A DNA stretch of 63,584 nucleotides, filler included, from Vannella sp. (Eukaryota): NCBI GenBank assembly GCA_023345925.1. It is 5 parts of 5 records of this genome, joined end to end, with 100 filler letters (N's around TTAATTAATTAA, not from the genome) between each part and the next. Parts side by side here need not be neighbours in the genome. Positions count along the whole stretch, not along the records: positions 55,634 to 63,584 come from JAJQQN010001420.1; 4 more parts are not named here. One strand, written 5' to 3'. The position numbers were made by a program, and so were the translations under genes. The notes beneath the pieces are model-generated. The model made no database searches and was not told where the DNA came from. It saw only the letters and a list, made by a program, of their open reading frames with translations. This document shows, one piece after another, positions 1-63,584 of the stretch. Position 1 is the stretch's first letter. Each line of letters begins with the position of its first letter.

Positions 1-3000
1 GGCTTGGGCTTGCTCGCAACAACGCGACGCAGACTTCTAACCCGGCCTATAACCGGTCTAGACGTGTTGGGTTTGGGCTTTTTCCCTGCTGGCTCAGCGA
101 CAGATTCCTCTCGCGCTCGCTTTTTGGTGGGAGCCTGAATAGGAACAAATGGAGTAACATCCGACGGTGGCAGTGAGGGTTCTTCCTCGAGCTCTTCCAA
201 AGCGATTGGACCATTTTCCGCCTCCAGATCTATGGCAATAGCCGCATCTTCAGATGACTCCATCGAAATGACAGCCCGGTCATTGTGTGGAAGGTTGACC
301 ACTTGCGTTTCGCCTTGTTGGGCAATGTCTGGTACTTGGACGGCTTCGGGAAGTACGCCGACAGACTCCAATTCTATCTCCTCCTCTGGAGTGTTCTGCT
401 GCTGTAGTTGAGTGATGTGAGCTTTCAATTTTTGGATATCAGCACGCCGTTTGAGATCTTGGGTCTTCTTGGCTTTGAGGTGCTGTTGTTCCATATCAGC
501 GATCTGTTTCATTTTCTCTTCAAGCTGGCTTTGTAAGAATTGCCTGGTGGAGTTGCTCTCTGTAATTTGGTCGATAATCTGATTCCAATCATTGTCCTTT
601 CGGTTTAGATCTTCGTTCTCTCGTTTGAGACCCTCCAGCTCAATTTTCAATTGATCCATATCTACTAAGCGCTGTTCCAGTGTCAGACACTCTCTACGTT
701 TCGCTTCAAGCTTCTTCTGGCTTTCTGTGTTCTCACGACGAAGAAGTGCATTTGACTCCTGCAAGGCAGTCAAGTATTTCTCAGAAGGTCCAACAGTAGT
801 GCCTGGTTGCTCTCCAGCAACGCTCTCTCGCGAAAGCTTGGCAAGCAGCTGATCTCTCTCTGCAAGGAGACGATCCTCCCGGCCCTGTAATACGCGTAAA
901 CGCTCTTCAGCCGTTTGTTTCTCGGTCTGTATGGCAAGCTTTTCCTTCAAAATGGATTGAATGATCTGTCTCAGCTCCAGATTCGACTTCTCCACGGATC
1001 CTTCATCCGCTTCCATCAGCTCTGGGTCTCTCACTAATGTCTCTAGCTGAGATATCAAAAGGGTGTTTCGCACGTCGAGGTCTTCCTTTGCAGCAAGTAA
1101 CTGCTGTATGCGGTCCTGTAATGCCTGAACCTCTTGTTTTCCTGCAGCTTGCATCTTTGACAGATCAGTGGAGACTTCATGTAGCTGCCCAGATAACAAT
1201 TGAATCTGCTCCTCTCTCGAGGAGGATAATTCTCGAGCTTTGTCAAGCTGTGCGATGTCTTGCGCGTGCGATTTCATCTCCTGCTGATACTTTTCCTCGG
1301 TGTTCTGCCACTTGACTTCGTACTCTTTGCATTGAGCGGTAAATTGAGCCACTGTGCTCTCCAGCTCCACCATTCGGTCTTTCTGCCCATGAGTATCGCG
1401 AGAGGCTCTTTCCAATTGCGCGAGAAGATCTTCTAGCTTCTGTTGAGAAGCCTGGAATTTCTCTCTCCATTCTTCCTCTCGTTGCAATGCTCTTTGTGTC
1501 TGCTGGAAAGCTTCAGAGGAAGCGCGATCACTGATCTCTAGGGCTCTCTTGTGCTCCTCCTGCTCCTCTTTGGCGTGAGTAAGTTCCTCCTCTAGAGATT
1601 TGATTTGGTCCAAGGCTGACTCAAGCTTGAGGTCACTTGTGCCTGTGAAAGTTCTCGAAGACATTCCCGACGCTGTTCCTACTCCCTGCTTAATCAAGAG
1701 ATTCAACCTGGCATCTGCAGCTGCCACTTGCTGTCTCAGATCTTCTACTTGTGCCTGAGCATGGTGCATATTGCTTTCCAACACTGCCTTCTCTGAAAGG
1801 CTCTCACGGTGGCTGTTTCTATGTCTCTCAATCTCGTAAGTGAGTTCCTCTAGTTGCTTGTCTCTGAAGCACATGGTCTCTCGGTAAGTCTCAAACTCTT
1901 TCATCTTGGCTGCCTGCAAGTGGCTTAACTCCTCTCTGCAAGATTTGAGTTCTTGAGAGGAATCGGACTCGTGCTTCGAAGTGAACTTCTCGTAGGAGTT
2001 TGACTGGGTTTGCAACTTTTCAATGCAGTTTCGGAGAAGTGTTTTGTCTGCCTCAAGCTCCCGAACTTGCTGCTGTAAGACTAACTGGCCCTTTTCAAGG
2101 TTGAGCTTGGTTGGACGGAGTTGTTGAAGTTCTTGCTCAACAGCGATCAATTGCTTCTTTGTTTCTTCAAGATGTGAGCGCTGGCAGACATTCTCATTCT
2201 CCAGTTGTTTAGCTCGCGCGTTTAGGGTTGCGTGAGATTGCTGCAAAGTTTCCAATTGGGTTTGAAGAGCACGAGAATGCTGTTCAAAGCCTCGCTGCTC
2301 GTTGGTTGAAGAAGTGAGATTTGCTTCAAGAACTGCCACTCTGCTCTGGAACACCGAAAGTTCGTCTTTGCTCTTTGCCAAATCTTCCCTTAGCGCTCTC
2401 TCCACTTCTTCCAGTTCCCTTCTTGGAAGGTCTCCCCTGGATGCCCGCAACTGTGAGTCTTCCGCACCCTCCGAAGGATTGAATTGTGGGCTGTGTCCTT
2501 GTCCTTCGTTGCCAGATGATCTCAACTGGTCTAGTCCCACTTTCAAAAGTCTTTGGGCATTCCGAAGGGTCTTGAGCTCCTCTAGGCTGTTCTGATACTC
2601 TTGCAATGCAAACTTGCCCTCCCTTAATTGTCTTTCCAGGTCCATATTGCGCTGTTGCAAGGCCTTAATGGCTCTGAATGGTGTCCCTCTCTCTGAGTGG
2701 GGGCTGTCTTGGACAGACTTTCTCACTGCAAGAGGGAGAGACTCAGAAATAATACTGTTCTCCTTCAGGAGGAGTTGTACTTGACGAGCAAGCTGGTCAC
2801 GCTCACAAACAAGCATGACATTCTCCTTTTCATGAACTTCTGCAGACTTTTGATACTTCTGGCAGTCTCCCACGTAGGTCTCCAGGAGACGAGCAGCATT
2901 CTGTCTCTCAACCATGGCAATTCGATACTCCTCCCTCATCTTCTCCATGACTGGCTCCTTCTGTGCAATAGCCTCCTGGATCTTCTCCAACATGGAAGTC

Positions 3001-4501
3001 AGTCGCTCCGTTTGGGACTTCTCCTGAACAAGCTCTTCTGACTTTTGCTCGAAAGAAGCCACCAATTGCAAGAGAACCGCGCTGCGTTCACTCTGCGTTC
3101 CAGATTCATGAAGCTTCAACAGTTGGGAAGCAGATGGCCGACTCTGAAGATCTGCAATCTGCACGTCGCGCTGATGGAGGTCGACTCGAAGGCGATTCAC
3201 TTCCTGGCGTGCTTGCTTCGCCTCCTCCTGAGTGGCGTGTTGTTGGGCCCGGATGTGATGGAGCTCTTGTTTTTCTGATCTTTGAGTGTCTTTGAGCTCA
3301 TTGTGGAGCCTTACGAGCTGCTGGTGGTTGAGTTCAAGCTGGGCATTTGCCTCTCTCAAGAACTCAGCCTCTGCAAGGCGAGTATTGGCCAGCTCTAAGG
3401 TCTGAACAATACGTTGCTTGGAGCTTTCATGGAGAAGGTTCAGCTGATGGAGACTGAGCTCTCCTTCTTCAATTCGGCCACGCGCTTCCATTTCCTCTTT
3501 CTTTCTGAGGTTGGAGAGCTCTGTGATAACATGAGCTTGCTCCCTACACTTCGCTTGGAGGATTTGGTTCTCTGTTTGGACCTCTTCGGCAGCCCTGGCG
3601 CTCTGATCAAAGATCACCTTCAGCCGGGAAAGTTCTGCTTTGCAAGCTGCCAGCTCGATAGTAAGAGCCGTCTCAGAGTTAGAGGTTGTCAAGTGCTCTT
3701 TGTGGAGAGACTGAAGTTGTTCTACGAAGGGGAGAGAGTGAGAAGAGCGGAGGGGACCTCCATGAGACGACAAACCTTCAAGGAACTGGACACGATTGGC
3801 CTTGGTCTCTTCCAGGTACAAAGTAGATCGATACTGAGCTTGCTGGTGCTCCAGGCTGGCCTGGAGATGGGTGATTTGAGCCTTTTGGAGGATAACAAGC
3901 TTTCCAATGCTCCCGTCTCCATTCTCTGCCACGCGCTCAGACAGCTCGACCTGTATGTCTTCGTGCTGCTTCCTAAAGGCCTCGTTCTGTTCTCTCAAGT
4001 CGTGAAGCTCCTGCTCAGCGTTGATCTCCATCAACTCCCTCTCATGAGCTATCTGGTCCACAGCACTTCGCCCAGCAGCCTCCAGAAGTGCTATTGGGTT
4101 GCTCTTCAGTTCCTCAAACTGTGATCGCGTCAGCAACTTGCTTTCCCACTCGGCCATCTGCTCGTCTTCCTGAGTTGCGTCTCGAAGCTCCTCCTCTTCA
4201 GCAGGGGAGTCCCTTTGATTCTGCTCTTCCATTAAAGAGGAGGTATGCTCTTCTACAAGGAGTGCAGTGCTCTCACTCTCTGCTTCAAGCAGAGTCGGAT
4301 TTGTTTGCTTTTCAGCAGTTGGCGCGCTTTCCCGCCCTTCACCTTGTTGTTCGCCCTCTGCAGATGCTCCATCCCGCTCACTCTCAGCAGGCCCTGTGGG
4401 CTCCTTGTCAGACGCGAGACCCGCCAGTTCGGCTGTCAAGAAAATGGCTCATTTAGGGATCAACGGGAACCTGAAATCGGAGGCCATCGGAAAGCGGGCA
4501 T
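1..4501 (-). CDS. Very long coiled-coil protein (>1400 aa; possibly TPR/Mlp1 nucleoporin-like or myosin-tail-like), 3' end outside window
   Basis: Spot-checked minus-strand frame is open at both ends (AELAGLASDKEPTG...ERELMEINAEQELHDLREQNEAFRKQHED...RPVIGRVRSLRRVVASKPK) and is E/Q/K/R/L-rich. Probably absent from the ORF track because it has no stop in the window. Putative ATG 4501 plus a 38-nt GT-AG intron (~4433-4470) restores frame. Confidence 0.75.
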
Positions 4502-4653
4502 CTGATTGGCTGAATCAGTTCATTAGGACATATTCTGGGTGAATTCTCCTCTGAATGTTCAAAGATGAGTTAAACTCAATGATATTAATAAAAGGCGAAT
4601 GGAACGATTATTTGAGGGGTTTTGGTAATGGCTGTTCATTTTGTGCTGGTCTG

Positions 4654-5414
4654 ATGAAAGTTGCGCTTCTCTTGGCGGCTAGCCTTCTCCTTTGCGTTCA
4701 TGGCGGTAAGAGGCCCTTTTGGGTTTGATTAGAAACTAATGGGAAGGGAGAAGAGGCGGGATTCGACCTCAGTTACTTTCAAGGAGCCGTGAGTGTGTCC
4801 TCTTTCCAGTGCCTTGCCAACAGCGGGTACGGTTTTGGTATCATTGAGGCTAGCAAAGGTAGTGAGGGAGCCATCAATCCTTATTGTAAGCCCAATCCTC
4901 GTCCTCCGAGCGAGATCCTCATTTGTAACTCGCGTTAGTGACTACGGCGTACTTCAATGCTCGCCAAGTGTTCGCTAATGTTGACGTTTACATCTTCCCT
5001 GATACCAGTCAAAGCGCCTCCAGCTTAATCTCGTCCTTCGTGAACCAGATGCTCAGTAGCGGGGTCCTGAACACGAACATGGTGTGGATGGACATTGAAG
5101 GCCCTCAGTATTGGTCTTCCTCTTGCACTAGCAACCAGAACTGGTTGGCCGAGGCCATCAGCACCATCGACTCTCTCTACAAAGGCTGCGGTCTCTCCAG
5201 CTGCGTGGGAATCTATGCTTCTGAGAGCCAATGGTCCCCTATCATGTGCAACACGGCCCAGTTCTCCAATCACCAGCTGTGGTACGCTCACTACGACAAC
5301 AGCGCCTCGTTCTCCGACTTTGTCCCCTTCGGAGGGTGGAGCAAGCCCAACATCAAGCAATACCAAGGAACCACTTACCTTTGCTCCACCGCCATCGACA
5401 AAGACTACTATTAG
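4654..5414 (+). CDS. Secreted GH25-family lysozyme (amoeba/nematode Lys-type)
   Basis: Signal peptide MKVALLLAASLLLCVHG, then GFDLSYFQG..FQCL, YIFP, WMDIEG, GIY, LWYAHYDNSASFSDFVPFGGWSKPNIKQY; two short introns. Confidence 0.85.
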
Positions 5415-5551
5415 CTTACCACGTCTCTGGGAGGCCTCATCTCTTCCACCTCCTGCCGAAACGATCTAAAAATGCTTCAATTCGTCCTGGAGCAAAAGGA
5501 AAGTGATTTTTATATGATTTTACTTTTCCACTTTTTGTGGGCATTTGAGCG

Positions 5552-6643
5552 ATGCTCGCGAGGAAGGTGTTGTTGGTGGGTGTGTTGGGACCTGTCATGT
5601 TGGCAGGCTTGGTGAACCAGTATCGACCGCACTCCTCGCTTGGCTTGTTTAGGGAGTCTGAAGCCAAGCTCCTCACGAAGCATATCAAGGAAAGCTCCTT
5701 TACGTTGAGGGATGTGGAGATCTCAGGATCGCGCTACCTTCACACTCTGATCGTCAATGAGGGCCAGCATAACCCTGAGCTACCCAACCTCGTCTTAGTA
5801 CATGGCTGGAGCTCAGGATTAGCGCTTTGGGCGAAGAACGTGGACCATTTGGCGAAGCACTTTAACGTGTACGCCGTCGACTTGCTGGGGTTCGGTCTTT
5901 CCTCTCGCCCTGGCTTTCCTAGAGCTCCTAACGCAAGTCCAGAGCGAGCGAAAGAGTTCTGGGTTGATTCACTGCACGAATGGAAGCTTGAGGTCTTTGG
6001 AGATGAGGAGATTGTCCTACTTGGACACTCTCTTGGAGGGTTTTTGGCTTGCTCCTACGCACTAGAGAAGCCCGAGCACTTGAAACGAGTCATTTTAGCT
6101 GCACCAGTTGGGATTGCACCGTGGAAATTCTCCAACGAAGGAGGATACCAAAGGAAAATAGTGCGTTTCTTGATTTGGACCGTTGGAATCACTCCCCAGT
6201 TCCTACTGCGAGTGACAGGGTACTTCTCAAAGTCATTATGGCAGAAAGTAGGAGTCGCCAGTAACTACCGAGACTTGGACGAGGACGGATGGGAGTATTT
6301 GTACCAAGCTCAAATGGGAGCCCCCTCTGGAGATCGGGCCTTTATGAATCTGCTCACTCAAGATGGATGGGGTAACTACTCCGGACTCATTCTACGTAAA
6401 TCTAATCTCAACTATCCAGGCTATCCCTTACTGGACAAGCTCAAAGAGATGAAAGTTCCGGGAAGGATTATTTACGGGGCTCGTGATTATGTCCGTCCGG
6501 ACATCATGCCAGAAGTTTCTCAACGCACTTCTCTCTTGGACCATCGAGTTATATCAGACGCAGGACATCACATGTACTGGTCTCATAACCTCCAATTTTC
6601 AGACACAATAATCAACTTCCACCCAGTCCCTCGCAAAGAGTAA
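5552..6643 (+). CDS. Alpha/beta hydrolase, ABHD4/ABHD5-like
   Basis: LVLVHGW, VYAVDLLGFGLSSRP, GHSLGG nucleophile elbow, C-terminal AGHH; probable short in-frame intron near 6372-6420. Confidence 0.85.
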   Translation: MLARKVLLVGVLGPVMLAGLVNQYRPHSSLGLFRESEAKLLTKHIKESSFTLRDVEISGSRYLHTLIVNEGQHNPELPNLVLVHGWSSGLALWAKNVDHLAKHFNVYAVDLLGFGLSSRPGFPRAPNASPERAKEFWVDSLHEWKLEVFGDEEIVLLGHSLGGFLACSYALEKPEHLKRVILAAPVGIAPWKFSNEGGYQRKIVRFLIWTVGITPQFLLRVTGYFSKSLWQKVGVASNYRDLDEDGWEYLYQAQMGAPSGDRAFMNLLTQDGWGNYSGLILRKSNLNYPGYPLLDKLKEMKVPGRIIYGARDYVRPDIMPEVSQRTSLLDHRVISDAGHHMYWSHNLQFSDTIINFHPVPRKE

Positions 6644-6716
6644 AGCGTGAGTTGGGGACTTTCCAAATATATCTGGCCAGTAACAAGTTTCATTTTGGTG
6701 GTGAGGAAGGGGCAAG

Positions 6717-9376
6717 CTACATCATACCGAATCCGGTGGCGTTTTGAATTGCCACAAGAAGTCGGCCTCGCAACTTCTCCTCCGTCGAATATGGGGGAAG
6801 TAGGAACACGTTAAAGCACGTTCGCGACTGTGGAAGTTGGTCGTCGTCCTCTCCGTGTTTCATAATGACCAGCCGTAGATTGCTGAGACCGCCGATGGGG
6901 GCACGGTCGGATCCAGTAGTGAAAGTCAGAAACTGTTTCTTCTCGTCCTTGCTGAGAGAGTGCAAAACTTTCCAAAAGATCCTGTTCAAAGTCAGCCAAC
7001 TCCTCAGGATTCTGTTTGGACTCACTTGACAGTCTCATGCTCTTCTGAGAATCCAGATTCGTACAAAGTCACTTGTTCAAGTGCTTCAAAGTCCAATTCA
7101 GTGACTCCACAGATCAAGAGTTCGACTTCTTCGACACGGAATAGAGAGAAGAAGCTTCCTTCACATACTTGCTTGAAGCCGGTTTGGAACGCTTTGAATT
7201 GCTGCTCAATGGATCTCTCTAATAGCCATTGGACATACAATTGCACAAACTCGTGCTTGTTGGACTGCGTTACGGTCACATTCCCGCCGTTCTCAATGAG
7301 ATCAACGGTCTTTGTCTCTCCATAGTAGCTAAACATCACTTGGAAGTTCAGTCCGAAAAGCTCTTCCAGATCACTGCCGGAGTAGGACAGTAGCGAGGTG
7401 AGTCCACTCCAAACTTTCTACTCCATTTGGTAAGAGGAGTGCTTGCGAGAGGAAGCTACCTACTGGTTCAATATCCTTCAGATCATCCATAGAGAGCGGG
7501 ACATTCATTATCTTCTTGTAGAATGCAACCGGGAATCGGATGTCCAAGATGACCGAGTTGTAAATAGCCAGCCCAAGGAGCGTGCCAATCAGTTTGAACT
7601 CATTGAGGTCCTCCGAAGTAGAATTCATCCAGTAAGTCATGGTCTCTTCGTTCAACACGAACATTCCTGTACTGTGTTAGAGAGAGGTGACTTCCTTTTG
7701 TGGCTCAAATACCATATTTCTGATCAAAGAGCTCCTTGATAATCAGTTGGAAGAACTCCTTCTGGACACCACCTGCGTCAATTCCTTCCTCGCGCGCGAA
7801 TTTGATGCGCAGCTGGCGCTTGAAAGCGGAAGGATCCTGTTCCATAACAGATTCCACCTGCGCAAGAGCGGATGCGACCAATCTCTCCCGGTCCACTTTT
7901 AGTACCAAGTCAGCTGGTCGCCCGCTAAAAGGATTGCGCTGATATCAAAGGTAAATTATAGCGCCTTGAGCGGTTTAGATACCTACCCCTTGCTCCATCT
8001 GCTGAAATCGGAAGTCAAAGTCCAGCATTCGACTCTTAACGAGGGGATTAAGTGCAAAGCAGAAGCTGCAAACAGAGAACCTGGGGAGCAATGTTAAGGC
8101 CACTTTGAAGAGATGTGCGAATACGAACTCTTGCTCCCTTTTAACTTGATTCCTCCTCCAAAGGACGAAGTTCTCCACCATTTGGTCCTGCTCTGCCATC
8201 CTCTCGTTGACAGGGTCGTTGTAGAATTCAGAGTACAGAATAGGCTCTCCGAGATTCTTGTTGGCTTGGTGGACTATCTGGAGGAAGGAGAGACCCCCGC
8301 GAATCCCATCATCATGGTGGAGCATTCGCACGCTCTCTTCCTCCATAGCACGCATAGAAAGAAGGCTTTGAGATGCTGTAAGATAATATCTGAGGCGTTC
8401 CACTCCCTCACTTTGGGTTCCTGTGAGAAAGAGAGTGAATTAGAACGAACTTTACCTCTCGATCCAATGAGTAACTGTGCTGATCCCGATAGGTGAAAGA
8501 GAGGCAATGCAAGAGAGCAAAGGAATCAAAAACTGCTTATACTGAAACGGATCGGTCAAGAGAGGGCTCTAAGAGCGAAGTCAGGTCAGCTCAATACCAA
8601 CTCACTTGAACACCAACCTGGAGGAAGACCATGATGAAGCGTAGCTTCTCCGGAACCTCAAAGCTGCTCTTTTGGACCCTAATCTCCGAACGGATGCTCG
8701 TCAGCGACCTTTCAATCGACGATTGAGTAAGTTCGGCAAGTTCTGGGTGGCTCAGCAGTTCAAAAGCCTTTGAAACTGCATCCAAGTCCACACCTGACTG
8801 TCTTTCATCAGCCAATCCTGCCAGCCCTTCGTATAGGAAGCTCTGGTTGAGCGATTCAGTGTTGTAGAAGACTTCTCCAATGGCTCTTCGGAGATTGCCA
8901 AAGTCTTGTGCACTAGTGGAGAGAGAGATCTGCTCTTTGATTCGGTCCAAGGTGAAGTAAGCCGGAGCTGCTCCGCAGAGCTTAGGCTTCTGTCCCGGAT
9001 TGGAGGAAAGTGTGTGTTCCGTCCCCAGCTCAATAGCCTTCGCCTGCAGCTCCTTTTTCGTTGATGGCGGTACAAACTCTGCAATGACGTGAGTACGTGC
9101 ACGTGATCCAAAGGATTCACTGACCTGGGCAAGAGGCGCAGTTCTCGTTACTGCAGACAGCTCTTCCACATCCTTGGATAATCTGCCCATAGAAGCTGAA
9201 AGCCACGTTAGTTGATGCCCTCATCTCCATCTCCATCTCCCCTCATACGCTTTGATAATCTCACGGAACTTTGCTCTCAAGGGGTCCTCCTCACTCATCT
9301 CGGGAAGAAGGGGAAATGCTTCCTGGAAGGTAGAGTTGGAGAATTGCGGGATTTCCTTCGTTCTCACGTTCGACAT
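6717..9376 (-). CDS. UBE3A: HECT E3 ubiquitin ligase, UBE3A/E6AP-like (AZUL + HECT), multi-exon
   Basis: N-terminal AZUL Zn-finger FYGQIIQGCGRAVCSNENCASCP (~9125-9195); EEGIDAGGVQKEFF, LLGLAIYN, FTTGSDRAPIGGL, catalytic RTCFN, ends GFGMM. Confidence 0.85.
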
Positions 9377-9577
9377 CTTCTCCAAGTCTAAAGAAAATGA
9401 TGACCAAGAATTCAGAAGCCATCTTTTGCACCCCCAAAATGTGTCGAGTCCCATAAAATTAAAAATTCCTGGAATTAAAATTCGATCTTGTTTGATATGG
9501 CTTTTTCGGTCTTTGACGCTTTCTTTTCACTCATCCACGTGCAAATATGGGTTTCCGTTGTTTCGGTCATTAATTTG

Positions 9578-11348
9578 ATGGCTTCTTCTGTGACGTTGCT
9601 TCGCTGCCCATTGCTGTGTTCGTTGAGGGACAGTTTGGTGAAGGGAGACTGACGAGTCAGGATTAGGGAATGCCAGAGTATGGGAGCGCGCCTTTCGATC
9701 AGTGGCTCCAGAGGGGATGGGAGTGGAGCAGTTCGCGTTGTTCTTCGAGAGGGTTGGCCTTCCTTCCGCTTCTCTTCAGGATAACGCCTTCTTCCAGAGA
9801 TTCTATGCTGTTTTCGACCCAGACAGCCTTCGCAGGATACAATGGAGTGGTCTACAGGCCATCATTGAAGCGTTTGTAGAGCCGCAGAATGTTCCAGGAC
9901 AACTTGAAGGTACCCTTCGCCCCTCTACTGAGAGACTGGTTCACTGATGTATAATACCAGCGGGTTTCTCTTTCTTTGACGTGGAGGGAAGCGGAGCGCT
10001 GCAGCAGGAACATGTCCTCATTCTCCTGCCCTCAATATGCCACGCAATGCAGTCTGCCTCCGGCAAGACGATGCCCTTCCCATTTGACAGCAAAGAATCC
10101 ATTTCTCAGTGGGTTAGAACAGCCTTTGACACACTAGGAGTCATCGGAGAGCCATTGAATCTGAAAGAGTACTTTGTGATCGCCAAGTCATCCCCATGGG
10201 CTCTAGCAGTCTTATCTCTTGGTGGTTTCATTCCATCCGCTTCCAAGGCGCCTATAGAGGATCTAGTTGGAAACCCAGCTCCTTCCATGCTCCGGAGGAA
10301 GAGGCGCAGTCAAAGCCAAATGTCTCGTTCCCCGTCAAATCCTCCTCCAGATGCCAGCAACTCTATGATTGAAAAGATGAGGGAGATGAAGCGACTATTG
10401 AAAGAGTCAGAGGAACGGGAACGCCAATTAAAGCTTCAACTGGAAGAAGCTTTAAAAGTGAATGCCCAAAGTGTCCATGTCGATGAAGAATCGGATGAAT
10501 GGACTGACTCTGAAGAGGCAACAAGTATTCTTGAAAGAGATGAACCTTCAGAGGAGCAGAATGTTCGTTTACTTGCGCAAGTCAGAACATTGCAGGCCGA
10601 GCTGAGGAAATATGTGACCAATTGTCATCGCCTCCGCAAGGAGAAAAGAGAGCTCATCGATAAGAATGGCACTCTGCGGGTTGAGATGCGTCAGTTACAA
10701 AAATTATCTGAAGTTCCTGGCAATGGAGAGCGGTCTCGAACAAGCTCATTCAACCGGGAATCGCCACTTTTTTTGCCCACAGAGCCAGCTAGAAATGGTG
10801 CTGACGTCCCAGCTGATGTATGGAGTCCCTCCACTAGTGAACAGCTGGACAGTTATTATTCGATGCTTTGTTGGACACTACAAGCTAACCGTATAAGTCC
10901 CTCTCCAGATAGTGACTTGGATCCTGTTCCGCCTGGGAAGGTACAGAAAGTGGATGTGGTCATGAAGCGCGGCGATTTTATCCAGAACTGGAAGAAGAGG
11001 CTCATTATAGCCACCGATACAATGGTTCATTACTACCTGGATCCAATGAAACCTAGAGGTAGTATCGAACTTCGAACCGTTCGGGCTGTGCGAGAAGCAG
11101 ATAGCTCCAATTTACCTTTAACTCTAGAAATACTCACTCCTCAGCGAATTTGGGCTCTTTCCTTCTCATCTCGTACCCAAATGCAAGAATGGAATGCCCT
11201 ATTCAAGCGCTCTGCAACCGAGAATGCGAGGCGCATAGCCCGTGAGAAAGAACTTCGCCTGGCTCAAGAAAAGGCTGCTCTCGAGTACAGGAAGCAAAAC
11301 GCACCTCTCAATCCATCCAAAGGAAATGATAGTCTCTGGAGTTTCTAA
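9578..11348 (+). CDS. EF-hand-like + coiled-coil + PH domain protein
   Basis: N-terminal EF-hand-like segments (FYAVFDPD; FSFFDVEGSGAL), central coiled coil, C-terminal PH domain (KRGDFIQNWKKR...PRGSIEL...EWNALF); start uncertain. Confidence 0.7.
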
Positions 11349-11360
11349 AGAAAACAATGT

Positions 11361-13121
11361 TCATTCATCCTTAGGCTCCAATAACCGGATATTCAGACTG
11401 CGACACTGCAAACGAAATAGCTGCGTTCTGTCTTGAAGATATGCTTGGTGGGATTTCTCCAAGTTCTGAACTAAAAGGCGCTCAGTGACGTTTTGATGTC
11501 CACTGCGGAGTGGCCTCCTTGCCATTGTCTCCAAAGATCTCCCCGAGGTATCGTACCCTCGCAGCTCTACCTCAAGTATTGCCTTTGCCTGTCACTAGAG
11601 TTAGAATCTCAAAGTTCGAGAGCGACCACACTAACCTCGACTGCAGCAGGGGTAAGTGTTTTGAAAGAGAAAAAATCTTCAAGAAGGGAATCGATGGAGT
11701 CGCGGTGAGCTTGTACACGGCTGTGCCGTTCCTGGATTTGCTCTATTCTTTGACTTGAGCGGTGCCACTGGATGGCCTGCCTCCGGGATTGTAAGGCGAG
11801 AGACAAACGACAGCGGATGCACGCATTTAACTGAAGGGTACCATCCATTGGCTTCATCTTTGGAAACAAATCAGTCGAAAAGCAAATCGACGAAGTCCCA
11901 CAGGCTTTGCAAAAGACTGAACGACACAATTGGCAAGATTTCCGGACCGAGAACTGAGAGAAATGCTTGTCGCAGTGACCACACGTGGAGTAGGTCTCTT
12001 TGATACTCCAGGTAATGTTCTTGACGATGTTGAGAGAAGACATTCCTTCACTTAACGAGGTCCCCAAGGGATCTTTCTCCATCTCCTGTGGAGAGTGGGA
12101 AGATGAGTTGCAACTTCCGAGAGGGCAAGGGAGCGGCGCTTACCTGCTGGAATTCTATTAGATTTGTCTCTATCTTGCTAATATGACTGATGAGAAGCAA
12201 CTCCCGCGCTTCTGAGCACCGCTTTCGGAGTGCCTTGAATCGGTTTGTGTGATCAACCGCCTGTCCAATCTCTTGGAAGAAGTGTTCGCGGCACCAGAAG
12301 CAGATGGAGGCGTCTTCTCTTTCCATCATGTCAAACAGAACCTCGCCAGGAGTGTTGGCAACGCAGCGGAGTTCTCGTTTCCATCCTTGAGGAGGAATCA
12401 GATTGGCTTCAGTCACGTGCCGTTGGCAATAGTTCTGGCTACATCTACGCCACAGTGTAAGCCATTACGATCCCCTTCATCCATAAACCTCTCACTTGTA
12501 GCAGCGCTCCAGTCCAACTGTCCGAGTGCATTGGAGGAAGTGACATTTCTCTGGTGGGGGTGCGCGGCTCTCTTTCCGAGGTGAAGTTGATAGAGTAACT
12601 GGATTCGCTACTTCTCTAGCTACTGGTCGAATGGAGGGTGCCGGTGTGGGAGGCAGGGTGAGAGCTTTTGTCAGGAAGTTACGGAACTTCGAGAATCCTT
12701 CCCTCATGGCTTCTCCTGGCGGGCCTTGGGTAGCCTGTGTTTGAGGGGGAGAGATGTTACACTCTCCCATCACTAACCAGTCATCAATGTCATCTAATTG
12801 CTCCACAGAGGCTGCTGGGAAGGTGGCGACCTCCTTCTCTTCCACAGGAGAGGGTAAGATGAGCTCTTCTTGCTCCGGTAGATCGCGGATAGGAGTAGGA
12901 AGGAACAGTATCAAAGAACTGGCCAGATCATCCTCCCCCGCTGGCCACAACTCGCTCCTCGACAAATGCCCTTCCCTCGGCAGAAAGAAGTCTTCCAAGC
13001 GCTCCTTCAGACTCTTCTCCACCAACCCTTCCACCTCTACAAAGCCCTCGTCTGACAAAGCGTCCTCTTGCTCCACCTCCAAGTCCAACTCGACAAAGTC
13101 CTCCAACGAGGAGTCACTCAT
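11361..13121 (-). CDS. Rabenosyn-5/Pep7(Vac1)-like FYVE-type zinc-finger protein, multi-exon
   Basis: Spliced reading: acidic N-terminus MSDSSLEDF, Cys cluster CYK|CSQNYCQRH, DHTNRFKALRK, FYVE-like CGHCDKHF...CQLCRSVFCKAC...CIRC, final exon ending EPKDE* at 11361. Confidence 0.65.
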
Positions 13122-13148
13122 CCCAGGAGAAGAGGAAATGAGCTTCAT

Positions 13149-14966
13149 TCAGTTGCTCTGTTTAACGTACGCTATCTCATTGAGTAGCTGTTTGATGGAC
13201 AAGTCGAGAGGAGCTGAAATGTGGAATTCTGTGCGCCCGATGATGTCGATGGGAGAGGGACTGTTGAAGAAGGCGGTGGGAATGGCGCTGTGGGAAGCAA
13301 TATTGATGAGTTCGGACCAGAAGTAGTCGTTTCGGGGTGTCCCGACGACGAGGAGGGCATCGCTGGTGAAGATATCTTGACTTATTCGCTCGAGGAGCGG
13401 CACTTCAACGAAGGAATGTGGACTGGCCTCGGCTTTGTAGTACTGTGGGGTGTAAAACTGATCACTGTGGCATGATTGGCATTTGTGGTGTGAAGGATTA
13501 GCCGACCACGCAAGATTGGCAGCCAAAAGCCCATCCACTTGATGTCCACAAGAACCACAAGTCGCTGGCAGAGCCAGAGGGGAGAAGTAATACATCTCTT
13601 CAGGTATGCGCCGTGCTTTCTCTAGCAGACTGGCTTCAGTATGACAGTACCAGTCTTGAGGGAACGAGAAGGCGTGAACAGGCGCTGGGCGGAATCGCCA
13701 CCATCCGTCCCCCAGAATAGCTCCAATTGCGTTCCACTGGTCGATGTGCTTCTCACGAGTGAAACCATAAGGCTTTTCCAGTTGGAAAGAGGGCGGGAGT
13801 GGCCATTGAGTGACTTGGTCAGAAAGTAACAAAGTCACTTTCGAGGAGTGACTCAGCGCCTTTGCCAACTCGATGATCTGATCAAGAGCTTCCTTGCGAG
13901 TTTGATTAGGGATGCTTCTCATTTGGGGCGAGGCTTCCTTGGCATTGCCAGAGATCAGAATGTCACAGAATCGGGGAGCTTTGTTCAAGCCTTTCTCGGG
14001 AATACCTGTTGATTCTGCTGGTGCTGGAGGAGCACTCTTCACCTCTGATTCTTGAGGAGGCACAGAGATACCAAGGAATGCGCGTTGGGAATCGAAATGG
14101 GACTCGGGAAGGAGTTCTGCATGCTGAACTGGCTCCATTGCTCGGTGGTAGAAGCTCATTGACTCCTCATAGTGGCTGCGAACCTTTTGGAAGATGGAGG
14201 AGCAATTGGATAGAACCTGAGAGGAGTGGAATGAGTGCTTATCCACTTCCCCGCACACAGAAATGAGAGAATCGCTGCTCATCTCTGAGAGGAGGTTCCA
14301 CTGTTCTTGGGAGGACTTAAAAGTGTCCCTACTTCTAGACCAGGCGTCTGTGATATGACCAGCTGCCAGTTCAAACTGATCAAACTCTTCCAAAAGCACT
14401 CGAGCGACCAAAGCTCTCATCCGAGTGTAGTTTCGGTCCAGTTCCAGTGCTTGCAAGGCGTATTGAAGTGCCTGTTGAGGTTCCTTACACTGCATAGAGA
14501 CGTCGGCAAGCCCTGCATAAGGATACTTGCGGTTTGGGTGTTGGACGAGAAGGTTTTGGAAGACTTCCTTCGCCTTTGTGAGCTTCCCACTCGTCAGTGC
14601 CGAAGCCCCCAGGAACAGGCATCCTTTGTATAGCAGATCCTCGTTACCACACCCTTCCAACATGTCCTGGTGCTCTTCCAGCAACTGGAAAGCTTTCGCA
14701 CTGTCGCCTTCTCGGAACAAGAGCTCCTGGGCACTCTCAATCACGCGATACGAATCCACAGAAGCGGACTGAGCACACCTACGGCTCCAAACCGTCCACC
14801 CACACCGGAGCATCAAACAATGGCACAAGGAAAGAACTTCCTCGAAACTACATTTCCCCTTTCCTTTTTTGTCTCGACCAATCAGAAGGGGATTCTGATC
14901 GGCTCTGGCGTCGAAAACCAAGATTTCATTGGCATGGTTGATTAGCGATTTATGTAAGAAGGTCAT
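13149..14966 (-). CDS. TPR-repeat protein with C-terminal degenerate sirtuin-like domain
   Basis: TPR helices (KAKEVFQNLLVQHP..YAGLA..QALQYALQALELD); C-terminal CGSC..CQSC zinc ribbon, DALLVVGT, TAFFN; true start may be downstream of 14966. Confidence 0.65.
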   Translation of the reverse strand: MTFLHKSLINHANEILVFDARADQNPLLIGRDKKGKGKCSFEEVLSLCHCLMLRCGWTVWSRRCAQSASVDSYRVIESAQELLFREGDSAKAFQLLEEHQDMLEGCGNEDLLYKGCLFLGASALTSGKLTKAKEVFQNLLVQHPNRKYPYAGLADVSMQCKEPQQALQYALQALELDRNYTRMRALVARVLLEEFDQFELAAGHITDAWSRSRDTFKSSQEQWNLLSEMSSDSLISVCGEVDKHSFHSSQVLSNCSSIFQKVRSHYEESMSFYHRAMEPVQHAELLPESHFDSQRAFLGISVPPQESEVKSAPPAPAESTGIPEKGLNKAPRFCDILISGNAKEASPQMRSIPNQTRKEALDQIIELAKALSHSSKVTLLLSDQVTQWPLPPSFQLEKPYGFTREKHIDQWNAIGAILGDGWWRFRPAPVHAFSFPQDWYCHTEASLLEKARRIPEEMYYFSPLALPATCGSCGHQVDGLLAANLAWSANPSHHKCQSCHSDQFYTPQYYKAEASPHSFVEVPLLERISQDIFTSDALLVVGTPRNDYFWSELINIASHSAIPTAFFNSPSPIDIIGRTEFHISAPLDLSIKQLLNEIAYVKQSN

Positions 14967-14971
14967 TTGGA

Positions 14972-17083
14972 ATGTATCAGGAGTCGCAGGCGTGCTTCGC
15001 CTTTCATACGGACCGAACGGACTTGCCGTTGATCCTTCTCAAGTCTATCGAGTACTTTGAGGCGAATGGTGAGTGATAGTAAGGCTGGGGGTGTGTCTGA
15101 TGAGGAGGGAACGTGCTGCGGTTAGATGCGTACAAGGAAGAAGGAATCTTTCGACTTTCGCCCCCTGCTGCCCTTCTGAAGAAGCTCTCTGCGGAGTGGA
15201 GCATGGGTAGGTGGTTACTGTTTGAAAGGAAGCAAGAGAAACTCATCAGGTACAGCCGAGGACACGGGTATTGCTCCCAATCTCAAAGGCGTCGACCCAC
15301 ACACCGTTGCGGTCATGCTGAAGCAATACTTTCGCGAGCTTTACGTTCCTCTCCTTACACTAGAGTATGGAGACTGCTTTATCATCGCAGGAGGTGCGTC
15401 TCCTCGTTCAGGCCGCTCATAAGCCAGGTCACTCACCTCGCTTAGGCGTGAAAGACGACGAAGCAGCAATAAGATCGGTCAAAAGCGCATTTACACTACT
15501 ACCGCTGCGCAACTTGCTCACTATCAAGGCTCTCTCGCACCTCCAGAGGAAGGTAGCGAGCTACTCGGAGTTCAACAAGATGGTTCCGAGCAACCTGGCC
15601 ATTGTCTTCTCTCCCTCGCTGTTTAGAAGCGTTGCAGATGAAATAGAAGTCATCTTGAAGGAATCTCAGGAGGCAAACCTGCTTGCAGAGCGTTTTATCA
15701 CGCATTATGACGAGTTCTTCACAGTAAGGAGCTCTCCTTGCGCTCTCCTCCTCTCACAAGGTCACAGACAAAGGATTGGGATGACCTGATTGCTCAGAAA
15801 GAGGCAGACTTCAAGAAAGCGCACGGACCAACCGTCCCCTCCTTTGTCATTCCCCAGAAATCGATGCCCAAGCCGCCAGCTGGCTCTGTGAGGGTGGTAT
15901 CTCCTTCTAGAGCTAATCTGTTGCCCCAAAGCGATAGCCAAGCCTTCAAGGACTGCCCAGAACCCCCTCCAAGGGCATACGGATTATCAAGACGTGTGAC
16001 AGAGAGCTCTTTACATCGTCCTCCACAGCCCATCCCAACAACGAATGCACCTGCTCCCAGAGGGACACTACCCCAAGTTCCTCAGAGAGGAATGCGCGGC
16101 GTAGGGGCGATCCGCGGGGGTACATTAGGAAGATCTGTGCCGTTAACTGCACCTCCGAGCACTTGGGGAGAAGCCCCCAAGCCTAATCAGGCTATAGAAG
16201 GATCCTCTTCCTTTGCCACTACCGTGCTGCAGCGATTCCCACGCGTAATCTTCCAGGATCAAGAAAGTGGACTCTGTATTGGTGTTGGGACGAAACAAGA
16301 CCCTTCCTTGCGTCTCCTTGCTCCTTTTGAGGAGAGCAGCGACTCGTCAAATGATATCTTCCGGCCGGAATGGGCGCAAGGCGCTGTCAGTTTCCGACAC
16401 AAGCAGAAACTGTGGTTCGCAGAGTCAGGAGGATCCATTTCCACGCGATTGCAGCCGAGCGCACCAGGAACTGCCAATCCCCTTCCTTCCATATTCATAG
16501 TTGAGACCAACGAACGCGACCAAATCATCCTCAAAAGCAAACAGTTCCAACAGTTCGTCTCCGTCGGGCCGCATTCCGCCGGAATCCCTCCGGCGATCAT
16601 TCTTTCAAGGACTCGGACGCCTTTCCGACTTTGTGTGAAGGTGAGGCTTTCTTTTTGCTATTTCCATTCGCTTTTGCTCATGCATGGACTGGTTTGAAGG
16701 CGGTATTGAAGGCGAATGACAAGTATGTGGGGGTGAGAGGGAGTGGAATGCAAGTGGACTATCCTTTGGTGACTCCGTCTTGCCTTTTGCTGATTCAAAT
16801 TGAGAATGTGAATGGCGTTTGCTCGATTTCTTGCTTAGCGAACCGGCAGCGTCTCTACTGGACGATAGAGGGTGACCGAGTGGCGCTTCGGAGCGTAGTT
16901 TCTCCGTCTCGTGCTCAAGAGTTTCGCCTGAACTTTGTGCGGACCCGCTTTGTCAGCCTAATGGCTCAAAATGGAAAGTATGCCACACCTGCTCTTGTCT
17001 TCGCCTCCTCAAGAGCTACTGAGTTCGAGCTTCTGCCCTATCTAACCCGCCCGAAACCACTGAAACCGCCTTCCCTAACATAA
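14972..17083 (+). CDS. RhoGAP domain protein with Pro-rich linker and C-terminal fascin-like beta-trefoil repeats
   Basis: LPLILLKSIEYFE, EEGIFRLS, DPHTVAVMLKQYFREL..PLL, NKMVPSNLAIVFSPSLF; C-terminal IILKSKQFQQFVSV, LKANDKYVGV, SLMAQNGKYA; several introns. Confidence 0.8.
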
Positions 17084-17614
17084 ACTTATCGCAGGCCGCT
17101 CACACTCCAGAAACGTGTTTTGCATTCTGGGAACGTCCAGGAAAGGAAATTCACTTAGCTCCTTCGGGAACCAACAGCATGTGTGTTCTTTACTGTGTCC
17201 TTCATTTTACACACAGACGATGACCGTGGACGCGGAGTCTGTCTCGCAGACCCAGTTTCGATCGAGAAGTTCGGTCTCTCCATCAATGCAAAGGAGACTG
17301 GGAGGTGTCTTTCTCACCGAACAAGAGTTCCTCAGTGCCAAGAGAGATGGTATTGCTGGCGTCTTCTCAGATCTTCGACCAGACACAGCGACAAGGTCCG
17401 GGTTGACCGGAGTCCAACAAACCAAATAGAAGCCTCTTCCTCTCTCAAATAAACAGTTTGTCTTCCCAAACACTTCATTTTAGCAACTGGTAATGTAACG
17501 CACATGAGTGAAGCCTTTGTATTCAATACTCAGCCTGAGCCCTCCCCAGCTAGAGAGGCCACCCATAGCAAAAGAGCATATCCTATCTTATGTATCACGG
17601 GCTCCATGCCAAAG

Positions 17615-17714
17615 NNNNNNNNNNNNNNNNNNNNNNNNNNNNNNNNNNNNNNNNNNNNTTAATTAATTAANNNNNNNNNNNNNNNNNNNNNNNNNNNNNN
17701 NNNNNNNNNNNNNN
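17615..17714. other. Artificial contig linker (N run + TTAATTAATTAA + N run)
   Basis: N44-TTAATTAATTAA-N44, six-frame stop spacer. Confidence 0.97.
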
Positions 17715-18205
17715 GGCGCTCATTCCTTTCAACGAGGGGACTAGAGCGGGTTGGGGCTGATAGGAAGTGTTACCCGTCCCCAATTGCCTAGAATCACCAC
17801 ATCCCCAGGTCCAGACGCCGCCGCTTTCGTCCAGGGCGAGAGTGTGACGGCTTCCGCACGAGACACCAAGCATGGGAGGGATGTTCTTGATTCGCTGAAG
17901 CTTCGTTATACCCCCAGAAGAGCGCCCCAGTTGGCCAAGGGTGTTGTCTCCAGAAGAGAAGACGCCTCCTTCCGAGTCGACGATCATCATGCCTTCAAAG
18001 AGGACAGCCAGGCATCGTAGAGGTCCTTCAGAGCGTTCTTTTACCTCGACAGGAGTTGGTTGGAGGGCGGTGTTGGTGTGACCAAGCCCCAATTTGCCCT
18101 TCTTTGTTGTCGCCCAACACCCAGAGGCCTTCTTCGGCCTCTGCCACGAGGAACTTGTATCCGCAAGCCACCTTGAGGAGTGGGGGCAGGCCTTCCACAC
18201 GTTGG
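17715..18205 (-). pseudogene. RCC1/BLIP-II repeat fragment, frameshifted, truncated by contig end
   Basis: QRVEGLPPLLKVACGYKFLVAEAEEGLWVLGDNKEGQ then +1 shift at ~18091-18096 (CAAATTG) to LGLGHT...GDNTLGQLG...VSCGSRHTLALDESGGVWTWGCG. Confidence 0.6.
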
Positions 18206-19183
18206 GGAAGACAACGCGCCCAAGAGAGATCGCTGTCGGAGGCTGAGTAGTTGGCTGGCTACTTGATGCATGTTGTTGTGAGGGCTGTAGTGAGCGGAGC
18301 TCTCCCGTGAGCTGGAATCAGAACTGACTTTAGGGGATCCACGAGAAGGTCCCACCATCTCGTCGTCATCTCCCTCGTCCGCGTCGTAGTCCATTACATC
18401 TCGTAGATCTCTCTCTTCCTCCTCGTCATTACTGGATTCACCGCCTCCTTCCTCCGGTTCTCCCATCCGAAGTCCGCGAATAGAGGGTCCAGTGGGAATG
18501 CTTCCTGAGGAGGAGCTCAGTGCGGTTGGTAGGTTGCTGAGAGTGACAGGTGGCTCTGGCAAAGTGGAATGAATGGGAAGCTGAGGGATGAGCACGCCGG
18601 AACCTGTTGTAGTGGCGCGCTTCTCCGCGGAGCGAGAAAGAGGGGCGATGCTTCCTCGTTCTGCACTGTGGCGCTTGGAAATAGAACGTTTTCGTGCAAA
18701 TGGGTTCTTAAAGACCCGCGTCTTGATGTCCTTGGTCATAGAACGGCTGTCTTCAGCACTCTTCTCCCTCCTCACGGACAATTGGACGCTATCCGGTTGA
18801 TAGCTGTTCGAGCGAGTGACCAGAGAAGAGGGAGATGTGGGCTGCCTCACTGGTACGTCACTCTCTTCTGGACGGCTCGCCGTAGAACGAGACCGCGGTC
18901 GGCGAGTTCCTGAAGGAGGCGATCCCACTACAGAAGGCGCATTGGTGATCAAGTCTGCAGCTTCACTCGTATGAGATATAGACTTTCGTGCATTGTTACA
19001 CTTCTGAAGGTGGAGCAATGTCTCAGGGTCTTCCACATTAATCGCGCGGCAGCGTTTGCACAGCGCTCCACGAAGCACCTCCAACTTGAACTCCAAGTCT
19101 TGTATCCGCTGCTGTAGCATTGCATGCTCCTCCTTCCTCTTCGACCGAGTACTTCCAGGAACACCAGACTGCTCCTTCCCCAT
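18041..19183 (-). CDS. Low-complexity Ser/Pro/Arg-rich protein with N-terminal coiled coil
   Basis: 380-aa ORF; LQQRIQDLEFKLEVLR coil, acidic patch; 3' end overlaps RCC1 fragment out of frame. Confidence 0.5.
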   Translation of the reverse strand: MGKEQSGVPGSTRSKRKEEHAMLQQRIQDLEFKLEVLRGALCKRCRAINVEDPETLLHLQKCNNARKSISHTSEAADLITNAPSVVGSPPSGTRRPRSRSTASRPEESDVPVRQPTSPSSLVTRSNSYQPDSVQLSVRREKSAEDSRSMTKDIKTRVFKNPFARKRSISKRHSAERGSIAPLSRSAEKRATTTGSGVLIPQLPIHSTLPEPPVTLSNLPTALSSSSGSIPTGPSIRGLRMGEPEEGGGESSNDEEEERDLRDVMDYDADEGDDDEMVGPSRGSPKVSSDSSSRESSAHYSPHNNMHQVASQLLSLRQRSLLGALSSPTCGRPAPTPQGGLRIQVPRGRGRRRPLGVGRQQRRANWGLVTPTPPSNQLLSR

Positions 19184-19405
19184 CCGTCCCCCAACGGAAC
19201 CAGCTAAATGAACCCAAATGCGCTCGCCCCTTGTTAAACGCCCCCTGATGGTGGAAGAATTTAATTCGGAGGGCTTCGATTAAATTTTAAGCCATTTCAG
19301 CGTACAAGATTCGCTCATGTTTGTAAATCCCTCTAAGGAAAGTGTCCCATAATATTGCTGCTTCTTACTTAATTCTGACTTTCGCATCCCTTCACAAGGG
19401 ATGCG

Positions 19406-19948
19406 TTGGAGAGTATAAATTCTCAGCCGCACTCCTCAGTCATCATAATCCCGCAAAAAACCAACATGGTTACCGTAGACAGCCCCATTTCACGCCCTGA
19501 GCTTGTGCAGAATGCATTTCTCTCAAAGTTCCACCGATGCACCCCAGAACGACTCGCGAGTGTCCTCTGGTGGTGCGGAGGTGACTCAAATTCAGACACA
19601 GAGTTCAAGGCTCTCCTCAACTTTCTTATTCACGTTTGGAGCGACCCCAAATTCCGACCCTTTGATGATGTCCAGTCCTCCACCACTTTCCTTATCCAAC
19701 ACGTGGAATCAAACTTCCTTATCCGCTTGTCCACCACACAGCCCGGAGGAATCACTCTGACGTATCGGAAGCAGGAAGGCATCTTCCACACCCGCTTCTT
19801 TGTGAACAAGAATGAGATGATTGTCGACTCTGACAATCAGGAACATTCCTCCATCTCCTCTTTCTGCTCATGGTTCGGCGAAAGGAGATTCCAGTCCGGG
19901 CAGGCGTGCCCAGCTGGATACTGTAGACCAAGTAATTGCTCACTGTGA
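19406..19948 (+). CDS. Small SH2-domain protein (STAT/SHK-like SH2)
   Basis: NFLIRLSTTQPGGITLTY...IFHTRF matches the SH2 FLxR signature; probable start MVTVDS (~19466). Confidence 0.65.
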   Translation: MESINSQPHSSVIIIPQKTNMVTVDSPISRPELVQNAFLSKFHRCTPERLASVLWWCGGDSNSDTEFKALLNFLIHVWSDPKFRPFDDVQSSTTFLIQHVESNFLIRLSTTQPGGITLTYRKQEGIFHTRFFVNKNEMIVDSDNQEHSSISSFCSWFGERRFQSGQACPAGYCRPSNCSL

Positions 19949-20614
19949 GCACCAATAGTACAGATGAATATTTCTCCAATCTTCCGTCGATCCAGAAATG
20001 GACCTAGTTTTTGGGACCCACTCGCCATGTCACGAAATCAGTATTCGGAGTATTCTGTTCCCAGGGAATGAGCTGAGTTGATTTCAATGGACTTTGCTCA
20101 AGTCTTCAAGAAAGGAATACCATTTTGGTCAATTTGAATCGAGGGCGACTCCCAAGGCGATGACTCTAAAATGTCCTCCCGCTGATCACCACCACGCCGT
20201 CCACTTGGATGCGGTGGCCAGGCAAATCAGAAATATTCCTTGGGCGAAACGAAGTCCGCTTGACACCATCTGCATGAGGCACGAGCGGATGAGTGACTGA
20301 CCGTGAACTTCTTCCTCAGAATCAGCTGGAACGACCAATGGCTAACGTCCGTCTCAAGACACTCTGAAGAAAACGAATACGTTGAGATGCATTGGAGTGC
20401 ACAAGCTGGGTTACTTGATAAGGGGTCATACTCTTCAGCGGTCCAGAGTAAAGCTGATGGTTCCACTCGATAAATCAACTTCCAGAAGGAAATAGCCAGC
20501 TAACCCCACGCTCCACTCACCAGTTGGTCGTGAACAACAGGAAGATCGTTCAACATCCAATGATCATCGTCCTTGCGGTGCCATGGAAGCTAAAGGAAGG
20601 GTGGCGGAGCAAGT

Positions 20615-20931
20615 TTATCTCTTCCGGCGACGCTCTTCGGGGATGAGGTGAGCACTCCACAGCTGGAAGGCGCCTACAGCTAAGAAGATCGAGCCAAGGA
20701 CTCCTCCGCGAAGGGGCGTCACTTTAGGGTCGAATCGCTGGTTCAGGAGTTAGCCAGCCTCATGGAGGCCTTGTGGGATGGTCCACTGACCGTCATGAAG
20801 AACAGGACAACGCCTCCGGCTGTAAAGATGGACCCTGTGGCTACCTTACATGAGTAACAGTCCTCCTCATTCTTACTCCTATCGACAGCAGTCCCTTGAA
20901 TCTGTTTCCAACGATCTAGCAGATAGGACAT
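20615..20931 (-). CDS. Small membrane protein, DUF4536/DMAC1-like
   Basis: EDCYSCKVATGSIFTAGG, TM helix, second hydrophobic segment GVLGSIFLAVGAFQLW after a putative intron. Confidence 0.55.
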
Positions 20932-20978
20932 GTCCAACTCCCCTCCCCTGCCCACCAGAAGATAATGAATGCCACACT

Positions 20979-21470
20979 TTTACAGAATAATAGCATTTTG
21001 TGCCGAAGGAACCAGTCTGGAACATGAGGGATGCTTGAAAGGTCCTTTGGGGCAGATAGACTTCGAATGAGCGTCAGAGCAGCTTCTGGAGAGCGATTCT
21101 GATGGTTCCGATCATTGCTTGCTTCTCTTGGAATAGGGTAGAGGCTACCTCGTTCGCTTTTGATGGCGGTGTGTCTTGGAGGCCGAGATACTCGAGTTTG
21201 TGCTCAGTTAGCTTCCTTTCTAGCTCATCAAGAGAGTGCATCAGCTCCTGGAAAGTCCCTAACTCTTCATTAGATCATGGTTCATCCTTCCAGAGGGAGC
21301 TCTAACCCAGAGCCTCGGCCTGTGTATTGGGATTGTTGAAGCTGTTCTTTCTACCACCCTGTCAGCTTATCCTCACCCCAGGAACCAACATCCACTCACA
21401 TAAGATCAAAAAAGTGAAGCCCGCTCGTCTCCGCCGATGCCAGCAGCTCGAGCCCATCCCTGATGGCCAT
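20979..21470 (-). CDS. Hypothetical helical protein, spliced
   Basis: MAIRDGLELLASAETSGLHFFDL|gtgagt... and exon FQELMHSLDELERKLTEHKLEYL with GT-AG junctions. Confidence 0.35.
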
Positions 21471-21570
21471 TTGGTTCATAACCGGCCAACAAATAATGGC
21501 GCCATTGTGAGATCTTTGATTATCTTAGGATTGGCATATTTGTGGGAGGGTCAAAGGTGGCCATTGTGCC

Positions 21571-22339
21571 ATGGCCGTGGAACTGGGACCTCTCTCCCGA
21601 AGGATCTTGGTGGCCCTTATCCTGCTGTTCGCAGTGGTAGGTTGTTGTAAAGGGAGCGGATATGGGGAGCTGACAACCTCGGGTAGTTTGCGTCCTCTGG
21701 GTTAATCGTCTTCTCCTTCTTCCAGTTTACAGACGACGAGACACCAGAGGAGGGCGATGCGATCAGCTGTACTTCTGGTAACTTCTCTGATAACCATCCC
21801 ATGCGCTTCCGGCAAGAGGAAGGCGATGACTTTGTGTCCTGCGCCTGGTGGTGGGGCAACACTGCTGTTCGGGTCGCCGTTGCTGGTCTGGGGGTTTTGT
21901 TTCCTTTCCCAGTCATTATCTTTGGTCTCTGGAGAAAGAACCACCTTATCATGTGGTTGGTAAGAGCCCCAGCCCTCTCTACAGGACCCCTGCTAACTGT
22001 CCCAAAGAGCACCGCCCTTTGCTTCCTCATGGCCTTGTTTGTCATCGCCCCGATCATGTTGGACTGCAAGAGCGTTCTACAGTCTCGTGGTTGGTGTGTG
22101 AACACACTGGATGCAGATCGCTGTGCTTACTGGCCCTTCTTCGGCTTGATCTTGTACGAAATGATCGTCTTTGGCATCTGGGTACGCTCTCTACCCCCTT
22201 CCCCTAGCATGTTACTCACTGATACGCCAAGATCTTCGAAGGGCTTGTGTTGTTCTACTATTGCGTGCGTCACAGCAAGAAGGACTTCTCCGACTTTGCA
22301 TTCGACTACGAGGAGGAGAACAGCTACCTGTCAACCTAA
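21571..22339 (+). CDS. Multi-pass membrane protein of unknown function
   Basis: Hydrophobic N-terminus MAVELGPLSRRILVALILLFAVV, 3-4 TM helices, last exon IFEGLVLFYYC...EENSYLST*. Confidence 0.55.
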
Positions 22340-22393
22340 CTGCGAGTTGTCAGAGTCATACACCATGGAGAAGGATATGTTACAGATACACTG

Positions 22394-23092
22394 TTATTGC
22401 AGTGGTCTCTCTTTAGGGAGGGGAAGCCTGTGCGTGGTGATGTCGATTCCCTCATTGATGAGTACGAGGGAAGGCTCTGCCTCTCCTGTGGCGAACGTCG
22501 GTGCCAAGGATAGATGAGGGAGGATGCGCTGCGCAGCTTGGTTGAGTTTGCAGAACTGGAGGCGACTTTGGAGCCAGAGAGCGTGATCAGGAGCTTCCTG
22601 ATCCTCATTACCCTCTGCATTGATCACCATGCACATCATTGGGTTCATCGAGCTATTGAGAGCTGTCATGCAGCTCGCTGAGTAGCCAGAGGAGCACAAG
22701 ATGGCGCCCAAAAGAGGTATTCGGTGCTGGCAGTTGTGTAGATGAGGGTGGCCCGCAGCAAGACCACGTGGTAAGAAGAAGCCCGACACGGCGTGATCTG
22801 CTCCTCCCCACCGCGAGAGAACGCCGTCTAACTCACGGATGTAAGCAGGCTTGCACGTGGTCTTCTCGTGCTTGCATTGGACGATCAAGTTGATCAAAGG
22901 CCACTGCAGAGACCTACCAGCGCCGGCCTCTAGTGAGTGCTCCACCTGCTGTGCCGTCCCCACTTGCCAAAAGCCTTGCAAGTCAATCCCCAGATCCCCA
23001 GCCCCGCCTTTCCTTTGCAAGTGGAACCCATAGCGAAGGAGGACTCGCGTACAAAGGCTCTCGAAGAAGGCTCCTTTGTGCACCGTCGACAT
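22394..23092 (-). CDS. RRG7/DUF2034-like PD-(D/E)XK (Mrr-like) nuclease-fold protein
   Basis: STVHKGAFFE, GGAGDLGIDL, VQCK, PAYIRELDG motifs. Confidence 0.75.
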   Translation of the reverse strand: MSTVHKGAFFESLCTRVLLRYGFHLQRKGGAGDLGIDLQGFWQVGTAQQVEHSLEAGAGRSLQWPLINLIVQCKHEKTTCKPAYIRELDGVLSRWGGADHAVSGFFLPRGLAAGHPHLHNCQHRIPLLGAILCSSGYSASCMTALNSSMNPMMCMVINAEGNEDQEAPDHALWLQSRLQFCKLNQAAQRILPHLSLAPTFATGEAEPSLVLINEGIDITTHRLPLPKERPLQ

Positions 23093-23313
23093 GAAGGGGA
23101 GAGGAAATGGCCCCGATTCTTCCCCACATTCAAAATGTCCCTCTTCACTCGTTCCTCTTCACTTCTTCGTTCCTGCACCTCTCGCGAAGTAGCTGTTGCA
23201 TGAACAGAGACAAGAAGTGACTCTGAGAGGGACCTTCGTTGGAGTAGTTACTGTGACAACGGTCTGGCAACATGCTGGGGGCTGAGGAAGGAAGGATGAG
23301 GTTTACTTCAACC

Positions 23314-24207
23314 TCAGTAAAGGGGCTTCTCTCGGAAGAACTTGGTCAGAGTCCACTTCTCCCCTTCTTTGACGGGGAGCTCGCGATGAACCGATACAAG
23401 ATCGAGTTGGGCATTGGGAAGGCGACTGTGGTAAAGGATGGCGTCTCCGTTACTAGCAGAGACCTGCACTTCCGCTCTGGGAAACTCAAACTCTCCTCCA
23501 GCAACGGCTGTTTGAAGGAACACGACGACACTCACCACTCGTTGGCCTCCCTCTGCGACATTGTGAGGCCCATGGACGGCTAACTGAAGGAGCACGTACC
23601 TGCTATCGAAGGAGTGTCCTCGAAGTAGTCAAAGTGGTTGTCGTAGAAGTGGCCGAGGCGGAAACGGCGAAGAACGAACTTCTCTCCGTGCTCGCGAGGG
23701 ATCATCGCCCACTCTGAGAGAAGCGTCTCTAGTCGCTCGAGAGCGGGGATCTCCGCATCGATCCGAACGGCAGTGGACTTGGTCTTCTCTGAAGTGAGAG
23801 GTGCGCGAACATCTATTGCTCGTTGTGGCTTGGTCAGGAGGAGTGGATAGTCACATAGGAGGTCATCTTACCGATCTTGTCCTTGGCAAATGAGAGGATC
23901 GCTTCAAGGTCCGTCGCAGAGAGGAGATTGTGTCGAAGGAAGAGCCGAGGACTCCATTTCAGCTGTTCCACGGATCCCTGGTGGCACTGATCAACCGCAG
24001 TGAGGTCAACAGGAACAAGGATAGGATCTTGTTTCACAACTGAACCCAAAACAGACAGTCAGACCGAGAATACCTCCCAAAGCCGCCCCCCTTCCACCTA
24101 CCTCCCCCAAAGAGCTTCCAAACAACGAAGAGAATCACCACCGCAGCAACAACAGTAAACACCTTCTTCTTCACACTCGTCTGATACGAGTTGTGGCGTC
24201 TACCCAT
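23314..24207 (-). CDS. Prolyl 4-hydroxylase-like 2OG-Fe(II) oxygenase, type II membrane anchor
   Basis: N-terminal TM, WSPRLFLRHNLLS, HFDYF, GGQRVVSVVVFL, GGEFEFP, GDAILY, H...PVKEGEKW. Confidence 0.85.
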
Positions 24208-24514
24208 CCAAACAACGCGAACCCAACAAACAATGAGTGACACGTGTCACCCTGACTCCCTCCTAGAGCTGGCTCGTTCACAGAGGGCGAAGGAGTCATT
24301 TGCACATGTTTAGGAGGGCAGTGAGACGCGCCTGCTCGCTGGTGGATGAGAGGGCGATGGTGGAGGAAGAGAACAGAGAAGGAGTCTTCGAGGAGTTCAA
24401 ACTCGTGGAGGAAGAGAGTTCACGGCTCCAGTAAACCACACGTCCGCTGGCCACGGTTGAAAAGTGCCTCTGAATCGATCAGGACCTGACCAATGAACAT
24501 AATCTTCAGGGCCG

Positions 24515-26099
24515 ATGGCGGGGCAGTTCTCTTTGGCGGGATTGGATGATCATCTCAACCCTTCACAGCAGTGTGTGAAGCCTTTGCAGGTTCTCAATAG
24601 GAAGAAGAAGCAGCAATCTCGCCCTGAGATGGTCTCCATCAGTATGGATGATGGCGCTTACTTCGAAACGGACAGTCTTGGTCAAAAGAAGATCTTGGAT
24701 GAGGTTCAGATTAGCTTGAATGACTGTTTAGCATGCAGGTAAGACTTTGTCACTCATATAGTACCTGCTTAACTCCTGCAGTGGTTGTATTACCTCGGCA
24801 GAGTCTGTCCTCATCACACAGCAATCAAAGAAGGAGTTTTTCACCACTCTGGAGTCCCAACCGCACCGTAAACTCGTCGTCACACTCTCTCCTCAAGCAA
24901 GAGCTTCGATAGCTGCTCACTTCAAGATCTCTGCCAAGGAGGTGCGCTGCCTTTCATCAGGAATGGGCTGGAATGACCCTTTTACAGGCCCACCAGCGCC
25001 TCACTACACTCTTCAAGAGTTTGGGGGCCCATGTTGTCCTTGATAGCAGCTTTAGTCGAGACTTGAGCCTCCTGGAGTCCCTCAGGGAGTTCACTGATCG
25101 ATATCGGGCGGCACAAACCCTCCCAATCCTCTCGTCAGCGTGTCCAGGGTGGATCTGCTACGCAGAGAAGACGCAAGCAAAGATGATCCCTTATATCAGC
25201 CGGGTTCGCTCACCCCAGCAGATCATGGGAACCCTGGTCAAGGACTTTTGGGCGAACCAAACAAAGGTTCTCCCTTCGGACTTGTACCACGTTGCTATCA
25301 TGCCTTGCTTTGACAAGAAGCTAGAAGCCTCAAGAGATGACTTTTACAGTGAAGAGCACCAAACCAGAGACGTAGACACAGTGCTCACCTCCGCCGAGGT
25401 AATCGACATCATCAAAGACCGAAATGTCAAGTTTCTCGAGCTTCCCATCGGCCCTCTTGATCCAATGTAAGATGGATATGCCTTTCTGGAGTGACTGTGT
25501 TCTCACCACCCTCAGGTTTACGAAACTGGAGAAGGGGGAGCTTGCGGGAGTTCCAGGAGGGTCTGGTGGGTATGCAGAGTTCATTCTCAGGAAGGCTGCC
25601 GCATCTCTATTCGGAATAGAGAACCCCCACATACATACAAAGGTTCGAAAGAACCAGGACTTCAAAGAGATGTGGATCGAGGTCAACGGAAAGCCTGAAC
25701 TCCACTTTGCCCTTGCCTACGGCTTCCGCAACATCCAGACGATCGCTCGGATGACCAAATCAAAGAAGGGTTGCCCTTTCCACTACGTTGAGGTCATGGC
25801 TTGCCCTGGAGGTGAGCACTTAATGGATCGAAGAACAAAGTGATAACATTCGAGCAGGTTGCAACAACGGTGGGGGCCAAATCAAACCCAACGAGGATGA
25901 AACTGCGAAAGACCTCCTGGAAAAGGTAGAGCGCGCCTATTCCTCTGAAGTGCTGGTCCAGGACCCCGACCAAAACGGCGCTGTTCTCGCTCTCTATCAA
26001 GACTGGTTGAAAGGAGGCAAACAGAATGAGGCACTTTATACGAATTATCATGAGATTAAGTCACTGGATTTAGAATTAAGTGCTGCAATTCAATGGTGA
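24515..26099 (+). CDS. NAR1: Cytosolic Fe-S assembly factor NAR1/NARFL (iron-only hydrogenase-like)
   Basis: SQQCVKP, ISLNDCLAC|SGCITSAE, SACPGWICYAEK, MPCFDKKLEASR, YGFRNIQ, EVMACPGGC, ends IQW*. Confidence 0.93.
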
Positions 26100-26172
26100 T
26101 CTTGAAGCGAACGAAAATTTTGGTAAAAAACATCCCTCGTTTGCTGCTTGCTCCTTTTTTTCTGTCTCCGCC

Positions 26173-26688
26173 ATGGTACGTTCCCACCACAGTGGCGGGA
26201 ACCATCAGGAATGGTCTAACCAGGTGATCAGGGTCGCGTAAGGACCAAGACCATCAAGAAGGCCTCCCGTGTCATCATTGAGAAGTACTACCCACGGTTG
26301 ACTCTGGATTTCCAGACCAACAAGAGATTGGCTGAGGAAGTCGCCATCATGCCCTCCAAGAAGATGAGGAACAAGATTGCTGGTTACGTTACCCATCTGA
26401 TGAGACGCATTGAGAAGGGCCCCGTTCGTGGTATCTCCTTCAAACTGCAAGAGGAGGAGCGTGAGCGCAAGGACAACTATGTCCCCGCTGAGTCTGCTGT
26501 CGTTACCTCTGCTCTGCGCATCGACAACTCCACCAACCTCATGTTGGAGGCTATTGGATTCAAGGATCTCCCGTGAGTACCAGAAGGGCGCCTGCTATGA
26601 ATAAGCTAACAGCTGATGTAGTAACGTCACCGTTTCCAACGATCCCCAGCCCAGAACCTTCGGCTACAACGCTCGCAAGAGAACTTAA
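26173..26688 (+). CDS. RPS17: 40S ribosomal protein S17
   Basis: [33 protein letters not shown]...[38 protein letters not shown]; two introns. Confidence 0.97.
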
Positions 26689-26756
26689 GAGCTTGTATCT
26701 TTGTCATAAACTAATCCGGGTAGTATCGTACTGTATTATGTTACAAGTGGGTACAC

Positions 26757-28241
26757 TTATTTACTCTTGTCATGGTTGAAGGCCTGATGCAGCAGTTCCC
26801 CCAAGCACACAATTAGGCTGAGCCCAAAGGCTCCGAATGAAACGGTTGCGAAGAAGAGAAACATCGAATGGATGTCCAAGTCCAGCGCAGACTTTCCAAC
26901 AACGAATTGGATCGCAGTTTGGAGGGAAAGAGCCAAGATCGTCTTGATCGAGAAGATGACTGCGTAGTTCAGGTTCTCCACTAATCTATCATGCAAAGGG
27001 TGAGCATCCTTGCAAAGGAGAGGACTGGAAGAACGCACTCTCGGGCGATCATGACGCTGGAGATGGGGTACATGAACTCAAACAGCGAGTGGTACGCCAC
27101 GAATAGCCCATAGGCTATGAAGAGATTACTAGTCATTCCTAGAAGAAGGAGAAGAGAGCCAGTGATCGCTGGAGCCAGAACGAATGCAAACGGAGCAAAC
27201 CCATTCTGTGACGTTGCCACCGTTCTCTTCAGAGGTGCTGGATAGGTCAAAGATGAAGCTTACCAGTAACTTGAAGGAGAATTGACTCGGTATGAGTGTG
27301 GCAATGGCGGCAATGCCGTAAGCAATGCCGTAGATCACTCCATTGAGATCAGTTGAACCTCCGTCATCGCCCCACAGCGACTGGATGTAGACCAGAACGA
27401 GCTGGTGGATAGCCAAGAAGGTAGCTGACCATAAGATCCACTTGATAACCATCCAGTTGCGCACAGCGCTGAGAACCATCTTGGCATTGTGCTACTTTGA
27501 GTGAGCCAAAGCGCCTTCCCACGGATTGGTTACCTTCACAAGGAGAAACGAACTGCACTGAGGTTGTGTAGGAGTTAGAAATGCAGATAGGACCGTGGCA
27601 ATGGACAAAGCAAGCAAAGTGACAGCGAAAGAAGAGTTAATGCCGACAAAGTTGACCAAAAAGGTGCCTGGAACAGTCAGAAAGCGGTCAAACCTCTCAG
27701 GATCACCTCTAACCTAAGAATGAAGAAGTGATCGAGGAGAGAAGCTGTGTAGATCGCGAGTAGCTCGTCTGGAGGGATCATGAGCTACGAGAATGCGGTT
27801 TCTACCACCTACCGCCTTCAAGAAGTAGGCCTCCGGTATCAAAACGAAGAGATATGATGTGAAGATCACGCCTGATGCTGATCCCAGGCCCTCACACCAC
27901 TGATCCAAGTACATAACGTAAAGATACCCGCTGTGGGAGCTGTAAGTTGTCGGGATGAGAAGCAGGAAGCATCCCATCCATATGGCCACAGAGCCAATGA
28001 TGATACACATCTTATACGAGATGATCTCAGCCACCAGCGCGAGGAGGATGGCGAAGAGGAAGTAGGAATACGTCCACATGGGGAAGATGTCTTGATAGAC
28101 CTGTTTAGACGTGAAGCCCTTCTCATTCACCAGCCAATCCACCAGATAGGCTTCACTGGGCTTGAAGATGACAAAGAACCAATACAGCAGCGCCAGAATG
28201 GCGCCCGCCATGAAAGGATGCTCCCTCAGCCACCCGCTCAT
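26757..28241 (-). CDS. SLC19/reduced folate carrier family (folate/thiamine) transporter
   Basis: KPSEAYLVDWL, IFPMWTYSY, YKMCIIIG, KWILWSA, YIQSLW, NGVIYG, FSIKTILALSLQT; multiple TMs over several exons. Confidence 0.85.
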
Positions 28242-28439
28242 CTTAAAATGACGAGTTTAATACAGTACAGGGTACAAGAAGCCTTTGTAGAGGTCCGGAC
28301 CAACCAATGGCAAAGAGACGCAGCGTTGGAACAAGTCGTTCCACCAATGAGGGGGCTTCAACGCTCTTCTCCGCGTTTAGCAGCGAAGTCTGCGTGTTTG
28401 GCGTGGTATTGGAGTTCCTTTGGATGAGTCTTAGCTTAC

Positions 28440-31277
28440 TTAGCAGAAGAACTGGCGAAAGTTCTCTTCTGTGGCACAGTGGCGTTGGATGACGCGGAAA
28501 GTTTCAATGAGGAGGAGGGGGAACCGGGACGACCAGTATTGAAGGAACCCATCAGGAAGACTCCCCAATTGCTGTTGCATGGGAACGGGTAGGTCTCGGT
28601 AGTGGTGCGTTTTGTTGCGGATAACGCGAAGCAAGTCTCTGAGTTTCTGTCCTCTGTACTTTCGGAATTTGGAGGTTTGGAGCTCTTTCCGCAGAAGGGG
28701 ATCTACAAGAATGAGCCAATCCCGCTTGGGACCGAGAATGTATTGTCGCTGTTCCATATCTAATACGATAGGGTCAGTAGATGCTTCACTCTCCATCCTA
28801 TCCGAAGCTAAGCGGATGAAATCCAGTGCTTTTTCACCGTTCCAGAAAAACGGATGAACTCGGACAGCCTCCGCGGTCATTCGGTCACTGGGTAGGGGAG
28901 CAATCATGCGCTGGATAAGATCCCGAGCCACATGGTCGTCCCCTAACGGACTCAGATTCGGACTTGAAGATAGAATGTTGCGTTCTCGTTCTGTTTTGGA
29001 GCCAAACGGATGTTGTCCCTTCGTGAGAGTGTAGAAGAGAACGCATCCAAGAGCGAAAATGTCCACTTTTTGACTTTGTCTTGAATCGGCTCTCATTTGT
29101 TCAGGAGCTTGCCATCCGAGTGTTCCTCCTGATGTCTGACTAGAGATGGAATATTGGTCATGTTCGAGGCGTTTGGCCAGTCCCATGTCAGATATCTTCA
29201 GCGTCCCGCGGTGGTCAATGAGAATGTTATGAGGCTTGACATCTCGATGGATGATATTCATGGAGTGGATGTGTCTCAGTCCATCAATGATATCCAACAG
29301 CATAGCTTTACTAACCACCATTGAATCAGATTGAACGAGTTGTTCCAAGTCCATTTCACAACAAGAAAGAGCCAAATACACAAAATTTTGATCCTTTTCA
29401 TGAAGGAAGTACCGAACCACGTTGGGATGTTCATCAGAGCGCTGTAACATGCTTATTTCCTTTGCTGCAACATCAAAGTACTCTTGTAACATCCTTTTGA
29501 CGGCCACTTCGCGCCCATCCAGGATTCCTTTGAAGACAATTGTGCCACAACTGCCATATCCCAAGATCTCCTCTTTCACATGGAGCTTTCCAATAGTGAG
29601 AGGAGGGTGTGAATTGGGAGTGGGAGGAGCGGCTCGAGCTCTGTAGATGAGATAACCAGCAATTACAATACCAAGAAGAGACATCCAAACCACATTGAAG
29701 AGGACTAGTTGTCGTTGTTTGGACGTTATCTTACGGTCTTCCAAGGAGACCTCTAAAGGACGTGGTTCCAGGCTCAATGAAAGAGGGGAGCGGACAGTTT
29801 GGTCCTTTCTTCCGCTCGGAAGAAGGAAGGGAGACTCTGTTTGGAAGGGCTTAACCTTATTCAATCCCAATAGACAGAGAGGGAACTCAGGAGAACCCTC
29901 AACACAAAGAGAAAGTGATTGCTGGGTGGGTTCAAAGGCAACTAAGGAGGAATCTGAATCCGCAGGAACATTCGGACTATTTCCACTCCCACCCGAGATT
30001 GCCGGAATGGGAGTTTTGTCCAGTCGAGTGAGAAAAGGCTGCGTTACATAATCTGTGGACACAGGAATAGCGTACAGGCTCCCTTCATGGACTCCAACGA
30101 ACACAGCCGGGAAGCGTTCGTCAACGGATGGCAAGTTCATTGTCAAGTGGGGAGGGAGAATCGGGTCCCGGGGTGGCCAATGTAAGCGCCAGTGATATGG
30201 TCTATCTGGTTCATCTACTGGACTAGAGAAAACCCGCTCCAGGTCAAAGGAAGTTACAATTCCGGAAGTGACTTGGTCCATCCATTCATATCCCTCTCCA
30301 TTGCGTCGATAGATGGCTCCATCGGAAGCTATCAGCACGTTTCCACCTTCTTCAAAGTCCTCCTCCTTCTCCGCACCTGCTGCAGAGGCGGATTGGGGCG
30401 TGTGGAAGTCAGACATGGAGATGTTCCACTTTAGCTCTCCATTGAGCGGGTCTAGAGCCTGGATGTTGTAGGTGACACGTGTTATAATGATAACGTCAAC
30501 CTCCCACTTCTCAGAAAGGCGCGAGGAAGACGTGTGCGGCTCGGTAGACACCCACGAATGAAGAAGTTGGCCCTTCGGCGTCAATGCCCACATCTGCATG
30601 ACCTTAGAGGCCATCCAGAAGGCTCCATCATCAGTATGAAGAGGTGTACCAGCTACTAGTTGCTGGATTGTGGTCCCTACGTTGTGGAGCGAGCCATTGT
30701 TGAAGGTAAAGAGATCACCGCTACTGGAAGGGACCAACAGGAAGGGGTAGGGAGCTCCTGGCGCACAATGGAAGGAGAAGATAGGACTCCCCATATCAAA
30801 CGACCACTTATGCTCCCCATTCCAACGGTCAATAGCCCACACCTTCCCGTTGGCGCCGATGGTAACGATCAAGTCCCTCGGCGACTCCTTTTCCGCGAGG
30901 AACTCGAACTCTGGAGAAGGAGAACGGCGAGAGACATGGTCTATCTCCTCTCCCCTCACCAACACCGCAAGGGCAAGCACGAACAAGGACACAGCGGCCC
31001 AACATCCGGTGAAAGGGCCGTGGCGTGACGTGGCGGCCCCCAACAAATGGACCATTCTCCCCAACAGAGGCTTCCTCGTCCTCTTTGGCGTGTTGTGAAC
31101 ACTTCTGGTAGCCCCAGAAGTTGCCCAGGAGGAGCAAACCGCATCCAAAGGCAGTGCCAATGGGAGTTGCCAGTTCCCTTGTCGTCTGACTCTACGAGAG
31201 AGTCCTTGAAGAGAGCGTTCGCATAGAGAAGCGGTTTGTTGCGAGGAGAAGCTTATTTGTGTACGAGTGGCACTCAC
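28440..31277 (-). CDS. IRE1: IRE1 kinase/endoribonuclease
   Basis: Luminal PQQ-like domain, TM, LGYGSCGTIVF, VAVKRML, HPNVVRY, HRDVKPHN, ISDMGLAK, KEN domain DLLRVIRNKTHHY; real start probably MVHLLG (~31055). Confidence 0.95.
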   Translation of the reverse strand: MSATRTQISFSSQQTASLCERSLQGLSRRVRRQGNWQLPLALPLDAVCSSWATSGATRSVHNTPKRTRKPLLGRMVHLLGAATSRHGPFTGCWAAVSLFVLALAVLVRGEEIDHVSRRSPSPEFEFLAEKESPRDLIVTIGANGKVWAIDRWNGEHKWSFDMGSPIFSFHCAPGAPYPFLLVPSSSGDLFTFNNGSLHNVGTTIQQLVAGTPLHTDDGAFWMASKVMQMWALTPKGQLLHSWVSTEPHTSSSRLSEKWEVDVIIITRVTYNIQALDPLNGELKWNISMSDFHTPQSASAAGAEKEEDFEEGGNVLIASDGAIYRRNGEGYEWMDQVTSGIVTSFDLERVFSSPVDEPDRPYHWRLHWPPRDPILPPHLTMNLPSVDERFPAVFVGVHEGSLYAIPVSTDYVTQPFLTRLDKTPIPAISGGSGNSPNVPADSDSSLVAFEPTQQSLSLCVEGSPEFPLCLLGLNKVKPFQTESPFLLPSGRKDQTVRSPLSLSLEPRPLEVSLEDRKITSKQRQLVLFNVVWMSLLGIVIAGYLIYRARAAPPTPNSHPPLTIGKLHVKEEILGYGSCGTIVFKGILDGREVAVKRMLQEYFDVAAKEISMLQRSDEHPNVVRYFLHEKDQNFVYLALSCCEMDLEQLVQSDSMVVSKAMLLDIIDGLRHIHSMNIIHRDVKPHNILIDHRGTLKISDMGLAKRLEHDQYSISSQTSGGTLGWQAPEQMRADSRQSQKVDIFALGCVLFYTLTKGQHPFGSKTERERNILSSSPNLSPLGDDHVARDLIQRMIAPLPSDRMTAEAVRVHPFFWNGEKALDFIRLASDRMESEASTDPIVLDMEQRQYILGPKRDWLILVDPLLRKELQTSKFRKYRGQKLRDLLRVIRNKTHHYRDLPVPMQQQLGSLPDGFLQYWSSRFPLLLIETFRVIQRHCATEENFRQFFC

Positions 31278-32848
31278 GACTTGTCCTTCTTGAGGAGGTT
31301 GTTGAAGAATGACTTCATCTCGTCCCGATTGATGCTACTTGAGCCACTCTTGGGCGCTGGTGAGCTGACTGGGGTTGTCATTGTGGAGGGAGGTCGTGAG
31401 GAGGTCTTCAGTTGCTCAAAGTAGCTCGCTCTGAAGGCTTCCTTGGCCTCTGGCGTCGCTGCTGGGGAGCCAAACGCCGCGGGAGCGGGGGCGGGGGATT
31501 GGAGAGTGGGCTGAGTGCCATCGCGCTCCTCTTTCTTCTTCTTAACGATCTCCTGTTTCTCCATGGCGTTGCGGTGGCGCTCGAGGAAGGCCTGGTCGTC
31601 CTCTGGCACGACAATTGGAAGGGCAATCTCCTGTTCCAGCACCGAAGAGGGCTTGAGGATCACCTCTTCGAAGGCCTGTTGAGCGTCAGAGCTTGCCTGT
31701 TGGTTACGGAAGTCCACCTGGATCTTCTCTGTCGTGTCCCAGCCGATGGGAACGAAGAGGGCCTCTTTAGCGAGCAGTTGTGCGCGATGGACGAAGTCAA
31801 AGTCGAACAGGAGGTGCTCCAGGTACTCCAAGGCCACGTCACAGTTGAAGTCTTGACGTGTGGAGGTGTAGGTGAGTGCTGCACCGTCTGTTGGGGACGT
31901 GTGTGAGCTAAAAGCGACCCAAACGAGAAGAGGGGACTCACATTGGATGCATTGATGGCGCAGGTGCTGTTGGATGTACTCAAACTCGTCATCTCTGAAG
32001 TGAAAGTTGCGTTCCAGCGTGGCAACTGCATCAACCTTGCAGCAGGCCACGAGAATGGGGATTCCAAGGTTCTTTGTCAGTGCTTGCTCGTCCTCCAGCT
32101 CTGGAACGACCTTTGGGTCGCTTTCAGCGACCATTCAAAGGATCAATACAGTGGGCAAGCTCACCTCCTCTTCTGCGTCTTCTGGAGCCGTTGAGGCGGA
32201 CAGATCGACGACTCTCTTCTTCTTCTGAGCTCCTTCAGCCGGCTCTTGATAGCTATGGAACCTCTTAACCACTGTAGTGCTTGTTAGCGCAGAGAGAGAG
32301 GAGGGGGCGATGGGCGCAGCGTACATTTGGCCTTCAGGGGCTCTGTGAGGTGAGAGGTCAGGCGAAGGCTCTTGAGATGGGCTTTGAGGACATCAAGCCA
32401 CTTCTCAAGAGTCTGAGCAAGCTCCCAAGGCTTCGAGAAGTCGAGGCAGATGAGGACAGCGGTCTTGTGAAGGTTTTCCGCATTGAGGGCGAACTGGAGG
32501 AGCGATTCGTGGTGTCTCTCACCCTCTAGTTGCCACAAGTTGATGCGAGTCAAAGCGTCTGACACTGTACGGTGAGAGCCCGCCGAATACGCCGCCTTGG
32601 GACGAAGAAAGACCGCGCACCTTCTCCTTCGACAACGTCCAAGTACGTGTAGTCAATAGCGAGTCCTTTAGCATCCTTGTGAAGATCCTTGTTCTTGAAC
32701 TTGGACAAAAGCGAGGTCTTCCCACAGTTTCGGTCCCCTAGTCGATCGCACGCGCCCTGGTCAGTCCCTCCCTCCTCACAGCAGACCAAAGCGTACCCAG
32801 GACCACAACAGTTCGCCCTTCAATCGATACCCCTTCCGCCGTGGTGCT
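31274..32848 (-). CDS. Cytoplasmic dynein light intermediate chain, 5' end probably lost at contig end
   Basis: GDRNCGKTSLL, IDYTYLDV, NLWQLEG, LDFSKPW, NLGIPILV, YIQQHLR, GAALTYTS, FVPIGWD, C-terminal FFNNLL. Confidence 0.9.
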
Positions 32849-32948
32849 NNNNNNNNNNNNNNNNNNNNNNNNNNNNNNNNNNNNNNNNNNNNTTAATTAA
32901 TTAANNNNNNNNNNNNNNNNNNNNNNNNNNNNNNNNNNNNNNNNNNNN
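32849..32948. other. Artificial contig linker
   Basis: N-TTAATTAATTAA-N. Confidence 0.97.
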
Positions 32949-34385
32949 CTTCACCACCAAGTCGCTCTTTGTCGGCCACACTGACTTCCAGTACACTCGA
33001 TGGCAAGTGATTGATACCCCTGGTATCCTCGATCATCCATTGGAAGATCGTAACACAATTGAGATGCAATCCATCACCGCGTTGGCCCATCTCCGAGCAG
33101 CCATCCTCTTTGTCATCGACCTGTCGGAGCAGTGCGGCTATTCTCTCACCCAACAGCTTGCTCTGTTGAGTAGCATCAAGCCTCTATTCAGCAACAAGCC
33201 CCTCATCCTTGTCGCCAACAAAATCGACGTGATGACTGTGGAACAGATGCCCGCGGACAACCGCAAGATCCTTGAGGATTTCCTTGCTGAGAGCAAGATC
33301 ACTATGCTTTGTACAAGCACAGTCACCGAGGATGGTATTGCTGAGGTGAAGGAGAAGGCCTGTAGCCAGCTCTTGGCTCAACGCGTGGAGATGAAGATGA
33401 AGGGCAAGCAGGTTCCTGGTCTGATCAATCGCCTTCACGTGGCCACTCCACGTCCTAGAGACAACAAGACTCGTGGTTCTTCAATCCCAGACTCTGTTCG
33501 CGAAAGAAGAGCGAATCCTGTGGAGCCCATGGTTGTGGACCAGGGCAAACCACAAGCTGTCGTCACGATCGGCGGCCCTTCAGCCTTCGAGGTGGATCCA
33601 GACTGGAACCCTCAAATCCACGACAGCGAAGATCTCCGAGGTATGTTCTCCCCAACTGTGCGAAGAGCGGTTACTGATGACTGGAACAGAGTTCTACAAA
33701 CTCCGCAACGATGAGTGGAAGTTCGACAAGATCCCCGAGATCATGGATGGCAAGAACATTGCCGACTTTATCGATCCTGACATCGAACGCCTTCTGGACC
33801 AGCTTGAGGAAGAGGAGATGGAGCAGATGGAACTTTTGCAAAGAGCCATGGAGGAAGAGGATGATGTGGATCTAACAGAAGAAGACAGAGCTCTTCTGAA
33901 GGAGGTTCAGGAGTCCAAGGCTGTCCTCATTCAAAACAGCCGCTTGAAGCAGAAGATGAACAGTGCCCCCATTCCTCGCAAGCACAACGCTGCGAAGACT
34001 ACAGTGAAGGACTTTGAGAAGCACCTTAACGATATGGGAATGGACCCCACCAAGGCCGTGGAGCGGGCCAAGAGCAAGTCGCGAGGACGATCAAGCGCTC
34101 GTCCAGACCACGAAGTTTCAGTCGGCGGCAAGCGCCGAAGGGATCAAGTGGACTTCTCTCCTGGAGAAGGTCTTCGGGATGTCAGCGTAAGTTACACTCA
34201 CTCCTCCCCACTCCCTTCTGACCCTCCCACAGCAAAAGAAGTTCGCCAAAACCATGGAGCGACGCTCACAGAAGACCCGAAACCAAGATGGGCGCATGGG
34301 AGAGGCAGATCGACACGTTTACATCAAGAAGAACAAACATCTCCTCTCTGGCAAGACTGGAAGTGGAACCAAAGATCGCCGCTAA
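32949..34385 (+). CDS. NOG1: Nucleolar GTP-binding protein 1 (NOG1/GTPBP4), 5' truncated
   Basis: [69 protein letters not shown]-terminal GEADR..HLLSGK..GTKDRR*. Confidence 0.95.
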
Positions 34386-34508
34386 TCCCTTCCCGCCCGC
34401 ACTTTTCCCAACAAATCCTTTGTTTGACATTGGCCCTCTCAGATAGTGATTTGGGTTTGAAGGCTATTTAGTGGACGGCCAATCTTGTCACTTGTTCTTG
34501 GTGAGGGC

Positions 34509-37115
34509 ATGGCCGACCTCTCGCTGCTGTATGGGTCCTTGACTGTTTCTGTCATTGAGGCGAAGGGGCTGAAGGATACCGATGGATGGGGAGGGGGGAG
34601 CAGTGATCCTTACGTGAAGGTTTACCTCGACAACTTCTCTATCGTCCGCACCAAGACTGTGATGGACAACAACAACCCCTACTTTGGTGAAGGTGAGGCA
34701 CCCCTCTCTTCCACGCATCCCTCAAGGCGTAACTGTCTGTGTAGTGTTCAAGTTGCAGGTAAATGGCCGTTACAGCCAAATCGTCTTCAAAGTGCGAGAC
34801 CATGATCCCGGTATGGTTGACGATCTCATTGGCTACGCTGCCATGCCATTGGCAACCTTCCTTCAGACCAGTAGGCATACCCCAATCCCCTTTGGCTTGA
34901 GTCTTACAGCCTTTTAGAATCGTACAAGGGCAACGTGATCCTTGGTCCAGAGCCTAACGCAGAGTCCAAGGGCTCGTATGGCCATATTAAGGTCAAAATC
35001 ACGTTCACTAGTAATGAGGAGCTCTTCCGCAGCTACGAGGTGCCTGATGTCAGCTTCCCTTCACGTCAGGGATGCCGTGTGAGCCTGTTCCAAGACGCCC
35101 ATATCGGCTCTGCAGCCTCTTTACTCCCTCCTGTTCGTGTTAAGCCTACCATGAGAACTATTGAGGTTGCTTCCACTGGACAGAAGAAGATGAAGCTCTC
35201 CAAGCGCGAGAAACTCAAGGAAGTTGCCCGACATGCCGTTGATATCAACTCGGATGATAAGGAGTCAAACACCATTGATGCACCACCCACTGCAGAGTGG
35301 GATTACACCCGTCTGAACTGCTGGGAGAAGATCTACAAGGCAATCCTCCACGCGCAGCACTTTATCTACATTACTGGTTGGTCTGTGGACACTTCCATCA
35401 GCCTCCTTAGAGAGCGTCCTATCTACAAGAACGGTTCTACTCCCCAGGACGAGAATGACAACGGAATGCTCACTATTGGAGAGTTGCTCAAGCGGAAGGC
35501 AACTGAAGGTGTCCGCGTCTGCCTCTTGCTCTGGAACGAAGCCACCTCCGTTACTGTTGGGAAGGAAGGGCTCATGTGCACCCACGACGAGATCACACGC
35601 ACCTACTTTGAAGGAACCGGAGTTGTCATCAACTTGGCTTTCCGTGACGGAGATGTGACTTCTGGCAACCAGTTCATGTGGACTCATCACCAGAAGTCAG
35701 TCATCCTCGATGCTCAACCACTGGCGGACGATGGTGTGGAGGCGGAAGAGATCGATGCGGGCAAGCGAAGAATCATCGCCTTTGTTGGAGGTCTGGACAT
35801 GTGCGATGGCCGCTGGGACACTCCCCAGCATACACTCTATCGCTCATTGCAAACTTACCACAAGACTGACTTCCATCCAGTGTGGCCTGGAGTGACAGTA
35901 GAGCACGGGCCACGTGAACCTTGGCATGACATCCACACCCGTGTAGAAGGGCCCATTGCGCGTGATGTGATGCGCAACTTTGAGCAGAGGTGGAGGAAGC
36001 AAGCTTCTGACTCTGCTCACCAGCTAGTGGACTTGGAGGAGCTCCCCATCATCCCCATTGAGGAGGAAGTGGTCTGTGATTCTGACCACTGGAGCTCCTG
36101 GTCTGTTCAGCTCTTCCGTTCGATTGACCACTACTCTGCTATCATGGAGAACGATCAGCCCGTGGACAAGTCCATCCAGTTGGCTTACATTCACCACATC
36201 CGCCGTGCGAACCGGTTTATCTTCATTGAGAACCAATACTTCATTGGGAGCGCTCAGGCATGGGAGAACGGTGCTGGGAAGAACATGCCTTGCGCCAACT
36301 TGATCCCTTTGGAGCTGACAGAGAAGATTGTCGCGAAGATCCACAAGAAGGAACCTTTCGCAGTCTATGTGCTCCTTCCAATGTACCCAGAAGGCATCCC
36401 TGCAGATGGTGCCGTGCAGGAGATCCTCTGTTGGCAGCATAAGACTATCGAGATGATGTACGCACGCATCTACCGCGCCCTTAAGGAGGCAAACCTTCTC
36501 GCCACTCGCAAGCCAGAAGACTACCTTCTCTTCTTCTGCATGGGACAGCGAGAGACTACAGAGGGTTCTCAAGCTATTGGAGGATCCTTTAACGCTGTAG
36601 AGAGGCCTAACCAAGGGATCCTCAACAAGTCTCGGCGGTTCGCCATCTACGTCCACTCGAAGATGATGATCGTAGACGATGATTACATCATCTGCGGCTC
36701 TGCTAACATCAACGAACGCTCTTTGGCAGGTGACAGAGACAGTGAGATTGCTGTTGGAGCCTACCAACCTCACTTTACAAGCGAAAGCTGCAACGGACAA
36801 CCACGCGGAGATGTCCACGCCTTCCGGATGGGATTGTGGCTATCCCACATGCGTCGTGAGCTTCCTTGCTTCCTTCAACCCGAGAACGTTGAGTGCGCTC
36901 GGGCTGTCAACGAAATCGCCCAGAATGCCTGGAAGGTGTTCTCTGGAAAGGAGGTGGTCGAGCAGGAGCCTCACGGCCAGCTTCTCAAGTACCCTCTCGC
37001 CGTCTCCGATGCTGGAAAGGTTGTTGGACTTCCTGGTGCTCCCAATATCCCCGACACGAAAGCACCAGTCGTTGGGTCCGCCAGCTTGCTGCTGCCAGAC
37101 ATGCTCACCTTGTAA
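34509..37115 (+). CDS. Phospholipase D, C2-domain (plant alpha/delta-like) type
   Basis: C2 domain (SDPYVKV), HFIYITGWS, HKD1 THHQKSVILD, PREPWHDIH, IENQYFIG, HKD2 YVHSKMMIVDD..GSANINERS. Confidence 0.93.
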
Positions 37116-37205
37116 GGTGCTTTGTTCCTTTTGAATACAAGACGCTCTTGTCACATGAATAGACTATATGGGGGTACATAGAACGAGTTGCAGCGTCAGG
37201 GTCTT

Positions 37206-38487
37206 CTAGAAGGCGAATGTCTCGTCCATGATCTTGCCCATCAAGTCCTTCTTCATGACGTTGAAGACCACTTTGATGTTTTCTGTGTTAATGGCGCACG
37301 TGAAGTGGGTAGTGATCTTCGCGTTGCTGTCCCTGTCCCTCTCCATGAACCTTTTCTCGATGTACTGGAGGCAAGCTCCCTTCTTTTGGCCCTCCAGTTT
37401 GCCTGTCAAGGTGTGAGTGAGGGCGCCGAGAGATTGCCTGAATATACCATACCCTTGTACTCTGGGAAGCACACGCTCAGAGAAGACACCTTGATCTTCT
37501 GCTTGAAGAGATCCACTTTGTTGAGGAAGAGGATGAAAGGAACGGAGGCGAACCAGGGACTGTTGCGAATTTCCTCAAAGAGGAGAAGACTCTCCTTCAT
37601 ACGGTTTTGTGACTCGTCTTCGCGGAGGGTCTGGTCGTATTCGCTGAGGGAAGAACAGAAGATCACGGCTGTCACTAAGTCGAAGCAATGGATCCACTTG
37701 CGCCGTTCACTACGTTGGCCACCCACGTCTAACATTCTAAACTTGAACTCTTCCAGTTCAAACTGAGCCTCTTCAATGCCTGTTGTGCGGACGCGAGCGC
37801 GAAGGACGTCAGCCACGGTGGGGACGAACTTGGGATCCTCAAAGCGAGCTAGCTCATCGAAGAAGCTTTCCCTTCACAGTCAGACTACGGTCAAGAGAGG
37901 GAGAGAGACTCACTAGCCAGCGGAGTCGTTCATCTGAAAGTCAGTGTCGCGGCGAGCATAACATGCCTGAACTCCAGCATCGCTCCACAGTGCTTGAAGT
38001 CCTTTACAAACATCTTTGCTCCACTCATCTCCAGTGCTGGGTAGATCCATCAAGGTCTTGGCAAAAGCCTGAAAGTCCCTCCACGTTAAGTCCTCTGCTG
38101 GGGAAGTTCGCGAAGGAAAGAAGATGAATTCTAACGTACCGTATTGGCAGGGTTGGCGAACTTGACATCAAGCATCTCCATAGCCTCTACGAGCGCTTGC
38201 ATCTGAGTGATGCAGTTGCTCGCCACAACGGGGCGGTACGACTTCAGTTCGTCAGAGGAGTAGCCACCAGCACCTAAAATCTTCATCTGCTTGAAGACTG
38301 TGCTTTTACCCGACTCTCCAGGGCCTGCAACAAGTCAGAGACGAACATGCAACGGCCACCCCACGCACCAAGAAGGAGCAGCTTCTTCTCTCCCTCCAGC
38401 TTCTTCGCCCGCGCTAAGAGTTTCTGGTCGAACCTCTTGCTCTTCTTAGCGCCCTTAGACGCAGCGTCACCAGAAAAGCAAGACATC
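37206..38487 (-). CDS. Heterotrimeric G protein alpha subunit
   Basis: KLLLLG|PGESGKSTVFKQMK, DVLRARVRTTGI, DVGGQRSERRKWIHCF, LFLNKVD, THFTCAINTENI. Confidence 0.93.
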
Positions 38488-38772
38488 ACAAACTACGAGG
38501 TTTGAAAAGAATGAGAGCCAACAAACGCTTCTTCCAAAAGGCGATTGGCCAATTCGAGCGGCCAACCTTTTTCTCCGGAGTTTGGACCAATCAAATTCGA
38601 CACCTTTCACTCGCTCAAATGAAGTTCAATCTGATATGGACAAATTGATAAGTTAAATGGAGCTGCTAAGAAATGCTAGGACACGGCAAAAGGCGAATCT
38701 GAAACGGGCGCGGTTGGCCTCCCAAGGAGTTTGTATGATGAACAGAAACGGTGGATTCGGGTCGGACTTGAA

Positions 38773-39068
38773 TTAGAACAGCTGTAAGTCGTTGATGGCT
38801 CCTTTGAGAAGCTCTGTCTTGACAACGGTGAAGATCACCTTGATGTTCTCCGTGTCGAGAGCGCATGTGAAGTGAGTCGTGACAGGAGATGAGCCATCTG
38901 TGTCCATTTCCATAAACTTCTTCTTGATGAACTCCAAGCACTCGGGCTCTTTCTGCTTGGCAGCGTCCTCTACAAAGAAGGACATTGTCAGGGCGTAGTC
39001 TTGAGATAGAATGCCCACTTACTCTTCCAGTCATCGAAGCAAACACTGAGCGACACCCGCTTGATCTT
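38773..39068 (-). CDS. G protein alpha subunit, C-terminal fragment (5' lost at contig end)
   Basis: KIKRVSLSVCF...EFIKKKF...THFTCALDTENIKVIFTVVKTELL...LF*. Confidence 0.85.
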
Positions 39069-39168
39069 NNNNNNNNNNNNNNNNNNNNNNNNNNNNNNNN
39101 NNNNNNNNNNNNTTAATTAATTAANNNNNNNNNNNNNNNNNNNNNNNNNNNNNNNNNNNNNNNNNNNN
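39069..39168. other. Artificial contig linker
   Basis: N-TTAATTAATTAA-N. Confidence 0.97.
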
Positions 39169-41500
39169 CTTGAGCAACAACCAAATCAATGGAACGCTTC
39201 CTTACTGGGCCGGATTGACAGCCCTCTCTACGGTAAATCTGGGAGGAGTTACCAACCGTCTTTGTGGACCTCTGCCAGATCCTCGTCCAAAGAATTATTC
39301 CATTACCCTCTCTAATCAGGTGTTTGAGTGCTCTTCCTTTCCACCTGGTTACGTTGCTACCGGAGGAACATGCAATCCCATCACGGGTGTGTGCGGTTAC
39401 TCAGCTTCTGCAACCAAAACAACCTCTCCAAGTCGTACCGTTTCAGCAACATTCTCTGGAAGTAGTAGCAACAGCAGATCTGTCTCTCCTTCTAGAAGCG
39501 GAAGTTCCACCCTTTCAGTGACACCCTCTGGAAGCCGCAGCACGAGCAGATCGGTCTCTCCTTCTGGTAGCGGAAGTTCCACCATTTCAGCAACACGCTC
39601 CCCGAGCAGCAGTGTAACTTCCTCTCCCAGTGCAAGTTCCACTTGTTCGGCAACACCATCTTCCAGCGAAACTCGCAGCGCTTCAGGCTCAGCATCTCCC
39701 AGTATGAGCGTAACTAATTCAGGAACGCCTTCTTCAAGCGAAAGCGAATCGCACTCTCCATCTTCAAGTGCAAGTATCACTGGATCAGAAACATCTTCTT
39801 CCAGTGATACTCCCAGTCCATCAGGCTCAGAATCTCCCAGTGAAAGCGTCACTACTTCTTCAACGCCTTCTTCGAGTGGAAGCGAATCAAGCTCTCCATC
39901 TTCAAGCGCAAGTATCACAGGATCAGGAACATCTTCTTCCAGTGACACTCCCAGCACATCAGGCTCAGAATCTCCCAGTGAAAGCGTCACTACTTCTTCA
40001 ACGCCTTCTTCGAGTGGAAGCGAATCAAGCTCTACATCTGCGAGTGCGAGCATTAGCATCACTAGCTCAGCTACACCATCTTCCAGTGGCAGTTACAGCA
40101 TGTCGCGCTCAGCTTCTCTCAGTGAGAGTGTTACTCCTTCTTCAACGCCTTCTTCGAGTGGAAGCGAATCAAGCTCTTTGTCTCCGAGCCCAAGTATCTC
40201 TGACTCACACACGCCAACTTTGAGTGGAAGTGTATCAAACACTCCTTCTGAAAGCCAAAGTCAAACTAGTTCCGCGATGACCTCTCCCAGTGGCAGTGTT
40301 ACCAATTCAAATTCTCCTTCCTTCAGTACGAGTTCCACTGGCTCAGCTACATCATCTTTCAGTGAAACTTGTAGCGTATCGGGCTCTTCTCTTCTCAGTG
40401 AAAGCACAACTGCTTCTTCAGCAGCCATCTTCAGCACAAGTGGATTGGGCTCTTCATCTCCAAGCCCCAGTATCACTGGCTCTGCCACGCCTACTTTGAG
40501 GGAGAGTGAAAGTGAATCTGGTACTATTTCAGAAAGCGAGATTCAAACCAGCTCAACAACAGCCCCTCAAAGCACCAGTGAAAGTGGCTCAGATTCTCCA
40601 AGTGCAAGCCTCTTTTACTCAAGTGAGACGACGAAACCAACACCCAGTCCCTCCGTGGATCTTAGTGCGCCCACGGTATCCTCGATACTTGAGTCAAGTT
40701 CTTCTTCGATACGCCCAAGCGAATCTCTCTCTCTGAGCCCTTCAGTACCTCAAATCAATCTGGGAAGTGGATCACAATCGATCAGTCCGTCGGTTTCCAC
40801 TGCTTCTGCCACTCGTCTTATCACTCCTGCTGTTATTTACCCCTCCAATCTCACATCCAATGGATGGGTGAAGCTGTCTGACTCTCTGGGAGTGGATGTG
40901 GAGGGAGCTCTCTTTGTCCCGCCCAACTTGAGTAACCAACCCAACACCACTTTGATCACTGTTCCTGTGAGCGCCGCTATCGGAAACTCCTCCAGCCAAG
41001 CGCTGGTCAGCACTATCCTGAACATCACTCTTTTGGATGGCGAGGGCAACTCCATCACTCAACTGGACTCGCCGCTAACCATCTGCCTGGCCCTTCCCAA
41101 CAATACCAAGAAGAGTGAGAGGGTGTGCCTGAGCTATTATGACGAGCGCAAAGACAAATGGAGATGTGAAGACGAGTGTCTGACCAATGTTGCAACCAAG
41201 GGCAACAACGCACCCAACACTGGGGGCAATCAAGAGAACCTGCTGTGTGGCCAAACCGGTCACCTCACCAACTTTGCACTTCTGCTGATTGGAAACGATG
41301 GAGAAGATCCTTGCCAGTCTGGGGGGAAAAGCAATACCCTCGCGTGGATCTCTCTTGGAATGGTGGGCGGAGCTGTGCTGGTGGTGGCCCTTTCTGTGCT
41401 GGCTGTTGAAGTTCACTTCCGCTGGAGGCAATCTCAATTCAACAGAAAACTCTCAAAGGCTTACTCGCAAAGATCAGGGATCACAGCGAGTACAGACTAG
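39169..41500 (+). CDS. Single-pass surface protein: LRR remnant + Ser/Thr-rich mucin-like stalk + GAIN/GPS-like motif + TM (5' truncated)
   Basis: LSNNQINGTLP and NRLCGPLP (plant-type LRR end), ~450 aa S/T-rich, CLSYYDE..W.C...CGQTGHLTNFALL (GPS-like), TM WISLGMVGGAVLVVALSVLAV. Confidence 0.8.
39700..40200 (+). repeat. Coding tandem repeat, 138-bp (46-aa) Ser/Thr unit
   Basis: TGAAAGCGTCACTACTTCTTCAACGCCTTCTTCGAGTGGAAGCGAATCAAGCTCT at 39841 and 39979, with partial copies near 39725 and 40140. Confidence 0.85.
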
Positions 41501-41874
41501 GTCTGCCAGTTCTTTCTTTTTTCTTTGTTACTTTCTAAACTTGATAACTTGACCTTACCGTGTGGTGGGGGTGCGCACTTCTGGGATTACCCTTCAATTG
41601 CTCTCTTTTTGGGGCCTTGAGTAGCATTTCACCATGCCAATATCGACTAGAAGGTCGTGACGACGGGTTTGACTTACCCATAGTGTTCGATTCCCCACTT
41701 CGCGCCATGAGTTCATCATTCTCCTTCCAAGACTCTCACTGGTTCAAAAGTTGAAGCTCCATAGCAATTCAACACCATTTTCAGCAAGTCTGGTATCTCA
41801 CTTGCAAACCCAGTTGAGGGTTCGCCAGTGGAGACGATTCTCCTTCTAAACCAGAAGAGTTTGAGTGCACTTTC

Positions 41875-42779
41875 CTATATTACTGAAAAGTCTGAAAGCC
41901 CCGCATTTGGTGGATTGGGTTTGTCAGGACCGACATCAGTCACTTTCCTTTTCCTTTTCTTCACCTTAGGAGGTGTGGGAGTGGCGGGAAAGAGTTCCTT
42001 CCAGTCGGATATGTGGCTTCGACTTTCAAAGCGAGCTCGGCACTCATTCTGCCACACCTCTCTTCGCTGTTGCATGGCCTTTGGATCCTGTGTACGAATA
42101 GCAATGATCTCTTCGGCTACATGGAGAAGAGTGTCGTCTTTCTCGTAATCAATCGCGAGATTAGTGGCACAGTAACTGGGGATGGGAATGCACAGCTCTG
42201 GGATGTTATCGCGCATCTTTCTGGGTGTGTCGTCCACCAGGATTGTTCTCTGCTCTTCAAACTGGGGATAGTTGACCAGAAGGTCCTTCACAACCTTCTT
42301 TGTGGCCCATTTCTCCGATTCATCCTCCAAATCTATCGTGCAGAGCTCCCTGAAGGCCTGAGAACAGCTCCTGAGTGTCAAATCAAGTCGGTGAATGGAG
42401 CTTACATGAAAGGCAAGCAAAGAAACCAACGATTCACCAAGAAGGTGATGGAGGAGCGGCATTCCGTGCTCCTCTGAGGCGGAGGTCCACGTGCCAACAG
42501 CAAACCCTTCATCAATCAGTCTGTGTACAAACTCGCGAGCATGTGGTCTTGACCACGCCTTAATCCGCTTCCGGGAGTAGTCCAACGGCGCATTAGGGGG
42601 CCGTAACTTCGATTCCTTCTTTGTTATCCTTCCTCCTCCATCAGCGACCTTCCCACCTCCATCCAAACACCTCACCTGTTACAAAGCGTCCCATCCACAT
42701 CCAACAGTACGAGCCAACTCTCCCGAACAGCTTGAGTGGACATCGGCGAGATCAACCGCCGAAGGAGAAGCGTTTGCAT
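41875..42779 (-). CDS. FCP1/NIF-type HAD phosphatase
   Basis: LVLLDVDGTL (DxDGT), RPHAREF, VGTWTSA, TILVDDTPRK; spliced. Confidence 0.8.
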
Positions 42780-42949
42780 GAAATATCTCAAAAATATCTG
42801 GACCCAACCACAGGGGGAAATGCACTGTAATTTCATTTCTTCTTATTTTGGCGACTTCAACCGAGAAGGATTCATCTCATCTCGGTTGAAGCCCGTGTTA
42901 TCGACCTTGGTGGGAGTGAGAACAGTGGTCCTCTGGGGTTTCTTTCCTT

Positions 42950-43305
42950 CTAACCTTCATCATCGTCTACGATCCGGTGTAAAGTGAGAACCTTGGCGAG
43001 GACAACTTCTTGTTCCCTCTTACCTTCCGAGAGGCCGATCAGTTTTGCCAAATGGCTGCGGATCAACGCCATCTGAGCGGAAGCGCTTGGAAGACCTTGT
43101 TAGTTCGCAGAACTTGATCAAACACTTCTTACGCCATCGTCCCCATAGCAGAAGCCACCACAGGAGTCGGTGCGCTGTTCACAAACGATCTCGAGAAGAC
43201 CCCCGCAGTAGCTTCTCTCCTAAAGCCAGCGAAAGTCCGTCCTGTCCTTGCACCATTCGCGAAAAAGCTTCCGCCCGCACGGAAACCCGCTCTCGCTCCT
43301 CGCAT
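42950..43305 (-). CDS. Small putative mitochondrion-targeted protein, spliced
   Basis: Arg/Ala/Gly/Phe-rich presequence-like MRGARAGFRAGGSFF..., GT-AG introns at ~43095-43131 and ~42970-43024, ending DDEG*. Confidence 0.35.
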
Positions 43306-43387
43306 CAACAAAATGACCAAAAAACCAAAAATGCATAAATTCTGGTTAATTCTTATTTTGTTAGTAAAAGTCATTTTGTGGGGTCCC

Positions 43388-45184
43388 ATGGCAGGACATG
43401 AAGTTCCCGTTGGGCAGTTCGAACAGATGAATGTGGGAGGTCCTAAGTACGTCAAGAAGGTGGGAGTGGTTGCTGTTCCTATGGATGATGGAATTCAGGC
43501 ACTTGCGGAAGTGCCTGGGGTCGTGGAAGGAGAAAAGAAGAGAAAGCGGAAGAGAAAGCCTCGTAAGAAGAAGGAAACGGGGCTGGAAACTCTTGCGCAA
43601 GAGATAACTATGTCCTTGCTTATCGATCCTCTTCATCCCCCCACTCCAGAGCAAGACACAGAGCCGGCCGCGCTTCCAGCAGCAAAAAATGAAGCGGTTA
43701 GCGGCTCCCTTCCTCCTTTGACGAGGAAGCAGAGAAGGGAAGCATTGCAAAGGCCAGTCGCCCCAGCCAAGATTACTGTACCAGCCAGCACACCGCCCCA
43801 ACCTTGCTTGATCGATGGACGAAAACTCCCTCATCTGACCCTCTCCCGCGAAGACCTCCTTCAGCACTTCATCTTCTCTGAGAAGCAATCCAACATTGAA
43901 AGGCACATGTTGGAGAAGGACTACTGGCAATGCGTCTGCCTGTGGGCCTTGAATGAGTTGGGACTAACTGTGGAACTGAAAGGGGGAACGTCCCTCTCCA
44001 AAGGCTTTGAAGTCATACAACGAATGAGTGAAGATATAGATCTTTCTGTCAATCAGGTTCGTGGCCACGCCAAGGAGATACTCCAGACAGCTCTCCCGAA
44101 CAATGATTCCACTCCTGACCTTCGCTATGAATGGTTCCTGAAGCTTGAGAGCCTTTTGGTGAACAACATTCCGGGTGCTCGTGTTCATTTAGCGACAAAG
44201 GACGATCTCTTCTTTGATCCAGAGTACCAGAATGCTTCTTTTTGGGTGGATTATCCTTCACTCTTTGCTGACCGCTTTGAGGAGTTGGGGAAGAACAAGT
44301 TCTCTTCCCAAATCATGTTGGAAGTGAATGGCAGTCCTTATCACATAGCGGCCTTCAGTTTGATGAAATGCCGGTCCCATTTAGTCATCTCCAGGAAGAT
44401 CCAGCCGTTTGTGAGCAAATATGGGAACAAGAAGATTACTTGGCCCATGCCATTCATCCTGTGTATCCATCCTGTGGTGACGGTCATTCAGAAGATCTTT
44501 GATTGCTTAGTGCATCGCTTCTCCCGAAAGTTATCGGACATTGATGGAGAGATGACCATGGAAAACGGCCAAACCGTCGTCAGCTTTGACTCCCGAAACG
44601 TCAGACATTTTGAGGACTGCGCTGAGGCCATTCTCAGCTTTCGAAAAGGAATTTCACCTCCTTTGAAAGCCTTTGGGGCAAAGAAGCTGCCCAAGGCATG
44701 GCCCTTTGCAGACCCTGAAGAGATGATTGATTTCCCTGAACCGCTTTACCGTATATTGCTGGAACGTGTGTTACGAGCCTCCAAATCCGCAGGTCGTTTA
44801 AAGAATCACTCGAAACTCACAAAGGAGGCTTTAGTATACTTCAGCGAACAAATGCTCGAAAAGGAGCTTGCTGTTCTGCCACCTGTGCCCCTCGAGGAAG
44901 TGGTAATCCCTATCGAGACAAGCGTGAGCACTCCAGAAGAGGAGGGAGAACAAGATCAGAAAGACAACAAACGCAAGCGCAAGAAGAAAAAGAAGCCACA
45001 ACAACAGCAGAAGCAGCAAACCTCCAAATTCTTCTCGACACCCCAAGAACGTCTTCAGAAATGGGAAATGTACCAAAAATGCTACGATTCCAGGGGCGCG
45101 TACCACTGGGGCACTCGTCTTACCCTTCTTGAATGTTCGGTTATCATCGCAGAATGGCTTGAAGAGCACAAAATGTTGGGGTGA
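43388..45184 (+). CDS. AbiEii/AbiGii-family nucleotidyltransferase (type IV TA toxin fold) with basic extensions
   Basis: LEKDYW, KGGTSLSKGFEVIQRMSEDIDL, IMLEV, RHFED; single uninterrupted ORF; KKRKRKRKPRKKK and KRKRKKKKK stretches. Confidence 0.85.
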   Translation: MAGHEVPVGQFEQMNVGGPKYVKKVGVVAVPMDDGIQALAEVPGVVEGEKKRKRKRKPRKKKETGLETLAQEITMSLLIDPLHPPTPEQDTEPAALPAAKNEAVSGSLPPLTRKQRREALQRPVAPAKITVPASTPPQPCLIDGRKLPHLTLSREDLLQHFIFSEKQSNIERHMLEKDYWQCVCLWALNELGLTVELKGGTSLSKGFEVIQRMSEDIDLSVNQVRGHAKEILQTALPNNDSTPDLRYEWFLKLESLLVNNIPGARVHLATKDDLFFDPEYQNASFWVDYPSLFADRFEELGKNKFSSQIMLEVNGSPYHIAAFSLMKCRSHLVISRKIQPFVSKYGNKKITWPMPFILCIHPVVTVIQKIFDCLVHRFSRKLSDIDGEMTMENGQTVVSFDSRNVRHFEDCAEAILSFRKGISPPLKAFGAKKLPKAWPFADPEEMIDFPEPLYRILLERVLRASKSAGRLKNHSKLTKEALVYFSEQMLEKELAVLPPVPLEEVVIPIETSVSTPEEEGEQDQKDNKRKRKKKKKPQQQQKQQTSKFFSTPQERLQKWEMYQKCYDSRGAYHWGTRLTLLECSVIIAEWLEEHKMLG

Positions 45185-45517
45185 TCTTCACCTGGCCACG
45201 AGACTTTCTTAAACTCCTATTCATTCCAGGTTGGGCCTCCTGATACTGAAATGCCTCCTCTATGCTTGATAAGAGACTTGTTTCAACCCAGAACTCAGAA
45301 AGAAGATTATCTGATGACGAAGAAGACAATCTTCTTGAACCGAACGGTCAAGCGTTTGGACAGTTCTGAGTCTGTTCTCGTTGATGAGGAGAAGTCCAAA
45401 TTCAACTTGTTGAGACGGAAGGAAGTTCTTGGTGCTGCGCGGATGTTTGGTGGAATGGAGAAAGAAATGAGAATGGCCTTCTCATTCTCCATCCATTCCA
45501 AACATTCTCAGGCCTCC

Positions 45518-46108
45518 ATGTCCAACACAACGCGCTGCTTCATTGCCATTGAGTTGGGTGCACCTCTTCAAGCTATCTTGGAAAGGGAGCAAAACGAACT
45601 CCAGGGAAGAAAGCTGATTGCAGGGACGTGGGAGAAGTCCTCGAACATGCACGTGACTCTCCGCTTTCTGGGCAATCTGGACCCTGAACAGCTTCGATCT
45701 CTTCAAGAGAAGCTCACCAACGTCGAGTTTGACCCATTTGAGCTTACAGTCGGTCCACTGGGCTACTTCCCAGGCCGTGGTGCTCAGTTGATTCGAGTTC
45801 TTTGGGCCAAAGCCTCAGGAGCCGAGCTGCTGCAGGGAGAAGTGGACCGCAACCTGGGCGATGAGTTTCCTCCTGAAGAGAGGCACAAGATACAGATGCA
45901 GACTGGCCAATACTCCCACCACATCACTCTTTGCAGAGTGAAGCGGTTAGAAGAGGACTCTTCGACCTGTTTCCAAGCTCTTGACGACTCTCCCCTCAAC
46001 GGCACTCCTGCTTCCATCCTCGTCAACTCCTTTGTACTCATGGAGTCGACTCTTTCCCGTCACGGCGCCACATACACCCCTCTCGTCCGCTTTCTTTGCA
46101 AAAAGTGA
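45518..46108 (+). CDS. 2H phosphoesterase, RNA 2',3'-cyclic phosphodiesterase (ThpR/LigT-like)
   Basis: [41 protein letters not shown]. Confidence 0.9.
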
Positions 46109-46202
46109 TAAACTCTTCAGTTGTCTCCACCAATCAGAATCGCCGAATCCCTTTTCTGGGTGTTCTGATTGGCTCATCACAATTTGGCTCAATCATTTTG
46201 TG

Positions 46203-47468
46203 ATGAACCCTTACGGTCAGCCTCAAGGATACGGACAGCCTCCTGCTGGTGCTCCTCAGCCTGGATACGGACAGCCTCCTGCTGGTGCTTATGGCGCTCC
46301 TGCTCCTGGCGGCTATGGACAACCTGCTGCTGGCGGGTATGGCGCTCCAGCTCCTGCTGGCTATGGGCAACCTGCTGCTGGTGCTTACGGAGCCCCTGGA
46401 GGGAGCTCTCCTGCCACCGGAGGCTTTCCTCCTCAAGGAGGCTATCCAGCTCAGCCAGCCCCAACAAGCTACGGACAACCTGCTGGTTCCTTTGGTGCAC
46501 CAGCCACAGGTTCTGGTGGGTACGGATCACCACAAGGTGGCGCTCCCGGAGGCTATCCACCTCAAGGTGCCCCAGCAGGCTACGGTCAAGCTGCTCCAGC
46601 TCCTGGTGGGTATGGACAACCTTCTGGTGCTCCTGGTTATCCTCCTCAAGCTGGCGCCCCTGCTCAAGGAGGCTATCCTGCTCAAGGAGGCAATCCAGCT
46701 CAGGGAGGCTATCCTGCTCAAGGAGGCTATCCAGCCCAAGGAGGCTATCCAGCTCCTGCTGCCCACAACGGTATGTCTCTTCTGATCCTGCACCAGACCT
46801 CTGACCTCTGCTGAAGCCAACTACAACGCCCAAACGTACCAACCAACGCAAGCAGAACTCGCCGGACCTGTACGTAGACCCTCCCAACGCGCGCTCCTTC
46901 TCACTAGCAGTAGGGAGGTCAATACTACCAGATGCTCCAACCCCACGAGATAGCGGAGATGAAAGGCTGGTTCGCCGCCATCGACAAAGACCGCAGCGGC
47001 TCCGTCACTGCCACAGAGCTGTCCAGCACGGCCTTTGGAGGCAAACGCTTCTCCTTGGTGACATCTCGCATGCTGGTGGGCATGTTCGACAGCGACCAGA
47101 GCGGGAACATCGGGTTCTTCGAGTACTGCGCCCTTCACAAGTTCATCGCGCAGATGCAAGCCGCCTTCTACGCCTTTGACAATGACAGAAGTGGAAAGCT
47201 TGATGTCCGTGAGGTGCATCAAGCCCTGGCGCAAGCTGGCTTCCAGTTCTCTCAGAACACGGTCCAATTGATCTTCCAACGCTTCAACAAGAAGGCCTTT
47301 GGCCAGGCAACGCAAGGCTTGGACTTGGAAACGTACATTCAAATGTGCTCTTATCTTGGTCAAGTGCGTAGCACCTTCTTCGTGCAAGACACAGACAGAG
47401 ACGGTTGGATTCGCATCAACCTCGAGAGTCTCGTCCAGATGAGCGTGACAATGCCTTCCGTTCAATAG
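46203..47468 (+). CDS. Penta-EF-hand protein (peflin/ALG-2/sorcin-like) with Gly/Pro/Tyr/Gln-rich N-terminus
   Basis: YGQP and QGGYPA repeats; [48 protein letters not shown]. Confidence 0.9.
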
Positions 47469-47487
47469 TTCCATTCAGCTTCATGAT

Positions 47488-50299
47488 TTAGTCCGTTGGG
47501 AGGTCCTTTGGGCGCTCTGACTCATCGTCGGACTGGATAAAGAGGACTGGAATACTTTTTGTGGATGTTCGAGGTTCGAAATGCGCGTCCAAGTGAGGAA
47601 CGCTGGCACTTTTGGGCTCCAGTTTTCGCTCTATTTTGCTGCTCAACCGGTGGATTTGCTTTCTTGGTGAAATACTTCGCTTTCGAGAGACTTGGGGGAC
47701 AAGGAGGGAGTCAGGACCGTCAGTGCCACTGCGCTGTCGCAGTTTGGGACGGTTGCTGACTCGCTTGGGAGGGCCTGGTTCGGATTCCATCCGGACAACC
47801 GCTTCGTTTGGCTCATTCTTCCATGTCCGTGGGTTCGAGAGGATTCGTTTGGTGTTTGGCTGAAGTTGGCTTTCCAACATCTCGATAATTAGGCTGAACC
47901 CAGGCCGCTTGGATGGCTTTTGATGCCAGCACTTCTTAATGAGTTTGATTAGAGTGTCATCACCAAATGTAACAAGGGATAGAGAAGGTCTGTCCCCTCG
48001 TTTAACTAAATCAGGGACATCCCAAGCTTTCTCTTCTGCCCAAGGTCGACAGCCAGAAAACAGCTCCCACAAGATTATTCCAAAGCTATAAACATCAACT
48101 GGCCCAATGTGAGTACTTCTGGCCCACTCTGAAGAGTGTGCCTACTGATTCGGTCATATTTGGATCCTTTCAAGAACATCTCCGGCGCCATCCAAAAGGT
48201 TGTTCCCAAGTTATTTGTCATTTCTCCTGTCAGATCACAGAATCTCGAGGTCCCGAAGTCAATGATTTGAGGCATATTGTCGTCACCAATCTGGATATCC
48301 GTAAATTAGTCTTGCAGGTCCCTTTTGAATGCGAAGAACATACCAGCACGTTCAGGGACTTGAGATCACGGTGAATAAGTCCCATTTGATGAAGATAATC
48401 CATCCCTTTCGCAATGCCAAGTGCAATATGGAGCCGCTCATCTTTTGTAAGAAGTTTTCCCTCCTTCTGGAGAAAATCCCAAAGAGATCCACGTTCCTGT
48501 AAGTTGACTGCAATGAATCGTTCGGCACTCTCATCTTGAGGGTCAGCTGGGGCATGGGCTCCGAAGCAAGTGATCAAGTTTGGATGCTGTAGCATGGAAC
48601 CAATGGCCAACTCTCGCCAAAATTCATCTTGTTCCTCCTTGCAAGAAAAAGGGCGAAAGGTTTTGATAGCCACCTTCATCCCTCTATAAGTAGCTTCGTA
48701 AATCACTCCAACTCCACCAACAGCGAGCCTCTTTCCAAGCACCACATCTTCAGGTAATATCTCTCGATGGACGGTTATCTTATTTCCTGTCGCCAGGTCA
48801 AGAATCTCCTTTAAACAGGATCTTAAAACCAAATCGCGCAAGTCGCGGTACTTTTGAACAGGAAAAGCAAAGGTAGCAAGCACTTGTGCAGCCCGAAATG
48901 CTATTTCTTTCCTGATATCTGTTGGAAAATAACCAAGAATTGTCTCTGCCGAAGGAGACTTAATTTCCTGCGCAAGACTGATCAAAAGGTGTGTTTCAGG
49001 CGGAGATATAAAGTTTCGAGGAATGATTTTCTCTTGCAGAAGGGCAAAAACGAAAAATGCGTCTTGAGAGGGTCTCAGCGAGAGACCAGAAGATTGTAGA
49101 TTGAGTCTCAGCTTCTTTTGGTTGATTATTGTGTCACGATGGGGGTGCACTTCAAGCACACTCATGAAAGCGCGATAAGCAACATAAATCTGATTCGCTG
49201 TCTCCTCCGGTGCACCCTCCCCAAAGTGGAAACTGGGACAGACGAGACTGTTAATACGCTCTCCTAGCGATATTGATGCATTGAAAGACCAAATCGTTGA
49301 CAGCACACTCCACATCAAAGAATAAGCGTCAACTAACCGCGCAGACCGAGGGACAACAACCACGCAGATCCAAGGTAATGATGAGCATTGAGTTCTCAAA
49401 ATGAAGCTGTGGTTCACTTTCATCTCTCCCATAAAGTCTCTGTCGATTTTCGTCTTGAGAATCTCAGAGAAAGACTCGTCGAATAAACTTGGAAGGATAT
49501 CTGGTGTGCCGCATTGCAAATCACCAAAAAGTAAGTCGCCTTGGGGACTACAAGAGATAACTAGGCAATTAGGGACTTCAAAAGAGCCAGCTGATTCTAA
49601 TAGAGTTCGTTGTAAGCTTGTTCGGAGTGACTCTGAGTGAAATGCTCCCTCTTTCGGAACAGAATCGGTTGGAGGAAGTGTCTTGATGATATTCTGCTTT
49701 AGAGGAGCCAGGAAAGCGAGCATGCCATGCTTTCCTGGTACCCTCAAATCAATCTCTTCTCCCAAATCCGTTTCCTCTTCATCCTCCAAACAAGGATCTG
49801 AACGGAGAGGAGATCTTTGGCGCTCCTTACGAGCTCTCCGCTTCTTGGGAGCTAGAAGATCGAATCCAATAGACTCAAAGTAGTTGGGGATGGTCATGTC
49901 TGTGCTAGCCACTTGAGGGGAGTTGAAGAAGGCGCGGAAGAGGGCACTTGCAACAGCTCCGTCCCTGTTATGGAACATGATGCAGAGCTTGGCTCGGTCT
50001 AGGTTCTCTAATCCTCCAGTATTGATGTCAAGCTTACTCGGACGCCATCCCAGCAACGCCTGGAGAGGATTACCGTTCTCTTCCGAAGGGTGTGGTGGCA
50101 AAAGGAGGTCGTTTTGTTTGAGTAGCTCACGGAAGAGCTCTGCAGGGACATCCTTGATAAGATGAATCTCAGGAGCCTTGGTATGAGTGCGAGAGGAGCT
50201 CTGAGGCGAGTAGATTCGGTGATCAATCCGGGGGCTTATGAGGCGTTCTTCCAGGTGATTACCACGCGGAGAGAAGGCCATGCTCACGCACACAGGCAT
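47488..50299 (-). CDS. TKL-group protein kinase with upstream degenerate macro-like domain
   Basis: LAVGGVGVIY, VAIK, HPNL, IHRDLKSLNVL, DFG, GTTFWMAPE, MWELFSG..PW, CWHQKPSKRP; two short introns in the kinase domain. Confidence 0.85.
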
Positions 50300-50600
50300 A
50301 TCAGGGTGCTCCTTGCAACTAAGATGAGCCGCCTCCCGACACTCTGTACTCGAGAATAAACAATGGCGCCTTTAAAGAATGGAAACGCCCACCTGTACAC
50401 ACCAAGGAACTCCTGCCAAGGCCCCAAACCAAGTTCCTGCAGGCAAAACACATGGCAGTGGTCCTCAAAGTGCGCTTCCTCCACTCGTGACCGCCTTCCA
50501 TCGCCAAATGACCACCGAAACGTTTAGGTGGTCGTTGGAAAGAAAAAAGTCGGAAACTGAAATTTTTCTTGGAAAAGCAGTTTTAGCCTAAATGAATTTG

Positions 50601-51341
50601 TCACTCTGGAACAGCCATGAGTGGGAGGAGTGCACCTCCGAGAGGAATTACTGCGTGGACTCTGAATGGATCCGTGGGTCCGATGCGAGTCATGACGTAG
50701 ATCTCCTGAATGGTAAAGTGGGAAGGCTTCCATTGCTCCTGGTATTGCTTTTGGAGTGCCAATGCGGTCTTCTTGTCCCGGAAGAAAGCGATCCCGATGT
50801 GAGGAACGAATGGCCCTTTGCCGTGCGAAGGAAACTCCGCCTTGCAAACCTGGTAGATGTCGTTCAATGAACTCCCGTTCACCTGCGGCTCCAGAAACAA
50901 CGTTTGGGAGCCTGCATTATCGAACATGGCAATCTCATTCAGACTCATCTGGAAGGGCGCGATGTCTTTCAAACTCTTCCTCAGGACGAGGGCCGCATCC
51001 TCCACTCGATCGGGCAGGACAAACGGGGACAGTAGAGTGATGTGAGGGTAGGGTGGACGCTTGATGCGGGGATTCATGTGCTTCTTCTTCATATCCACAA
51101 TGGCTCCCCAAAACTCCGAGGGTGGGCAGATTACCAGCGTCACTTTGGCGTCCGTTCCCGAGAAATCATAAGAAGACGGAGATGGGAACAAGTCTTGTTT
51201 TGAGGAAGGAGGAGGAGCCCGAACAACTGCAATTGGGGCAGAGATATCCCGAACCAAAGCTGCTTTCCTTCTTTCAAACTCGTTGTCCTGGATGAATCCA
51301 GCTTGGTGGAGCTCTATCAGAGCTTCAATCGTGTCTCTCAT
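50601..51341 (-). CDS. SHOCT-like N-terminus + 2H phosphoesterase (2'-5' RNA ligase-like/LENG9-like)
   Basis: LIELHQAGFIQDNEFERRKAAL; LVICPP, PYPHITLL.PF, PHIGIA. Confidence 0.8.
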   Translation of the reverse strand: MRDTIEALIELHQAGFIQDNEFERRKAALVRDISAPIAVVRAPPPSSKQDLFPSPSSYDFSGTDAKVTLVICPPSEFWGAIVDMKKKHMNPRIKRPPYPHITLLSPFVLPDRVEDAALVLRKSLKDIAPFQMSLNEIAMFDNAGSQTLFLEPQVNGSSLNDIYQVCKAEFPSHGKGPFVPHIGIAFFRDKKTALALQKQYQEQWKPSHFTIQEIYVMTRIGPTDPFRVHAVIPLGGALLPLMAVPE

Positions 51342-51468
51342 GAACTGGAATGAGCATCTCAAGAAGCAAAAGCAACCAAAACACTGTTCCCAAGGTTTTC
51401 CAGAAAAAAGTGAGAATGCGTTGCGGTACAGAGGATTTAAAAGAGACAGAGAGGTTCGAATGCATGTC

Positions 51469-53047
51469 CTATTTCATGGAGAGGAGCATGGCGTTGGGCT
51501 GTTCAACGAAAGTCTTCATAGTGTTGGAGAAGCGGGCCATTGTGGCTCCGTCTATGACTCTGTGATCCGCGCTCCAGCTTAGTGGGATGATGTGAGCAGC
51601 GTAGACTTGGCCTTTGGCATCAAATCGGGGAAGAGTTTGGATCTTGCCAAGAGCACCGATCGCCACTTGAGGGAGGAAGAGGATGGGAGATGCGTACGTC
51701 CCTCCAATCGCGCCAACGTTAGAGAGAGTGAACGTACCACCTTCCAGGTGCTTCTTTTCCAACTTGCCAGCAGATCCCAGCTGTTGGAGTGAGTTCAACT
51801 CGCGTGCGATCTCCAGGATGCTCAAATCTTGGACATTCTTGATGTTGGGGACGATCAAACCAGCTGGAGTGTCCATAGCAATACCAATGTTGTGACTACC
51901 CTTCAAGGTCACTGCCGTACAGTCCTCGTTCGTGTAGGCATTGAGATCAGGGTACTCTTTGAGGGCCAACGAGCACGCCTTGATGAGGAAGGGGAGATAA
52001 GACAGCTTAATACCACGCTCTAATGCGATGGGCTTCATCTGTGATCGCAGTTCCTTCAGCTCATTGATGATCATCTCCTCGCAGTAACCAAAGTGGGGGA
52101 TTTGGCACGCTGCGGTCATGCTCTTCACCATCACCTTGCGAATACCCTTGATTGGGACCTCTTGATCCTCTAGCTGGTAGCTTGGAGTACTCGCTGTGAC
52201 AGGGAGGACTTTCTCTAAAGCAGGGGCAGCCATACTGATAGGCATCTTCTCAGTCACCTTGCTGATAGGCGTACGTCCGTTTGCAAGGTAGCTGAGAATG
52301 TCTTCCTTCAAGACACGTCCTTCTTTACCGGAGAAAGCGACTTGGCTTAGGTCGATGTTGTGCTCTCTGGCAATACGGCGGACTGCAGGGGTAGCAAGGA
52401 CCTTCTCAACAGTTAGAAACGAACCAGAGGGGATGAAGGTCCTTTCCCTCACTCTCCTTACCTTTAAAGGACCACCGCGGGTCTGAATGGTCTGGAACTG
52501 GGTTTCGTGGTCGCCATGAGTGTTCAATGTTGGTAAAGAAGCATCGACAGGCAACTCCTCGGCTTGTTGGGTCTCTGCACCTTCCCCTTCGATACGAATA
52601 TCAACAAGGGGCTTGCCAACCTTCGCCATATCGCCCACAGCGTAGTGGATCTTTGTTATTACTCCATCGTAGGGGCTTGTGATCTCTGCAGTGGCTTTGT
52701 CGCTTTGTACCTCGCAGATCATATCGAATTGCTGGATCTGTTGACCCTCTTCTACATGCCACTTGATGATCTCGCACTCAGCGATGCCCTCTCCCACGTC
52801 GGCAAGATTGAACGGTGTTGGGGCCACTGCAAAGTACCGCCAAGCTGTACTCATCAGGGGTTGGATCCTCCCTGTCGATCTCCTTAAGGCTGGGATGCTG
52901 TAAAGAGCGAAACTCTTCTTCCAAGAAGGTAAGGAGGACTTCCAACAACCCCCCGCACCGTCCATTTGAGCTTACCTTGGTAACAGCAGCACATCGTAGA
53001 GGTCTCGATACCTGCAACACGCCTCGAACACTTTGCCGAGCCAACAT
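51469..53047 (-). CDS. DBT: Branched-chain alpha-keto acid dehydrogenase E2 (dihydrolipoamide acyltransferase)
   Basis: LADVGEGIAEC, EVQSDKA lipoyl site, LATPAVRR, IPHFGY, GGTFTLSN, SWSADHRVIDGA; presequence MLARQSVR. Confidence 0.95.
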
Positions 53048-53231
53048 GTTTGCAACAACCCGCCACCAGAAAAATGCTGACTCGGGCAACCACCGCTTCA
53101 GCACTTTCCTTTAATTCTTCAATTTGCTTTGTTTGAGTGATAAGCGATGTTAGCTCACACCTCGCTGTTGGGGCGTGGCTGTTAGGACAGGAGGGAACGG
53201 CAAAGGGAGTCTTAGTTTGTCAAGCAGTGCG

Positions 53232-55314
53232 TTACTCTTTGGAATGGGAGTTCTTTGTTTGTTGAATGGCGCGCTGAAGGACCTGGATGCGGTTGGTGAG
53301 ATCATCCAGGTTTTGAGTGGCTTCTTGGAGGTGCTTCTCTTCCTTTTGGACGAACGTTGAGAAGGGAGAGACGGCATCACGGAGCTTGATGCTGTTGTTC
53401 TGGAGTTCGTCCTCAAAGTGAGAGTTGAGGGCAGAGAGAATCCGCTCGCGGAGGTCTCCCACACGTTGGTCGAAATCCTTCTTCACCGTGACTCGTCGAT
53501 ATGGGATGACGCACAGACCAACGGCAGCAACGGCAGATGCTCCCAGAATACCTGTAAAGTCCAAGAGAGACACACTGAGCAGGGCACCCATACCCAGGGC
53601 ACTGGCACCTGTGAGCGCCACTGCCTGGAACATGGATTGTTGGACCTTCTGAGAGAGTAGCTTGCTCTCATTCTCCTTGTCATAGCTGAAAGCCACCTGA
53701 TGCACTTGAGCACCCAGGGTTTCCAAAAGCTGCTTTCGGGTGACCTCAAAGTTGCCGAACTGGATTCGGTGATTGACAGCCTGATTGCGGGTTTCTAAAG
53801 AGGCTAGAATGCGCTTCCACTCTTTGGAGTTCTTTTCGACCATCCAGTCAATGATATCACTGATCATAGAGTCAATCTGAGCAGTTGTGTCACGAATGAC
53901 TTTCAACTCAAAGTCAGATTTGATCTTCTGGTCGTTGAAAAGAAGCAAAACATTGGACATGCGCAAGGTTTCGTCTAAGAAGGACTCGCCCCTTTCCTTC
54001 AGTCGCAGCAAGAGATTGTCCACGCGGCTCTCCTGGAATCGGAAATCTGTCAACAAGTCAGACTGACCCTAAATGTAAGAGTGAGGGCCTCCTACCTCGT
54101 CGCAAGTCATTCTGGAAGATAACAATGTCGTCGTTGATGCTTTGAAGAAGCTTCATGTCTCCTCGAGTGATCTCTCCTTGGTTCCTTAGGATATCCCGAT
54201 AGGACGTTGCCAGCTTGCCACAAACACCCAAAGGATTCGATAACTTGAGTTGCAACCGCTCAGAAGCATCGAGAGTCTGATGAATGTACTTCTCAAGCTC
54301 CCCAAACTGGTTGTACTTGGCTGCAAGTGATGTGGGAGAAAGTGTCTTTCCCATCTTCTGCTCCAAAGTGCTTCGAGAACTGACAGGGAAGATCATTGGA
54401 GAGGTTCGAGTCAGGTCCTGGTAGCTCTTCTCCACAAAGTCAGTGACTTGCAAGAGTTCAGTGGGCGACTGGAGTTGGTCGATCTTCGTGATGATGAGAA
54501 CAACCTTCTTGCTCCAGGTTTGAATGCGCTGTAAGAACTGTCTCTCGCTCTCTGAGAAGGGTCTCTCCACGCTGGTAACGAAGAGAATCAGATCAGATTG
54601 GGGAATGAAGTGTTCTGTGATAGCCTCGTGGGATCGTACGATTGCGTTGGTACCTGGTGTGTCTACCACATTGATCTCCTTCAACCACTCAATAGGGACG
54701 TAGATCGAGTCCACCTCCTGGTCATCGGTTGAGCGGAAGTGAGAAGCACCGAACTTGATGACGTTGACCTTCTGTGTCGTTGGAGTGATCCCTTGTTCGA
54801 GGTATGGATGGCCCAGAAGAGCATTGAGGAAGGAGCTCTTTCCACTGTTGAATTCGCCAACGACAACGAGAGAGAAGAGCCTGTCCAGTGTTGCAAGGGA
54901 AGTCTCCAGCAGCTGGAGCTCATCCTCGGAGCATCCAATGTCTTTTGCGAATCGGATGAAGTCTTTGAGGAACTCCTGCTCCTCTTGAATGAGCTTTTGG
55001 TCTCCTGTGCTGAGGAGGGGACGCCGAGATAGAACCTCCTCCTTCACGAGCACACTGGTGGGCGTTATTGTCTCTCCCTCAGCAAGCCCATCAGTAGCAC
55101 TGCTGCCTGACCATCTGCTGGAGCCCCAATAATACGTCGTGTTCAAAGGAGACCTTCCTAATCGCTCGTTTCTCTGAGCTCCAACAGCCCCGAGAAGAGG
55201 TGTTGATGCTAGCATCCTAAACTCTTGTCTTGGCAACGACACACGAGCAGCACCCCTCAGAACACCAAAGAGCGGCGCTCGAACAAAGCAGCTCATGGAA
55301 GAAGACCGAGCCAA
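53232..55314 (-). CDS. Bacterial-dynamin-like/FZL-type GTPase with C-terminal TM hairpin
   Basis: VVVGEFNSGKSSFLNALLG, GITPTT, VDTPGTN, RPFSESE, KID, hydrophobic hairpin ...IPYRR; presequence-like N-terminus. Confidence 0.85.
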
Positions 55315-55533
55315 AATGATTTCCCCTTCAACTCTACACTATCACAGTTCACACATAAGCTAAGAACAAGAAAAATAGGAAGAGACGGCATTTTGCGGAA
55401 GCATGTTTCGGATTGCGGTGAGGGAGAACAAGAAGAGGTGTCTTGCGTTGCTAACTAGATCCCCAGAAAGCTTGCCATGGATCTACTCCAGTGATTGTGA
55501 GTGCGGTGCGAACCCCTATTGGCTCCTTTGGGG

Positions 55534-55633
55534 NNNNNNNNNNNNNNNNNNNNNNNNNNNNNNNNNNNNNNNNNNNNTTAATTAATTAANNNNNNNNNNN
55601 NNNNNNNNNNNNNNNNNNNNNNNNNNNNNNNNN
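55534..55633. other. Artificial contig linker
   Basis: N-TTAATTAATTAA-N. Confidence 0.97.
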
Positions 55634-57488
55634 CGATGAGCAAATCGATAATCTCATCTCGATTGTTCGCCACAGCGAGATCCAGAGCTGTCTGACCCAT
55701 CATTCTCAGTACTCCTTCAAAAGCACCCTTCTCCTCGCGGAAGATACGTCTTGACCATTCCAATCCAAAGGTCATAGATGCTGGTGAGACAATCACTTAC
55801 TTCCTAAAAAGATCCCTGAAAGATGAATGAGAGTCCCTATTTCTCCTCGCTCGCACTATGATAGCTAAAGGATGGATCCCACTTACCCCCTAAACACCGC
55901 CCCTTCAGGTGAGATCAAGCTCCCTTCAAGTGCCCCCTGGGCCCGGAGCGATCAGGCAGCCACCTACCCGCTAAAGATATCCCTGTGGTGAGGGGGTCGT
56001 GATCTTCTCCTCTTCCCTCTGGAAGAGTGGATAGTGCGAGTAAGTCACCTACATGCTAAAGATAATGCGAATAAGCGCTACGTTCCCTGGAGCTACTCGC
56101 TTTTCCTATTAAAAGGCAAATTACCGGCTACAATAGAGCTGGTCAGAAGGAGCCATGGCGTGTGCCCCATTGGACCATCCTCTGGGAATTAGAACAGCTT
56201 TCTGAGGCCAAGGTCTCAAAAGCCACAATTAGGCAGCCATAACCATTTGCACTCTTCCAGACAGTAATCTCCCACCTCCCGAGGAGCAAGGTCTCAGCAA
56301 AAGTCACTTACACACTAAAAAAGCGGCCGTTGAGAATCTCTTCTGCCGAAAGGAGAGAACAAACCTCATTAACTGCGATCCCAGGTGAGCCGAGTAGATA
56401 TCTGACAATCTCGATCTGTCCTTTTTCGGAGGAGTATCCGAGAAAGGTCTGATTCCCTTAAGATGAGCTGAGCCCTTCTCGATCTCCCGAAAGAGGCATT
56501 TCGATTGAGTGGATGGTGGATCTGTCACTTACATTCTAAATCATCCCGAAGGTGAGGTTCTCCTCTTCTTTTCCATCTGCCTATCAGAGAGAAAGACATC
56601 GAAAGTCATAAGGGTGGGGCGAATGGGCCACTAACCCACTAAAAGCATATCAAAAAGGTGAGCTTTTCCTTCAGCTATTCCTCTTGAGGGTCCTTCTCCT
56701 TCTCCATCAAAGGGAAGTGAATAATCAACCACCTACACGCTAAAAGCAACCCCATTATGGTGAGTCCTTAATCTTTCTCCTTCCCCATCAACGGAAGGAA
56801 CCATTGATCAGTCACTTACACTCTGATTGCATCACAAGGTGAGTTCTCCTGCTCCTCTTCATCTCCTTTCTCCAAAGAAAGAGACATTAAAGGGGAGGAG
56901 CTGATGGATCTGCCACTTACAGACTAAAGCATCCCCAAAGGGTGAGTTACTCCCTTCTCCTCTTCTTCACATCAAAGAAAGACGTCAAAAGAGGGCCAAT
57001 GGATGATTCACTTGCATTCTAAGCACCCACAAAAGGTGAGTTGCTCCCTCCTTCTCCTTTCCTTCCCATCCCTGAGAGAAAGAAAAATCAAGGAAGGGGC
57101 TGATGGATCAGTCACTTACTCCCTTTTTGAAAGCATCCCCACAAGGTGAGTACTTCTTCCTTCTCCTCCCACCGAGAGAAAGAGAAACCAAAAGGAAGGC
57201 TAACGGATCAGTCACCTACATCCTAGAGGATCCCCATAAAGGTAAGCTCTTCTCCTTCCCATCAAAGAATGGGACATCGAAAGGGAGGAGCTGACGGAGC
57301 AGTCACTCACTTCCTAAAAGCACGACCAAATGGTGAGCCCTTCGGATCCCATCAAGCGGGAGCGAGAAAGGACAGCCAAAATGAGAACGCACTTTGTTGA
57401 GGGCATCCGGATGAGAGTGCAAGAAGGCTTTAACCTCTGGTATGCTCCCAGAGACGATGGCGGCGTAATGGGCCTTCGTGCAGGCCAT
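55634..57488 (-). CDS. Ankyrin-repeat protein with codon-sized microexons, 3' truncated at contig end
   Basis: Exon 57488-57393 MACTKAHYAAIVSGSIPEVKAFLHSHPDALNK; nine 3-nt exons; exon 56448-56365 TFLGYSSEKGQIEIVRYLLGSPGIAVNE; at least six 3-nt exons; exon from 55691 TALDLAVANNRDEIIDLLI; all junctions phase 0. Confidence 0.8.
55692..56364 (-). repeat. Second, more diverged microexon array
   Basis: AC-NNN-CT cores at 56312, 56125, 56053, 55968, 55887, 55801. Confidence 0.8.
56449..57392 (-). repeat. Tandem array of nine ~85-105 bp intron/microexon units
   Basis: Plus-strand consensus ...gatggatcagtCACTTAC-NNN-CTAAAgcatccc...aGGTGAGttctcc...; NNN at 57311, 57220, 57120, 57016, 56921, 56820, 56737, 56636, 56533. 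Confidence 0.9.
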
Positions 57489-57695
57489 CGAGAGAATGGA
57501 GGGGAAACGAAACTTTCGCGGCCCATTGCACTAATGCCAGGGTGTTCCAGAAGGCTCAAGATGGTCTCTCTGGAATCTGGAAGAGTGAACAATCCTTCAA
57601 GCTCCACCAACCCGGCTTAATGGCACCCCCCCCGGATAAGGGCTGCCAATCTACCAGAGGAGAGAGTAACATGAGACCAGTTTCAGATCGCTTAG

Positions 57696-58421
57696 ATGCT
57701 CGTGGCGGTGATCGGCTCGAGGGCAAACAGTGGGGCTTGCTGTGTGGCTGCTTTGGCGAAGAAAGGATTCACTGTCAGGGCTGTAAGTCGCTCAGGGCAA
57801 CTGTCCTTGGAGCAAGAGGGGAACCCAGGCATCGTCCCCGTCGTTGGCGACGTGACCCGACGAGACACGCTGATTAGCGCCCTTTCTGGTGTTCAGGCGG
57901 TTGTCTTTGCTGCGTCAGCCACTGCAGGATGGAGGTTCCCTTCTTCTAGAACAGACACGCCTCCTCAAGTGGACTACGAAGGCTGCAAGAGCGTGGCAGA
58001 GGTTTGCGTGGAACTGAACATCCCTCAGTTCATCGTTATCTCAAGCGCTTGTACCACGCGGTCCATGTTCTCCTCAGTACCCTACTTCCTACTGAACTCT
58101 CTCTTCGGTCGCCTCATGTACTGGAAGCGCCAGGGAGAGCTTGCAACACAAAGCATCATCGAAAGCAACCCACTCTGCTCTTGGACCATCATCCGACCAG
58201 GGGGCCTCACCAATGAAGCTGCTCTACCACCTTCCAGTATCCAACTACTCACTGGCGACCTCCAATCCAACCGGATCCCCCGAGCCAACGTGGGAGAGAT
58301 CGTCGCCGCGTGCGTGGGGAACGAGGACGCCAAGAACGTCGCCTTTGAGTGTGTTTCCGGCGATTCAGGGGCATCCACCTATGAAGAGCTCTTGCAAGGT
58401 ATCGCTCAAGCCAAGGAATAA
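57696..58421 (+). CDS. NAD(P)H-binding atypical SDR (TIC62/NmrA-like)
   Basis: VAVIGS..SG, GDV, VVFAASA, VDYEG, WK..GE, TIIRPGGL, IPRANV. Confidence 0.85.
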   Translation: MLVAVIGSRANSGACCVAALAKKGFTVRAVSRSGQLSLEQEGNPGIVPVVGDVTRRDTLISALSGVQAVVFAASATAGWRFPSSRTDTPPQVDYEGCKSVAEVCVELNIPQFIVISSACTTRSMFSSVPYFLLNSLFGRLMYWKRQGELATQSIIESNPLCSWTIIRPGGLTNEAALPPSSIQLLTGDLQSNRIPRANVGEIVAACVGNEDAKNVAFECVSGDSGASTYEELLQGIAQAKE

Positions 58422-58452
58422 ACTCCTTCGAGCCCAAACAGTCATTTTCAGG

Positions 58453-58844
58453 ATGCTTCGTCGAGCCGCCTTTGCTCCTCGCTCTTTGGTGGCGACGTAC
58501 TCACGACAGGCGGGTGCGCAGGCTGCACACGCAGAGCATAATAAGGAGGAAGGCCCTTTCAAGTTCTCCCGCAAGGTAGGGCGCCGCTTGTGGGTGGAGT
58601 TGGGACTGATTGATGGGGCGCTCTGTTGTAGTCTTGGAAGCGAGGGTCTTATGAAGAAGAGGGTTGGGAGATCCCTGTAGCTACCTTTCTTATCCCTTTC
58701 TTTGCATTCACGCTGTACACCAAGCTGACGCACGATGAGAAAGAAGCCACCAACATCCACTCGTGGGCTCAGCAGGAGATCGAAGCCCGCCGCGCTATTA
58801 CCGGCCCCGAAAACATCGTCACACTCGAGCTGGACGAAGAGTAA
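58453..58844 (+). CDS. Complex I subunit NDUFB11/ESSS-like
   Basis: Presequence MLRRAAF; after one intron EEEGWEIP-TM-...NIHSWAQQEIEAR. Confidence 0.6.
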
Positions 58845-59007
58845 CCACTCCTCAGGCCTACCTAGCTCCTCTTCACACTACATGACACGAAGAAGGTCCC
58901 TTTGAATCGTCGTTGTGGGAACAGAGTCTCGTTGGACCCTCAAGCAGACATGAAGTGGGTCATACTTCACGCATTTGAGTGCTAGGCATTGTTTTCGGAC
59001 CTTGAGG

Positions 59008-60184
59008 ATGCTCCTGTCGTCCCCAGTATGGCGGGTGAGGCTGTTTCGAAAGGGAGGTAGAAGCGTGTCCGAAATGGCTGCTAAGACAGCTTCCTTGATG
59101 AAGCAACGTGAGGAAGAGAGTGCAGGATTGGACACAATCCCTCGAGACAAACCTTTCTTCATCCGCTTAGACGGCAGCTGCTTTGGAACCTTCGTCAAGC
59201 GAAAGCCGGGCTTCGAACTACCTTGGGATGTCCGTGGTGAGTCTCTCTTGCATTAGAGCAGCAAGTGGATCCTGATCACTCCCGATCGACAGTGCACAAC
59301 GCGATGGTCCGGACTGCTCGGGACCTTATGACCCAATTCATGCCTGCAGCGGTGTACACATGTAGCGATGAGATCACAGCTATCTTTCTCCCTCCAGCAG
59401 AGCAGTCTGTATACCCATACGGCGGCCGGGTCCAGAAGTTCGTCTCCGTTTCCGCGGGTTTCGTCTCCGTTCGGTTCAACTATCACTTGGGGAAGCAGAA
59501 CTACGAAGCAGACCCAGCTCTTGGTCACAAGATCGCTGAGATGAACGCCTTCTTCGACTCACGAATAGGAGTGGTGGACTCCCCTCAGGAACTCTTCGTG
59601 AGTTGGTCTATCATGGGCCCTGAGAGACTCCTCATTGACCCGTTCCCTGCTTAGGAGAACGTGAGATGGCGTCAGATGGATTGCACACGCAACAGTAAGA
59701 CAATGATGGGCTATGTTCACTTGTCTGGCAAGAAACTGCACAATGTCGCTGCCAACGAGGTAAGATACCTCCCCTTCTCAGCCCCTGCTCCCTCAGTGTC
59801 CTTTCCTTCAAGTCTGTTGCACTCTGGATAGTCGAATAACTGACTTGGCGCCTCTAGATAGTCAAGAGGGTGGAGGAAAAGAGCGGAGTTCGTTGGCATG
59901 AGCAACCAGAGTGGTACAGAGGAGGTGTGCTTCTGAAGAAGAACAAATACTTGAAAGAGGCACTCAATGAGTTCACTGGAGAGCGAGTGCTGGCCACCCG
60001 AGGCAGGATTGTGACTGCCAACTCCCTTCTTCATTCGCAAACCCCCGACAACATCGATGCGTTGACCTCTGAACACGTAGAGGACCATCTATTGACGCCC
60101 TTGTCGATAGTGGTGGAGGAGGACTATGACTTTGGCGCTTTGGTCAATCCTGTGCCAGGCAAGTCTCACTATCTCCACTCATAA
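59008..60184 (+). CDS. tRNA(His) guanylyltransferase family, Thg1-like protein (TLP)
   Basis: IRLDGSCF, YTCSDEIT, GGRVQKFVS, FFDSR, WRQMDCTRN, W...PEWYRGG; possible N-terminal presequence. Confidence 0.88.
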
Positions 60185-60226
60185 AGGTACCTTCTGGTCA
60201 CGCGACCGTCCACTTTGGTCTCTATT

Positions 60227-61007
60227 CTACATCAACTGAGCGATGAGCTTGTTGAGCTCTGCATCCTCCGTGTCGGGGAGGAGTTCGGTGCTTTTTACCT
60301 GCCCCGCAGGCAACTGGGCTTTGGGGACGCTCTTCATCTGTCCCTGGAGGTCAAGACCGATCTCAGCAAAGACTGATTCCATCAGCTCCTCTGCCTCTTC
60401 GTCGTCTTCTTCCCCTTCGAACAAGTCATCGAGCATCCTTCGATCATTCGTTAGTGTGCACACAAAGGGGGAGCTGAATGCTTACTCGTCTGTCATCTCC
60501 ATCATATCTGACTGTCTCTGGAACTGTATCATGGTGTCCTGCATCTTCTTCATGTCCATTTGAGAGTTGGCAGCAGTCATCGCTCTCGTTGCTCCTGCCA
60601 GAGCCTTCCCCATGGAAGCAGTAGCAGTAGCACTCTAGAGAGAGAGAAGATATGAGCACTCTCGTCTTTGCCAGAAGCTGACTCACAGTGGCTCGGTGAG
60701 AGACACACTGAAGGGTCGTCTTGGTCTGCCGTAACTTGTCCTGCTGCTGCCGAATACGAACCAGCTCCTTTGCCATTCTTCTTGCCTCAGCATCCCGTCC
60801 TTGCTAGCCAGGAATCAGTGAAAGGCCAGGGACAGCGAAGGTGCGCACCCTGGCCAAGTTCTTGATGTCTGTTTGCACCTTCTGCTCCTCGCGTTGAAGG
60901 TTCAACACCTCCCGGTCCATCTCGCGACCATTCTTACGCATCTCCCGCTTCTGTATCTTCACTAAAGTCTTCGGGTCTGGAGGTGGCGGCTTCGGCTTCC
61001 CCCACAT
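60227..61007 (-). CDS. ESCRT-III Snf7-family protein, CHMP2/Vps2-like
   Basis: KREMRKNGREMDRE..LQREEQK, MAKELVRIR, MEMTDE, SVFAEIGLDL; spliced. Confidence 0.88.
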
Positions 61008-61178
61008 TGCCCAAATCAAATGAACTGGTCAACTAAACAAGCCATCATATGAAACGGTTGTGTAAATCATTCTTTCTTCGCCAGTGGGCGACCAAAGTGA
61101 GGATGCCGCGCTCCTTTGGCCTTGAACCAGTTCAGTGGGGATTGGGGACTCCATCTATCAGGGAGGAAGCAAAGGGGA

Positions 61179-62803
61179 TCATCCTAGGAATGCGGTGGCG
61201 TCTGCGTGGTCTTCGGGAAGGAAAGAGGAGGCTGCATGCCAGATGCTTCCGCTGCGGACGAGTTCGGTGGCTTTCTCAATGTCAGGAGCCATGTAACGAT
61301 CCTTCTGGTACATCTCCACGTGCTCTCGGACTAGTTTGTGGACAGACTCCAAGGGAGTAGTCGTCTTCAGCTCGAGAAAGTCCAAAGCTTGACAAGCACA
61401 GAGCAACTCGATCGCCAGGACGTTCTCCACATTGCTAATGACCTCCAAACACTTCCGTGCTGCCCATCCCCCCATGGAGACGTGATCTTCCTTTGCTGAA
61501 GAGGTGGAGATGGTGTCACAGGAAGCCGGGAAGCACAATGTCTTGCTCTCTGAGGTCAAAGCAGCAGCAGTACAGTGGGCAATCATGAATCCTGAGTTCA
61601 GTCCACCATTGGGGACAAGGAAAGCGGGGAGTCCACTGAGATCTGGGTTCATCAGACGCTCAATCCGCCTCTCTGAGATGTTAGCGAGCTCCTGGATAGC
61701 AATAGTGAGGTAGTCACAGGCCTTGGCAGGGTACTCCCCGTGGAAGTTTCCTGCTGAGATGATCTTATTGAGCTCAGAGAAGACCATGGGGTTGTCCGTG
61801 GCGCTGTTCAACTCGGTGTTGATGATTCTCTCCACAAAGTCGATAGTGTCCTCGACAATCCCGTGGACTTGAGGGATACAACGAAGAGTGTAACTGTCCT
61901 GGACACGATTGCACGTTTCATGGCTCAGGTAGATCTCAGAAGGGTTCTGAACGGTGTGCAAGAGCGCTCGAAGTCGTGCAGCGACCTTCATCTGGCCATT
62001 GTGGGGTCGAGCAAGGTGCACTTCCTCCATGAAAGCACGGGGACTACCTCGAAGAGCTTCCAAGCTGAGAGCAGAGATGACGTCAGCTGTGCGAAGAAGC
62101 TTTGTTGCTCTGAAAACTCCCTCCGAGGCGAGAGAGCCGATCAGTTGGGTACCGTTGATCATAGCCAAGCCCTCCTTGAATGAAAGGGAGATACGTTCAA
62201 GACCGTGCCTGGCCAAGACTTCAGCGGCTGGGGCGAATCCTCCCTGTTGAGCGTCCCACATCTCTCCCTCTCCCATGAGGCCAAGAGCCAAGTGTGAGAG
62301 CGGTGCAAGGTCTCCAGAAGCTCCCACAGTTCCCTTGGCAGGCACACGAGACAGGCAATCGTTGTTGAAAGCATCAATCAGCTGTTGAAGAGTTCTCTCT
62401 CGGATTCCACTGAACCCCTTTGCGAGAATGTTGATTCGAAGAGCAAGAAGCATTCGAGTGCGCTCTAAGGAAAGGGGCTCGCCAACCCCAGCAGCATGTG
62501 AGCGGATGAGATTCTCTTGAAGGTGGCCGCATTCCTCCTCTGGGATCACCACAGTCGCGAACTTTCCAAAGCCAGTGTTGATGCCATACACTATCTCCTT
62601 GGATTCCACTATCCTATCAATGACCCCTCTTGCTGCCCTCACGCGCTCCCAAGCGTCTGGTGTGAGCCCAATCTCCCTTCCCTCATTGTCAGCACCTTGC
62701 TGGCTGAGCGTGGCCATGCTTACATCTTCTCCTTCCGGTAACCAAGCCGATAAAGGGTGGTGGTGCTAAGTGAGTTCCCGTCAAGAAGAAGGCGTGTCTC
62801 CAT
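61179..62803 (-). CDS. HAL: Histidine ammonia-lyase
   Basis: LDGNSL exon, [34 protein letters not shown] (MIO Ala-Ser-Gly), [26 protein letters not shown]. Confidence 0.96.
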
Positions 62804-63046
62804 TTCGTGGAAGAACGTAAAATGAGGTTCACGTTGGTACTTTCTTTACGGGTTTACGTCATTTTTCGTTATTATGAGTCACTCTTCTTTTGAAAATCCG
62901 CGAGCGGGGTTCCAAAACTCGTGTGTGTGCGCAGAGTGTCCTGATGACCCCCATCTCTTCAGGATAAGTTTTTGAGCTGATTTCATTTTTTGAGTTTTGG
63001 GTTCATCCATTCAAGCTTCAAAGGACCCAAATGCCCTCGCCCCTCG

Positions 63047-63584
63047 TGACTTTTCTCTTTATTCCCGTCATCCTGAGGAAACCAAGCTGAAGGAGAAAAT
63101 CCTTGGAAGTGTTGGAGAACGGCGAGGCACATCCGTCAACGAAGAATGCGGGGACGTATCTCGCCGTTTCCTTTCAGACAGCGAATTGAGCTGGAACAGG
63201 AGAGCACGAAAATGAGCTTGTGTTAGATGTCACCATAGTTAAGAGTCAACCCCAGCACGAGCCTTTGTCTTCTCGCTTGTGTTCCAATCTCCCATTTAGT
63301 TGATCCTCCCATTCTCGATCCTCCCGCTGTACGAACTCCAGCTCGCTTTGTATCCCTCTAACTCTCCTGTAGCACCGAAAAGAGGGCATTCACCTTCAAG
63401 CAAAAGATCAAAAACTCCCTCAGTGCCTGATTCTGCCTGATTCTGTCAGTGTTCTTCGAATTAAAACATATCCATGTGCATCCATCGGTTGCAGACCCGG
63501 ATTGCCATTTATCATGCCAGGGTCAGTTTGGTCTCTTATCGAAAATGAGATTATCTGAAGCCTGATGGCCCTCTCAGTGTCAAC
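63047..63584 (-). CDS. Possible 3' exons of a gene extending beyond the window
   Basis: Minus-strand frames with GT-AG-like junctions ending HFRALLFQLNSLSERKRR...SLVSSG*; no recognisable domain. Confidence 0.25.

Follow-up and report, generated by a model that had tools for sequence, protein, structure and literature searches.

Two arrays of putative one-codon exons between the ankyrin exons of a probable amoebal gene

Can the loops of an ankyrin protein be spelled by exons of a single codon each, and are such loops varied by splicing or in the DNA itself? This question is raised by a gene at positions 55634-57488 (minus strand) of a 63.6-kb window, by which we mean the whole stretch of DNA analysed, in which contigs are chained by N spacers. 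Between three large exons, all of them open (32, 28 and at least 19 codons on the minus strand, between 57488 and 55634), the gene carries two sets of AG-NNN-GT (or GC) units, nine in loop 1 and six in loop 2. Four DNA runs contain the stretch, namely X1-X3, which were obtained from biofilm in one study, and X4, which was obtained from freshwater in a second study and represents a small share of the stretch that was confirmed by three near-identical pieces.

The 15 triplets and the three large exons all read at the coordinates that the original prediction had given them. Exon 1 (57393-57488) consists of an ATG and an N-cap-like ankyrin repeat of 32 aa and ends in a phase-0 donor, GTGCGT. It is followed by the loop 1 cassettes GAA (E, 57311-57313), GAT (D, 57220-57222), GGA (G, 57120-57122, with an AAG acceptor), AAT (N, 57016-57018, with a GC donor), TCT (S, 56921-56923), AGT (S, 56820-56822), CGT (R, 56737-56739), TGG (W, 56636-56638, with a GTTAGT donor) and AAT (N, 56533-56535), the last of which has an identical codon in X4. 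Exon 2 (56365-56448) encodes, in 28 aa, the helices of an internal ankyrin repeat (positions 4-30 of the profile). The loop 2 cassettes are TGT (C, 56312-56314), again with an identical codon in X4; CCG (P, 56125-56127), which has the weakest donor (GTAATT) and is preceded by a 184-nt intron unlike the others; CAT (H, 56053-56055); CGG (R, 55968-55970), which falls at the consensus Asp position; GGG (G, 55887-55889), which falls at the consensus Gly of G-x-T; and GAA (E, 55801-55803). Exon 3 (55634-55691) is a third, C-cap-like ankyrin repeat. All of these features lie on the minus strand, and they are separated by 17 introns of 50-184 nt, mostly 78-101 nt in the arrays.

Exon 3 is truncated by the contig end at 55634, and the gene continues beyond it. 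The 3' part that the original prediction regarded as missing could be recovered for 30 nt past this end, but no C-terminal domain was reached. These 30 nt, which X1 and X2 share without a difference, add ten open codons to the frame and include a possible additional GTGCG donor. A contig of 950 nt in X1 extends 713 nt beyond 55634. Inspection by eye found no continuation of the ankyrin gene at the other contig ends of the window. The last intron (55692-55740, minus strand) contains a decayed family-type acceptor stretch (GGGTGCTTTT...) that is not followed by a donor and may be the remnant of a seventh cassette.

The acceptors of the cassettes comprise 13 TAG, one CAG and one AAG, and their donors seven GTAAGT, four GTAGGT and one each of GTGAGT, GCAAGT, GTTAGT and GTAATT (14 GT, one GC), which bears out the prediction of GTAAGT/GTAGGT/GTGAGT/GTTAGT-like donors, most of them matching the consensus type. 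A branch-like CTNAY is present upstream in 14 of the 15 units, 19-28 nt before the exon, and the CTCAC motif that had been noticed in most units indeed lies upstream of the acceptor in ten. The strict motif YAGNNNGTRRGTG has 11 matches in the whole 63.6-kb window, all on the minus strand at 55794-57316 and inside this gene; in 100 shuffles its mean was 0.88 and its maximum 4, and none reached 11. All cassettes are in phase 0 and none is a stop codon, as had been claimed, but with 0.84 stops expected among 15 codons, finding none in this one gene is not significant.

Similar signals occur elsewhere in the window. An intron of the NOG1 gene at 34187, which is backed by a gap in the tblastn alignment, is 46 nt long and has a GTAAGT donor and a CTGAC motif, and a candidate intron at 27038, recognised by motif only, has the donor GTGCGTTC and CTCACC, as in intron 1 of the ankyrin gene. 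Because both carry like signals, those of the cassettes suit the host; the array introns are about twice as long as the NOG1 intron. In the region 56449-57392 (minus strand), we observed TGC within 15 nt of the acceptor, a feature shared by seven of the 15 cassettes. The UGC motif is associated with animal neural microexons, and the TGC near the acceptors recalls it, but shared descent alone may explain the occurrence. Intron hairpins formed by pyrimidine and purine tracts were considered as a means of steering splicing and rejected, as none of the 16 introns (of 17) that were folded gave a significant value (z -1.88 to +1.61).

Other genes of the window make a discosean amoeba, and probably a vannellid, the likely host. 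The NOG1 gene, which lies on a different contig, encodes a protein 80% identical to one from the library of 'Tiarina fusa'; heavy contamination of that library is reported in PMC6859813, with an 18S contig that aligned to Vannella robusta among the contaminants. In a quick NOG1 tree the window falls in a starred clade separate from animals and fungi. Histidine ammonia-lyase, whose gene shares a contig with the ankyrin gene, is placed by FastTree among environmental sequences, in a clade grouping with Clydonella, Sappina and an unnamed EukProt row (support 95). Other genes of the window include a 688-codon ORF on a eukaryotic contig (43118-45184, plus strand) that matches AbiEii nucleotidyltransferase (E 5e-8), of a bacterial toxin-antitoxin family; a long Ser/Thr-rich membrane protein (39169-41500, plus strand) that has no Pfam match but, by eye, a GPS-like motif; and two 2'-5' RNA ligase-like ORFs on the same contig (45185-46108, plus strand, recognised by eye, and 50601-51473, minus strand, with a Pfam match). 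Upstream of the ankyrin gene, the ATG of exon 1 and the start of a divergent NAD(P)-binding gene are about 210 nt apart, so that the ankyrins are N-terminal and there is no room for a NACHT domain.

That the large exons encode ankyrin repeats, as originally predicted, is supported by Pfam (weakly), PDB and Atlas matches, with exon 1 assigned by Atlas features alone. As a single short repeat, exon 2 matches Pfam Ank/Ank_2/Ank_3 under the cut-off (E 0.04-0.19); among PDB sequences it matches 46 at E<=10, the best with E 1e-4, almost all of them named as ankyrins. Exon 3 has weak matches, also under the cut-off, to Ank_3 (E 0.003) and Ank (E 0.01). Exon 1 has no Pfam ankyrin match; in the Atlas it falls first into an ankyrin cluster (0.95), on a low count of 122 shared features.

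In the register of the 33-position Pfam model, exon 2 stops at position 30 and exon 3 begins at position 4, leaving a gap of six repeat positions that equals the six cassettes of loop 2, with Gly falling at position 2. PMC4308713 describes a designed ankyrin library in which the randomised positions include 33, 2, 3 and 5, placed in the beta-turn binding surface; the six positions of loop 2 include all four (numbering offset by two). The cassettes thus coincide in loop 2 with library positions of the variable beta-turn loop, where the original prediction had placed them.

Isoforms were scored with a profile of 33 bacterial two-repeat units, which is small and fits exon 1 badly. Loop 2 with all six codons reached 26.9 bits and ranked first of 64, versus 13.5 for direct joining of the exons. 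In an order test, 123 of the 720 arrangements of the six residues scored equally well, so that the placement of Gly alone (a 1-in-6 chance) gives p of about 0.17, and with a smaller 15-unit profile a four-codon loop 2 ranked just above the full one. Loop 1 with all nine codons ranked 505th of 512 and subsets of 3-6 codons scored best, with scores spanning only 11-20 bits. Among the 33 reference units, ten have spacings longer than 33 and three shorter, which makes a nine-residue loop not unusual. A loop longer than the canonical one, as had been proposed, is thus seen in loop 1 (nine codons) but not in loop 2, which is exactly canonical (six). The ceiling of 2^9 x 2^6 patterns (2^15 = 32,768) is to be corrected to 376 x 64 = 24,064 distinct peptides, because loop residues recur.

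Comparison among cassettes, paralogs and runs revealed variation in the DNA. The array introns align as tandem relatives, and pairwise identity within the gene is 0.30 for codons versus 0.50 for intron cores (0.32 versus 0.58 in loop 1, 0.27 versus 0.45 in loop 2). The summed depth of X1-X3 is 300-1400 on the cassette flanks, whereas over the neighbour gene it is about 3-6. Where a contig links an acceptor and a donor of the family type (depth 5-60), the codon between them is GTC, TTC, CTC, GTT or CAA (coding strand), and contigs about 87% like the end of exon 1 (depth 8.7 and 20.5) lead into three different intron-1 starts. Many more cassettes and paralogous first exons point to a large family of multi-copy nature, in line with the high flank depth and the paralogous exon 1 ends; the summed depth does not measure copy number, however, and related species may contribute to it.

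In X2 and in X3, the intact contigs are accompanied by a single contig (depth 2.3 and 2.5, respectively) that lacks 1738 nt (55736-57473). The deletion removes most of exon 1, both arrays and exon 2, the acceptor of exon 3 is altered too, and these contigs likely represent a null haplotype. Across the incomplete cover of the four runs, including two cassettes in X4, no codon difference is listed at this copy, and fast DNA turnover is therefore not seen there. Diversification at the DNA level, by codon change between cassettes and paralogs and by a haplotype without arrays, is what the data display directly and was overlooked by the original prediction. By analogy, the gene is likely a member of a family of amoebal recognition receptors, and a role in non-self recognition is suggested only by the same analogy together with signs of birth and death.

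Relatives of the gene were sought in several collections. A protein search with exon 1 returned five candidates, none at E<=10, and against 1.84 billion representatives exon 1 had two matches, both to unrelated repeat proteins, and no spliced relative. A family-specific DNA pattern had four single matches in prokaryote genomes, which by their count are not arrays, and none in viral contigs; a three-cassette pattern had two matches in viral contigs, both of which were rejected as plain repeats. The three-cassette scan of metagenomes yielded 114 stretches from nine of the 64 parts of the collection (about 860 are estimated overall), many of which are plain satellites. From 115 loci (113 metagenome, two viral), 38 chains of five or more cassettes, spaced by 45 nt or more, were obtained; one duplicate (L054) and 15 chains that contained no more than three different codons were removed, and 22 arrays were kept. 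This variety filter was set after the satellites had been seen, and two of the chains dropped by it (L092 and L095) hold six stops.

The 22 metagenome arrays contain one stop in 359 codons versus 21.9 expected from base composition, and this strong depletion supports the coding nature that had been proposed for such triplets. Codon identity is lower than intron identity in all 22 (medians 0.32 and 0.72), and their inner spacers measure 3 nt in 359 cases and 1, 2, 4 or 5 nt in one, a count that is partly circular. At one locus (L053:1802-7570, plus strand), 76-78 cassettes rich in D, L, R and K follow the last ankyrin repeat, with no stops versus 7.3 expected. Two NACHT genes (L020:4706-6996, plus strand, and L036, minus strand) continue into a codon array where sensor repeats would be expected (31 units in L020). 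A GTPase gene with a Pfam match (L028:2397-5202, plus strand) is followed by an array rich in N, Y, W, R and D, and L037, L054, L056, L040 and L004 resemble it by eye, with 11-39 cassettes across this group. GC-rich arrays with units of about 90 nt and varied codons (L043, L111-L113 and L115) have an inner CAG-CGA-GCG look-alike cassette in each intron. From domain and intron style, the hosts of the NACHT, GTPase and ankyrin arrays would be fungi. No metagenome locus resembles the present array by blastn (best E 0.86), and for want of such similarity the codon-array design looks convergent. The occurrence of 22 variable arrays among 113 loci in nine of 64 parts suggests that arrays of this kind occur commonly and that gene finders overlook them.

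How, then, are the triplets best explained? A repeat, or an array of an intron-generating mobile element, within a dead ankyrin gene would account for the high summed depth on the flanks and for the broken haplotype, and the pattern search did catch plain satellites too. Such an origin is nevertheless very improbable: the spacers are always 3 nt long yet variable, unlike target-site duplications, blastn finds the array nowhere else in the window (best E 0.25), the six codons restore the repeat exactly, comparable arrays are strongly depleted in stops, and all three large exons are open. We consider it highly probable that the 15 triplets are coding exons. They might be constitutive microexons without a diversifying role, an intron-rich spelling of an ordinary ankyrin protein comparable to animal Sowah, with which the canonical loop 2, the absence, across four runs, of codon variants at the locus and the annotated 3-nt exons of Drosophila sowah (PMC8042270, Table S4) would agree. 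Introns that are tandem copies around codons of near-random identity, high-copy flanks that bear different codons and the deletion haplotype argue against this explanation, which we judge improbable.

Combinatorial skipping could instead be the main mechanism, with each transcript taking a subset of codons, as in the Tuber model, and a single gene yielding thousands of loop variants. Every unit is in phase 0 and can be skipped without harm to the frame, loop 1 offers nine codons for six positions, where partial sets fit the profile better, and the 184-nt intron shows that introns of the size left by a skip are possible in this gene. The Tuber equivalents are reported, in the sources cited below, as extensively alternatively spliced, and arrays of 31-76 units elsewhere would yield odd low-complexity peptides if fully included. 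Yet loop 2 has precisely the canonical length and its score falls with any skip, most donors are consensus-like, and a nine-residue loop is not out of place among reference spacings that are longer in 10 of 33 cases and shorter in 3 of 33. We regard skipping on this scale as possible but rather unlikely.

The explanation to which we lean, if only slightly, combines a full loop 2 as the default in the mRNA with loop diversity at the DNA level. Two tandem arrays of 'short intron plus one codon' between the three ankyrin exons would spell beta-turn loops of the predicted binding surface. The introns would be removed one by one, so that the main mRNA would likely contain loop 2 complete, with its six codons, and loop 1 with most if not all of its nine. 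Every loop residue has a look-alike, phase-0 unit to itself, and for this reason the duplication or loss of units, or sequence exchange among units and paralogs, could alter single residues and leave the frame intact. Skipping would add variants at the RNA level, likewise without harm to the frame, and most likely in loop 1: loop 2 requires all six codons for the repeat register, which argues against heavy skipping, and the better fit of partial sets of the nine codons leaves room for it in loop 1.

Free-living amoebae host giant viruses and intracellular bacteria, and for their non-self recognition the present gene provides a concrete candidate family that would vary the exact ankyrin positions that engineers randomise. 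Up to nine consecutive putative 3-nt exons also bear on the minimum size of serial exons that a spliceosome can handle, and a mechanism for which a single truffle paper is cited would be extended to a further supergroup. In its boldest form, which we advance only tentatively and think doubtful, the locus would be a natural DARPin library, in which the loops of an amoebal receptor are built residue by residue from one-codon exons and splicing yields thousands of variants per gene, and an instance of a convergent, almost undescribed device on fungal and protist immune-type genes with ankyrin, NACHT or GTPase domains.

The NACHT-ankyrin (nank) NLR genes of Tuber melanosporum were reportedly described by Iotti et al. 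in 2012. Arrays of 3-nt exons are not ordinary, as the long-read account of Coprinopsis gives only 27 such exons in 26 genes (PMC12230235), and in the literature outside subscription journals and bioRxiv supplements no amoebozoan or other protist case was found. Drosophila sowah also has 3-nt exons annotated in FlyBase, but these are few (two of 3 nt in Table S4 of PMC8042270) and spaced by kilobases, with no tandem look-alike introns. The MEGs of schistosomes share runs of short exons, down to 3 bp, but, as outlined in PMC10526429, they encode secreted proteins from exons of 3-81 bp with long introns and have no repeat-scaffold loops. Brown algal ROCO and NB-ARC-TPR genes are presented in PMC13449251 as candidate immune receptors varied by repeat-level exon modules, splicing and paralog exchange; an exon there is a whole repeat, whereas here it would be one residue. 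DARPin-type libraries have the same order of cap, internal repeat and cap and vary the beta-turn at positions 33, 2, 3 and 5, but they are engineered, and helix-1 positions, which here sit in the large exons, are randomised too (PMC4308713). The closest known case is that of the Tuber nank genes, the precedent named in the original prediction, for which secondary sources (PMC4986451, PMC13449251, PMC9815663, PMC3689799) report tens of alternatively spliced 3-bp exons. Both cases have runs of 3-bp exons in an ankyrin gene and a proposed diversification of the recognition domain, the likeness lying here in genomic layout alone; the family is expanded in Tuber, and here depth and loose ends point to many copies. 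Alternative splicing is reported as extensive in Tuber, whereas the present cassettes are known from genomic DNA; the host there is a fungus and here likely an amoebozoan; and here the 9 + 6 cassettes occupy two inter-repeat loops of ankyrins that are N-terminal and have no upstream NACHT, which makes this gene one of nank-like layout rather than a member of the nank family.
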